Below the pieces are notes generated by a model. The model ran no database searches. It saw only the letters and a program-made list of their open reading frames with translations, and was not told the DNA's origin. A DNA stretch of 64,000 nt, taken from positions 20,708,001-20,772,000 of the forward strand of contig OZ281497.1 of NCBI GenBank assembly GCA_965637545.1, in the 5' to 3' direction. Source of the DNA: Phallusia mammillata. Its lineage: Eukaryota. This document shows positions 1 to 64,000 of this stretch, piece by piece. Position 1 is the first letter of the stretch; every line of letters starts with the position of its first letter. Position numbers and translations under genes: made by a program.

Positions 1-120
1 TCAAAACGGACAACCATTTTGAGAGCATTAGAAACTGCTATATAGTTTACCAGGAAAAGGATAAATGAGTGTGTACTGTTTAAGTGTTCCAAAATTGAGT
101 TACCAACAAATTGTACTCAC

Positions 121-2637
121 TGTGTCCCACATGACAATTTGAATGTCACGGCCAAACCAGGATCCGTTCACATGTTGACTGGCATAGAGGTTAAAGAAGT
201 CACAGAAATGATGAAACATGTTTCCACCATAATCCAACTTCATGAAAACAACAGTGCCATTGATTGTCACATCACAGCGACGGCTCTTCATTGGTTTAAA
301 AGGCAGCTGCGAAAAATTTTCCAACTCTGCATACCTGTTGCACAAACTTGCTCTTAACGGTCATTGAATCCAAATGCGAAATATTAGTATTGCTGAAACT
401 AATAAAGCCACAAAATTGATAATGGTCAAACTCTACCTTGCAAATCCCATTGTCAAAGTTTGTTTTAGAACCAACCCATTTATTACTTGCCATCATATCA
501 CAACATGGTGTCAAAGCAATTTATCATTTGGACTCTCATTGAAGTACATACATGTCTGTCATCATATATGTCTTTTATATGGGTAACTACTTTGAACAAA
601 ATCATGTATATGTTTATACTTGCCATGATTGCAGTGCACTTTTGTGTTCACTTTGTTGTTTTAACAAGTCTTTGTCAAGGTCGCATGATCCACCAATGTC
701 ACTAGGATCAAACAAATCCTCCCGATATTTGTCTCTACTGCTTTCCACACCAAGCTTTCGAAAGTTGAAATACAAGTTTCTTCCATGACAGTATCTTGTG
801 TATCTGAATAAAACTGAACACTTATTCCCAGCATAGTTTTATTTTGTAGCAAATTGCACAGATCGCACTTATGAAACACAAACATTTAGTAGTTATTCTG
901 ACTTGTAAACCTTGTTGTAACATGGAAAAAACACTGCTTTTTACCTGGAACATTGAAGCAAAGAATCTTCGTTGGTCTTTGGTTTACATATGGGAAGCTG
1001 TTCAAACTCCTTTATGCGTTCTCTGATATATCCAAAGTCCACCTAAAAAGTGTACACTAAGTATTTGGACTAGCAGCCCTCCACCTTTCACCTCTTACAA
1101 ACAGAGAAACTTCTAAACTGTGCTTCAAACTTTGAAAAAACAATCAGCCTTTTTACTTCATGAAACTTGAGTTGTATTTTGATAAAGCCATTACAGTTTA
1201 TTTTTTTATGTTTTATGTCAACAAACCGCCCCAAAACCAAGCTTTGTTGTAGCGTTAGCAATTATAAACAAACTAAAATGTATGTAAATTGTAGAGTTAA
1301 AAACAGTGTTGAACAAAAGTTTTGTGATATGGATTAAACTATCTTTGCAACCAACTTAAAAGTAACACATTTTGGTGTTGGGGCCCTAGGTTAAAAATGC
1401 TGAATTATACAATGAACCAATGCAGTGATTTTTGAAATAATAATACTTACGCCTTCCCAAAAGTTTTGCTTGAAAAACTCCGTTTGACAATGCTCAGTTT
1501 TTGATCCGAATCTTCTTTCTTCTTCACATCCCTCTTCATAACCCCAACATACATTGTCCTTTAGTGCCTGGAATTAAAAGTATATACACATGACAATAAA
1601 AAGTTTATAAAGCTCTTCTGGCAAGTATTTTTTATCTGACATTTCGAAATCGTTTATGCTCAAACGAGTGAAGGCGACCTGTATAGGACGTTGAAATGTC
1701 GGAATAAAAATACTTGCCAGAAGAGCTTTATAAACTTGATATTATGCATGGCAGCAATAGCTTATATACATGACAATAACACTTCAATTGTTTCTGGTAA
1801 AGTGACTAATTATATGCAGACTTGGACAACTAGATTTTTTTTCGGTTTTTCAAATTAGATTAGAATTAAAATTAGAGCATCTCCTTTTTTTACAAATTAG
1901 ATTAGAATTTTCTCAAAATCTAGAAATTAAACTAGAATTAGATTTAAGCCAACCAACTTTACTTTGTTTCAAATTTGAACTTGTAGATTTGCACATTTAA
2001 AACAATACGATTCGGTGCATCTAAAACGTGTTTAAACGGAGCTGAGTGCCAAATTTCACTGATAAACGTGTTTCAGTGATGTAGTTTGGTCTTGTTAATT
2101 GCATGGTTTTGTGCGCTTTGGTTAAAAAATGCATGCTCACATCACATGCCCAAAAGTGCCGTTGGACAAACTAGCGATTTTGGGAAAACTGTGAATTAGA
2201 TTAGAACTAGAATTACCGCCATTTTGTTCTAATTTGCCCAACTAGACAACTAGAATTATCTAGTTGTCCAAGTCTGATTATATGCCTCAAATAGTTGTTA
2301 ACGTGTATGTGCATCAAGAAATTGGTTGCTTTAAAATGCATAAACATGCTACCAAAAGAATTTGTGAAAATGACAGCACACAAAGCTATGCAACAGTGTT
2401 ACAAACCAGGGGTCAACATGTAATGTCATGAGAATCTAAATCACAATACAAACTGAATACTTCACTATTGCTTCCTACCATTGAACAGTTGGCATTCTCT
2501 TTGCATTCTTCTTTAAGTTTAGGGTGGTTAAGCAGCACATATGGTATGTGTTGCGGATGTAGATCCAGAAAACTTCCCCGTGCCGTGCTACACAGGCTGC
2601 ATATCACAAAAATTGACAGACACGTAAATGACACCAT
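121..2637 (-). CDS. EOGT: EGF domain-specific O-linked N-acetylglucosamine transferase, 5' five coding exons (gene continues past the left edge)
   Basis: Exons (minus) 2637-2479, 1567-1451, 1042-945, 803-624, 334-121 join in frame. Product has a signal peptide, then HIPYVLLNH, CWGYEEGC, DFGYIRER, CSRYTRYC, IGGSCDLD, KSALQSWYAEL, FMKLDYGGNMFHHFCDFFNLY and IVMWDT, all recognisable EOGT motifs. Intron 623-335 is GC-AG; the others are GT-AG. Confidence 0.95.
1601..1737. repeat. Small inverted-repeat (foldback/MITE-like) insertion in an EOGT intron
   Basis: Near-perfect ~45-bp arms at 1601-1645 and 1693-1737 (AAGTTTATAAAGCTCTTCTGGCAAGTATTTTT...). The unit is flanked by a direct repeat TATA(CA)CATGACAATAA at ~1581-1599 and ~1763-1779. 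Confidence 0.75.
1817..2276. mobile_element. Non-autonomous hAT-type MITE
   Basis: Perfect 19-bp TIR CAGACTTGGACAACTAGAT (1817-1835 / 2258-2276); exact 8-bp TSD ATTATATG (1809-1816, 2277-2284); subterminal ATTAGATTAGAA repeats. Confidence 0.92.
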
Positions 2638-3634
2638 GTTCAGACATGTTTTAAATCATGCTACTTGTTTACAATGTCCAATTTGCAGCAACTCTAAATT
2701 CAAGCAGAAGTTTAAATTTTAAGGGAAATTGTTCACAATGACAAGAATAGCATTTAAATTTATATATATATATACCATGAATAAACTATTACACATATAA
2801 AGGCAAACAATTTCACAACAAAAGTACCGTACTTATATTATACTATAATGGACAGGAAGAAAAAATAGCACTGACAGTTCTGAATGATTGGTGAATCTGC
2901 ACCAAATGGTAATTTATTGGAATATATATGATTGCAGAATTGAGGACTAGAAACTTTTTTGTACAGTTTGAAGAAACAAATGAAAGCTTTAATGAACAAA
3001 ACAAATATCTACAACAATGAACATATTTGGAACGTCACAACCAAAGAAAAACTATTTTTGTCATAAATTAAGTTAAATAGACCAGAAACAGATAATAAAC
3101 CAACAAACAAACTTTAAGTATTTATCATGGTATGTGAATATTTTTGGTTTAAAAGAATTATTAGTGTGTCTGTGTACGCAGAAAAAGTACACCAAAAATA
3201 ATAAATCTAAATACATAACAAACATCTCTATACACCTTTTACTGCTAAGCATGCAATACACTCATTGTCATCAACATTGTGTAATAATGGCAGCCATCAG
3301 TAAAGGGACCCAATTAGCAATTGCATCGTGGTAAAACATAGCTCAACGTCGCTAGACTACTGCATTTGTCACCTCTAAAAATATTGCCACTATTTGCTTG
3401 TGCAGCACCAACATAAATACCATGTTATGCAACAGAACCAATCTTTAAATCCTCCAATTACACTGAATGGATGCTAACACACAGAAAACATATCAACAGC
3501 TTACACTTGCACCCAGGTGAACAACTAAGATGATTTCTGAATAAATTGCACTTTTACACAAATAAACAATATTCTACATTAGTCCTGTGTACACATGTAG
3601 TATATGTAATCTATTTTTCACCCGAGAATGAAAG

Positions 3635-5173
3635 TCAATAAACCCAGCTTAAAGGTAACCACTGGGGGTTAGATTTCTCTGTTTGAACCGACTCATGAAT
3701 GACTCTGCTGGTTTCTTCAACAGTAGAAAATGCAACTGTAAGGTTGTACATGTGAGCGTATGTTTGAATTTCTGTATCACTGTTTTCAGATGAAGGCAAG
3801 TGGGTTTCAATGTGCACCACAAAAGGCATAAACTCCGAGTTCATGATAAATTTTAGGTTCTGCGATGCCATATTAAGGAGGCAAAACTTTTTGGACTTCA
3901 TAACATCTCGAATGGAGCCATACTTTAAGCCATGGATATGGGCATCTTTCTCTGCATGCTCAAGATACTCATTAGACCTGATGCCTACCATCATCTTTTC
4001 TTTTTTGCACACAACATAGTGCCTATCATTTTGAAGAGATTCATTGGAGCTGTGGGTGACTGGAATTTTATAAACATCTTTAAAAAGTTCAGTCATTTTC
4101 CATTTTACTTGCGATGCAACAGATTTGTCTTCTGAAACCACTACTATGACCTTACGTGGAAATTCTGGCATTCGACACACTTCTTCATACATGACCGGCG
4201 TATGTTCATCATCAAACTTGGTGTTCTGAGAAAACTTGTACATTTCACAAACTGGTTTTATAACCTGCTCAGAACGGCTTGGTTTTATCGAGCGACGTTC
4301 CTCAAACTGGGGACTGGGGATAAGTCCGGCTCTGCCTTTTGGTTCACCTGATTTATCCACAAACCGTGCTTGCCACCATTGCTTGTCCGAGCAGTCAACA
4401 ATCTGAAGAATATCCCTTTTCTTAAAAGACAAACCAGCATCTCTGCTAGGTATATCCATGTCCGCTGTTGCATCATAATCGTAGTTACACTGCACAAACA
4501 TTATCATCTCATCAGTTGGTTTGTTGTAACTTGGAACAACTTTGAGGATAAAAGATGGTGTCGGCTTGTTCAGAAACTCTTTCAGTACCTCTGGTTTTCC
4601 TTTCACAGGCTTTCCATTCACTTCTTTTATAATATCACCAACACTCAACAAGCCTTGTTTGTGAACAAGGGCACCATGTATTATCCTTGTGACTACAACT
4701 TCATGATTTACCACAGCAACCATCATCCCCAATGGTTCATTGCGAGGTTTCGATAATCCGACCATTCTTACAGCATTTTTATAGTTGGGAATCTTGATGG
4801 GTGGACTTGAAAACTGGTTGACATACTTTTGATTAATGGACCGCTGTTCAGCAATTTTGTCATGAGCTTGTAGCACACCACTAAAATGGGCTTGTTGCAA
4901 TATTCCAGTTAGCTCAGCAATAGCATTACTTTTTATTCCATGTATGTCATGAAGGATTTGTGTCACAATTTCACACGAATTGTTCTGTTCGGGATTGACC
5001 ATTTTGTTATCCAGAGTATCATGAGCTCTTGCTAGAGATTGCACCACAGGACAATCCATTAGTAGCTTCAAAAATAGCACATCATTTTTGACCTCGTTAT
5101 TCTGTCCATCGTCAAGTTTTCTCAAATTTTCAAGAACTGCTTGAATAGAAGCTTGTGTATTTTCCTGAGGCAT
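3635..5173 (-). CDS. Intronless p55-subfamily MAGUK (MPP2/MPP6/Varicose-like): L27-L27-PDZ-SH3-GK, 512 aa
   Basis: Single open ORF with L27 (FLKLLMDCPVVQSLARAHD), PDZ (VRMVGLSKPRNEPLG), SH3 (YDYDATADMDIPSRDAGLSFKKRDILQIV...WWQA, GLIPS) and a GK-like region ending QWLPLSWVY, the typical MPP2/6 C-terminus. A splice acceptor TTTTGCAG lies 60 nt upstream (exon starts at 5233). MPP2 versus MPP6 is not resolvable by eye. Confidence 0.92.
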   Translation of the reverse strand: MPQENTQASIQAVLENLRKLDDGQNNEVKNDVLFLKLLMDCPVVQSLARAHDTLDNKMVNPEQNNSCEIVTQILHDIHGIKSNAIAELTGILQQAHFSGVLQAHDKIAEQRSINQKYVNQFSSPPIKIPNYKNAVRMVGLSKPRNEPLGMMVAVVNHEVVVTRIIHGALVHKQGLLSVGDIIKEVNGKPVKGKPEVLKEFLNKPTPSFILKVVPSYNKPTDEMIMFVQCNYDYDATADMDIPSRDAGLSFKKRDILQIVDCSDKQWWQARFVDKSGEPKGRAGLIPSPQFEERRSIKPSRSEQVIKPVCEMYKFSQNTKFDDEHTPVMYEEVCRMPEFPRKVIVVVSEDKSVASQVKWKMTELFKDVYKIPVTHSSNESLQNDRHYVVCKKEKMMVGIRSNEYLEHAEKDAHIHGLKYGSIRDVMKSKKFCLLNMASQNLKFIMNSEFMPFVVHIETHLPSSENSDTEIQTYAHMYNLTVAFSTVEETSRVIHESVQTEKSNPQWLPLSWVY

Positions 5174-5592
5174 CTGTTTTACTGTAACTAACTTACATCA
5201 AAACATTGATAAGTTGATAAGCTTTCCTTGTGCCTGCAAAACATAGGAATGAGATCAACCTATAACAATTTAACCTTATTTATGACAATATGAATGAGAT
5301 CAACCTATAACGTAACGCATTTTAAACACATTGCAAAACATTATAAAGCACAACTATAAATGCAACCAAGAGGCTTGCAGTTGTTGTTTTGCCCTGATCA
5401 CTTTTAAAGCGTAGCCGCAATTGCTGCAGGAAATTTGCACACAGTGTAAACGGGTACAACAACGTACAACTGGCGCTTACACATAGGCCGTAAATGTACG
5501 TGTAAAACATACAACAATGTATTGTATTCACTTCTTTATTGCTGCTAAACTAAAACGCATACAAACGTTCCCGATCAGTTGAAAACTTTCCG

Positions 5593-5963
5593 TGACGTCA
5601 TCGTAACGCATTCGTTGTTTTTTTTCAGGTTCATCGGCCAAACGCTCAACCTGTACCTTAAATTTAATAGAAATGGGCGTATAGGCTGCCTAGGTGTAGA
5701 AAGGGTGCACAACCTGCTGACGCGGATACAGATTTTTGTTGCCGTGCACACGTATATTAAAATGTACGTATTGGCGGCAGTACATTGAATAAAACTCTTT
5801 TGATGGACATTTGAAACTGATATGAGAAGAATTGTTAAGAGTTTTGAAGGTATTTCACACCCGATTCCTCAAAACTAGTCCCATAAAATGCGATCAGATT
5901 TTTGTAAGCTCATTGTGTACGACAGTGCAAAAAACAGGCAAAACAATAATTATGGTGACGTCA
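5593..5963. promoter_or_regulatory. Putative promoter zone for MAGUK/EOGT with two CRE/ATF palindromes
   Basis: TGACGTCA at 5593-5600 and 5956-5963, just upstream of a candidate minus-strand donor (T|GTAAGC at 5480). Position and motif only; no expression evidence. Confidence 0.35.
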
Positions 5964-6469
5964 TACACAGGTAATAGTGGTCAGTAAATCGTTCAGTTTA
6001 ATGTATGTATCAAGCAAGAAGTCAAATCTGATCAGGCACAAACAGAAAAAATACTATGAAATCAATACATACGAAACAATTCTTATCAGCCGTTAGTTTG
6101 TAAGCTAAACGCTGTACACACTGTGGGTGAAATAAGAACCAGTGAACAACAGAGGTCGTGGCGCAAACACGCCACCCGGTGCACATTCTGCACATCCATG
6201 TTGAGAACCTCAACATGCTATGTTGCGAACCTCAACATGCCGGTGAACATGTTGAACATCACTGCATAAACGTATTATTGCTAAGTTTAGGTGGAGTTTT
6301 TTGCTCGCGAACCCGTCTCCCAGTGAAGGCTGTGATGTGGCCGTCAAATAGAAAAGGTTGTACATCCCTGCACTGGAACAATCACCAAGCAGGAAATGAC
6401 ACAATCGTTTTGCAGACGATGTAATATACTATCAAGATTAATGATTAATGAAAAATATATATGTATCAT

Positions 6470-6790
6470 TGTCGCGTTTATAATAAGGTGTTGTACGCGA
6501 TTTTATGAAAAATAACCTTGTGAGCTTTTCTGCTGATACCACAAAGCTGTCAGTCAGTTTCAAAGCATATATTTTCTTACACGAGGTCAACACAGCACCG
6601 TTTCCAAAACAGAACTGCCTGGCGCCACAAAAAAAACTGCAAGGTGCAGAACAAAACGTGCGCCTCAGGAAAGACACGGGCAGTCACAGGCATGCTGCCA
6701 TCAGCCACTTGTGCCGTAATCACGCACTACCAATTTGCGTACACACACAATGTAAAAAGGCACACACACAATGTAAATAAATTTGTGACA
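6470..6790 (-). repeat. 3' LTR
   Basis: TGTCGCG...TGTGACA, 321 bp; I see only one substitution versus 9489-9809 (CACAGGCATG vs CACAGTCATG). Confidence 0.96.
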
Positions 6791-6805
6791 TAACCCCCAA
6801 CCAAG
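6791..6805 (-). other. Polypurine-tract-like sequence
   Basis: Minus strand CTTGGTTGGGGGTTA directly abuts the 3' LTR. Confidence 0.65.
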
Positions 6806-6939
6806 AGAAATCTTCTTGATTTCCCATTACGTAAACAAATTTTTACAACAACAAATCACGTCAAAAAACATGTCAAGAAATATTAACGAAATCAAACGAA
6901 TATCAACGGATGACGACATTACATAATGCGCCCCAAATC

Positions 6940-7468
6940 CTATCTTCTCATAAGATAAGCCCCAACATTATTCGAACGTTTAGCCGAGTTTGATCTACGA
7001 ATACTCAATCTCAGTATCTCATCGATGTCCTTCGATCTTTCCCCCACTTTGTACGGTATTGTGTACGGCATTAACTGAACAGGTCGATTGTCCGCGAGAG
7101 TTATTCGGTGTTGACCGAAATCCGTGCCCCCCTGGTATATCGTTAAATACATTGGTATACTGTTTCACCAGTGCAACCGCCTCGTCTTTCTCAGAATAAG
7201 TGAGATTTTTAGCGTGCATTACGTCCTCTATGGTTCCCTTAGCTACACATGGATGGGCAGAAATCGTTGAAAAACAAGCAAAAGCCTGTTTTGACATGTC
7301 GCGGGTATGGCCATCTCTTGCGATGTACTTTTTGATCAAACTGATATGAAAGATGTTTGTTTTTCCACCCACATCGAGAACATAATCACTTAATCCAATT
7401 TTCTTTTGAATTACGAACGGTCCCTTCCATTGGATTAATAACTTATTGTTGTTTGTTGGCAACAACAC
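6940..7468 (-). pseudogene. Integrase C-terminal tail followed by a truncated, frameshifted RT N-terminus
   Basis: LLPTNNNKLLIQWKGPFVI (GPF module) followed by, in a shifted frame, GTDFGQHRITLADNRPVQLMPYTIP...DEILRLSIRRSNS (gypsy RT start); the sequence then breaks off. Confidence 0.85.
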
Positions 7469-7504
7469 AAGTACTTGATCACCTTCGTCAAGTCTTCCAA
7501 ACTT

Positions 7505-8809
7505 TTACTTTTCTAATGGTACCCGCGAAACAGTTTCTTTGTAAACAGCTCTCTGGCATATGTCACAAGACTTACAAAATCGCTTGACGTCGCCATTAAT
7601 TCCTGGCCAGTAAAAACTCCCAAGAATCATATCAAGGGTTTTTTTAGTGCCCATGTGACCACCCATTATAGATTCATGTGCTGTTTCCATTATTTTCGGG
7701 CGCAGCTTGACTGGCACAACAAGCTGGTAAATACACTTTCCTCTGTTAACTTTTGGATTTTGGAATTCTCGATACAACAACCCGTTGTCATTTTTAAAAC
7801 AGGTAATTTGCTTGCCTTTAACCCGTTCTTCTTTCATGCTCCACAAAGATTTCATTGAAACATCAACCTTTTGAGCGGTCTCGAAACCTTCTTTATCGAT
7901 TATCGACCATTTTCCACTCTCTTGAACCACCAAAGGATTTCTTTTTCTCTGAACAGAATGTGCCCGCGTCTTAACTGCGCAACCAACCTCCCGTATTTGA
8001 TATGGATCATCAGGACTTCTGGAGCCTGGAACATTTCCAATAATTAAATCATACAAGGTATTTGGCAAACACAGCGCATCTACTTCTCCTTTGAAGTATG
8101 GCGAATCTACAGAAATTCTTGCCATTTCTGCTTCGATTGTCCTCGAATCTAACAGCGTAACTACGCCTTTTTGGCCGTTTAGTTGACAATCTTCAACAAA
8201 CTCTTTTCTGACGATAACTCCGGTGCAGCCTGTATCACGAAGTACGTTTACAGCTTGATTGCCAATCAGCCCTTTTCGCAGAGGCAACTTTTGCGAGTTT
8301 GGCCTCTTATTTTTATCCAAGTATTTTAGCTGTGAATAGTCACCAGTCAATCGAGATATTTTATTTGTGAAAGACGTCGTACCGGCACTTCCACTCAGCT
8401 TAATTGTCCTTGAAGCAACAAACCGGGATTTACAGTCCTTTGCCGCATGTCCCGATTTACTACAAATAAAACAAGTGCGCGATGTGCGTGATTCCTCTTT
8501 CAGCTTGGGGCAAAACTTTGCCCTGTGTCCGTACTCCATGCAGTTAAAACACTGCGTGTTTGTGTCAAAAGTAGCTTGACCATCGTTCGTCAGCAAACAT
8601 GTATTGCCGTTATCGGCCAAGTTCTTGTCATGCGCAAAAAGAAACTGATCTGCCACAGTAGCCAACGCGTCTAATGTCTTGGGTGCTTGTTCATGCAAAT
8701 ATATGGAAAGTTCTTTAGAGCACGATTTAGTAAACTGTTCTTTTACAAATAAATTGCGCACTTCTTTCCATTCCGCAGAAACACCAGACATTTCAACCCA
8801 TTTTTGCAA
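7505..8809 (-). CDS. Gag C-terminus, aspartic protease and integrase zinc-binding region (truncated polyprotein)
   Basis: CFNCMEYGHRAKFC and CFICSKSGHAAKDC knuckles; VLRDTGCTGV protease; HESIMGGHMG...FYWPG...CKSCDICQ HHCC motif, then a stop where the integrase core should be. The frame is open upstream to ~8868 (RGAKPKSDENSTQF). Confidence 0.9.
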   Translation of the reverse strand: MQKWVEMSGVSAEWKEVRNLFVKEQFTKSCSKELSIYLHEQAPKTLDALATVADQFLFAHDKNLADNGNTCLLTNDGQATFDTNTQCFNCMEYGHRAKFCPKLKEESRTSRTCFICSKSGHAAKDCKSRFVASRTIKLSGSAGTTSFTNKISRLTGDYSQLKYLDKNKRPNSQKLPLRKGLIGNQAVNVLRDTGCTGVIVRKEFVEDCQLNGQKGVVTLLDSRTIEAEMARISVDSPYFKGEVDALCLPNTLYDLIIGNVPGSRSPDDPYQIREVGCAVKTRAHSVQRKRNPLVVQESGKWSIIDKEGFETAQKVDVSMKSLWSMKEERVKGKQITCFKNDNGLLYREFQNPKVNRGKCIYQLVVPVKLRPKIMETAHESIMGGHMGTKKTLDMILGSFYWPGINGDVKRFCKSCDICQRAVYKETVSRVPLEK

Positions 8810-8861
8810 ATAGTTCTGTAAACGAACTATAAACTGTGTCGAATTTTCGTCTGACTTTGGT

Positions 8862-9428
8862 TTAGCACCACGGCCTGTAAGACCTGTAACCGTCCTCGGT
8901 TAGATCGTATCTGTCTAAAAGTGCTTTCTTGAGAACATCGTAGTTGACTGCGTCAGCGTCAGATAATCTCGAATAAACTTCCAGCGCTCTACCTGTAAGA
9001 AGCGCACTGAGAGAGGTTGCCCAGTCGTTCCTGTCCCATTTGTTACTAGAAGCAAATCTTTCGTACCTGAGGATGTAACTATCGAGCTCATCTTGACCGT
9101 CCACAAACGGTGGCAGCTTCGGCACCTTTGCATGACTTGTTGTTGCGACCTCCTTGGCAGACTTCAACTCCGCAAGTTGTAAATCCATTTTCTTAAGCTC
9201 CATTCTGTGTTCACGCTCAATTTTCGCCTCGGCCATTCGCCGTTCTTCAAGCTTGCGTGTTTCATTAATTTTAATCTCTTCGAGTCTTCTTGCTTCACGT
9301 TCGTTTTCACGCCTCTCTTTGCGTTCGTCCCGATCACGTAACTGCTGGTCATTGACCCACTTGACCAATGCTTCCCCTGAAAGTCCCATTGCCTTTCCAG
9401 TTTCACTCAAAGCTTGAACTGTTGACAT
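8862..9428 (-). CDS. Gag N-terminal part, frameshifted from the rest at ~8870
   Basis: Charged coiled-coil followed by KVPKLPPFVDGQDELDSYILRYERFA...W...LSALLTGRALEVY, typical of SCAN-like gypsy gag. Confidence 0.88.
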   Translation of the reverse strand: MSTVQALSETGKAMGLSGEALVKWVNDQQLRDRDERKERRENEREARRLEEIKINETRKLEERRMAEAKIEREHRMELKKMDLQLAELKSAKEVATTSHAKVPKLPPFVDGQDELDSYILRYERFASSNKWDRNDWATSLSALLTGRALEVYSRLSDADAVNYDVLKKALLDRYDLTEDGYRSYRPWC

Positions 9429-9468
9429 TCTTCGTCTGTCGGTATAGAAAAGTTTCGTAATAAGGTTA

Positions 9469-9486
9469 ATCCCGGACGAGCCCCCA
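9469..9486 (-). other. Primer binding site complementary to the tRNA-Pro 3' end
   Basis: Minus strand TGGGGGCTCGTCCGGGAT, 2 nt after the 5' LTR; this is the classical 18-nt tRNA-Pro PBS sequence. Confidence 0.93.
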
Positions 9487-9488
9487 GA

Positions 9489-9809
9489 TGTCGCGTTTAT
9501 AATAAGGTGTTGTACGCGATTTTATGAAAAATAACCTTGTGAGCTTTTCTGCTGATACCACAAAGCTGTCAGTCAGTTTCAAAGCATATATTTTCTTACA
9601 CGAGGTCAACACAGCACCGTTTCCAAAACAGAACTGCCTGGCGCCACAAAAAAAACTGCAAGGTGCAGAACAAAACGTGCGCCTCAGGAAAGACACGGGC
9701 AGTCACAGTCATGCTGCCATCAGCCACTTGTGCCGTAATCACGCACTACCAATTTGCGTACACACACAATGTAAAAAGGCACACACACAATGTAAATAAA
9801 TTTGTGACA
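9489..9809 (-). repeat. 5' LTR
   Basis: 321-bp copy of 6470-6790 with TG...CA ends, adjacent to the PBS. Confidence 0.96.
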
Positions 9810-9858
9810 AAATGATTTGACCCTATCGATATCGACCTTGCAATTTTGTGCACTGTTT

Positions 9859-9944
9859 TATTTCCATAGCATGTAAGCGATTGCCACCTAGCGATAAACT
9901 ATATTTCCATGGCATGTAAGCGATTGCCACCTAGCGATAAACTA
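9859..9944. repeat. 43-bp tandem duplication
   Basis: TATTTCCATAGCATGTAAGCGATTGCCACCTAGCGATAAACTA twice, with one mismatch. Confidence 0.9.
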
Positions 9945-9969
9945 AAGGCAATGGCTGCTAGTGCAACTG

Positions 9970-10941
9970 GGGTCGACTAAAAGCCTGACTGCCTGACTAG
10001 CCTGACTGGCCTGACTTTGGCGGCAGTGTTTCACAAAATATTTTTCGGACTGACTTGTTTAAAAAGTATGACTACTGTTGATTGGGAAAGGCCTGACTAC
10101 GTAAAGCGTCATCCGAGAAGGCCTGACTTTCGTGATTGTCGATTGGGAAAGGCCTGACTGCAATATGAAAGGGCCTGACAGCAATATAATAGGCCTGACT
10201 GCAATATAGAAGGCCCGACTTGGTGATTGTCGATTGGGAAAGGCCTGACTTAGGTGATTGTCGATTGGAAAAGGCCTGACTGCGTAAAGCGTCATCAGAG
10301 AAGGCCTGACTTTCGTAATTGTCGATTGTGAAACGCCTGACTGCGTAAAACGTCATCAGAGAAGGCCTGACTTGCATGATTGTCGATTGGAAAAGGCCTG
10401 ACTTTCGTGATTGTCGATTGGGAAAGGCCTGACTGCGTAAAGCGTCATCAGAGAAGCCCTGACTTTCGTCATTGTCGATTGTGAAACGCCTGACTGCGTA
10501 AAACGTCATCAGAGAAGGCCTGACTTTCGTAATTGTCGATTATGAAACGCCTGACTGCGTAAAACGTCATCAGAGAAGGCCTGACTTGCGTGATTGTCGA
10601 TTGGGAAAGGCCTGACTGCGTAAAGCGTCATCAGAAAAGGCCTGACTTGCGTGATTGTCGATTGGAAAAGGCCTGACTTTCGTGATTGTCGATTGTGAAA
10701 CGCCTGACTGCGTAAAACGTCATCAGAGAAGGCCTGACTTGCGTGATTGTCGATTGGAAAAGGCCTGACTTTCGTGATTGTCGATTGGAAAAGGCCTGAC
10801 TGCGTAAAGTGTCTTTAGAGAAGGCCTGACTTAGGTGATTGTCGATTGGGAAAGGCCTGACTGCAATATTAAAAGCCTGACTTGGGTGATTGTCGATTGG
10901 GAAAGGCTTAAATGCAACATGAAAGGGCCTGACTGCAATAT
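9970..10941 (+). repeat. Left arm of the MULE, outer part: TIR plus modular tandem array
   Basis: Core AGGCCTGACT alternates with spacer types GCGTAAAGCGTCATCAGAGA, TTCGTGATTGTCGATTGGGAA and GCAATAT(A/G)...; period ~20-31 bp. Confidence 0.95.
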
Positions 10942-13900
10942 GAGTTGAGTTGAGTTGAGTTTATTTCGCCGGTGATACAAATCGTAGCAGCACAATTGCA
11001 CTAAAATATTCACCAAGCCGGAAATAGCTGCGCAACGTTGGGACGTTATAAAGCGCGACAAAGGTAAGGGCACAATTGGTGGAAAGATGATAAACGCGCT
11101 GCAGCTACACCGTTACTAATAGCGTTATGTGGCAGGGACTCACAACGGAGGGTGAGGTTGGCGCATTGGGACATCAAGACTGGGGGGGAAACGTTGGTGG
11201 AACCAGCCAGGTTGGGACCTAATCTAACCACCCGTGTTAGGGAAAGAGGGTGGGGTTCAACAGGAAAAGAAACCACCAAAAGAAACCCTGTTGGATAGTT
11301 TCCGGCGCCGGAAGGAAGGGTGCAGCACAAACATAGTGACGATTGAACATGAAAGTTGTACAACATAAAAAAGAAAAAACAAAAGAGGAAAAAAAAACGG
11401 AATTAAAAAAAAAACAGATCAATGAGTCCATAGATTCGTGTGATACAAGGGTAGGGGGAACCTCATCAGCTCAGCTGTTGCCATTCCGTGACACTTTGTA
11501 TAGTTGATGGGTCGCGAACTGCGGATGTTGTAACTGAAAAAGAAAAGCTCCGAGCGGCAGCGTTAGTTTTTTTGATACAACACAGGGACTTTTTTATTAG
11601 GTGCATACACAACAAATCACACAAAAGAACAGTGGTTATAAGTGAACGTTTTCCAAAGCAGTGTAATAATATTGTGCTTGGTCATGATAAAAAGCATGAC
11701 CAGTAAAAACAGTAATAGCTGCTGGTGAATCATTATTCACCTCACAATGCAAGTAAGATAACTAGTGCGACAAAAAACACGTGTGCAAAAAGCAAAACCA
11801 GTGTGGCAACACAGTAATAGTGATTTTAATTTGACAAATGTACTATACTAGTAAGACATGCAGTTCAGTGAATGTGCACAGGATGAAAACACATGCTCTC
11901 AGATGGTTGCTTGACAGTGCCCACCAAAAAACTCATCATGGCAAACAAAGGAATACTAATATAATGGGGACATCTGAAAAACAATAATTTAACAGTGATA
12001 AGTGAGTAAACCAACTAAGATAATAAGTCTAGGTGCTGTCCGGCTGCTATTATTCCAGGAGTGTATTTTTTACTTGTTTTGTAAATATTTTTTTCGAGGT
12101 GGGAACAACATCAAATTTAAGGTCTGTCCAGCATTTAGGACCTGTATATTTAATGGATTGTTGAATAGTACTGCTGCTGCACAAGGGTATAGTATAACCA
12201 CTTTCGGTTTGTCGAGTACTTACACCAATGGTTACCATTTTTCGTTGAAAGAAATTGTCAAATGCTTCAGGTAATCTACCGTTTTGGTAATTGTATAAAT
12301 ACATTGCGCACTCAAGTTTAAACTGTTGCTCGTTTGTTAATATTTTATAATGTTTCAATGATTCTTCCAGGTTTTGATATTTAAAGCCATAGGTCATGCA
12401 CAGAAACTTGTTGCAGATGTTTTGAATCTTATTCTTAAGGTTTATATTACCATGATACCAGCATGTTATTCCATACATTATTTGACTTCTGACAAGTGAT
12501 TGATAAATACAATGTAATGCTTGCTTTGTTAACAAAGGCCTTATTTTTATAGTCAAGTAATATATTCTTTTAATTTTTTGTAAAATGTATGTCATGTGTT
12601 CTTTCCATGACAAGCTTTCATGAATAGTTAGCCCAAGGAATTGCACAGATTTGGCTATTGCTATTTGCTGGCCATTTATTTCCAACTTACATATTGGCTT
12701 AGTTTTAGAGTTTGCAAGTCTAAAGTGAACACCTTTGGTTTTTGCAACATTAAGTGATAATTTATTGGTTATTAGCCATTCATTTATTTTTACCAGTTGC
12801 AAGTTTACAGTGTTAAATAATGACTCCGTATCTCTATTTTTAAAAAGGAGGGAAACATGATTTGCCTGTCCTGATGTTATGCTATTTGGCAGATCATTAA
12901 TGTATATTAAAAATAGTAACGGGCCAAGATTACTTCCCTGGGGTACACCACAACTTATTGGTAGGTCATTAGATGTTTTGTTGCCAAGTTGGACCCTCTG
13001 TTTTCTATTAGACAGGTAACTCTTAAAAAAGTCTAAGGCAACCCCTCTGATGCCATGATGATTTAGTTTTCCCATTAATATAGTGTGGTCTATAGTATCA
13101 AATGCCTTTGATAGGTCAAGAAATATTCCAACTGCCTGTTGATTGTTCTGACAGGCATCTGTGATACTCGATATTAATAAGGAAGCAGCATGGTGGGTAG
13201 AATGACCTTTTCGAAACCCAAATTGTTTTGAATTAAAAAAGTTTTTGTTGTTTAAAAACGTATAAAGTCTATTGTACACAATTTTTTCCAGAATTTTAGA
13301 TAGGTTTGATAATAAACTTATAGGCCTGTAGTTACTAGCTGATTTCATATCCCCCTTTTTATGAATAGGTACTACTTTTGCTGTTTTAAAAGCCTGAATA
13401 AAAACTCCATTTTCTAAACAAAGGTTAAATATATGGCTCAGACAATTAATTATTCCTTGTGGTAGACATTTTATGACATTTGAAGGCAAGCCATCTATTC
13501 CACAACTTAATTTACTTTGTATTTTTTCAATGATTATCTTAATTTCACCAGGGCAGGTCGGAAAGAGAAAAATAGAGGATTTGGATGTGGGTCCTAAATA
13601 CATCTGATAAGAGGTTTTGGGCTTATCCAACTGGCTAACCAACTTTTCTGCAACAGTAGAGAAATACTTATTAAAGTGATCAGCTATGTCTATTTGGTTT
13701 GTGATCAATTTTCCATCTACTTTAAGGTTTAACATGTAGTTCGTGGTCTTATTTCGACCTATTAAACTGTTTATTGTTTTCCACGTCTGTTTTGCATTAT
13801 TCCTGTGTTTACCAAACAGCTTTTGATAATAAGTTTTCTTTTTGGAATTTACCATTCGATAATATTGGTTGCGCATTTGGTGGTACTGAAGTTTTCTAGC

Positions 13901-14855
13901 TGTCGTTTTCTTTTTAAGATATTTTTTGTATGCAGTTTGTTTTGCTTTATTGAGATTATTCAATTTTTTATCATACCATTCGTTTTTCCCAGTTTTTCCA
14001 TTACTTTTTGAAAGGGGAAATGCTTTTTCAAAACTAGTTTGTAAATGTGCTAGTAAAATGTCAAATGCTTCATTTGGGTCTGTTTTATTAGTTATTAAGT
14101 CATAGTCAAGTAGATTTAGTTGGGTGATAAAAGAAGTATAGTTTTGTCTATTGTAGCACCTGTGGGGTTGGACTTTTCTTGTGTCAAATTTTTCAGGGCA
14201 ACAGAACATCACTGGAAAGTGGTCTGATATGTCATCTAATAAAATGTATGTGTCAACTGGGTGTAATACATTGGTCCATATATGATCAATTACAGTTGCA
14301 GAAGAGTCGGTTATTCTAGTTGGTTTGTTGATGAGAGGCATAAAGTTATTCTCAAACATGCAGTCAGTGAACATGTTAACTTGGAGATTTGTTGAGTCCA
14401 GAAGGTTTAAATTAAAGTCTCCTATGATATATACATCTGCATTGGGCTGTTTTGTTTTAACCATGCTATTATTAAGATTTTTTAAAAAGCTATCAAAAAT
14501 ATTTTTATCCTGCCCTGGTGACCGGTAAATTGTTCCACAGGTTATTATTTTTTTATTAACTTGAATGTCGACAAACAATGACTCGAATACTTTTTCATTC
14601 ATTATAGTTAAATCCTCTCTAACATTGTATGATAACATGTTGTTTACATACAACCCTACACCACCTCCTCTGTGCATATTCCTTGGGTTCGAAATAAAGT
14701 TATAACCAGGCAAATTGTAAAACATTCTATGTTCAGGTTTAAGCCATGTTTCTGTGACTCCAATTATGTGTGGTTTGAAATGTAATCCAGCTAACAAAGC
14801 CTGCAGTTTCGAGAAGTTGTGAGGGTTGTTTAATGATCTTATGTTAATGCTATAT
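10942..14855 (-). mobile_element. 5'-truncated CR1/L2-group LINE inserted in the MULE left arm
   Basis: APE+RT ORF2, ~1.1-kb 3' UTR ending GAAATAAA(CTCAA)n at 10942-10966. It splits an array unit at GCAATAT^AGAAGGCC; ATAT occurs at both junctions (10938-10941, 14852-14855), either a 4-bp TSD or microhomology. Confidence 0.93.
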
Positions 14856-14944
14856 AGAAGGCCTGACTTGGGTGATTGTCGATTGGGAAAGGCCTGACTT
14901 AGGTGATTGTCGATTGGAAAAGGTCTGACTGCGTAAAGCGTCAT
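12050..14944 (-). CDS. LINE ORF2 (AP endonuclease + reverse transcriptase), open but lacking the YADD box; first ~30 codons come from the MULE array
   Basis: APE motifs NIRS, TETW, IYRSP, GDFN, IDHI and SDHFPV are intact. RT motifs YRPISLL, QFGFR, FLDLSKAFDTIDH and GVPQGSNLGPLLFLIYINDL are present, followed by SITSGQANHVSLLF with no ADD. Confidence 0.9.
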   Translation of the reverse strand: MTLYAVRPFPIDNHLSQAFPNRQSPKSGLLYSINIRSLNNPHNFSKLQALLAGLHFKPHIIGVTETWLKPEHRMFYNLPGYNFISNPRNMHRGGGVGLYVNNMLSYNVREDLTIMNEKVFESLFVDIQVNKKIITCGTIYRSPGQDKNIFDSFLKNLNNSMVKTKQPNADVYIIGDFNLNLLDSTNLQVNMFTDCMFENNFMPLINKPTRITDSSATVIDHIWTNVLHPVDTYILLDDISDHFPVMFCCPEKFDTRKVQPHRCYNRQNYTSFITQLNLLDYDLITNKTDPNEAFDILLAHLQTSFEKAFPLSKSNGKTGKNEWYDKKLNNLNKAKQTAYKKYLKKKTTARKLQYHQMRNQYYRMVNSKKKTYYQKLFGKHRNNAKQTWKTINSLIGRNKTTNYMLNLKVDGKLITNQIDIADHFNKYFSTVAEKLVSQLDKPKTSYQMYLGPTSKSSIFLFPTCPGEIKIIIEKIQSKLSCGIDGLPSNVIKCLPQGIINCLSHIFNLCLENGVFIQAFKTAKVVPIHKKGDMKSASNYRPISLLSNLSKILEKIVYNRLYTFLNNKNFFNSKQFGFRKGHSTHHAASLLISSITDACQNNQQAVGIFLDLSKAFDTIDHTILMGKLNHHGIRGVALDFFKSYLSNRKQRVQLGNKTSNDLPISCGVPQGSNLGPLLFLIYINDLPNSITSGQANHVSLLFKNRDTESLFNTVNLQLVKINEWLITNKLSLNVAKTKGVHFRLANSKTKPICKLEINGQQIAIAKSVQFLGLTIHESLSWKEHMTYILQKIKRIYYLTIKIRPLLTKQALHCIYQSLVRSQIMYGITCWYHGNINLKNKIQNICNKFLCMTYGFKYQNLEESLKHYKILTNEQQFKLECAMYLYNYQNGRLPEAFDNFFQRKMVTIGVSTRQTESGYTIPLCSSSTIQQSIKYTGPKCWTDLKFDVVPTSKKIFTKQVKNTLLE

Positions 14945-15245
14945 CAGAGAAGGCCTGACTTGGGTGAATGTCGATTGGAAAAGGCCTGACTTTCGTGATT
15001 GTCGATTGTGAAACGCCTGACTGCGTAAAGCGTCATCAGAGAAGGCCTGACTGCGGTAATTGTCGATTGGAAAAGGCCTGACTTTCGTGATTGTCGATTG
15101 GGAAAGGTCTGCCTGCGTAAAACGTCATCATAGAAGGCCTGACTGCGGCGATTGTCGATTGGGAAAGGCCTGACTGCGTAAAGCGTCACCAGATAAGACC
15201 TGGCTTGGATAATTATCGATTAATGAAAGGCCTGACTGCGCAGAA
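14856..15245 (+). repeat. Left arm of the MULE, inner part (array resumes after the LINE)
   Basis: Same AGGCCTGACT core and spacers, same orientation as 9970-10941. Confidence 0.93.
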
Positions 15246-15429
15246 GATTATGGGGAAAGGCTTTTTGTACTAATGTATTACCACATCGTTTATCGTTTTT
15301 TAAAATTAGTGCAATCCATTCTAAGCTTAGTTACAAACGATGCAAAATATTTTATACGTAAATAAAAAGGTAATTCGCAACCACCTACTGCTTGCATCAA
15401 ACACCTGGTCAACACAAAACGAAAGGTAT

Positions 15430-15625
15430 TTATTGAACATGCTGTGGCCGGTTTTGGGGAGTATTATAATTGCATAATTTACAAACATAGTATAATGACG
15501 CGGACGAAACTTCTCCGCATGTTGAGTGAATCCATCTTCGGCCGACACAGCACATGTATTGGATCTCCTTTTCGGTAAAACCTCCTTTACACCAAGGCGC
15601 TGAACAATCAGACCAGCCACTAATG
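15430..15625 (-). pseudogene. PHD-finger remnant of the MULE protein
   Basis: My translation of a frame not in the ORF track: SDCSAPWCKGGFTEKEIQYMCCVGRRWIHSTCGEVSSASLYYVCKLCNYNTPQNRPQHVQ*. This is C4HC3 spacing with one ligand apparently changed to Gly. Confidence 0.75.
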
Positions 15626-15756
15626 GAGGGATGAAGGTTGTCGGCCAGAAAAAAATGGCCCGATTCACTGATGACCTATACCAGCAAAACGCGATTAATG
15701 GTTTTGCAGTTTAAAATTCAACACTTTGCGTACCTAAGGCTCAAACATTTTCGCCG

Positions 15757-16224
15757 TTATTGCCCCACATATTCGTTTTTTTCTTGTGTTGTCAACTTGA
15801 CAATTGGGTTGAGGGAGGATGAATCTTTTCTAGTCAACATCGTGTGTACAACATAATTTCTTGCACAAGTTAAATCGAATGAGGCAAGTGGGCATTTTGA
15901 TAAAATACAATAGGCATTGACAATGACATGAATACCACAATCAAAGCTGTTGGTCTGTTGGGGTGCGGAGTTGAAGCGAATTACGGACCAGGAAACCATG
16001 TCACGCAGAAGTCCAGCGGCAGCATAAAACGAGTTTATGAATCTCAAAACTGTTTGACCGATGTTTTTTATCCTTGTGGATGACGTTCTCGACACAGAAT
16101 CAAACAGGTAAATCTGTTGTGTTTGGACAATTGCCACTGCAAGCAACCAATGGCAGGATTTGTGACAAACGGGGAAAAAAGAAGATATCCCGATTAAGCG
16201 GGGCATGTCGCTGAATAAATCCAA
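15757..16224 (-). pseudogene. Ulp1/SENP (peptidase C48) SUMO-protease domain of the MULE
   Basis: HWLLAVA...YLFDS...PQQTNSFDCGIHV gives the His-Asp-Cys triad plus the oxyanion Gln. Confidence 0.9.
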
Positions 16225-16368
16225 TAATGCAGTCTAAGCGATTATGTTCTAAAGCAGTGAACATGTGGGAAGGTACAACTAAGGCATAGGAAGTTGACTC
16301 GCTAATAAATTCTGTAATGCAGATTTCTATTGAGTAGTCATCTATCCATTTTGCTGTTTTAACCAGCT

Positions 16369-17290
16369 CTATAATGTTCCAAGTTGTCGGTTTTCAACTT
16401 TTTTGATAGGCATATCTGAAACATTTTCCCACGGGTATGGTATTTTGTTTTCTTCCTTCGCATCTTTTTTCTTAAGAATAGGAGATGCTGCTAGACTTTT
16501 TGCTGGCTCACTAAACTCAGAATTTATTTTTTCTTTGATAGGCGTTGAATAATGGGGTGTCGGAAGGGTGGAATCTGGAGCTGGGATGGTGTCGTAATCA
16601 TAATCTCTGGTTCTCGATTTTTTTCTCCCAGACTTTCCCTCGCCTCTTCTAGACCGTTTGCGTAACATGGACAGAGAATATGTTTTTTTGTCTCCAAGTG
16701 AAACTCCGACTGCCATTTCTACCGCGTAAATGTGGAAACACTTGCCAGTACTGTTGCATGAACACCTTGATTTTGGAAAAAGTTGTACTGCGTGCGATAA
16801 TTTAGAAAACCTGTTGTATACTGTAAATGTTTGACAGAAAATGACAGTGTAACGGCATTATTTTTTACGCAATCAACTGCCAAAGCTTTTTGTGACGTGC
16901 GGTGCGTTGGGTGATTTTTCACAGACTTTGCAATAGATTGAAACTTGCTCTTAATTTCTTTTGCAATCGATCCTGCCGATGGTATTTTTTCATGGGCCCA
17001 TTTGCATTCCTGTGCTTCTTTAATAGGAAATTCCGATTTGAGGGTACCATTTCCAAAACCACAAAAACTTCTTTCAAACTTATACAATGTATACACTTGA
17101 TAACGATGTAGAGCAAGTACCGTGCAGTCTACTGGCATCTCCGACCATTCAGACCATTCCTTAAAAACTTTGTTCAATGATTCAGAAATGTTATTAGTGC
17201 ACACGATGTCGTCCCCAAATGCTGAAAACTTGTTGGTGACAAACCGTCAAGTGTGATTGAAAAGGTCATTTAAACGTTTTAACGTAACGT
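16369..17290 (-). pseudogene. MULE transposase C-terminal half with SWIM finger, frameshifted; N-terminal part deleted
   Basis: CTNNISESLNKVFK (catalytic Glu motif). In a shifted frame CSCNSTGKCFHIYAV (SWIM, 16732-16764) runs into ORF 16369-16716. Only ~30 codons lie between the right arm and the TNN motif. Confidence 0.8.
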
Positions 17291-17294
17291 GACA

Positions 17295-17727
17295 TTTTAC
17301 GCAGTCAGGCCTTTCCCAATCGACAATCACGAAAGTCAGGCCATCTCTGATGACGCTTTACGCAGTCAGGCGTTTCCTAATCGACAATCACGAAAGTCAG
17401 GCCTTTCCCGATCGACAATCAACTAAGTCGGACCTTCTATATTGCAGTCAGGCCTTTTATATTGCAGTCAGGCCCTTTCATGTTGCATTTAGGCCTTTCC
17501 CAATCGACAATCACCCAAGTCAAGCTTTTAATATTGCAGTCAGGCTTTTCCAATCGACAATTACCTAAGGCAGTTCTTCTCGGATGACGCTTTACGTAGT
17601 CAGGCCTTTCCCAATCAACAGTAGTCATACTTTTGAAACAAGTCAGTCCAAAAAATATTTTGTGAAACACTGCCGCCAAAGTCAGGCCAGTCGGACCAGT
17701 CAGGCAGTCAGGCTTTTAGTCAAACCC
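17295..17727 (-). repeat. Right arm of the MULE (inverted modular array plus TIR)
   Basis: AGTCAGGCCT cores with the same spacers in inverted orientation; ~430 bp versus ~1360 bp for the left arm. Confidence 0.95.
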
Positions 17728-18147
17728 GTGCAACTGCAGCAGTACAACTACAAAAGGTTATAGTAGTTGAATTCGTTGATTTACGTAACGTTATTGTCTG
17801 AACCACACGCTCAAACAACTTACATAAATATATAAGATTGGGTTTTCCATGCATTTTGCTAACTCCGAGCAATTTTACACGTAAACAGCGCGAATCCTGT
17901 TACACTGTTGCGTGTTTCAAAAATTTGTTTATCAAAACGTGTTAGACTTTTTTTACAGAACTTGTGTAAGTGCTTTGCTGATTTAAACATGTACCTAAAT
18001 ATGCACGGTTTGTTCTATTGACTTTTAAACGTGAGTTCACAGTGCTTGGAACTAACATACAGATCTGAGATTTTTACATCAATTGGTGTTGGTGTCACAT
18101 GTTTACTTTTGCAGAGAAACAAAAGTATGTATTAAAATTTAAACAAA

Positions 18148-20013
18148 ATGTCAGGTTTGTTGGCCATTCGTTTGGGGCCAAAACTTGCAAAGCATCTTGT
18201 CACCAAGCACATATTATATCGCCCTGCAACAATCACACCAATCCGAAATTTGTGGATTCGGAATCCATTTAAAAAAGATGTGACAGCAACCAGTGCTCAG
18301 GATGTAGTTACAAAAACTGAATATGAAATTGAACTAGAAAAATTTGAGAAAAAGGATAATGTAAGTTTGGACTGTTTAATACACATACTACATTGACAAT
18401 TTATTTATTTTTTAATGATTATTTGCAGTATGTAAAATATTATGGATTTGATCAAGATGATGCTGGATTTGATGAACAATTATTCAAAATGTTGGCAGTT
18501 TTGTTTTTTTCCATTGTCTTGGGATTCTGTCCAATAATAATGATGTATTCACCAGATTTTAAGTGAGTCTTTTTCCATATCAGGTCTTCATGTTGATTGA
18601 AAGCAATTTTTACTGTTAATGATACACATTTTTGTGCTAAGCATTATAGAAAATGTGTCAGGTACATGTTAAACACTAAATTATATTGTACCCTCCCTGA
18701 ACCCACATGATTTTACTCCTTGTTTTCCTTTGGTTTGCCTACCATTCTTTTCTCGGAATTGTTAACTAGATTTAGATGAACTTTTACAGCTGGAAGATGT
18801 CCCATCTGTTTCATTTGACCCTATAGTCCCAGTATATGTCCGTAAAGGGGAAAATGATTTTCATACATTTTGTAAGCTGCAGATCACCAAGTTTCAATGG
18901 TTAAGTGGTGTTATAATTGCAACTGAGCACATGTTACATGAGACCGTCATTTCATTACCTTGGTTATGTTGTACATAATATTGTGCAGATTGTGGCTAGG
19001 AATGTTGCTCTGAACAGCTCTTGTGGACTAAGTTTTGTGTTCCAACCTGTAGCCCCACTATTTAGCCCACTAGCTCATATAACCCAACCACCATTTATCC
19101 CACTAAATAAGTGAATTTTGCAAACAATTTCAAATTTGTGAATGTGGTATTGTTGGGTGTCAATTACTATGGTTCACAACGGGAGACCCACCATTTTTCC
19201 TATCACGCCTTCTAAGTGGATAAAACGTTAAACAAATAGTATATATTTGTACATCACTGAACTGAATTGTATGATGAAACAGTGATCATAAAGATAAAGT
19301 TTGTGATTTGAATGACATCATCTAATTCTTAATGAAATCAACTTCCAAATCTATTGGGTGCCAAGCACCACCATGTATGATTTGAGTTCCAAGCATTGCC
19401 AATGAAAATGCCTAGTACCTATACTTTTTAGTCTGCATTGACTGTAAATACCTACAATTTAACAAGTTTACTAAATTTAGGTGCAATATCATTGTGGATT
19501 TGTAAACTTTCCTTCTTTCTGAACCAGCTATTAAAAACAACTCTTCTGATGTTTCGGTGTCTAATTTGGGACAACAGAAAAAAATGCATCATGAAAGTTC
19601 AAAGAAATAGGCACTGATGTGCATACTACACCAAAATATAACTACCGTTTTAAATGTATGTAAATCGCATCTGTGTTGGACAAACACTGAATTTTGCTTA
19701 CAGATGGTTACAATTATTATTCCTAAAAGCAATTCTTGTTGCATGAATTTTGCCATTATTTGATTTTAACCATTTTAACTATTATGCCATTTATAGTGGC
19801 CAGATGGTACCTTGGAGAAAACGTGAAGCTATAATGCAGATAGAGAAGCGAATGGCTGAGGGAAAACTACTTATTGACCCTAACTATGTGCCAGAGGACC
19901 TGATTGCATCTATGGTGCCACCTGCTGGTGACTGGGAAGAAGATTGGCTTAAAAAACAGGCTTCTGTTTGCGAGGATAGCAGAATGAGACCTTTTACTCA
20001 AGTTCCATACTAA
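18148..20013 (+). CDS. NDUFB11: NADH dehydrogenase (complex I) subunit NDUFB11/ESSS-like, 3 coding exons
   Basis: Exons 18148-18360, 18429-18562, 19797-20013 join in frame. Product has a basic mitochondrial-leader-like N-terminus, YYGFDQD, one TM helix, then YSPDF..MVPWRKREA..IEKRMAEGKLLIDPNYV, matching the recalled ESSS pattern GYD...YLPDYRMKEWSRREA. Confidence 0.72.
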
Positions 20014-21895
20014 ATTCGGTGTTTTTTTGTGTTTTTTTCATTGCTGAAATGTGCACCAATATCTTGTTAAAATGGTTCAGGTGTGGTATGGAAAAAAATA
20101 GGACTATTTAGTAAATCAAATAACATTTACAACACACTTTTTGAGAAAATTTATGTTTTTTTGAGTAAAGATCGCCAGTAAATTTCAGCATGTATGTTTG
20201 TTAAAGTATTGCAGGAACATATTCTTAAAGTAAGACAATCAAAACCGAGACTTGAAGAGTCTGTCAATTTCTATGATAATTTTTGGATTTTGATATGCTG
20301 TATCCCAGCCATTATAGTATTTGTACACCACATATCAAGGATATGAAAAGCATTATCATTTGATTTTAATGTTTGGCAAGAGGCTTTGTCCCAATGTATT
20401 CTTGAAGGTAATCACAGGGTTGTACAATTGAACTTACCAGCAAACTTTTACCAATAAAAAAATATTTTGTTGCAGGCCTTTTTTCAGACAAAGTAACATG
20501 ATATGTCCTATATATACACGCCTGGGATTAGCCCAGAAATGTGCATGCAATCCATCAATCACTAAACACTAATATATTAATCATAGTACGCCATGCCTAT
20601 TAAGGCGTTTTACCGAATCAGCCGGTCACCAAGCACGATAACTCTCATGCCCAAACGATTAAGTTTTTGTGGATATCGTTCCGAAATTTAAACCTTAATT
20701 GTAACAAAGCCACAAAAATATGAACGACATGTGAAGGCTACGTAGCATGAAAACTTCTACAAGACAAAATATCGTAAAGAATATTATTAAAATACAAAGA
20801 TTTGTCAGCGAGAGGTTATAAATCGCATTGCTCTCGTGATGCCCTGAGCAAAAAACTTCTGCGGCATTGCTTAAACCCGAAGAAAAAAAAATTGCTCTCA
20901 ACGAAGTCAGCTCGTTGGCAAATTCATGGCAAACATATCGCTTTCAGGTCCGTTCTCCCAGGATATAAAAGTCCAACGTTTTTCCAATATATTTAAAAAA
21001 AATGATATTTGTGATACCATTAAGTTGAAACACAACGTTTCAGCAATAATTCCGTTCCAGGACAAGGGTTTTTCCATATTTGACGCTTGTTTTTGAAATT
21101 CCTCGGCAAATAGCCTGACATAATCAAAATTGAAGTGTATAGTTAAACATTATTTCAGCTAAGCTACATGCAAAGATTACATTTGGTAAAACTGTGTTGG
21201 CCTACAAAAGTCAGTCAGCAAACAAAATTCAGAAATTAGTTAAAAATAATTATCTCCTTGTAAAGCAGTTTATACTGAAAGGTTTAGTTATAAATCTTCA
21301 TGCGAATCAGAGCACCAAGCTATTATATTTCACTGTCTAAGCAGATTAATTTCGAATAAATCTGTGAATGGACTTAATACTGAACAAACAATTAAAGCCA
21401 TGCGAAGACCCGTTAGATAACGGCAACAATACCTATCAGCCACCGACCCTGTGACCACCGAAGGAATCTTTCGTTAGCTCGTATGAGTTCTCCGTAAGTT
21501 CAAAAGGTCACAATTCTAAAAATCGATGACATAAAAGAATGAACTGGCAATGATCTTGTAAGGTACTTTTCATTTATAATGTGTAAAAATCTTGAAAATT
21601 CTGTGTTGATGTTGATGGTGCGTGAGGTCAGGTTGCCAGTTACTCACAAACCTTAATATGCGTACAAAATCGAATCGCTAGGTGTCAGGCCCGAGGCTTT
21701 AACTGGGCTCAGCTGCTTTACTTCAATAAAAAATTGGTGCAGTGCAATTACGCGTATTTAGAACAATTGGTGCGGCGATAATGCTTATTTGCGACGAAGC
21801 TAAAATATTCCGCACTTCTTTTGTCCAATTGAATCTACACCAAGACTTAGGCTACTTTTAAACATTGGCCATCAATATTCCTGAACGGGTAGGCT

Positions 21896-22078
21896 CAGTG
21901 CCGGATTAACCATTAGGCAAAGTAGGCACGTGCCTACAGGCCAGTCAAAAATCCAGGCCTGATAATTCAAAAAAGTCAAAAATCCAGGGTGATATTCTAA
22001 ATTTTTAGTTGGCAACCCTGATTTTCGGGCCACTAATAAAATATGCCTACAGGCCAGCAGACCCTTAATCCAGCACTG
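21896..22078. mobile_element. hAT-type MITE
   Basis: TIR CAGTGCCGGATTAA / TTAATCCAGCACTG; exact 8-bp TSD GGTAGGCT (21888-21895, 22079-22086). Confidence 0.9.
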
Positions 22079-22593
22079 GGTAGGCTACATCATTTATACT
22101 TGACTAAGCATATTTAAACTGGGCAGAATATAACATGCACTTTAATCCCTTGTTTCACAACCCTAAACATCCTATCCATATCCTAATGCACACATTAACT
22201 GGTTTATGTTAGTTAAAGGAAACCATGTTACATCACACAGTCTTGTCCGATTTCATGCTGTGTAACACAGGTTGAATACGACCGTACATATGTATATTTC
22301 CGCTTGTAGTCTTTCTCTCCGGAATGGTTTAATCAAGCGTGATTTTATAGTTGTTCTCAAGTCCAATTGAGTCTCTTTTCATACCGCTGGAAATGCTACT
22401 AGGTAGGGCGGTAGGCTATGTTTTTTGAAAATAATTTTGGAATAAATCAAAAATTTTAGTCAAGGCTATTTGCCCTTAGAATACACAAATTACAACAGTT
22501 TCACTTAATTTTTTTTAGGTTTTTCGGGGATTGATCAAGCCTAAATAAAAACGTTCGTTGCTTTCCTAAGTTCCAGAGGCCACTTTGAACGCG

Positions 22594-23430
22594 TTACTCA
22601 CAGATGCCTAATGAGAAATGCACGGCGGCAGTCTTACGCCTGTTACAGAGACTAACCGACTTCTCCGCATAAAAGAAAAAGGCCAGCTGGAGTCGGCGCT
22701 GGTGTAACGGGGATAGGCGATAAGACCAGAGTAAAATCGATGCTCTATTGAAGAAGGCCGATGGGAATAGTAAAGAGCGCAATGTTTTAAAATGGATTTG
22801 GCGGATGTACAGTTACGTCTGTGGCGTGGTAGGGCAAGGCAAGGTTTGTGGTAAGGTTGTGAGCGTGCTGGTATAACTTAGCTCTCTAAGTTAGTTGCTG
22901 ACTTTGTCTACTTCCTCTCAATAGAATTAAAAGGCGTACTACATGAAGATCTTACTTTTGTAGACTGCAGCTTTACACCGTAGTTATACAATACAACATC
23001 TAAGGTTGTAAAATTGTTGCACATTGTGTGGTTCAGTCTTATGCCGAGGTATATGTAAGACTTATCTTAAATCTTAAACGCTAAGATAGCCCCAGTCATC
23101 AAGGTCAAAATGTTAAGCATCAAAACCTGTGACCACAGCCGGTGCGTTGGTGGATTTACAATGTACATTTTATAGTGATTGACACTTCCTCAGCCTACTT
23201 TACTTCTATCAGCGTATATTGCTATCAGCCAGTGGCACATACTTGTTACAAAATATTGATGTCGAGTAACTTGTTGAACAACTATATTAGTATGCCTATG
23301 CTTTGCCTAGTTGCACAGCTGGATCGGGGTTGGGGTCTTTGGGACCTGAGGTTCGAAATGTGTCAAAATACTTCCTCTGGCTGCAGCTGCACCATATATT
23401 TAAGTCAGTCTGCTTTGGTGCCGTGAGCAT
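22594..23430 (-). pseudogene. Possible heavily decayed LINE RT fragment
   Basis: Scattered minus-strand peptides AIYADR, YIYLGIRL and RLSPLHQRRLQL occur in RT order, with many stops and frameshifts. Confidence 0.3.
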
Positions 23431-24221
23431 TCGTGTGTGATGTCAGCCCTAATTTGGCTGCAAGTGCCTATGGTATCTCAGTGATCGAACACACTAGCCA
23501 CCGGTGATAAAATACAGCACCTAACCAAGCGGTACATTCAGGAAATTGGTGTACACTGTACAACACTGCAGTGGCGTAGCGGCTCCTATATATGGCTTTT
23601 TGTCACCGGTGTGTAAGGTCAATGCACGTTAAAACACATCGTTCGGAATGTATTGCTCAGTAAAACTTGGTTTTGTCTGTTAAAACATATCTGATTAAAA
23701 ACGTTGCAGAGATAAAGCTACATTCATTACATTTTTTTGGAAAGCATCAATCAAAACACTAATGAAATATTTGTTTAGTTTACCCTTTTGCTTTAGTTCA
23801 TTATGGCGTCATTGATCTATGTGTTTTGACATAATTAGTCAATACACGAGCTACAAACTTAAGCAAGCCCAATAACTCGACAGCCTTGTTGATTTTTAAT
23901 GCAATGGGTTTGATTTCTAACCAGCTTTATCGAGACGACAATGCGTTTACAAGAAATCCGAAGTTTGTGAACTATGTAAGTGTACCTGGTGATTAAATGT
24001 TATGGTTTGAATGCTATGCTAGTATGACTGTCAATTTCTAGATTGTGAAACAAACTATTTTACTAGATTTTTTTAGTTTCGTGTTTGGAAACTAGTTCTA
24101 TAATGACGGTCTAGTCTGTTTTCGTAACTTTCTCTGACCCGACGGAACAAATCACAGGTTTTCGCACATTGGAATTGTCTGTGCAGGATACTTACACAGC
24201 AGAAAACAGCTACCTTTTAAA

Positions 24222-27200
24222 ATGGGCGTCTATCATGAAGATGAACCTTTAACGTCAGAGAACAGGCCAGATCAGGCCATTGCTGTGGAGAAGTCAGAAA
24301 ATACGCTTCAAGAAAACAATGGCATTCCGGAGTTATCTAAGTCCACTCAGTCTCTGAGCCATTCCGAATTAGTGAGTGGCTCTGCACCGCAATGCGACGA
24401 GCCGATGGGAAACGATGTCGAACTGCTGAACTATGAGCGCACCGACGAAGTATGCGAGGCATCTGAGCTGCTGCAGTCCCATGAGAGCTACGCGGTCTGG
24501 TCAGACGGGGAATCCCCGGTGGTAGTTAGTGTTGACCCTGCAGAGGAACGTTCGTGGAGCCGACTGGTAACCTGTCAGCGGGGTCCCGCAAATGCCAAAG
24601 AGGCTGTGGCTGCCCTTAATCGTCCAAAATGTAAGAATGCATTTTTAAATGACTTTGCCCCCTTGGTCCTATACGCATGTAAATGATTGGCAACCTTATA
24701 TAGAAGTTGCCCTGAGAACGGGGAATATTAACGGAAGTAATGTTGAGTGATTACCCGGTGTCCTCTTGGTATTTTCCTGAAATGTAGAATAGCCACCGGG
24801 GCTGTGGTTGGTTTTAATGTCACTATGCCTAAACGTCGCTTTAGTAGCTTATGTTGACTAAATATGTTGATTAGAAAAGAAACTGTCACAAGGAAACAAT
24901 GCTTCGGGTTTTATTTCAAAACATTGCTGTTTTTCACCTTTCAGTTAGTTTTTTTGTAACGTCAGATCTCAAGTATTAAAACCATTTCAAAATCGGTAAT
25001 ATTGTGCGAAAATCCCCTTTCTGTACAAATCAAGCAAAATACTTTTTGGTGTTTAAATCGAAACAAGTAACAAATAAACTATTTAACTTTTTTGGAATAT
25101 TAGTCAAATCTTAGATTTTGTGCTTTTACGGTTTGATAAAACTTTATTCACATAGACCCAGAACGACGGGCGGAGAGTTCACCTCTCAGCTACAAGACGT
25201 GGATGTTACAGCTAACCCGGCGACGGCGTCTTGAGATCTTCATAGCAGTTGGACTTTCCCTTTGGCTAGCCTTCTTTGTGGTCCTCGCAATCTTTATGAA
25301 CGGTAAATTATCAAGTCTCAACTCCTAGTGAATAATTTATGGAGATTTTGAAGATAAAATAGCCTTAAAATGTCAAAAGCAAAAAGTAGATCAACTTAAG
25401 GCACTTTCTTAATTGTGTTGCACTTAAGTGTGTACGTAAATAAGGTGGGAAAGCACATGGGTTAATCATTATATACTGACTTTATTCCTAGTCCATATAT
25501 TTAATGCATTTACAAACAACGTGTTTAACACGGCAAGAAACATCTTAATATGTGACATTTTAAGGAACGTTGGCGTAACACAAGCTTCAGTAGGCAGCGA
25601 ATTTCGGTCAGTCAATATCGGTGGTATTTGGCTGTGTTGTATATAGCGGTATCGATCCACACTTTTTGCACTAGACAGCGCTGCGTGATTCATGGTCGGG
25701 CCCCGTCACGCAAAACGCAATGCATTTACGACTCGTGCAGTATTTATGGACGACGCAGAAGCCAGAATTTGCAATTGTGACATAGTATTCTAAAGTTGAT
25801 AACAACGAAAGGTTAAGTCCTCGGATGCATTTTCCTTTTTTATTGGTATGGCTTCAAGCAATTCCAATACAGTAGCACCGTAGCTGGTCGTTGTAACAAT
25901 AAGTCTATGAATTAGGGCAGGGGTCGGCAACCTTTTGTGAACGGCGGGCGGTTTTGGAAACTAAAATTTTATCGCGGACCGGTCTTCAAAAAAGTACAAA
26001 TATTTAGCAATAAAAACGCTTAAATTAGTTTATCATCCCCGGGATACATGGGCCAAACGTTTTGTAACATCTAACCTAAACATTTATACGGCCCGGTAAC
26101 GAAACCCTCGCGGACCGGTACCGGGCCGCGGACCGGCGGTTGCCGACCACTGAATTAGGGTATTATTATCATTGTGAGGTGTACTTGAATTTTGTATCTC
26201 TTTTAGGTAATGCAAATGTGCCCGATGCAGACTCAGGCAGTACAACATCAAACAATTCACCAGGATTCCAGCCTGCACCAGTCAGCCCACATGAAACAGG
26301 TGGGTGTTCCTTGTGTATTTTAAAACCACTTATCTATTTTGAACCATCTCCACGCATGGTGTATTGCAGCTTCCGGAGTGTACATGGTTTTGGTATTATT
26401 CGCCGATACTGGTGCTGACGTTGTTCTTGTTTTATAGTTACCCCCTCAGTCGTGTTGCCTTCAAGGAACAACACTTTGGTTCCGAACAAAACTTCAAGTT
26501 TGAACTATACGCTGCCTATGGACCGTAACAAATCTACGGATGGCGCTACTTTGTTGCCTAGCGTTGCGTCTCCAACCTCAGGCAAGCAATGTTCGTCACT
26601 TTTACAATTAACTTTTTTCTGGACCCGGTGGCTGTTAATGGTTAGCCTAATTATTATTGTTCTTACCCAATCATGTTGGTCATTTTGCAGAATAAAGTGA
26701 TTTTTAAAATTGATTATGCCAACAACGGTATTGGCCTCACTTGAGGAAATTTGTGTTTAATTTGTGCATTATAAGCATTTGTAAAGATAATCTTTAATTA
26801 GACTGTGATTTGAATTAGTTTGTGCCGTTGCTGCCGAATGCCGGTTTAAGTGCACCGTCAATTGTTGTAACTGGACCGCCAAGAGACACTTCTATTCACT
26901 TGAGCTGTAGATTTCCTGACTAAATGATTTACGTTGCCTCTCGACCTTGCGCTAATTTCCTTGATTACCACACATGCTAACTGTGTTAAATTTGATGCTT
27001 CATTAAATTTGGAATGGTGCATAAAATGGAGCTCAGTTTGATGAAAAAAAAGTGTTTATCTGCGTGAAAGTGGGTATTTGAAAATGAACGTTTTGAGGAA
27101 TGGCAAACATAAATCGTTTACATAACTTCAAGTACACGGATTCAAAAGTTTATGTCTGTATACCAATTACACAACCTGTTTTTGTTTTGTAGACAAAATT

Positions 27201-30200
27201 TCACCTACTGCATCTTCGCCAGTAACAACTTCTGCCACTTCTGGTTCAGCAACAGTCAAAACAACAACAATAACTACAATGCGTTCTACAACATCAGCCA
27301 CAACCACATCATCAACATCAACAACCATAAAAACTCCCACAACCAAACCCACAGAGGCGTCGATAGAACAGGAGAGCACCACAAAAATTGCCAGCAAGCA
27401 AAACGGGGAAACCACCGCTTTTCGGGCCACTGTGGGAGTGACGTCTTCTGCAGCAACGAGCCAATCAGAGGACGAGCTGGCATTAAACCGGCTTAACTAT
27501 CCCAGCGTGTCGCCGATGGAGTTGCTAGCTACGCTAAAAGGTTAGGAATATTGGCATTTTGTTTCTATGTGTTATATAGTGTCCCAAAATAATCATGATT
27601 CAAGATTTTGACAAACACTCGTATCATAAATAAGTTATTGTTGTCAGGCATAATGTATAAAATAGTATTGTTCTTCAAGCAGTGATTGATGAAGGCGACT
27701 TGTATGGAACGTCGAAACGTCGATTATGATAAAAACTGCTGGAAGAGCAATACTCGTTTATATACTCGTGTCATGGTTGTTGATGTAATGCAGTCATGTC
27801 AGTTTTATATGCCTAGGTCAAATCTATTACATTTTTTAAGGAAAACGCTAGTAAACAAGCTTGTTATGATTATCATGCCCGAATTCCTTGGTATTAAGTC
27901 ATGACGTGTAATCGCATTCTACACGAAATTTTGGGCTTAATCAGTCAGCAATCCTATTGGTCGCTATTTCGCTTTATGTGCGTTACAATAGATAAGACGG
28001 ATACCTTGCGGCACGATTTGCGGCATAACGGCTGCCCAGTCATGCGTGGCGGTTCTGGAATTTCGCCCAAATCCTTTTTTGTACAACGAAGTTTCGATTG
28101 ACATTGAGTCGCTTTGCCAAAATTCACCAATTTAAATTTTTCAATAAAATGCTTTTAAATCTGTATATTACTAAGGACCTAATGCCACCTGATTGATAAT
28201 TTTAAAGGTTGAGATTGTGGAGAACTTCACAAAGTTTTGCTGTCTTTATTCTGTGCTTGTGGGTGGTCCGCTAAACAATGTTTTGACCTGCATATGTCAT
28301 TTTAACGTGAACCACAGTATTTAGTTTCAAAAGACACGACACGTATACTTTATCACTTAAAGGACAATAGCTTAGCATTAGGTGTTTGGATGTTTGCTAT
28401 ATTGGAATTTGTGTAGAAGGTTTTGTTACACAGTTTAAATTCTTCTGATCAAGCACCGTTGCTACACTTACCACTTCAAAGGTCATATACCGGCACACGT
28501 TGCTAAGTTCTCACTTTTATTCTGTGAGATACGAAACAGCGCAGACCTTTTCCCTTTCTTACGCCTGCAGCCAACCCGCCCCCGAGGTTTTATTCCGTTT
28601 GCGGTCGCTTGTGCGTCACTTACAAGCCGATTAGTATATAGGCCGGCATTTGGGAAAAGGTTGTTAATACTATGACTGGTAACTCGCGTCTAGCGCTAAG
28701 CACACACTGCTAACACACAACGAGGCGCCATATGAACAAAACCCAGCAACGAAGGCATCAGGGCGTATCCAGCGGTGGTGTTCGCTCGGCCGGCCGGCCG
28801 GCCGGCGTGCGTGCGTAGTAATGAATAGAGTCTCCAGATAGTGGCACGTGACCTGTCAGCCGTTCGTAGTTTTATTTCGGGGACTAGGAAACGGCACAGA
28901 TGGTTCAGCCAATTGTTATTTTGACTAGGTTTGCCTAAACAGCATAACGGGTGCCCAATCATGTTTGCCATACTTGTTTGTTTTATGTTTTATTCCTATT
29001 TTTCTCATCATATCGAATGATGAACTTGTATACGTGACATAAATGAATGAACCACAAAATCCGAAAGTGGATCACAACTGTTTAATTACGGTACACCTCG
29101 TTCCAATTTTCCCACAAAACGCAACATGACTTAGACAGGGTCAATAATGAATCTCAAACCTAAACTGTATCTGTATTAAAGCGCTTCTAACTTGACACTT
29201 GTGGATTTGTAGCCCGGGTCAGCACTTGTCTAGACGTTTTCCAGAGCGAAAAAAACCGCACGGTATATGCTTGAAAGGGTAGAGCATGTAGGCACTGTTG
29301 GATGGCATCCACCACCTTTCGCCATTGGTCGAAAATTGTCGTACGATCGCTACGTCATCCCCTGTGGCCCCATGCCGCTTATTACAACTTTGGGCGGGGT
29401 TATTGGTTTGATGGGCGTGGTTGCTTTTGGGAGCTTTTTCGTTTCTCAAGTTACGATGCTGCGAATTTGGTTATTTACCAACGTAACGCGCACACAACTT
29501 CATGTAGCAATAATTACTTGGTAGAGAAGTCAAACATATCACTATGTTTTTGGATGTAAGTCAAGGTAAAGGCTTCTAAATGCACAGTGGTCAATAATGG
29601 AACCAATTAGTAGTCAAATAAAACGCTAATTGACAACGACTTGTTCTTTTCGTAATCGATATATGACTACTCAAATAATTGCCGCACTTAAGTGCATTAA
29701 ATACAATACAAAATACTGCAATTATTTACAGGTGCATTATCGAGAAGCACGACATACTAACTATATAATGTAAGTCTATCCCTAAAAAGTGAAGACGGTC
29801 ACTTTAAATACACAAAAGTGGCATTTAAACCGTTGATAAACGCCATTCTAACTCATCACCTTTGCCGGGATAATGGTAATGCTTCGCAACCGTTCACTTG
29901 GCGGCTCATTTCTTATCGTAATTGCACCGCGTTGTTGCCAAAATGTGTAAGTAATGGTTGTGCAAACTGACCTAAAAGTCATTTTTTTCTGACGGCTGTT
30001 TTTGGGGGCGTTTTCCGTCACGCACTGCAGAATCTCTAAAGTATCTTCGTCGCATTTGGCCTTTAAACCGTGAACATTGTTTAATGTCGTTAGTCTGTGT
30101 AATCGCTCTTTTTTGGCTTAGCATCTCCGTGTATGAACATATTTATTTGCATTTACTTTATGGTACTTTGAAAGATTCTTTAAATGCAATTGGTGGCCTG

Positions 30201-33200
30201 TATGTTTCTTATCAACATTATTAGGCTTTAAAAACACGTACCCCAAACCTTTAGGATTGGATAGGTTTCTTTGATCTCATTTAGCCACGTGGTGCTGATA
30301 CAAACTTCTCACGTAGCCCCCCGGGGTTGTAATTGCAAAGTTTGCTCACACAACAAGCCTCACAATCACAATGGCGCAGTGGCGTAGTAAAAACCGCCGA
30401 CGGGAAGTAAACATCACACGCTTGTAGTTTTTTGCTCACAGCCGGCGCAAAATGAGTAGATTTTGGTGTAATTCGTCGATCGGAGCATATTGCCGTGTCT
30501 AGTATAGGGGGATGTATGTGTTGCAATTTCCTATGCGTTGAACCCGTTTAGTGACGTAATAGTTAAAAACGCTTCTTGTGTCGTACGTCATCAGTGTTTC
30601 TGACCTTGTTAGCAGATTCTATTTGTTACGAGTCATAAATTCCATTCAATTATTCATGATGCATCCTTAAAAATCAAAATTATATGACATCGGTATGTGC
30701 TGATGCGTTAACCGTTTTCTATTTTACGAATCAACATACATAATTTATAGTACAAAGAGTCAAAGGTTTGTGTACACACACACACTCATTTATATTTTTG
30801 TTGTTTTGAAATTACCCCTATTTAACAATACTGAAACTACATGGGTTATGTAAACCTAAATTTCGACAGCCCTGCAAAATCAAATTTCATATCAGCCACG
30901 ATCGATAGTTAAGTGTTGGCCTTATTTAACTTAAAAAAGTCGTTACCGCGGTTTTGAAAATGTGGAAATTCGAACGACAGAGTATTTAGAGGAAACCGAG
31001 AGGAGTGTACAGCGCGCGATGACTGCTGGTCCAATCGGATCAATGAAAACCGGCTTCTCGATTTGCGCGTTACGTCACCGGCTTTTGTGGCAGTGAATGG
31101 AGCGCCGCGCTTTTAAACAGATGGCGCGTGTGGCTAGTGAATTATCGATGAGACTGCGTTAGACGATGGTCTCCCTGGAAGCGAATTAAGGGAGACAAGG
31201 GAGCGCGACTGTACAAACTGAAAACCTCTCGACAAACTCTTCAACGGGCGTTGTGGATGAAACCGCCAACATATAACCGTTTTTCATTGGCGTCTAATCG
31301 CACGCTTACCGTTTTGCCGGAACTGGACGCTATTTATATGGCTGACTACTTGAATTTCACTCCTATTGTCTGGGTGCAGTATTTCAATACCCTAAGTCAA
31401 TGATTGCAGCCTTTCGTCGTAGAAACGAAAAAAAAACGATAGTTTCGTTCCTTGGTTTTGAGACACCTTAACTTTCGGCGAACAATCTAAGGTCCTATAA
31501 GTAACTATTGTATCTTTTGTACTCCAGTTTGTTGGTTCGCTTTAGATCAGGGGTGGGCAACCTTTGTCACTGTGGGGCCAAATACAATTGCAATAATTAG
31601 ATCGCGGGCCGCACCTTTATATGGCACAAGGTGATTTTACTTCGTTGCACACCAAAAATGCCTCACTACAAGTAAAATTCGCATTTGATTCTCGCAGCAT
31701 ATTGTCAGGTCGTAGAAAAATAGCGCCAGGCGCACTAATCTGCTCAAAAATATATAATAATTGCACTCGTTTGCCAGTACATTTGAAGTCCAAGTGTCTC
31801 TGCGGGCCGCACAACCTTTAATCAAGGGCCGCATGTGTATGGTGGCCTATGAATGCCAACACAAAAAAATAAAAACAAAAGAATTAAAAACGCAATTTAA
31901 AACGAAAATTAAAGAAAAAATCAAATTAAAAACACAAATAAAAATGAAAATACAAATCGAAACGTAAACGCAAATCAAAATGAATACACAAATCAAAATG
32001 AAAACGCAAATCAAAACGAAAACGCAAATCAAAATGAAAACACAAATCAAAATGAAAACGCAAATTTAATTGAAAACGCAAATCAAAACGAAAACGCAAA
32101 TCAAAATGAAAACGCAAATTAAATTAAAAACGCAAATCAAAATGAATACACAAATCAAAATGAAAACGCAAATCAAAATGAAAACGAAAATCATTTTCGT
32201 TTTTTCGCCGTGGCCGAGGCGTGCCAGTGCCAGTTGCGAAAAATAAAAGTGAAAATGAAAGTGTGTTTTTCCGCCGTGGCCTATGAGTGCCAGTGCCAAC
32301 TGTGACGTCATACATTGGTCACGGCCGAGTAACGTATTCGCGGGTAATCAGTGAGTTTGAGCAAAATCTATGTTTTGGGTATGAGGACTTGCAGCATTTT
32401 GGAACTGTAAGCCTACTTTTTGTTGTTGTTTAACCGTAAAACAAACCAATTATCTGAAAATAAAACAGTAACGATAAATTGCAAAGTCTAGTAACCGCTC
32501 TTATTTATTTTATATGTGTAGCAACTTTGTATTGCAAGATTAAAAAGTGACCGAGACTTGGAAAAAATAGAAATGAAATAACAAGCTACCAGAAAATAGG
32601 GGAAGATATTTTGGACAAAAAGTATTTGACAGTGCAAAGGTGTAGTTCCGAAGTTTCTGGCAAATCTCAAAAATATTCCAAAGTCCTTGCTCGTGAATTT
32701 GTAACTTAATTGAAAGTGTTTCTTTGGAAAACATTAAACAAGCATGTAGCTTGCATTTTTCTCTTAAGCATATGGATTGTGATGGCTTTGCTGGAGAGCA
32801 GGTACTTTCCTGCCTGTTGTTTAGACAAATACCAAATTTAACAGTTGTTCATATTCGTTTTAACTTTTAGGGCGTGGTATTAAACACAATTAAAACTCCA
32901 GTTTCTTCAGATGAAAACATCTCATTGCCTGACATTAAAAAAATAATATGAATAAGTAAACCTACATGTGGGTCATTCCTCAAAAAAGTATGTTTTAATC
33001 ATGTACCAAAAAATCCTGTCTATTTTTGACATGATAAAACTTGGCAGTGCTGTACAGTCTTCCTCTACAAAGATAATTGCCCCCACTTCAAAATTGATGA
33101 GATGATGTGGGGAAGTGAAACCAGTGTTGACTTCAAAATAGAGGAAGAGAAGTTTGGAGAGGGTGGTTTTCGTAGAGCATTCAAGGAAAGATCTTCATCT

Positions 33201-36200
33201 AAAGATTTCCCAGTGTTTGGGTGGTTGAGCGATATCTTCCTGAAACTTTGGAGCTGCTTTCCAAAACAAAACAGGGCCCTGAAGAACATACAAGAAAAAT
33301 TGTGCAAATGCACACACTGGCTGCCAATTTTGTTGCCCAGTTGGGAAAAGTTGTTAATGAGAAATGTGCTGATGAATATGGTTACATACCAGCTTACAAC
33401 AAAATTTATTATGGAACAATAATAATAAGAGATACAACTAAAAATGAGTTCATGACAATTGAAGAGCTAATAAACTGAACATTTAACAAGTATCTTTCAA
33501 ACGTTGGCACAGTTTGTGGGTCTGAAGAAACAGAGGTTTGTCAAAATGCCCTTTGTTTGGCACATTTCAGTTTCCTTGTTAGCAACGAACAACTTCTGCT
33601 TACTGATACAGTGTGTACAACAAGCTTTTACTGACCAGAAATCGCTTCACCATCTCCTACAACGGAAAAAGGGACCTTATTGTTTTGCACTGGAAATTTA
33701 GCCACCAAAGCAATTGACTCATTTATTGCAAGCCACCAGTGTAATTAATATTGTTAACTGTTAGGGGTGTTTGTGAGTTTTTCGTTGTTAAACTTACAGT
33801 TTTATATTTCGTTTAATTTCAATTTTTATGATTAAGATATCTGTGCCTACATTGGTTTTCAGATACCACTCTATTAATATTGTTCTTTTGTTCACAATTT
33901 ATTTGCCTATTTATTTGCAGATCTTCATTACCTATGCTGTGTTATAGTACTGCAACCATCTTTTTTTACTTTTATCAGCCATGGTACAAATGCTAAACCA
34001 CATGGTGTTACCTTGCCATATCTGAATACCTTATTTGTGTCTTCACACCATGTCAATGTGTTACTTTGAAAACATGTTCACTTTCAATTCTAAAAAATAA
34101 AACATAAAAAAAACAATATAGACTGGTCACAAACTACAAGTTTTCATCTTCGCCAATGCTTTGCTTCAAAAACAAAAATGCATCAATACAGTTACAATTT
34201 TCGATCAACTTTGTATCTCCAATTTTGGATTGCATCAAAGTTCTTTTGTTTTCATTTAAGTAGTCCCTTGGAGCCTCCAGTACACCAGACAACTCAGCCA
34301 CTTGCTCCAATTGTCTTTCTGTCACTGTATTCTTAATACCATAATGCAGTTTCCATATCAGTCATACAAAATAGTTCCAACAAGTGCCTGCAAGTGGTAC
34401 TGAAAACTAGTTTTGTACCCCAACAGTCTAATGTTTTGGGTAATCCAATTCTAATATGGATACATCGACCAAAATATATTTAAATATGTACATAATCAAC
34501 TACAACTATGATCAAAAATGATGTGTTGAAACACATACCACATTCATGCAGTCCTGTGTAATTTGCTACTTGGGTTATAATGACTTTCATCTTTTAAAAA
34601 CGTAAACTCATTCCACCAACTTTCAATCTAAATGTCTTAAATATATAGGTTAGTTCAAATTTAGTTTCAACATAATGTTAAAATAACCGAACCTGATTTG
34701 CTGTAGATTTTCCATAAATACTGAGTCTGCTGGTTGTTCAAAATCCTTCAAGAAATGTGTGCATTGTAGCCATTACACCAGTCTCAGATCCCCTATCCAA
34801 TCTTATTTTTGAAGCAATTGTACGGCACTGATAAAGATTTTCAAGATACCACTGACCAACAAGTTTAGGGTCACAGTTGTCTGTCCACAGCTTTAACCAC
34901 AATAATTTTCTGCTGGCAGTGTCTATATCCATAAACAGCGAGTGGAGATTGTAACCTTAGTATTGTGTTTAACTTTCAGACAAGGAACCAGGTTACGTTA
35001 TCGGCGTGGGAAGGGCTGACATCACGGGACCCCCGGCGGACGCCAACATGGTATGATTCTTGAAAATGACTAATACGTTACTGTTTGTTATTGTTTACTG
35101 TTTTAAATTTTATATTCATTTGGTTTAACTGTTTAGGCAGTTTTATTATTGTTTTGTTTTACATTAGGAAAGTATAGCTCATGAGAAACATCGCTTTGAA
35201 ATGAGGCAAACTAATTTGTAATGCAAACCCACAAACCCATATATTTCTGCTCCAATTTTTTTTCAACGTTTCTAATTTGCACATCTGTCAACTATACATT
35301 ACTTTTTGGTGTACTTAGGCTGCTTGGTTATAATTATGGGCTTGATTAGTATACAACGACTGTATAAGGTCATCACTCAAAGGAGAGTAACTGACATTCC
35401 TGGACACACGCAACGCGCAACTGGTGTTTAAAGGATTATGGCTCCACCAATTGTGAAAAGCAGTAGTTATCGTTTTATTAACCTACAATCGCTTTTGTGT
35501 TTGGTATTGTTAAAAAAATACGACTTTTACATTCCAAAAACACATCGCAAAACCGTAATGTGAAAATGCAATTTAGCAGGAATGCAAGATAGGACAAATT
35601 CCACAGAAGCAAAATTTTACATCATCGCCAAAAACGCTAAATCTAATATAGTACAGCATTTGCCTCTATGACGAAAACCAATTTTCTGAATTGTTTTTGG
35701 TTGACTGGGGTTGAGAGCGTATAAGCAAATGGGCTAACTGTTTTTTGCGTGTTTCAGATGGGTTACGCAAATCCGAACCAAGTAGCAGGTGGAATTCATT
35801 TTCGCCAGTATTCAAGAGCTTTCGTGGTTGGCCAGGGCAGGAGCCGCGTCTTGTTCATCAACATCGATGCTTGCATGGGATCAATGCTCGTCAAACTGGA
35901 GGTAACCACTTGATTTTTTCACTCGAAGTAACACACTTGCTTTTGTACACAGTTCAATTGCATTGGTTTGCATCAAAGTTGTAAGTCGGGTTCGAACCGG
36001 GTTTAAGTGGGAGTTTAAATAAAGCGGGCTTAATTTGGGTCTGACTTCACCCTCAGCCTGGTTAATGCGGAAATTTCACCAACTTTTGGGTCTAATTTGG
36101 ACAAAATTTTAAGCTTTTAAAATTCGGGTTCGGGACGGGTTTACGCCGAGTTTATGATATTAAACGCTATAATGTTTCTGTGTCAAAATCTCGTGTTTTG

Positions 36201-39200
36201 TTAATCAATTCTCATGTGATCTAACATTATTCGATTACTGTTGTAAACAGTTCTATGGTTTATTCAGTAATAAACTTTCACGCTCAGTTTTCTATCTAGT
36301 AATAAACTTTATACGTGTTAATTTTCACAAGAAAGGGTAAAGTTAATAGTGTACATTACAAGTTATTCTGCAAATACAATTTGTCATTGTGGCACCCCCG
36401 ACCTTTACCCAACAGAGAAGGATTACAAAATAGTGACAAATCACCTCAGACAGATGTTCTGGCCCTAAAACTTTGGACCACGTTAAGATAATTTGCTTCT
36501 AATCCCTTGTAGGTCCTTAAAAAGTTAAAGCTGGTGTACGGGGATCTCTACAACGCCGAGAACGTTTGCATCAGTGGCACCCACACACATTCCGCGCCTG
36601 CAGGTAGGAGACACTAACACATATAGTGTTGTAAGTTGATGCCTTTGCCGACGACACGGCATATTGCATGCGATGAGCCTGATAAGAAGTAACAAGAATG
36701 TGCCAAACGAGGGCCACTGTGACATACAGATCAAGCACATGTTTGCAGAGAGGTTGCGGTCCAACTTGCGACTGTTTGACTTGAGTCAGCGGTTAAAACT
36801 TTCATTTTAAGCATGGATTTGGCCCTAAACTTCTCAACTTAAATGTATTGAAATTGCAGTAAACTAGTAAAAGATTCACGAGGGCCTTTGTTTTCATCTG
36901 TAATAAGAGCGCCAACCACGAAGTATTAAAAAAATGTGACAATTTTGTGCGTGACTAAGTGCATCCAGTTTTGAAACTAAACTGACAAAGTAGATATAAC
37001 AACAAACTCCTACAACACACACCACTGTAAATAAACCTGACAACAATACATGGAACAGTGTGTCTGACTATAGTTCATGCTCAGCATTATAAATACCTAT
37101 TGTTTGTTTTGTTTATATTTTCTAATTATGCCATCTTGTTTTAAAGCGTTGTTTTAGGCTTCATTAGCTTGCACAAAGTATTTTTAATTTATGTGTCAGT
37201 ATATATGAGCAAAAGAGCTCTGAAAGCAATGGTTTTAGGTCTGGTGTTGCCATATTAAACATTGCCATCAATAGACATATACTTCCCCACATAATAACCA
37301 TCTAGATCAGGGGTTCTTAACCAGGGGTGCACGCACCCCCAAGGGGTGCGAGAACTGTTTCTAGGGGGTGCGGGGATACTGAATCATTGAGGTTGGTTAG
37401 GTCTATTCTATTTAAGCAATAACAGAAGGGGGAGCGAAAATTGGTTGGTGATTTGAAAGGGGGTGCGAAAATTGGTTGGTGATTTGAAAGGGGTGCAGCA
37501 AGGAAAAAAGGTTAAGAACCACTGATCTAGATGAACATACGTGTTTAATGAATGTCGCAATGGACACCTTCCATCCGTTTGTTGATAAAGCGGCTTTTCC
37601 TGGAACAATTGGGAAAGTATCGTTGTTGCTCATGATGCGCCCTGTTAGAAGGAAATATAAACACGAGATGCTAATGAACGCATTTACGTCCACACAGGCG
37701 GCCTGTGGTGTTTGTGACGGAATATATGATAAATAAATTTGAATGGCGGGCGAATAGCATATATGCTGGCATAGTTTGAAACGTATCGACTTGTAATGTT
37801 GTCTAAAACTGCATATGTTAACTGTTGCCCTGTTAGAGGAAATATAGACACGACATGCATCTGATCGTATTTTTGTCTAAATAGGCGACTTATGGTACCT
37901 GTAATGGAATACATGGCACATAGATTTGATTTTTGAGCGATACGCACATTTTGAAACACATACATTTGTACTGTAGTCTGAAACTGTGTTCAAGCAAAAA
38001 ATCAGCAATCAGATACCTAGGTTTTGTTGCTGGGCGCGTTAAAGCGAGGTAAGACCTTTTAAATTCGTAACTAATGTATTTTTGTTGTGTACAGGCTTTC
38101 TCCAAGACGTGCTCTTTCAAATCACCTCAATGGGCTACGTACCGGAGACGCTCAACGCAATGGTGGACGGCATTGTTGAGGTGAATTTTTTGGTTTGTGA
38201 CGTCACCATGACGTGATTTTGTTGAATGGCCATCACGAGACACGCGGCATGATCGTAGTATATAGTTGCACTATAAACGTCCATTCGTATCTACAATAGC
38301 CTCCAAACATTACCTCATCTGTTGTTAATGGCTGGGGTGGAGTGGCCTCTTATGGACTTTTTGACGCTTGCCGAGGTTTTTCGGCCGCGCATATTTTTGT
38401 TGTTTTGGAGAATAGGGATGTTTGGTTTTGCGTAGCTTAGGCGAGACGCCTTCTTAATGGTGACTTGATCTTGGGAATTTGGTTCGCAGAGGCAAACTGT
38501 AGCACTTTTAAAAATTCTCTAGGTCTTATGTATTCTACCATCTACTTTCATTAGTGAACAGAAGACACGTTCACTTAAATAAAAGCTACTTTTTACTTAA
38601 TGTTTGACAAAATTCACGCAATCATCTAACTTGGTCCAGTTTGGATGAAATTAGCTTTCTGTTTCTGTTGTCACATCTTGTGGAACAGAAACATGCCCCA
38701 TCATTTACGTTGGCAAATTTTCGTTTAATCTTTGTGCGTTATATATGCGGTCTCTTTTACAACGTTCTGAATACACTGTTCTCTTTTTCGTTCAGCAAAC
38801 ACGAAGGACTATCAGTTGGCAACGCCCTTGACAGCTTTATTTCGGCTGATCAATGGAACGGGTTTGTCAATGTTAACGCCTTTGTTTTTTTCTTCCACAC
38901 AGAGCGTGAGGATCGCCCACGACAACTTGGCACCTGGTCACATTCTGATTAACAAGGGAGAACTATTGGATTCCAACATCAACCGAAGTCCATCCGCTTA
39001 CCTTAACAATCCGGAAAGTGAAAGAAAAAGGTGAGATTATCAGATCGTGGTGTCTACGTAAAGTTAAACAGGAGTTTGATTTTAATTGAATAGGTATGGC
39101 TAAAATTTAAACCTGTGGGATGCAGTTATGACCCTGAGAGGAGCCTAGATGCTTATACATTTTTTCTATGTGACGATGTGCAGCCACCATTAAGGTTTTG

Positions 39201-42200
39201 GGACAAAAAACGTATACACTATTCCACGTTCAGATGTTGATGATTTAACTACACAAATTTGTACAACTTAACAGTTGCATTGGATAGCTTTGTTAGTTGG
39301 AAATACGATAGGTTTGGCCATTGAAGTTCCCGAAACAAGTAATTTTAATGCGTTTTAAAGGAGTTTGTTTTTTACTTCAATAGACAGGTCTGAAATTTGA
39401 AACTGTTTTACACGGTCATGACCATAAAGGCGCCTAGATTAGACATATTTTTGTCATACGTCCACAGCCACCATTAACTCAATGCTTTTGTGGCACAAAA
39501 ACGTATCAACTGTTTCACGATCAAATGTATCGTGCTTTTTGGCCTATTAACTGAATGACCTTCGGATATCGTCTTTGATTAAATCACTTCGATTTACATT
39601 GAGCATTTTGCCACATGTTGCATGATTGTGTCTACGATATGTTCTCATGGGAAATGAAATTGGCAGTGTTGCTGGAAGACTCCAGGGAGGGGAGGCGTAT
39701 GTAGGGAACGTTCCATTGAAAACACTGGCCGCGTTATATTTCGGGTTTTTATTTAGGAATGGTTAGGCCATACACTAACGTAAAATCTTCAGCGTTTTAT
39801 AACCTGAATGCTAGATATGCATTAATAAAAAGGTTCAAGCAAAAATACAACAAATGGAGTAATTGTCTAAAGATTACACAAAATTGAACTGTGTATTCGA
39901 TAGCTAGCCAAAACAAATGCCGGTGACTTTTGCTGCCACGCAATTCTTTGTTAGCTAAAAAAGATTATCAAAAACTGCAATTGCCTTTTTTCTATTCGAT
40001 TACTGGGCTTTACTTTCAGACTTTAAAAGTTGCAATTTCCATGCCTCTTCTTGGTATAAGTCCAATACATTTGTCAAAGGGGTCGTTTAACCCACTCTCA
40101 AACGGACAATGTTTGGTATATCAATAGCGATTACTTTGGTACTGAATGCTTTACTATTGGAGTAAAGAACAATTTGCGTTTTCTGCAGCCTGCAAAAGCT
40201 TGGACTCGTGTGCGCATCAAGCGGAACTCTTCTTATAACCTATGGTTGTTTTTAGGTACGCATACAATGTGGACAAGGAAATGACTTTGTTGAAGTTTGT
40301 TGACAAGGACGGTCGAGGTAAGAATCCACTACTTTATTGCAATCTAATTTTCCACGCAACTTTAATTTTCATCACATTGAAGTTAGTATGTGTTATAATT
40401 TCTGTCTTACAATATTGACCCGAATTCGGATTCAGCATTTTGTTTTTAGCGTAATATTTGTGTTTGTGCCTTCAGGTGTCGGAATGATCAACTGGTTTGC
40501 CGTTCACTGCACAAGCATGAACAACAGCAATTCACTTATTAGCGGAGACAACAAGGGTGAGTATGAATATGCTAAAAAATAGTTTCTGTACGATGGTAAT
40601 AAAACCAGTCGCTTACTAATTAGCCCAACCATTTTTAAATGTAACAAATCGTCCAACTTCTTGGTTTCGCTTCCTTATTTTCGTAAATTGGTAGAACGAT
40701 CGCCAAGCCAACCAGGAATGTTTCACTGAAGACAAGGAAATCTAAGATAAATTGATCTTGTGAACTCAGTTTCAGATTCAAACTAATTTTTTGAACTTTT
40801 TTTAGGCTACGCTGAGTTGTTGTTTGAGCAAGCCATGGATCCTGATTCTCTTCCTGGTGATAGCAACTTCGTGGCTGCCTTCGCACAAAGCAATGAAGGC
40901 GATGTCTCACCGAACACTAGAGGGCCTCATTGCATAGACACAGGTGGGCCGATGTGGATGTAGGCGTGTTTTGATTTAATCTGTGTGGATAAAACTGTGC
41001 GGGTGTTGTGTTGATTGGTGGCAACAAAAGGCTAATGTTTACAGTATCAGTATCCATCTAAAAAGAGTGGCAAACCAAAAACCCAACCTGAAGGCCTGTG
41101 CTATAGGGACCTGGAAAGAAAAAATGATTATAATGCCTGTTAATGCACACGCCAATGAGACACTCTAGCTTAGACTTTGGTGAATCAAAAATGTACGAAC
41201 AAATATTCGAACAACTTGTGAAAATTAATTGAATGACAAAAACAATCAGCTTGAATCTATAGTTCGAGTGTAAACCTTTTTGTTTTCGTCAGGTTTGCCC
41301 TGTGACAACCTGCACAGCACATGCAACGGCAAAGTTCAAAACTGCATCGCATCAGGACCTGGGAAGGACATGTTTGAGAGCACCAAAATTATTGCCAACA
41401 ACCAGTTTCACAAAGCTATGGTAGGTTTATTTTGTGTGAGTGTTTTATCAGGAATTTGGCATTTAAACAAACAAAGAATGTGGCCGAAGGAATCTATATA
41501 AAGCGGTGCCATAAAAGATTAAAAACTAACGAAGAGAACTGGCGTGTCTGTAGGGTTAAACTTTGTCAGGTTGTTACTTTTTGGTGTATAGTAAATTCCG
41601 TTATTGCCAAGAACAATTCATCTCACATTTTGTCTTCTGTCATAAAGTGGGGTGGCAAAGAGGTCCTCAATTCGATTTTCCAAACGCAATAACTTGTGAC
41701 TTTACCCAAAATACTTGGTAAACCAACGTTGTTTCTCATATAGGATCTTTACAACAACGCTTCCCTGATGGTGGAAGGGCCAGTGGTGGCTGTTCACCAG
41801 TACGTCGACATGACCAACCAATCAGTGGACATCAATTCGACACACACTTCGCGGACTTGCAAGCCGGCAATGGGATTCAGTTTTGCCGCCGGCACCACTG
41901 ATGGACCTGGGGCATTCGACTTCAAACAGGGAGATAAAACGGGAAACGCCTTCTGGAAATTAATAGGTGGCTTCCTTCATTCGCCGAGCCAAGAGCAAAA
42001 AGATTGTCATTACCCGAAACCCATACTACTTGATACTGGGGAGGTATGTAAAGTATGAAAGCGTGTTACTTAAGGTCGCGAACCTTGTGAAGGCTTTACC
42101 GGTCACCGCGATCGGCGTTTTGCTAAAAGGGCGACTTGGAAGAAGGAATTAACAATATTAAACGTTTTTAAAATACCACATATTTTAAATGGCATATAAC

Positions 42201-43994
42201 GTGTGCGAAACAAACGCACTGTAAACTCCCTTGCGTGTCACCCAGGTAGCAGAAAGCCCGTTTGTACCGCAGGTCCCACATGTGATTGGTCATGCAGTGT
42301 TTTTTTGTTTATTGTTGAAGGCCTAACCTAACCTTCACTTTCGCATTTCCAGATGAAAAGACCGTACTCGTGGCAACCCGACGTGGTAGACACTCAACTT
42401 ATAAGGATAGGACAGCTACTGATATCAGCTGTGCCAGGGGAGTTTACAACGATGTCCGGAAGGCGACTCAACGAGGGTGTTTTGAAGGTGGGGACTCCTA
42501 CAATAAATTTGCTTACACACGTATAGGGTCTGCACATGTTTTTCTGGACTTGTTGACTTAGGTATTGAAGTTGATTACTGACTAACGTTATTTTTTTAAT
42601 CATTGGTTTTTGTTTAAGACTTTCGCTCAAGTTTTTCCCAACGAGAAGTTCGAAACGGTGATTGCTGGACTCGCAAACACTTACTCCGACTACATCGCCA
42701 CGTTCGAAGAATATCACGTGAGTAGGATCACCCAATAGCATTCCCAGCTTAATCCACGTTGTACAAGTGATACGATTGGAGCAAAATTTACGACACTCAT
42801 TTTGCCTTGCAGGTCCAGAGGTACGAAGGTGCATCGACAATATACGGACCACTTACGCTGCAGGCATACGTTCAACAGTACAAGAAACTGGCTCTCGCTT
42901 CTGCCAAGGTGCGATGCGTGTGTATGTATTAACCTTCGACACTTACACCAATTTGTCTCGAAAAAAGCTTTAGCGGTGTTTTTAACTGAGACAACACGAC
43001 AACCCAGATCATTTGTGGTTGTTTGAGTATATTTAATACTTTGTCGTTTTCCAGAATATTCCGCTTTCGCAAGAAACGCAAGCTAAAGACATTAAGGACA
43101 ATTTGTGGTCTTTGTTGCCTGGAGTTGTTCACGACAGATCAGGAACTTTCCGTTCAATGGGCGATGTTCTTAAGGATGTCAACGAATCTTATTCACCAGT
43201 AAGTAGGATAATAATGAAGACTAAATTTGGCACCTTTAGTGAATATTTCATTTGTTGGCAATTATACATTAATTGTATTTGCTCCCTGAAACCAATAGCT
43301 CTTGATAAAATTTCATGTCTTTTACGTTTTAGGGCGACACCGTATCAGTCGAATTTCAAGCTGGAAATCCAAGAAATAGTCCTACGGTAATAATGGCAAC
43401 ATCTTTTTTGCTTTCTGACAAGTTGCATTTCATTTAGAACGTCTTTGGTTTATTGCAGAACAACATCACATTCTTGACCATTGAGCGTGAATTGGAAGAC
43501 GGAACATGGCAAGTTGTTCGCACTGATTCGTCTTGGGACACCAAGTGAGTGTTTTTGGAGTTGGTATAAAATGAACTGAAATTTATAAAGTAGACTCTCC
43601 GTACAAATACACTAAATCAGTAAAAATTGGTCCGTAAAAATAGGAGAATTTGGGCAGTAAAATCGGACTTTTTGATCGTTCTATTTGATAAGGTCGTGAG
43701 AAAAACCTTTATTCTTAAAAATGGTCATTGAATGTATGGCTCCAGGTTTTTGATTTGGGTTTTGATTACCTGTCAATTATAATATCGTTTGATGCTTGTT
43801 TCAGGTACATTTGGACGCGCACATCCACATTTTGGGCCCTGAGCGAGGTCAAGATAACATGGGACATTGGTCCCGACACTCCAAGTGGCCACTACCGAAT
43901 TAACCACCACGGACACTACAAGAGCATAACTCAGTACGTTTACCCGTACAGCGGGCATTCTAAAGTTTTTCAAGTGGTCCAATCGCCATCTTAG
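24222..43994 (+). CDS. ASAH2: Neutral ceramidase, 22 coding exons, ~1057 aa, type II membrane form with long cytosolic tail and mucin stalk
   Basis: Exons 24222-24630, 25156-25302, 26207-26299, 26438-26581, 27193-27540, 34980-35050, 35758-35901, 36513-36603, 38095-38180, 38903-39030, 40256-40317, 40476-40556, 40806-40943, 41293-41420, 41744-42043, 42353-42487, 42619-42717, 42813-42908, 43055-43198, 43333-43386, 43459-43544, 43805-43994 are all phase-compatible (3174 nt). Motifs: YVIGVGRADITG, MGYA, GTHTHSAP, NINRSP, AVHCTSM, EGDVSPN, GFSFAAGTTDGPG, PGEFTTMSGRR, QRYEGAST. Catalytic exons are near certain; the five N-terminal exons are less so. Confidence 0.93.
25918..26152. mobile_element. hAT (Buster/Charlie-type) MITE
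   Basis: TIR CAGGGGTCGGCAACC / GGTTGCCGACCACTG; exact 8-bp TSD AATTAGGG (25910-25917, 26153-26160). Confidence 0.92.
31548..31837. mobile_element. hAT (Buster/Charlie-type) MITE, right end lost
   Basis: Starts CAGGGGTGGGCAACC with internal GCGGGCCGCA motifs like the 48104 element; breaks off at TATGGTGGCC with no matching right TIR. Confidence 0.75.
31860..32190 (+). repeat. 18-bp minisatellite (AAAACGCAAATCAAAATG)n
   Basis: Direct tandem copies with variant units (AAAACG/AATACA); explains the repetitive ORFs at 31847-32315. Confidence 0.95.
32540..33770 (+). pseudogene. Alpha-kinase (MHCK/eEF2K/TRPM7-type atypical kinase) pseudogene
   Basis: IEEEKFGEGGFRRAFK (Gly-rich loop), WVVERY, KIVQMHTLAANF, YNKIYYG, MTIEELI, FNKYLSN, ALCLAHFS, PEIAS, LFCTGNL and terminal HQCNxYCxLLG zinc motif, interrupted by stops and frameshifts. 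Confidence 0.88.
34134..34960 (-). pseudogene. DDE integrase-fold transposase pseudogene (IS3/IS481-like) with one intron
   Basis: PLAVYG/IDTASRKLLWL (Asp1), IRLDRGSETG (Asp2), IYGKSTANQ|IESWW (Glu), split by a GT-AG intron at 34692-34628; C-terminal TERQLEQVAELSGVLE. Confidence 0.85.
37308..37524. mobile_element. hAT (Buster/Charlie-type) MITE
   Basis: TIR CAGGGGTTCTTAACC / GGTTAAGAACCACTG; exact palindromic 8-bp TSD ATCTAGAT (37300-37307, 37525-37532); internal ~31-bp tandem duplication. Confidence 0.93.
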
Positions 43995-45918
43995 CACCAC
44001 TTAGTAACCAAAATGCTATTTGCTGTTCCGGAGCAAGGAGAGCAGAAATGTCCGGACTGGCACAGGATAGATAATCCCGTATCTGGCCCAGCTTGTAGAC
44101 GCCGGCGTACCTGCAAGGTGCCATTAACTGCTACAAGCTTGAACGCGATTGTTTTCAATAAGAGTTTGCAATTGATGGTTTTTGTTGCGCGCTGACACGT
44201 TTTCTTGGTTTAAGTCAAGCTTTTTTTGTGAGAATAAGAATGCTTGATTGGCTTGACTTGGTGATACGGTTTGTGCAACTTGAGTACTTTTGAAAAACAT
44301 ATTTGTCAATTATTTTTACCAGGTTGGATTTACATCATCTATTTATTCTGTATTTTTGGTTTTGGTGTACGTTAAAAACCTGTACAATCTCTGTTTATTT
44401 ATATGGCCAAAGTTCAAATTTCCCTTATTTTAACGTACATTACACGAAATATGTACTTCAAATCAGCGTACTCTGCCCGCGCTTCACTTTCGTTGAAAAA
44501 AATTCAGCAAACAATTTTTTTGACAAAATTCAGTGTCTGACTTCAGTTTGAGCATCTCATGTTTTCGGTACACTTACCGACATTTCACTTTTAGGTGCTG
44601 TTGCCTTTAATCTCTTTAATCCGATGTTCAATGCTTGAAAGGTCTTAAACGTTGTAAGAATGCGCTGCACCATATGTTTCCCTTATGCCGAACTACAACA
44701 TTATTCTGCACATTTTTGGCAAAATTGTCCAATTTGTTCGTGTTGATCATATTTATTATATTTTTAAACCTGAATGAATTTCTTCATACTATTGATACAT
44801 ATTTATCAAACAATGATCATAGGTTCATGATTAACTGCTTTATAACTGCAAAGTAAGGCTCAGACTTTTCAATAGAACAATTCCCTTACTTTCGTGCCCC
44901 CAGCCCTATACTTTTTTGCAATATCCTATTACATTAGGGTGATATTCTGCCTGTTTGTTTCGTTTTATACTGCTGCTAGTCGTGCTGTTGTTGTTTCTTA
45001 GGCAATTGTATAATTTATTCGCGTAATCATGTCGTTGTCAGAAGCGTCGCCATGACGACCGCTAGAGGGAAGCGGTCCGATGCGTCGTGTTGCTTGAGCA
45101 ACTTTCTGGCGTTTGTTTGTAACAGCCATTTGGGGATTTGAATTGGTTGCACCCTTAGTTTATGCCAAAAGACTGGATAAAAGCGTCCATTTGCATTTGT
45201 CTTTATTCCAAAAAATCCAACTTTTTAAGAACACAAACCTCAACAACAAACAACATCTCATAGAAAAATTGTTCTGCATTACTATGTGCTTGTATTTTTT
45301 TCGCTTCAGAGACCCACTTTTGGTGATCCGTAACGTGGTATCCAACATAGCAGCATTTTAGTTCCAGAAGTCGGTGTCGGTATAAACCGCCTTGGTTTTG
45401 TCCTGTTTGCTTTTGCGTCACCTTTGTAGGTACTACATTTTCTCACTCTATTTTGAATGCTGCCGGATGTTTATGTAATGTTGAGTAAGTTATACGTTAC
45501 ATGCTCACTCGGTTCGGCAGGAAAAACACTCCCAGTATCCTGTTTAGATCGCACTTTGTCTTCATCCCATCAGAATCCCGATTTGCTTACAACTATTCGA
45601 CTTGTTCACTGTTGTCACTGTGCTTGTATTTGTGTGTTACAAAGTTTCTATTTTGTTCGTGGACAGAAAAGCAACAAGAAACAGTGAAGTGTAAAGTTGG
45701 CGGCTTTTAAAATGCCTTCCTGGTGTAAAACTCTATAGTGCTAGACGCCAATTCAATCAGCTCACTGTTGCTTTTGCACGATGTCTTGTGTGTAGAGATT
45801 TTTGATAATAAAACAGCGCTGCTTAATGAAGTGTCTTAATCTGTAGGCCTATAGTTTATTGGTAAACAACAGCCAAAGAAAATACCGAACAAGCGTTTCG
45901 TCCACCAGGTTGCATATT

Positions 45919-45988
45919 TAACAAAATTGTCGTTCAACTGGTGTAATGTTAACAAAAGCATTACACCAGTTGAACGACAAATTTGTTA
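45919..45988. repeat. 70-nt near-perfect hairpin
   Basis: Arms 45919-45948 and 45959-45988 (29 of 30 bp paired; core TTGTCGTTCAACTGGTGTAATG perfect) with a 10-nt loop. Confidence 0.9.
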
Positions 45989-47851
45989 CAAACAGATACT
46001 CTTCTGAAAACAATTACATTCGTGGCAATTTGCTGCACATCCCATTGCCACATTACCGATAAAATGTAACATCATAAGTCTATTTTTTGTTTTTAAGTGC
46101 CTACAAAACAGGCTTAGTGGTTAACTTAATGTCAGTTGCGTTCTATCAGGGTTCAGAGAACACTGCCAATTTGCAACTACCCCACCCCACCATTTTTCAT
46201 GGTCTAGCAGTCAGTAATATAGCCCTCACATCATTCAATGAAAATCAGGTAACTTTCACCAAGGTTAAATACACAGCTTTTTTCAACTAACACATGTTGA
46301 AAAAGTGCATCAATAGATCCATACTTGGGAGTCAGAGGATAGCGCAGCAAACATTCTGACAAAAAATAATTTAGGAAAGGGTTGTTCAAACAAGTATTTC
46401 AACAACACAGTAATCCTGTTTAATGTAGTAGATATTTTAATTGTTTGAAGGTAAACACTTGTTGGCAAAGTGGTTGATCGCTAATCGTTTTAATATCAAC
46501 AAAAAGCGAAAGTCTAATACTCTCGTGACCCCCAAGTGTTAGGTCTGGAAAGGTCTGTCACGGATCATTTAGCAAGAACAATCGAAGCGTATTTTACTTG
46601 AAGAATTTGCGAAAACAAATCATAAATTAAAAAAATTCTTGACTTTTTTCGAAATAAAAAATGTTTACAACTTATTAAGAACGTTTCTGCAACTGTTTTA
46701 ATTCTAAGGATGTCATGTAAAATTGATTTGACGCAAATTGAAAACCGTAGCCAGCAGCCCAGCACGTTTAGTTTGTAAAATAACTTTTAACAAACCACCA
46801 ACTTGTTTGTGTTAGGTGGTTTATTTTGGAATAAACATGTGTCTATTTATTCTTTTACCATTCAATCGTCAGTGGTATGAAGTTTTTTCACATGTTATTT
46901 GGTTGAGGGGTTTGCAATTTGCATCATCCCATATAAGTAGAAATAGAAAGTATTTGCCGGTTTGTAATCTGTTTTTTTTTCAGGCAGTAATTAATGCATT
47001 TGGTCATGTTTTGTGTTGTTATTTTTTTCTTTCATGTTTAATTGTATATAAAAATGTCAAAAAACTGTATCGATGTTTGGAAATGTACTTTTTAATTCAT
47101 TAAAACAATTTGCACGAAAGATAAACATCCATATACATAGTAGTTCATTCAAGTGACAAATTAAATAAGCTTATATTGGGATAAAATCTGTTGACCAACA
47201 ACAATCTTGACATATAACAAGCGTGTAATCACATAACTTTATTTATAGATTATGAAGAGTACCTTGTTATAATGCCTTTGGAGTTTTCAAGCTTGAATAA
47301 TTTTTTGTCAAATTGATTTTCCTTTGTTCCTGAAATTGTTGTTAAGATTTTGTTGATAATTTCGCAAATAGAATGTTTGGTTATGAAACCCTGCACCCTT
47401 TTTTCTACAACATGGGTTCATACCGGTTTATTATTTGTGCATGGTCTGTTATTTAATTGAAATTAAAAAAAACAATTACCAATAATGTGGCAATGTTTTA
47501 GTATGTACTTATATTTGACCTTTTCCTCTTTGGTCAAACTCTTAAAAGGTTTTGTATTTGCTTTTGTAGAGATGAACTTTGCAAACATTGGCCATATGAT
47601 ATGACAGGTTTTAACAGAATATACAAAATGGCACAGGCACAATGTAAAGTGTAAACTCGTGTATTCTAGGTTTAAACATTTTAAGTCCCTTTTATTTTCT
47701 ATCTGCCGTCTGCTGCTGGCAGACACTGTTCTGTACATGTATAAATATTTAATGGAGTCTTTTTATCAGCTTCAGCACTTTTGTCTTGGTTGTGTCTCTT
47801 TTGGAGATTTGTAGGTTTGTAATCAGTGCATACATTTTTTATTCTGTGTGA

Positions 47852-50800
47852 ATGGCTGAAAATGATAGTGAAGAATGCTCATTGGCTGGGCATTGCAGAC
47901 CTCACCCTCCTTCTAATGGAAAAACTTTATCCATGGAAAATATACAGGTTTTTTATTGTCGTTTGGTTTGCCAGGCTTGCTGTTTGCCCCTTGTTGTCTG
48001 TGTATTTGTTTTTGTAACTTGTGATTCTAAAATAAAATGTTTTGCATACATATCAATATCATAAACTTGGACCATTACTTTTGTACATATATATGTTATA
48101 TACCAGGGGTCTCAAACTCAGACTACTTTGGGGGCCAAAAACAAACTTTTAAGTAGTTGGGGGCCGCACTATCGATATACAAAAAAAAATGCAAGATCAA
48201 AAAGTAAAATGTTCATTTATGCCATTAGCTACATTAAAAACAGTATTGTAATAAATAACAAACAGATATACAGTGTATCCAAGTGAGAGTGTCAACTATA
48301 TTGCTTTGTGTGGAAACAATGGCCTACAATGACGCAACAATGTATAAAGTATGACACAACAATCACAATTGCTGATTTAAAAAATGGGCTTGTTCAATCA
48401 ACCTGTAAAAACGTTGCATATACCACCAATAGAGAATGATTGTATCATGTAAATTCACTGGCCTGACAGGTTATTCCGCCTAACTAAAACACATAACTTT
48501 TAAAAGTTGCATCGCGGGCCGCACAAAAACCCTTGGATGGCTACATGCACCCCGCGGGCCACGTGTTTGAGACCCCTGTTATGTACCTTATCCCACTGCA
48601 TTAATGCTAGTGCATGTTTGATGTCTAAACTGACACCAGCTGTGTTTGGTATGTAATTGTTTTATCCTACTTTAAGAATATGCATCATTCCTGATATAAC
48701 GTGGAATTGGTATTTCATTGTAAACAATTACATTGGCTTTTAAGCTGGGCACAAATTTACACAAAATGTTATGTTACAGTTCTCTTCTTAGCATGGAAAC
48801 CAAAAAAGAGGTTGACCTTTATGGTGGTTAAACAGGCCACAGTGCATTTTTGTGGTGAGGGCAAAATATGCCAGAGTTCTGCAAACAAAGCTTTAATTAT
48901 GTATGTTCAGGCAAGACCTGGTAAATACCTGGTAAAAAATAATTATGTATGTTCAGGCAAGACCTGGTAAAGCCAGTTTTGTTTCTTAACAAATTTATAA
49001 ATTGTTTGAAAGTAAACCATAAACTTTCAATCCTGTAGACATGATTTTCCCAGGATGTATAAAACATAAAAAAAACTATGAACTTTTTTTAATCGTAAAA
49101 GTGTTTGGAAAAACTTTGCAAAAAGTATATAATATTTTTGTCTCAAGAGAAATTCTGCATTTTAGGCATTGTGTTTTATTTATAGGTAAACAAAACAAAT
49201 GTTTTTATCCTGATAGAGAACTTAATTTAAAAAATAAAATACAAAAATGATTAACACAATTCAGTGTAAAATTAATTTCAAATTACATAAATGCGCAAAA
49301 CCACAGTATGAAAGGTCTATCAATAATAATAATGTCTTCTTGCACAAAAATCAAAAAAATGCTCAGCAATTTTATCATGTACACATGTTCAGTGGTAAAG
49401 CAAATCTCTTATGATGACACCTGTAATGTGTAAAGTTGCATGTAGAGCATGTGAGTAATGTTGTGTCTGGGATAACGATGTGGTGAATATATACACATAG
49501 CTTATTTCATATACACATAACATTCCTCAAACAATGTATTTATTGAAAATCCTGTGCGTATGTCTGTTTTTTTTGTGGTCAAATCAACGTAACTTGTTAG
49601 AAAGTTGCAGTGCGTTAGATATATATTCTTGTTTTGAGTTTGCTACTTGTTGAAATTTCGTATCATGAGCACTGTATCAGTGTATCTGTTTTCATTGGAG
49701 TACACAACCCCCCATAAATTCCTCTTCCGACTGATTCAACAGAATAACCTCAATTTTTTTAACATTTTGCTTTGCCCAGCATATCACCGTTTGTGGTTGC
49801 AGTTTTGGTCTTTCTCTTTCTTAAAGATTTTCTGAGTTAGGCAGTGGACAATTCGGGTGTATTCCCTTCTGTATTGTGAGTTCAGATAGCCATATATGAT
49901 TGGATTCACGACTGCATGAAGCCATGAAATGCATGCAACCACCATACCAACACTTGCAGGAACTGTGATACCAAAGAGAACCTACACAAAGATGAAGGGT
50001 TAATTAGGTTTACTATGTAGAGTAATTAAATCTTGCATTGAATAGGAAAATAGTTATTTTATGGCAGTTGTTAAAGATTGAGACTACATAGGGTAGTTGT
50101 TCAGTAGTGTGATGGTCTGTGGAAGACATTTTGCATCAAACAGTATTATTGTGTCAGTACATCAGAAATTGGTTATACTGTGGTTTAAGTATACTTTCGG
50201 AAAATTAACTTTTATATTATATATGTAGAGGCAGTGTTTTTTTAAGGTGTTTTGGGGGACTGAAACGGTCCCCCAAATTTCTCCAGCGGTTTCCCAAAAT
50301 TTGGACTTGCAACTACAACTACAGTTTTTGGTATTTAAAAGAAACACTTGCGGTCTCTTAAAACTACTTAGCGGTCACCCAAACCAAACCTTTAAAAAAA
50401 ACCTTTGTAGAGGTAAGCTAAATCAGTTAACTGTATGCAAATTTCCTTACCAGAACCAAGTATAGCATTGCAGTTGGAAGAATGCACAAGGCAAAGGCAA
50501 TACAGATGGTCAAACTGCTGTACACCAGTTGGCGCTCTCGAGCATGTTTTTTCCTCAGCATCCTGTGCCTAAGATCAAAAATAGTTTTATTACATTGTCA
50601 TTGCAAACCATGGTGCATATAATTAGATCACATTAGCATACATTTATATTTGAAAAGAGGAAATATGTTTTCCCATCTATTTTGGATAAGTTTTAGCAAC
50701 ACATTTGTTCACATGCAAATTTGCTCACCTTTGTCTTCGCTTTCGCTCTTTTCGGTTTGCCTTGGTTTTTCGGTCATGAATTTTTCTTGCAATTGTGCCC

Positions 50801-53800
50801 ACTCTGCTTCTAGGGACAACTTCATCGTCACTGTCGTACTTGTGGTTAAGGCTGCTCGCTGATTCTTTCTTTTTTGGATGCAATCGGAGAGACCAGGAAG
50901 TGTTCGTTTTTAGAGGACTGACATCGTTGTAACTAACGGACTTGTGTGCATCTCCATTTCGTTGATAATATGCTGATCTGGTGCGAGCCATTCTGTTTTC
51001 ACTGTCAGACATGTCGTTTTCTGACAAATTACTCACTTGCAGTTTTGGCTTACCAGGGCTGCTTGCATTACTTATTGACACATTGACTGGTGCAACACTC
51101 AAAAAGTCAAGGTTGGGAAGTGTCGGCGCACTGAGCGACTTTTTACGACGAATGTCTTTAATTTGAAGCCGATTTTCTCTCAATTCTACCTGGTTTTCCT
51201 CTTTCTCGTTTTCTGTGTGTAGTTTTGAAGTGGTGTCCCCTTCATCTTCTGACAAATTGTGATCAGAGCTGTTACTGATAGTGCCAGTCATATCTCTCTC
51301 TGCCATGCTGTCAACAGCTGGAATTTTCTGACTGTTTCTCATCAGAATTGTCCACAAGCTATTTCTTTTCTTTGTTGATGGTTTGGTTACTGGACTTTCC
51401 CTGCCTGATTCCTCATCTTCAGAAGCAGTAGGACAAGTACTGTAGTCAAGTTCAACTGGGGAAAGGGGAGATGTAGTGGGTGACGACTTCTCATCATGTG
51501 CTGCATGTGAAGATTCACTGTGTCCAGTGTTGCTGCTTTTGTCACCTAAACAACAGATTATGGCATGAAAAATGTTCAAAAATAATCGTTCTATTTGAAT
51601 AACCCCTGATGATGCCATGTGTTTTGTGGGCGAAATTAATATCTTTAGTGGTTTGTATTTATAAATACCTTATTTGAGTCTGTTGAAATTGTCAGCTAAT
51701 ATATATTCAACAATAAATTATAACCTACTGGACAGATTCACTTATGCACTATTGATGTTTTACTTACCAATGATTGGTTTAAAGCCTTGACCAACACCTT
51801 CAATCAAACTTGATGGTTTAAACTCATCCCCAGTATCTTCACTTGTGTTGCCAGACTTTGGTGTCTTTGATATTGATATACTAGCTGCAATGAATGCATA
51901 AAACTGTTAGAAATTTAACTGTACAGATTGTATGTTGTTTAATGCAGTGGTACAAAACTACTTGCTTTAAGTACATTTTGTAGGTTAAAAAATGGAAGGC
52001 TGCATCAGTATGAGTTTACCTTTGAAAGTTTTTGATGATGTTTTTCTAAAACTTGCTCTTCCATGATGTTTCAACTTCCTTTGTACCTCCTTCACTTTTT
52101 TGAATATAGCAGTATATACGACAATAAGAATGATAAGCGGAACAGCTTGAAATACGATGTTCAGAGCCATGTTGTACCACCTGGTGAATTTGTCTGTGTT
52201 ATTTTTGTGTTTACAAGGAATGCAAACAGTTTCATCAAACAGAATTAATTACAGTGCAGAAACTTTTTAGCAAAGGTTAGGCACGTTTATCAGAGCATCT
52301 ATTTCAAAATAGCCACAGGCATTTCTATTAGATCATGCATCTTGAAATAACATACTTAACAGCATCTGATACAACAGCAGTTCCAATAGAACAGCGAAGG
52401 GAAGATGGATCCCAAGATATTGCACCTCCTGTAAATACACTTCATTTAAATATGTACAGCACAAATATATATTATTTACATAACAATATGCTTTTAGTTT
52501 CTTTAAACATAGACCTAGCAGAAGTGGAACTTATGCTAAAGTTGTATAAAGTTGCAGATATTATTGCCTGTGTTTTCAATATACTACAGTTTGTTTTGAC
52601 GTATGTAAATTTTGTAGATATACATTGATGTACCCACAGGGAAAGGGATATAGAGTGAATGAAGGCCTATAATTTACACTTGTATGTATGGAATGTATAT
52701 CATTACGATCAAACTGTTTTTGTGTAGATTATATAGTAACAAGAGAACTTACCAATTATAATAGGCAGATAAAGAACTGGTGCGGTTATCCATATACTAG
52801 CGATGCATATTGCAAGTCGACGGCCACTAAAAAGGCGCTGATATCTGTTGTGAAAACAAATGCATGTATTTTTTATGGCTATGTTGCATATTTTTTTAAT
52901 TTCAGTGGTTTGAGGTTTGATAGATTTGGAATTCAAATGATACACTATGATTAGAGACAGATTTGCAGAGTAGCGTTTTGAGAACAAAATTGCATTTAAA
53001 GTGGCATTTAAATTTATCAACATTTAAACAAACTGTTATCATGAGTGAAATGAGTATATAAAGTTTATGTTTATTGTAGCCTTGTGTCACTTTTATTAGT
53101 TTGACTTACACTTCAGATTTTACGATTCCTATATATCTGTTGATTGCAATTGCTACAAGATTGTGCAGTGAACATGCAAGTGAGGAGTAATAAAGATATC
53201 CCACAAATGAGCAGAATCCTTCTGGATAAACCAATTTCTGCAAGACAAAAATTGCAAACTGTGAGCTAGCTATACTACATGTTGATTTAATTCAGGAAAT
53301 GATTCGTTTTGTGTGATATGCCAACATTACAATTTTAAAGAACCCAAGGGTGTAAAAGGTGACTTATTGATTTTCCATCATTTCGCTCCCTAGTGCTCAT
53401 CTTTCACGGCCAGATTATTGATTATTATTGGCTTTTAAATCCTGAGCAATTAGTATCTGATACAAAATGTGTTTTAGAGTCCAGAGCCATTAGCTGCATA
53501 AATGTCAAGTGCTTGTCTTGTGTTTTATGTCCGTGCATGCTATGATTTCAGTACAGTAGCTGTTTACTATTTGACGGCTTGCAAAGATTTTTTTACCTGT
53601 GAATTATTGATGGCAAGAACCTGTTAGGCTTGTGTAAAATGTGTTTACAGTCTATCACTAGGCTGCAACACAAGTTGTGGTTAACTCATAAATAAAAATT
53701 GCACATAGCAAAGATCAGATACTGAGACTGATAGATTTATTGTATATAGCTGTGTACAGATAAGAAAGTCTAGTGTGAGGATTTGCTACATAAGTTTCCT

Positions 53801-56800
53801 GGCAGGTTTGTCCTAATAAGTATTGATATGTGGAAATTTGTGTTCATTCTGGAACTTACTTCAGTTATGAAGCCAGGCAGTGTAAGGGGAATCACCACAA
53901 CTGAGAATACCACTTCGACCAGACAAAGATTTGCAATAAGGATGTTGAACGATGTCTGTAGGTTTTTGTTTCTTGCATATGCCCAAACAGTGAGACCGTT
54001 TCCACCTGCTCCTAGCACAGTGACAAGAAATCCAAAAAACACCCCCATAAACCTCCAGTCACCTGTAAAATAAGTAAACAATTTTAAATTTAGACTTTTT
54101 GTCAAGTTTTCTTGGGTTGCATTGCATTGGTGCTAGATATGGATTAGTTGGCTAATATCTGCTTGTTAACTTATGAGACAGTGTTCGTATAGTGATTCAC
54201 TTCCTATTAGACATGAAGCCATGTTTTGTGACGCACATAAATTGCCACAGCAACAGGAAATGTGTGGGCATGCACATGTTATGCACAGTATCAAAAATGC
54301 TTAATTTGGAATGCACAATCATCTAGAATGTTGCCCACCTTATCTATCTTCAAAATCGCTTTACAAAAGTTTTTCTAAAATTTGATGAACTTAAATGAAA
54401 ATTTAAAAACTTTAATTTTCTTACCTGGTGTTTGTGTGTATAGGATGTCCACCGTGTTTTCACTTTCTGTAGTTGTCATATTCATTTTAATGTTGTTGAC
54501 TGGACCAAATATTTTTGCAACAATGGTAGAATTCATACTTTTGAGTCCTTTTCTTTTTTAGCTTTTACGTTCTAGTTTAGTAGGAAAAATTCATACTAAA
54601 TACAAAAGTCTCTTTTTTCTGTAAAATAACAAGTTTTTAGCAATTGCATATAAAAATTAGGTAACAGTTGTCAGCTTATGTGGATAATTAGATTCTCTTT
54701 TGAACACACCCTCATTTTTCAAACAAAATATACGAATCAATTTGTTAAAATTTATGTTCATTTGCTGGAAAAGCACATCTTTCTAGTCCCAACAACCCAA
54801 AGGAAGGAAAATGATTTCCTAACAGCTGTCTTTTTGTTTGCTATCACTGGCTGAATTGGTGTATTAGGAAAATACTTTACATCTAAAATTGTCTTTTCTG
54901 CTGTAATCAATAATTTTGTGATCACCATGCTGTCTTATCTCGGCTAATAAATAACAGGACATTGCCTGTGTATTAATTGTTTGCTTTGTTCTCCAGCAGG
55001 TTGTTTTCTCAACAAGCTGTTTTCTACACTGTTCTTTGCTGCTGCCCCTTTACTTACTTAAATTCTCTTATCATCTGTCCACATGTGGACAAAATCTGCC
55101 TTTTTTCTAGCAACTGTTTTAAAAAGTAGGCCGAGGTATATTTCCTGCACTCAGCTATTTCCATGTGTTATTGTCACATTGCAGGTCCAACTTATGGTAA
55201 AAATTCTGTTTGTGGTATTATAACAACTTGTCAACATGACATGCATAAGCCCCCTTTTTCTCCAGCTTCTACTATTCCTTGTGCAATGCAGTGCAGTTAG
55301 TCATAGCACAACTGGCTCTCTGCCATCACTGTTTTGATTATGTTCGGTTTGATTACGTCGTCGTTGCTAGCCGGAAAAGAAGACACGAGGTTGATTGTGA
55401 TGTCACACAGAAATGAATTGATGCTTCCTGTTTTGTTGTTGTTTCCATGCATTTTGCATTGTATCGAATTATGGTATTTTGACTCATTTAATAAGTTTTC
55501 AAGTTGACAGTTGTGGCTTGTTTACTTATCCATGATGCAATATGATGATATTTTGGGTTTCCAAGAAGCCCTGCTAAATATGTACTACATTTTTTCCTAG
55601 AGTATTACATAATACATGTATGCAATGCATGTTGCACCACATTTTTACAAAATTAAAGAAAAGCAAAAGTTTACCAGGTTTTACAATTGCCACACTTGAA
55701 CACACAATATTTCCTAAACATTACAATATAACATACTACATTGATGTTTAATGTTGTAGGTATTGTCTGAATGTTGTGGTTGTTTGTTCAATATAATAGA
55801 ATGTTTGTGGTTTATAATAGTGATTGATTTTGAAACAGTCACTTAATGCTGCCTACACAACACGGCCTTCATATGCCAACCAGTTTGAAGGAAAGGGGCG
55901 CTCCAAAACTCTTGGAAGACTAAACTCACTCTCAGCTTATCGTAACTCCAACCCTGGCAGACATAGGTAAGATTTTCCACCTAATTCTAGAAACAGTCAT
56001 ACATTAACAGGTCAAACAGTGCCTTACATTATCACCAAATTATAAGAAAACTGTGCACACTGTCTGCAGCTTATTTATATACTCTTGTCTTTTTTATAAT
56101 ACATACTCTTGTCCTTAATATTCCCAAATGGTTTGTTCACTAAACTTGATAAAACAATGCACAACTCATTCAAAATAATGTTAATATACCTATTTCCTTA
56201 TAACATAGGTCACCATGACTGAGCCAAAAATTTGAAAAAAATTGGAACTTCGTTTGTTTTTTAAAGAGCTCGCCCGTCGATAATGGCTTCCACTCCGAAC
56301 CTTTCCTCTGCTACAACAAACCACAATACAACGTCATCCAATGGCCCAACGTCTGATTCTCCGTCTGTAAACAGGAGAAGTGGTGGCCAGACTGCGGGAA
56401 GCAGTACTCTACAAGTGAATGGTCCCGGAACAGGTATATATAAATTGATGTGACGTGAAACTGAAGTTTGTCATTGATCATTCATAAAATTATCAACCGA
56501 ATCATAAAGTTTGGTTGAGGAAGTATCTTGATTAAGGCTGACAATGAATTTAATAATAGATAACAACAAGCTGATATAGATGATTACATGTGATTATATT
56601 AAAAAATATAATAATGAAAACCTGTAATTGCTATGTTTTGTATTGTTAAGTTTTGAGCCACTTTCATGCTCTATTCAATTTACTTTTTTTGCAGATGAAA
56701 GAAAGCGGTACAGTGGCAGTGATTACATCTTGCAACTTCAACAAGAAAATGAAGCTCTTCGAAGAGAGATTGACTTAAAAGTACAAATATTTATTTCAAT

Positions 56801-59800
56801 GGTCCCTGTTTTCATTCCCAAAATTTCACCCAATTTACATCATAAAATTTCTCTGATTGATAATTTTATTTTTCTGTTTTACTTTGTAGGAGAGCAAGCT
56901 TCAATCTAACATGAACAGCATTAAAACCTTCTGGAGTCCGGAGTTGAAAAAGGAGAGATCTCTACGAAAAGAAGAAAGCATCCGAATTCTTGCCCTCAGA
57001 GAACAGTTTAAAGTTGCCCAAGATGAAAACCAGGTAAAAACGGGTGTAAATTCAAACAATAACAAGTCAAAAATTTTCGTTTTTAATCAAGCACAAACAT
57101 TTTGAAGCCATGCCAGCAATAATCCTGTATGATTTTAAGCGAACTTGTCTATTATTTTGTGACATTGCCTCATCAAAACTATCAATGCACGTTCAACTCT
57201 AAATGCATTTTACTATTGTTTGGGTCTTATTTGTTTTAATATCCATATTCTTAGTCTAACCATATAAAAAGTATTATATCACATCACAACACAAGATATT
57301 GGTAATTGTTTTACTATGTTAAAATTGTATTGTGTTAAATTAGGGTTGATTGACATTTAAAAAACGGGTTTTGCCTTGCGCCCCAAATACCGCTGGTATA
57401 AAACTGCATGAAAAGATAATTATCACATGACTGACTTTTTAATATAGCCAACGTCATCTTTTACAGCCTTTAGGATACAAATCTAATGTACATGCCCTTA
57501 TATGAAGTTAACATGCCAGGAAACAGACATATAAATATGTTGCGATCAGCTCGGGGTAAAATATACACAGCGGCCTATTTCTAGAGTCGCGTACATCACT
57601 CGGCGATCTATCGCCAACAGTGCTGCGTTTAATTAGCAAGCATAAATTAAACAGCTAAACAGTTATAGATGGGCGCACTGGACCTAATTAACTGCCGCGA
57701 AATAGACTCGACATCGATGTAAGTCTTGATTGATTGATTGGGTTCCGAAAGTTTTCTGTTCCGCTGTGGTGTTTTTATGCATTGTGACGTCAGAATGAAC
57801 TGCGTTTCGAGACAATGGCGTCACTTCTTGTAACCTCTGCAGCTGCGGTTGAATAAGGAACCCAACTATTGAACGTTTGCCTTGACGCTGACTCTTCCGC
57901 TCTGGTTACAGTTTAGGTTTGCGGAGAGTTTACCCAGCACCAAATTAGGGCGATTCTCAATGCATAAACACCTGTGGCTTAAAAATAGTGTTTGAAGTAA
58001 AACGCAGAAGAATTAGGTATGATGAAAGTCTTTTGCTCCAAATCTTGCAAATATGTGTGTAGTTTACTCTTCGAAACCGTCTTAAACCCAGCACTACAAA
58101 ACTGCTTTTTAATTTATCTAAAAGGAAGTTGTCTAACAATAGTTTAAGTAATAGATTAAAACCAATTACATCAGGGCTTAAACTGACGACCACTGTTTCT
58201 CTTTTTTCAAGTTTTGTAGTCTATTCGTTTTGCAGTTTAAAGGTAGCGAAGAAGCGTATGCATTTATGCCTTAAATCATGGAAAATTAGTGTTTCAGCAC
58301 TTTAACAATCCAAAATAGAATCGGAAATACTGGTCATTGTCTTTAATCCACTGGCAAAACAAAAGCAAACATAGGCCGGAACTAGGAAGAGGTTCAAGCT
58401 TCATTTACGCGAACTTCTGTTTCGTATTGTCAGGAAACAAACAATAAACAAATTCGCGGTATGTGATCCCTGTAGCTATTATGCTTCATAGCAAGCGAAA
58501 ACGGCTCTCATGTACCATTTGCATTGTAACGTTGCTTTCAAAACTCAAAGCCCCGGAGATCCTGTCCCGACTCTGTATTACGCTTATCACAGCGCTATGT
58601 GAGTCAAGGCATTCGTGTTTCGCAAACGCCGCACGTTGCTGACGGTGGCAGATATTTGTGGACACTTTTCGACACCGTCATATGCTGTGTCTTACGCCCG
58701 CAGACAAACGACTTTGCATAGTAATGGCCTGCTCATCATGTAGCATCGCCACGAGGGGGAATTTGCCCAGGTTGTACATGGCATAGAAAAAATTGACTCC
58801 AAAATGTAGACTTGGTTCAAAAATGCTTAGTCATCAATTAAAAAACAACGGATTGCAGAAAATTTGAGCCCTAACGATTCATGTCATGCTTTTCTGAGAT
58901 TACCAAACTTTTTGTGCAGCTATGCAATATGTGCAGCTATGCCTAACGCGAAAACCTATCCAAACCCTATACTTTAGAATCTAAACTGCAAAACACTCAT
59001 TTCTCGGAAACTATGTGCAATCGTTTTGGCTTGCAAATCATTGATCATGTGACATTGCCCAGCAGCGAGCCAGACATTATGAGAAACTCGCCGACTTTTC
59101 CACCTAAAACCCCAGCGCACCCACGTCATTCGTTGATCGTCACCCAAAGGGGTGTAATATGGGCGTGGTGCTGTTTTGTCTCTTTTGCATTTGCTGGTTG
59201 TGTATACTGGTTCTTGCCAAAAAGGCACGTTCAAAAGTAGGATAACACCCTCTTTAGGCGCATCACTGCTAAAGATCTCCTTTGACCTTGTGCTAAAAGC
59301 TTCGAACTTGAGATTTTATAAAAATAACACTTGTCAATAATCCAAAATAAACATAACAAAAGTTTTTTGGTAGTATTGTCCTGCTGAAAAAAATGCTTGA
59401 ATTCAAATACATCGAAAAAAAATCATTGAATTTTTTCTAACAAATGGCCCCGAAATTGAATTAATTGTTGCTTCGTATTTATTGGCAGTTCGAATGAACT
59501 CAATCGAGTTTAAAATCTCTGCAGTCTGGATCTATCGATTATAGACGTTGAAACGATTTTGGATCTTGTAAATAATTCATCTAGGAAAGCGGGTCGAACG
59601 TCGTGCTGGCCGTTTGCATGTGCGTAAATGTGATTCACCTTTGCTTCACAACACTTTCTGGGACGTACGTACAATGGCTTGGCCTATAAACGTCACTAGC
59701 CCCATATTTCTGTGAATAACAACTTTCCTGCAAAATGTGATTCATCGGTTTTGCATGACACAAAGAGCAAGTTGTGTAGCAATTAAGTTTTAATCTACGA

Positions 59801-60555
59801 TTGTTTTCTGGATACTGGTTTACAGCGGTTGCAGGTTTTTGTAAGCTTCAAGTATATGAGTATCAAAAAAGAACTATCTAATTGTGTAAGTCATTCCAAT
59901 CCCTTAAACAGGCGCTTTGCATACAATCACATCCTTCTTTGAGCCAGTTGGCATATTTTGTTACATTCCTTATCAAACGGTTACTTATTATATCATGACC
60001 TGTGTCTTTTTGCGCGAGAACAGGTTAATCTTAATGGGTGCAGCGTCGTCATTGCACATATTTGCTGGTTACGCTGGTGGGGTTAGAAGTTTACATCCAC
60101 AGCCTACCACTCGCTCAATCGAATGACGGCTTGAGTATGTTTTTCACTGTATTGTTTTAACATAAGGATTTCCACAAAACTGGTGCAAAATTCGTGAAAT
60201 TGTGAAATCTCGTTTCAAAATTGGTTGGGAAGGCCTATTGTTTTCCCAATTTTTGGTTTGTCGTCCTGCGTAACATTTATTTAACTTCGGTTGCTGCACA
60301 CCACTGTTGGACTTGATACTTGTTTTGTCAAATTTTGTGAACAAGCAGAAACTACTTTACACGCTAATTTTCCATTCATCCCAAATGCTCTGCCTTACTA
60401 GTATTTACATTTTTTCAGCACTCCCAACTCACAATGCAAGCACTTCAAGATGAACTTCGAGCGCAACGCGACCTCAACCAACTTTTGCAGGATGATTACG
60501 CTTCCGGGCAGCGATCCGACCCCAGCCTCTTTTCGGGAATCAGCGGCGATTCAAG
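47852..60555 (+). CDS. ERC1: ERC/ELKS/CAST active-zone coiled-coil protein, first six coding exons (3' part not found, probably beyond the window)
   Basis: Exons 47852-47947, 55839-55966, 56267-56433, 56695-56780, 56890-57033, 60419-60555 are phase-compatible. They reconstruct GKTLSMENIQ|SLNAAY, MASTPNLS, ESKLQSNMNSIKTFWSPELKKERSLRKEE and TMQALQDELRAQRDLNQL. It could be a single co-ortholog of ERC1 and ERC2. Confidence 0.92.
48104..48578. mobile_element. hAT (Buster/Charlie-type) MITE
   Basis: TIR CAGGGGTCTCAAAC / GTTTGAGACCCCTG; TSD TTATATAC / TTATGTAC (7 of 8). Confidence 0.88.
49784..54536 (-). CDS. Class A (rhodopsin-like) GPCR, GPR84-like, 10 exons, ~672 aa, very long third intracellular loop
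   Basis: Exons (minus) 54536-54425, 54062-53860, 53237-53110, 52844-52753, 52428-52356, 52180-52020, 51884-51768, 51545-50729, 50568-50451, 49981-49784 are phase-compatible (2019 nt). Motifs: GN in TM1, LQTSFNILIANL, TM3 Cys and AINRY, ECL2 Cys, CILP in TM6, NPIIY in TM7. The GPR84 affinity comes from recalled similarity (KLRTRFNLLIANL, long ICL3). Confidence 0.9.
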
Positions 60556-63500
60556 GTTGGTTTCCCGCCCAAATCAAACAAAACTTTACTAGTTACTGGA
60601 AGTGCGTGGGGGGTAAAATTGGCAAGGCGTCGATAGAAGGTGGTTTGTTGTTTTGACCGAGTGAAGTGAAACGTTGCCACATACACCCACGTCTGAAACC
60701 AACCAACCTGTACATTCTATTTCTGGTGCATGCTGTACATTCCATCTCTTAACCAAATTGGGTCATAAATTGTTGGTACAATTGCAGCCAAGATTTTGGC
60801 TTCTTAAACGTATTGTTCTTGAGCCCTGGTAAACAAAATTGAAACTATTCCTTTGACAGTGTTATACTGTACTGTACAGTAGTAGTACATGAGATAAAAA
60901 GCAGTAACCCTCAAAACTCCTATATCCTAAGTTTTGATAGCTTTAACTTAGATTACATACTAAAACCGGTTTCAGCTGTTTAGTAGCTCTGTGTAATCAA
61001 CGTAAATGTTTTTTGTGATCGTGTGTTCGATAAATCGTTGTCGCGAGGCCGGTTGGGCCCAACCAAGTCCCGTTGTTGGAGTTGCTTTTAAACACTTGCT
61101 TATGATTGTAACTGTGGCTTGCATCACGGTTACGTGTACGTCACTTGATTTACTTCCTATTAGTAATCAATTGTATGATGGTGCATTAATAAAAACCAGG
61201 ACAATGAATACTCGAAGCTATAATTTCTTTAAAGGCTAAGTTAAACAATGCAGTCAAGGTTTGAAAATGCAAATTTTGGGATAAATGCGCTTTTCTATAT
61301 GGCACCATTAATATAAGGCTATCACCTGTTAGTCTTATGACTGGTATGGCTATTTAAAGAAGTTAACCCCCTTGTATCATTAAATTGCTTTAAGTTGAGT
61401 TGTAGCTTGCCTGATGTACCAACTTCCTATCTTTGTTTTTATTAGATCTTTAGACGCAAATAGCTGTAAAAAAACAGCAACACAGAACGTGGCACGAAAA
61501 AAAAATCCCATTTGCGTGCAACGCCCGTTACGCAATGCGAAGCCGAAATGTTAAAACTTTTGAAAGTAACGTCGACATTTATACCCGACGCACGCACAGC
61601 AAACCCTAACACGGAAATTTGCGCCGTCATATTGACATTAACGTCAGCGAATTCTTGCCAAGAAAAATTGCCAACTCCACGTTATACTTCTGGTATTTTA
61701 CATGACCCTTGGTGTAACAGTTTTAGCTCGTGCCAGATGGAAGTGCAAAGGGTTTGCATAAGTCACATAGTAAAATAAGATTAATAATATGACACTTGCT
61801 GTTGCTGTGTTTTTGTACTATCAATGCCCTTCCATCTGGCACAAGCTGAAACTGTCCTTCCTTCCTCCTTGTTAGATTAAAACTCTACATAACCTTTTGT
61901 CGAACTGTTTCTCTCCTTTAAATCGGGTCTTTGAATGGGACACTTGCATTTTCATTGTCTTTATGGCCCATATTTTAAAGCAACGAAACAGTTATCGAAA
62001 TATTTTCTGGATCCCGATTAATATTAAGCTGATGTCTTCTGATATGCCTCGGTCCAGGATTTGTGTTTTTACATTCACAAATACCAGCTGCACAGGAGGT
62101 TACAAGTTTAAATAAAAACTATCACAGGGCGATACGCACATGCCATGCACTGCCTGTTGTTATATTCGGGAACCCCAATAACAATCCACAACTTTAAAGA
62201 GCAAACAACAATAAAATTTGCTTGTCACCTAGTGTTTTTAATTTGTCCTCCATTGAAAAACAGTCCACATTTGTGACACGCGAACTTTACGTGGTAAATA
62301 ATTTTAATCACGCGACGATGTACGTATGGATGCTCTTTAGTGACGCAATCGCAGACAAAGCAAATAAACTGAATTGTTGATCGAGTCGAATCGGCATTGC
62401 GCGCGGACGTCACTAGCTGCTTTGAGCCGAAGATCTACCAAAATTATATACTTTGCTGGGAAGTTCTCTTGGACATTTTTTAAACTTTAAATCCAACCAA
62501 TTTGACCACCTTTTGCAACATTGCTAGCAATGGGCTTCCGCCACTAATTGCCACCGTTGATAAGGGTCATTATTTTTTTGGTGGAGAAACGTCGCTTTCC
62601 ATACTTTTACCCGCCAAGGCCAGGGAATTTCAAACTTTTTTTTAGCAAACGGACAAAAGAATAACAAGTGAGAAACACATAACAAGACATATCGTAGATC
62701 TCAAATTAAAAAGAGTTCCAAGCTAGCCCCAAGATGTAACATTATAGCATGGCAAGGAATGGGTGTAATGCGTTTTCATAAGCGAATTTACGTGCGCTTA
62801 GTGGCCGAAAGAACTAACCGCTGGCCATTATTTGGCGTTTTCATTGTAATTTTGTAATGCTTGTTATGGATCAAAATTAATTCTGCGATAATAGGGGTTC
62901 TTTAATAAAAACAACCACTAGCATTGCCCAAGCAAGACCACCTTAACAGCATCCAAAGGACATACTGGTAAAATATACCCTTGCAATGATTGCTAGCTGA
63001 ACTATAACTGAAACAATTCTTGTTAACTCGTATGTACAGCCAAAGCATTGATGTCAAAATGCAGTGGTATTGGGGGAAAATATCCTGTAAAAACTGATTA
63101 TTTTAGAAACTGTTGTAAACCACGTTGAACTCCTGGTGCAAAATTTTGTCTGTAATGATATAGTTTAGCGGTTCGTGTTGTTGTTGTGTTTGTTTTGACA
63201 CTCTTGCGTTGTTTGTGTCACAGTGCAACAGCGTCCATACAATTTGCGCTCTAGGGTTCACGGCAGGACGGCTTTCCAGTGTTTTCTTCGCCACCGTTGC
63301 CGTGTTTAGCATATTTCTGAAATGCGATTGATTTTTTCGCTTTTTCTCGGTAACCAATTATTAGCATTGGACAGACCTACACGCTTTTTAAACTAAAAAA
63401 TGCAATATTTCCTTGTACATTGACGCACTGACATTTACACAAGCAGAACTTTGTTTTAACGCATTACCGCCTATAGTCTCTGTTCAGGCAAGATTGGCGC

Positions 63501-64000
63501 TAGGTTTATCCTCAATTAATAACTAATTAAATAAAAGTCGAAAATCTATGTAAATTGCGTCTGGATTGCAAAATCCCCAAACGACGTGCATATCTGATGT
63601 TTAAGCCGCGATCCTTGTTTTTTCTATACTGACCTTTGCTCCGTTGAAAGTCGTCATGGCCCGTTACAAATTAATATAATTTGGACGGTCACGCACATCG
63701 TGACAAATGCATAAAACTGAATTCGTGAATTGACTTTTTTACTTACGTTTGTGTTTTTTTACTTACGTTTGTTTTTGTGCAGTCACCGCACATTTATTTG
63801 AAATCTGGGGATTTTGTTTCCACAGATTTACTGAAGTTTGTGTGTAAGCCCATAGGCGCTACAAATGTCGGAACACTTTCTATATCTAAACAGATGTTTG
63901 GCGCGAAATAACTGTAAAAAATAGAAAATTAATTTAACAAACCTTTTTGGGGTATTTCCGAATTAGTTTTCGGAAGTTTTTGGAACATCTATAGTAATTT

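What the first reader, a model, noticed from the sequence alone, without database searches (positions are those of the whole stretch)
9970..17727. Foldback-armed Mutator element encoding transposase-SWIM-SUMO protease-PHD finger
A 9-bp TSD and matched termini define one 7.76-kb element. Its interior carries, in order on the minus strand, the MULE catalytic Glu motif, a SWIM finger, a Ulp1 protease with an intact His-Asp-Cys triad, and a PHD finger that is invisible in the ORF track. A deSUMOylase plus a histone-reader module is what a counter-silencing device would look like, since SUMOylation is central to TE repression in animals (inference). Ulp1-bearing MULEs are known in plants (Kaonashi), and as I recall foldback-like animal MULEs are described (Phantom, Rehavkus), so the family may be new rather than the concept.
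Basis: partly seen in the sequence, partly recalled or inferred. Interest (0 to 1): 0.7.

Follow-up and report, generated by a model that had tools for sequence, protein, structure and literature searches.

The report
Decayed Mutator transposon with Ulp1-PHD tail
This is a real but dead copy of a sea-squirt "jumping gene" of the Mutator kind, whose cutting enzyme is fused to a SUMO-removing protease and a histone-reading finger. That fusion is old, widespread in animals and already noted in print, but nobody has tested what it does.

Summary
The boundaries hold. There is a 9-bp target duplication (GTGCAACTG), 183-nt terminal inverted repeats (92%) and inverted subterminal 31/61/92-bp arrays. 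All 51 copies of GCCTGACT in the window lie in these arms.

- A 3.9-kb LINE sits inside the left arm.
- The transposon proper is only about 3.85 kb.
- Its gene is a wreck. The N-terminal 270-480 residues, including both catalytic Asp, are deleted at about 17271. There are at least three frameshifts and several stops, and the fourth PHD cysteine is Gly.

The domain order is genuine and belongs to the family: DDE Glu motif, SWIM, Ulp1, PHD. Intact animal relatives are colinear with it, including P0151, P0077, and mite, clam and Ciona proteins. One relative (L002) has the same 9-bp duplication, GGGT termini and satellite arms. The His-Asp-Cys triad is kept in 26 of 35 relatives. The protease profile matches SENP1/Ulp1 and the finger matches KDM5A/B PHD3.

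So this is not a one-off capture. Ulp1(+PHD) Mutator transposases of hydra and lancelet, and PHD-tailed Ciona ones, were described in 2006-2010. The scan also noted similar elements elsewhere in this genome.

Verdict: new member of a known kind. The counter-silencing idea is untested.

The parts
9961..9969 (.). left copy of the 9-bp target site duplication GTGCAACTG
   Evidence: read directly
17728..17736 (.). right copy of the 9-bp target site duplication GTGCAACTG
   Evidence: Read directly. In other runs, contigs diverge into unlike flanks just behind 17727 (table 7).
9970..10152 (+). left terminal inverted repeat, starting 5'-GGGTCGACTAAAAGCC, with four tandem AGCCTGACT units
17545..17727 (-). 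right terminal inverted repeat, 92% complementary to the left one
9970..10942 (+). outer part of the left (3'-side) arm: 31/61/92-bp subterminal array, with GCCTGACT every ~30.5 bp
10943..14856 (-). Nested 5'-truncated LINE. It has an APE+RT ORF (12050-14944; the upstream end is read-through into the array) and a (GAGTT)n tail at 10943-10960.
   Evidence: The array continues in register on both sides.
14857..15260 (+). inner part of the left arm array
15472..15615 (-). PHD finger remnant (C4HC3 pattern). The fourth Cys is Gly at 15541-15543. All contigs of four other runs read A at 15543, which gives a Cys codon.
   Evidence: (table 3)
15811..16348 (-). Ulp1/SENP-type Peptidase_C48 domain, split over two frames. 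The N-lobe is at 16103-16393 and the catalytic lobe at 15760-16233. His, Asp, Gln and Cys are all present.
16570..16635 (-). conserved basic/acidic linker motif KSGRKKxR..DYDY..PAPDS (candidate nuclear localisation signal; inference)
16732..16764 (-). SWIM-type CxCxnCxH finger (CSCNSTGKCFH)
   Evidence: Pfam SWIM is only sub-threshold in relatives.
16842..17270 (-). C-terminal third of the MULE DDE transposase core, with the catalytic Glu codon at 17181-17183 in TNNISES. A frameshift to the SWIM frame lies near 16833-16857.
17262..17727 (-). Right (5'-side) arm, shortened. The internal deletion breakpoint is at about 17271, where contigs of other copies run on into unlike sequence.
   Evidence: (table 8, records 8 and 32)

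Best explanation
Window 9970-17727 is a non-autonomous, decayed copy of a multi-copy cut-and-paste DNA transposon of the Mutator (MULE/MuDR) superfamily.

Intact members of the family encode a single protein. In order, it has an N-terminal CG-1-like DNA-binding region, the DDE transposase core, a SWIM finger, a SENP1/Ulp1-type cysteine protease and a C-terminal PHD finger. The gene sits between long inverted arms built of a short motif repeated dozens of times.

This copy inserted with a 9-bp duplication. It then lost the first 270-480 codons and the inner part of its 5' arm by an internal deletion. It also picked up frameshifts, stops and a PHD ligand substitution, and was hit by a LINE in its 3' arm.

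Shown: the boundaries, the domain homology, the decay, family-wide conservation of the fusion and its catalytic residues, and multi-copy status in the host species.

Inferred:
- The repeated arm motif (GCCTGACT here, TCGGAAT in the relative L002) is the transposase binding site.
- The PHD finger tethers the transposase to histone H3 tails.
- The protease removes SUMO from chromatin-bound factors at the element or its target. My preferred reading is that this keeps the element's chromatin permissive or eases repair and integration.
For: Structure:
- TSD, TIR and arrays.
- Nested LINE.

Domains:
- Peptidase_C48 at 1.9e-12 on window:15760-16233:-.
- All four coding pieces are colinear with P0077 and P0151.
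- tblastn finds homology only at 15472-17279, starting at residue 269 of P0151 and 483 of P0152.
- Relatives carry Pfam MULE + C48 (+PHD, +CG-1, weak SWIM).
- Relatives have the canonical MULE motifs YDTTF, TDREK, CxNH and TNNxSESxN.

Family-wide conservation:
- By my count from the table, 22 of 24 relatives with at least 400 residues after the core have a Ulp1-like region.
- The His-Asp-Cys triad is complete in 26 of 35. Four others have a substitution at the Asp, and the rest are truncated at one or more of these positions.
- The Ulp1 profile matches SENP1 at 2e-27, yeast Ulp1 at 2e-25 and SENP8 at only 1.6e-12.
- The tail profile matches KDM5B and KDM5A PHD3 at 3e-8 and 2e-7, including the Cx4C spacing.
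- The P0151 element in L002 has a 9-bp TSD (TAAAAGTTT), GGGT termini, 1.1-kb TIRs at 95% and 71-bp arrays. All 72 TCGGAAT copies lie in its arms.
- The tree puts the window copy in a 99/100-supported clade of 18, of which 12 carry Ulp1. Its nearest rows are P0152 and P0156 of Ciona intestinalis.

Multi-copy in the host:
- 16-23 contigs per run cross the terminus.
- 5-8 unlike flanks follow 17727.
- Diverged contigs lie over the Ulp1 and PHD region.
Against: - No intact copy from this genome could be retrieved, so the full-length architecture in this species is inferred from relatives and from short contigs.
- Pfam does not call MULE, SWIM or PHD on the window pieces themselves.
- Several relatives lack Ulp1/PHD in their gene models (Hydra, P0152, P0156). 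Most of these end within 250 residues of the core, so truncation and true absence cannot be told apart.
- Only one of the two cage tryptophans of KDM5A PHD3 is kept; the other is Gln. H3K4me3 reading is therefore not established.
- No RNA run holds the stretch.
- No experiment anywhere bears on the function of the protease.
Confidence: 0.85

Rival explanations
1. The Ulp1-PHD module is a counter-silencing device in the strict sense the reader proposed. The PHD brings the deSUMOylase to the element's own chromatin, where it strips SUMO from the piRNA/heterochromatin machinery.
For: - The module and its catalytic residues are kept across distant animal relatives.
- The protease is of the SENP1/Ulp1 type.
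- SUMO dependence of TE silencing in animals is established knowledge, recalled rather than tested here.
Against: - Nothing here links the protease to silencing factors.
- The same fusion appears on Ginger1 transposases, where its authors suggested a role in DNA repair after transposition (PMC2836005).
- No expression data were obtained.
Confidence: 0.3
2. The module serves integration rather than expression. The PHD acts as a target-site tether to particular H3 tails. The protease acts on SUMOylated repair or chromatin proteins at the break, or processes the polyprotein itself.
For: - The PHD profile is closest to histone-tail readers.
- Bao et al. proposed a repair role for Ulp1/OTU domains on transposases.
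- Babu et al. proposed polyprotein processing for OTU-fused MULE transposases.
Against: - No insertion-site survey could be done.
- One cage Trp is replaced by Gln.
- No Gly-Gly processing site was examined.
Confidence: 0.3
3. The element belongs to the Rehavkus / FB-NOF branch rather than to canonical MuDR-type MULEs.
For: - It has a 9-bp TSD, long inverted termini with subterminal tandem repeats and a PHD finger. These are the published Rehavkus features (PMC6446971; Tribolium preprint).
- Earlier agents filed other foldback Mutator elements of this genome under Rehavkus/NOF.
Against: - The transposase of relatives has the canonical MULE motifs (YDTTF, TNNxSESxN) plus a SWIM finger, and hits Pfam MULE and Transposase_mut.
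- The Rehavkus sequences glimpsed in the supplement of PMC6446971 read D(A/S)TGSVV and, in Rehavkus-3_TC, TNNAIERYFGILK.
- No tree with Rehavkus references could be built.
Confidence: 0.15
4. The Ulp1/PHD part is a host gene fragment captured once by this copy (Pack-MULE style), or the locus is a domesticated host gene.
For: MULEs are known for gene capture (established knowledge). The scan noted a candidate domesticated relative elsewhere in this genome (unchecked).
Against: - The same order of domains occurs in relatives from mites, bivalves, tunicates and metagenomic eukaryotes at 27-44% identity.
- Diverged paralogous contigs cover the Ulp1 and PHD region in four runs.
- This copy has a TSD, TIRs, stops and frameshifts, which does not fit a host gene.
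Confidence: 0.03

Closest known systems
MuDR-type transposons of Hydra magnipapillata and Branchiostoma floridae with Ulp1 (and PHD) on the transposase (Repbase Reports 2008/2009, cited and aligned in Bao, Kapitonov & Jurka 2010, PMC2836005)
   Same: Animal Mutator transposase with a C-terminal Ulp1 catalytic domain. That paper's Fig. 1e aligns the Ulp1 and PHD domains of Ginger1 and Mutator transposases. Hydra vulgaris proteins are among the relatives found here.
   Different: Those Repbase sequences could not be fetched, so direct similarity is untested. The host here is a sea squirt. Whether those elements have foldback arms is unknown to me.
Intact element around P0151 (locus L002, ENA assembly ERZ22157276, contig ctg13718l)
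   Same: 9-bp TSD, GGGT termini, a short motif repeated at the tip and once or twice per subterminal array unit, and a single MULE-SWIM-Ulp1-PHD ORF. It shares a moderately supported branch (86/36) with the window copy in the tree.
   Different: Only 28-38% identical over the tblastn alignment. The arm motif and array unit are unrelated in sequence (TCGGAAT and 71 bp, against GCCTGACT and 31/61/92 bp). It is intact, and its host is unknown.
Rehavkus / FB-NOF foldback Mutator elements
   Same: [quoted passage not shown]
   Different: The transposase motifs of this family are canonical MULE with a SWIM finger. The Rehavkus motifs seen in the supplement differ. Ulp1 is not mentioned for Rehavkus in the papers read.
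Plant Ulp1-bearing MULEs (Kaonashi/KI-MULEs of Arabidopsis; melon, rice and maize elements)
   Same: Mutator-superfamily elements that carry a Ulp1-like protease domain (cited).
   Different: Plant lineage. As I recall, the protease is often a separate ORF or a captured and amplified gene rather than a conserved in-frame C-terminal fusion with PHD. Not tested here.
Ginger1 transposons of Hydra (for example Ginger1-9_HM with Ulp1 + PHD)
   Same: The same accessory module (Ulp1, sometimes with PHD) at the C-terminus of a transposase.
   Different: The transposase is a Gypsy-integrase-like DDE, not MULE. TSD and termini also differ.

Membership tests
Mutator (MULE/MuDR) superfamily | target site duplication of 8-11 bp (typically 9) | tested here: met
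   perfect 9-bp GTGCAACTG on both sides
Mutator (MULE/MuDR) superfamily | long terminal inverted repeats | tested here: met
   183 nt at 92%, extended by inverted arrays
Mutator (MULE/MuDR) superfamily | DDE transposase core with MULE signature motifs (DxTF, xDxxxx, CxxH, NxxESxN) | tested here: inconclusive
   In this copy only the Glu motif TNNISES is left; both Asp are deleted. Colinear relatives have all the motifs and hit Pfam MULE and Transposase_mut.
Mutator (MULE/MuDR) superfamily | SWIM CxCxnCxH finger after the core (many clades) | tested here: met
   CSCNSTGKCFH aligns with the conserved CxC..CxH of relatives. Pfam SWIM is only below threshold in relatives. One source names P0171 a SWIM-type domain protein.
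Rehavkus / MULE-NOF | 9-bp TSD, long TIRs with subterminal tandem repeats, PHD finger | tested here: met
   set against the published description
Rehavkus / MULE-NOF | transposase core clusters with Rehavkus reference sequences | tested here: inconclusive
   Motif level only. The family has YDTTF and TNNxSESxN. Rehavkus-3_TC/-1_HR have D(A/S)TGSVV, and Rehavkus-3_TC has TNNAIERYFGILK. No joint tree was possible.
Peptidase_C48 (Ulp1/SENP) | Pfam PF02902 above the gathering score | tested here: met
   47.9 bits against a cut-off of 20.7, E 1.9e-12. The family profile matches SENP1 at 2e-27.
Peptidase_C48 (Ulp1/SENP) | catalytic His, Asp, Cys and oxyanion Gln present | tested here: met
   H, D, Q and C in the window piece, and the H-D-C triad in 26 of 35 relatives
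Peptidase_C48 (Ulp1/SENP) | uninterrupted open reading frame through the domain | tested here: not met
   The N-lobe and the catalytic lobe lie in different frames, with a stop at 16369-71.
Peptidase_C48 (Ulp1/SENP) | SUMO-specific isopeptidase activity | not testable with these tools
   only sequence proximity to SENP1/2 and Ulp1 over SENP8
PHD finger | C4HC3 zinc ligands | tested here: not met
   7 of 8 ligands in this copy; Cys4 is Gly at 15541-43. Relatives have all eight, and contigs of other copies read a Cys codon there.
PHD finger | significant similarity to known PHD fingers | tested here: met
   The family tail profile matches KDM5B PHD3 at 3.2e-8, and also SHL, KDM5A, EBS, DIDO1, TAF3 and BPTF. 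Pfam PHD is above cut-off in P0162 and P0175.
PHD finger | aromatic cage for H3K4me3 | tested here: inconclusive
   The Trp before the His is conserved. The KDM5A W1625 equivalent is Gln. Another conserved Trp lies before Cys1.

The most novel reading that the evidence does not exclude
An ancient animal clade of Mutator transposons carries, as a selected in-frame part of the transposase, a chromatin-targeted deSUMOylase (a PHD reader plus a SENP1-type protease). This module counteracts SUMO-dependent silencing of the element. It would be an animal counterpart of the plant VANC-type anti-silencing factors, and decayed copies like this one are its fossils.
Probability: 0.25. Interest if true: 0.7.

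Novelty: new member of a known kind. Interest (0 to 1): 0.35.

Why it matters
The copy itself is junk. It does point to a well-conserved, multi-phylum family in which a transposase has kept a SENP1-type protease with its catalytic residues, and a PHD finger, for a very long time. That argues the module is needed for transposon fitness.

The fusion has been noted in Repbase-style reports and in two papers, but never tested. An intact relative such as P0151 (L002) would give a tractable system. One could ask whether mobile elements manipulate SUMO at chromatin to escape silencing, to choose targets or to manage repair.

It also shows that foldback-type arms built from arrays of binding motifs recur in canonical MULEs, not only in Rehavkus/NOF.

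Tried and rejected
- **Pfam on the window pieces.** Only Peptidase_C48 and the LINE domains hit. MULE, SWIM and PHD were not called, so those rest on alignment to relatives.
- **Ulp1 piece against 1.84 billion representatives.** The best hit was only 36% identical. Same-species copies are therefore not in the protein collections, and I spent no further big search on short pieces.
- **Exact look-up of two window ORFs to name the organism.** Neither is in the collection. The host is called a sea squirt only on the word of earlier notes, plus the nearness of a Ciona intestinalis protein in the tree.
- **L001, the contig of P0077.** No TIRs were found. At 4.7 kb the contig is probably too short to hold the arms.
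- **Empty-site or polymorphism test of this insertion.** Not possible. The element is longer than the 6,000 letters allowed for read laying.
- **Sequences of other copies in this species.** Read laying shows only positions and 30-letter ends.
- **Introns as an explanation of the frame changes.** Rejected. The pieces overlap or abut without room for introns, and in-frame stops lie inside conserved blocks.
- **One-off capture.** Rejected.
- **Structure prediction.** Skipped. Sequence profiles already gave SENP1 at 2e-27 and PHD at 3e-8, and the tool returns no coordinates with which to inspect an aromatic cage.


Full report
**Boundaries.**
- The sequence GTGCAACTG stands at 9961-9969 and again at 17728-17736.
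- Between them the element starts 5'-GGGTCGACTAAAAGCC and ends with the reverse complement of 5'-GGGTTTGACTAAAAGCC.
- The repeat finder gives arms 9969-10151 and 17545-17727: 183 nt, 92% complementary. Many further inverted pairs come from the subterminal arrays.
- Tandem Repeats Finder reports units of 31, 61 and 92 bp at 10210-10862 and 14856-15260, and inverted at 17303-17436. It also reports four 9-bp AGCCTGACT units at the very tip.
- The octamer GCCTGACT occurs 51 times in the 64-kb window, against about 1.1 expected. Forty copies lie on the + strand in the left arm and eleven on the - strand in the right arm, spaced about 30.5 bp. None lies elsewhere.

- The largest ORF in the region (12050-14944, minus strand, 964 aa) carries an Exo_endo_phos endonuclease and an RVT_1 reverse transcriptase.
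- Its 3' end is a (GAGTT)n run at 10943-10960. Its 5' end abuts the array at 14856.
- The array sequence continues in register across the insertion. CTGACTGCAATAT | LINE | AGAAGGCC matches the uninterrupted unit at 10193-10220.
- The ORF's apparent start is read-through into the MULE array. The LINE is thus 5'-truncated at the beginning of its endonuclease.
- Without it the transposon is about 3.85 kb, with a left (3'-side) arm of ~1.38 kb and a right (5'-side) arm of ~0.47 kb.

**The coding part.** It is only ~2 kb, on the minus strand, and broken.
- The first piece (17246-16722) begins a few residues before the MULE Glu motif CTNNISESLNK.
- The frame then shifts near 16833-16857 to a piece that holds the SWIM pattern CSCNSTGKCFH and a conserved KSGRKKxR..DYDY..PAPDS motif.
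- A stop follows at 16369-71. The Ulp1 N-lobe (W-IDDYSIE...) is in a third frame (16393-16103).
- The catalytic lobe is back in the second frame (16233-15760), with His, Asp, Gln and Cys present.
- Four stops follow: the one at 15757-59 that closes the catalytic lobe, and three more. Then comes a Cys/His tail at 15615-15472.
- Pfam calls Peptidase_C48 on the catalytic lobe (E 1.9e-12) but nothing else on the pieces.

**Relatives.**
- A full HMMER scan of 1.84 billion representative proteins with the Ulp1 piece gave 304 hits. The best was only 36% identical.
- Among the long hits, several combine Pfam MULE with Peptidase_C48: P0064 of Tetranychus urticae, P0077 and P0114. P0145 combines C48 with PHD.
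- P0077 (843 aa) is colinear with all window pieces.
- A word search with P0077 brought 67 proteins. The named ones are all from animals, apart from one filed under a bacterial MAG (see 'Noticed in passing'): Hydra vulgaris, Ciona intestinalis, Pinctada, Ruditapes, Ptychodera, Leptotrombidium, Tetranychus and two frogs. Many have precomputed MULE, C48 and PHD domains.
- P0151 and P0077 match the transposase end, the SWIM region, the Ulp1 and the PHD tail in that order.
- tblastn of eight relatives against the whole window hits only 15472-17279. The match begins at residue 269 of P0151, 251 of P0077, 451 of the Ciona protein P0156 and 483 of P0152.
- The window copy therefore lacks the N-terminal 270-480 residues. 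That region holds both catalytic Asp of the YDTTF and TDREK motifs seen in relatives, and the CG-1-like N-terminal region that Pfam finds weakly to moderately in P0175, P0164, P0154, P0152 and P0162.

**Is the module a family feature?**
- I searched family-specific HMMs built from the alignments. By my count from that table, 22 of 24 relatives with at least 400 residues after the transposase core have a Ulp1-like region, and most also have the PHD tail.
- Relatives without either almost all end within 250 residues of the core, as truncated models would.
- The catalytic His-Asp-Cys triad is complete in 26 of 35 Ulp1 regions. Four have a substitution at the Asp, and the rest are truncated at one or more of these positions.
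- A maximum-likelihood tree of the region from the Glu motif to PAPDS puts the window copy in a 99/100-supported clade of 18 rows, 12 of them Ulp1-bearing. Its nearest rows are P0152 (43% identity), P0156 of Ciona intestinalis, and P0151/P0155. Ulp1-bearing rows also occur in the other major clade.

**What kind of protease and finger?**
- A profile of the Ulp1 regions matches solved SENP1 (2e-27), yeast Ulp1 (2e-25), SENP2 and SENP5 far better than the NEDD8 protease SENP8 (1.6e-12). 'SUMO-type' is thus the best sequence-based call.
- A profile of the C-terminal tails matches PHD fingers only. The best hits are KDM5B PHD3 (3.2e-8), plant SHL and EBS, and KDM5A PHD3, including their unusual Cx4C first ligand pair.
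- Of the two cage tryptophans of KDM5A PHD3, the one before the His is conserved in the family. The other is Gln. A further conserved Trp lies before Cys1. The ligand is therefore open.
- In the window copy the fourth zinc ligand is Gly (GGC on the coding strand, 15541-43).
- Every contig of four other runs reads A instead of C at 15543, which makes that codon Cys (table 3). The substitution is therefore private to this copy or assembly.

**An intact relative with the same body plan.** The P0151 gene lies on a 1.7-Mb contig (locus L002).
- It is flanked by arms 1170-~3655 and 7874-8987, with 1,114 nt at 95% complementarity.
- The arms have 71-bp arrays of 32 and 12 units and 9-bp TCGGAATTG repeats at the tips.
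- The termini start GGGTAACACT, and the flanks show a perfect 9-bp duplication TAAAAGTTT.
- All 72 TCGGAAT heptamers lie in the arms, each arm in one orientation.
- Two elements with unrelated arm sequences thus share the same design: one short motif at the tip and in every array unit. This is why I infer that the motif is the transposase binding site.

**Status in the host species.** I laid Logan contigs of four runs of the same organism on 14800-17800.
- Sixteen to 23 contigs per run cross position 17693 near the terminus.
- Five to eight contigs per run diverge into mutually unlike sequence right behind 17727. These are other insertion sites, which confirms the end.
- Summed depth in the arms is tens of times the flank, and in the coding part only a few times the flank. 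This is only a rough guide.
- Diverged contigs (83-95% identity) lie over the PHD and Ulp1 region.
- Two contigs (X1 record 8 and X5 record 32) match 17042-17271 at 98% and then run on for 929 and 329 letters unlike the window. Other copies thus have more sequence exactly where this copy's homology to relatives starts. The N-terminal loss is therefore an internal deletion with its breakpoint at about 17271.
- No run on record as RNA holds the stretch.

**Comparison with what is known.**
- Dupeyron et al. 2019 list Rehavkus as having a 9-bp TSD, 26-400-bp TIRs, one ORF, a PHD finger and a minisatellite.
- A Tribolium study calls Rehavkus foldback transposons with variable subterminal tandem repeats.
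- Structurally the window element fits that description. But the transposase motifs of its relatives are canonical MULE (YDTTF, CxNH, TNNxSESxN, plus SWIM; Pfam MULE and Transposase_mut). The Rehavkus sequences visible in that paper's supplement read D(A/S)TGSVV and, in Rehavkus-3_TC, TNNAIERYFGILK.
- I therefore file it under the Mutator superfamily and leave the branch open, leaning to MuDR-type.
- Bao, Kapitonov and Jurka 2010 state that the Ulp1 domain is encoded in Mutator transposons of hydra, lancelet and several plants. They align the Ulp1 and PHD domains of Ginger1 and Mutator transposases.
- Babu et al. 2006 note MULE transposases of Ciona and C. elegans with a C-terminal PHD finger.
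- The concept is thus in print, though only in passing. What is added here is a tunicate family, its arm design, and family-wide evidence that the protease is kept intact.
- Earlier notes of this scan record similar Ulp1-bearing foldback Mutator elements on other pieces of this genome. I used them as leads only.

**Mechanism.**
- Shown: cut-and-paste insertion with a 9-bp duplication; arms made of oriented motif arrays; and a conserved SENP1-type catalytic centre and PHD finger fused to the transposase in intact relatives.
- Inferred: the N-terminal domain binds the arm motif. The PHD docks the enzyme on H3 tails. The protease removes SUMO from nearby proteins.
- I rate counter-silencing and help with target choice or repair about equally (0.3 each), and polyprotein self-processing as less likely.
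- This particular copy can do none of it. At best it could be moved in trans through its termini, and the LINE and the shortened 5' arm make even that doubtful.

**Verdict.** I rate it a new member of a known kind, of moderate interest because the function of the module is still untested.

Noticed in passing
window 10943-14856 (minus strand): A 5'-truncated LINE with an otherwise open 964-aa APE+RT reading frame and a (GAGTT)n tail sits inside the transposon's left arm. The open frame suggests a fairly recent insertion. Its clade was not determined.
   Followed up: partly
window 9859-9944: A perfect-looking 43-bp tandem duplication (2.0 copies, 97%) lies directly left of the target site duplication. 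Its origin is unknown.
   Followed up: no
window 7505-8809 (minus strand): A 434-aa ORF has Integrase_H2C2 and zf-CCHC domains. It is a fragment of a retroelement or Ginger-like element just upstream, so the region is rich in transposons.
   Followed up: partly
window 3635-5173 (minus strand): An intronless 512-aa ORF has L27, PDZ, SH3 and guanylate-kinase domains (a MAGUK). This confirms the domain content of another first-stage note on this window.
   Followed up: partly
window 15543: All contigs of four other runs read A where the window has C. This turns the Gly codon at the fourth PHD zinc ligand into Cys, so the substitution is private to this copy or to the assembled individual.
   Followed up: partly
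L002 1170-8987: An apparently intact 7.8-kb relative has a 9-bp TSD (TAAAAGTTT), 1.1-kb TIRs at 95%, 71-bp arrays (32 and 12 units) and an 881-aa MULE-SWIM-Ulp1-PHD ORF. A 157-aa ORF just upstream (4541-5014) may be the missing N-terminal exon.
   Followed up: partly
proteins P0175, P0164, P0154, P0152, P0162 (relatives): The N-terminus of full-length relatives gives weak to moderate Pfam hits to the CG-1 (CAMTA-type) DNA-binding domain. P0175 scores 30 bits, above the cut-off. A link between CG-1/CaRF-like DNA-binding domains and this MULE clade may be worth a look.
   Followed up: partly
protein P0194: A 1043-aa MULE-Ulp1-PHD protein of this animal family is filed at NCBI under a bacterial MAG (Candidatus Thiodiazotropha taylori) as 'Ulp1 family isopeptidase'. 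It is probably host-animal DNA binned into the symbiont genome.
   Followed up: no
protein P0024: One Ulp1 hit joins a Pox_A32-type packaging ATPase to Peptidase_C48. This suggests a Maverick/Polinton-like virus-type element and is unrelated to the MULE family.
   Followed up: no
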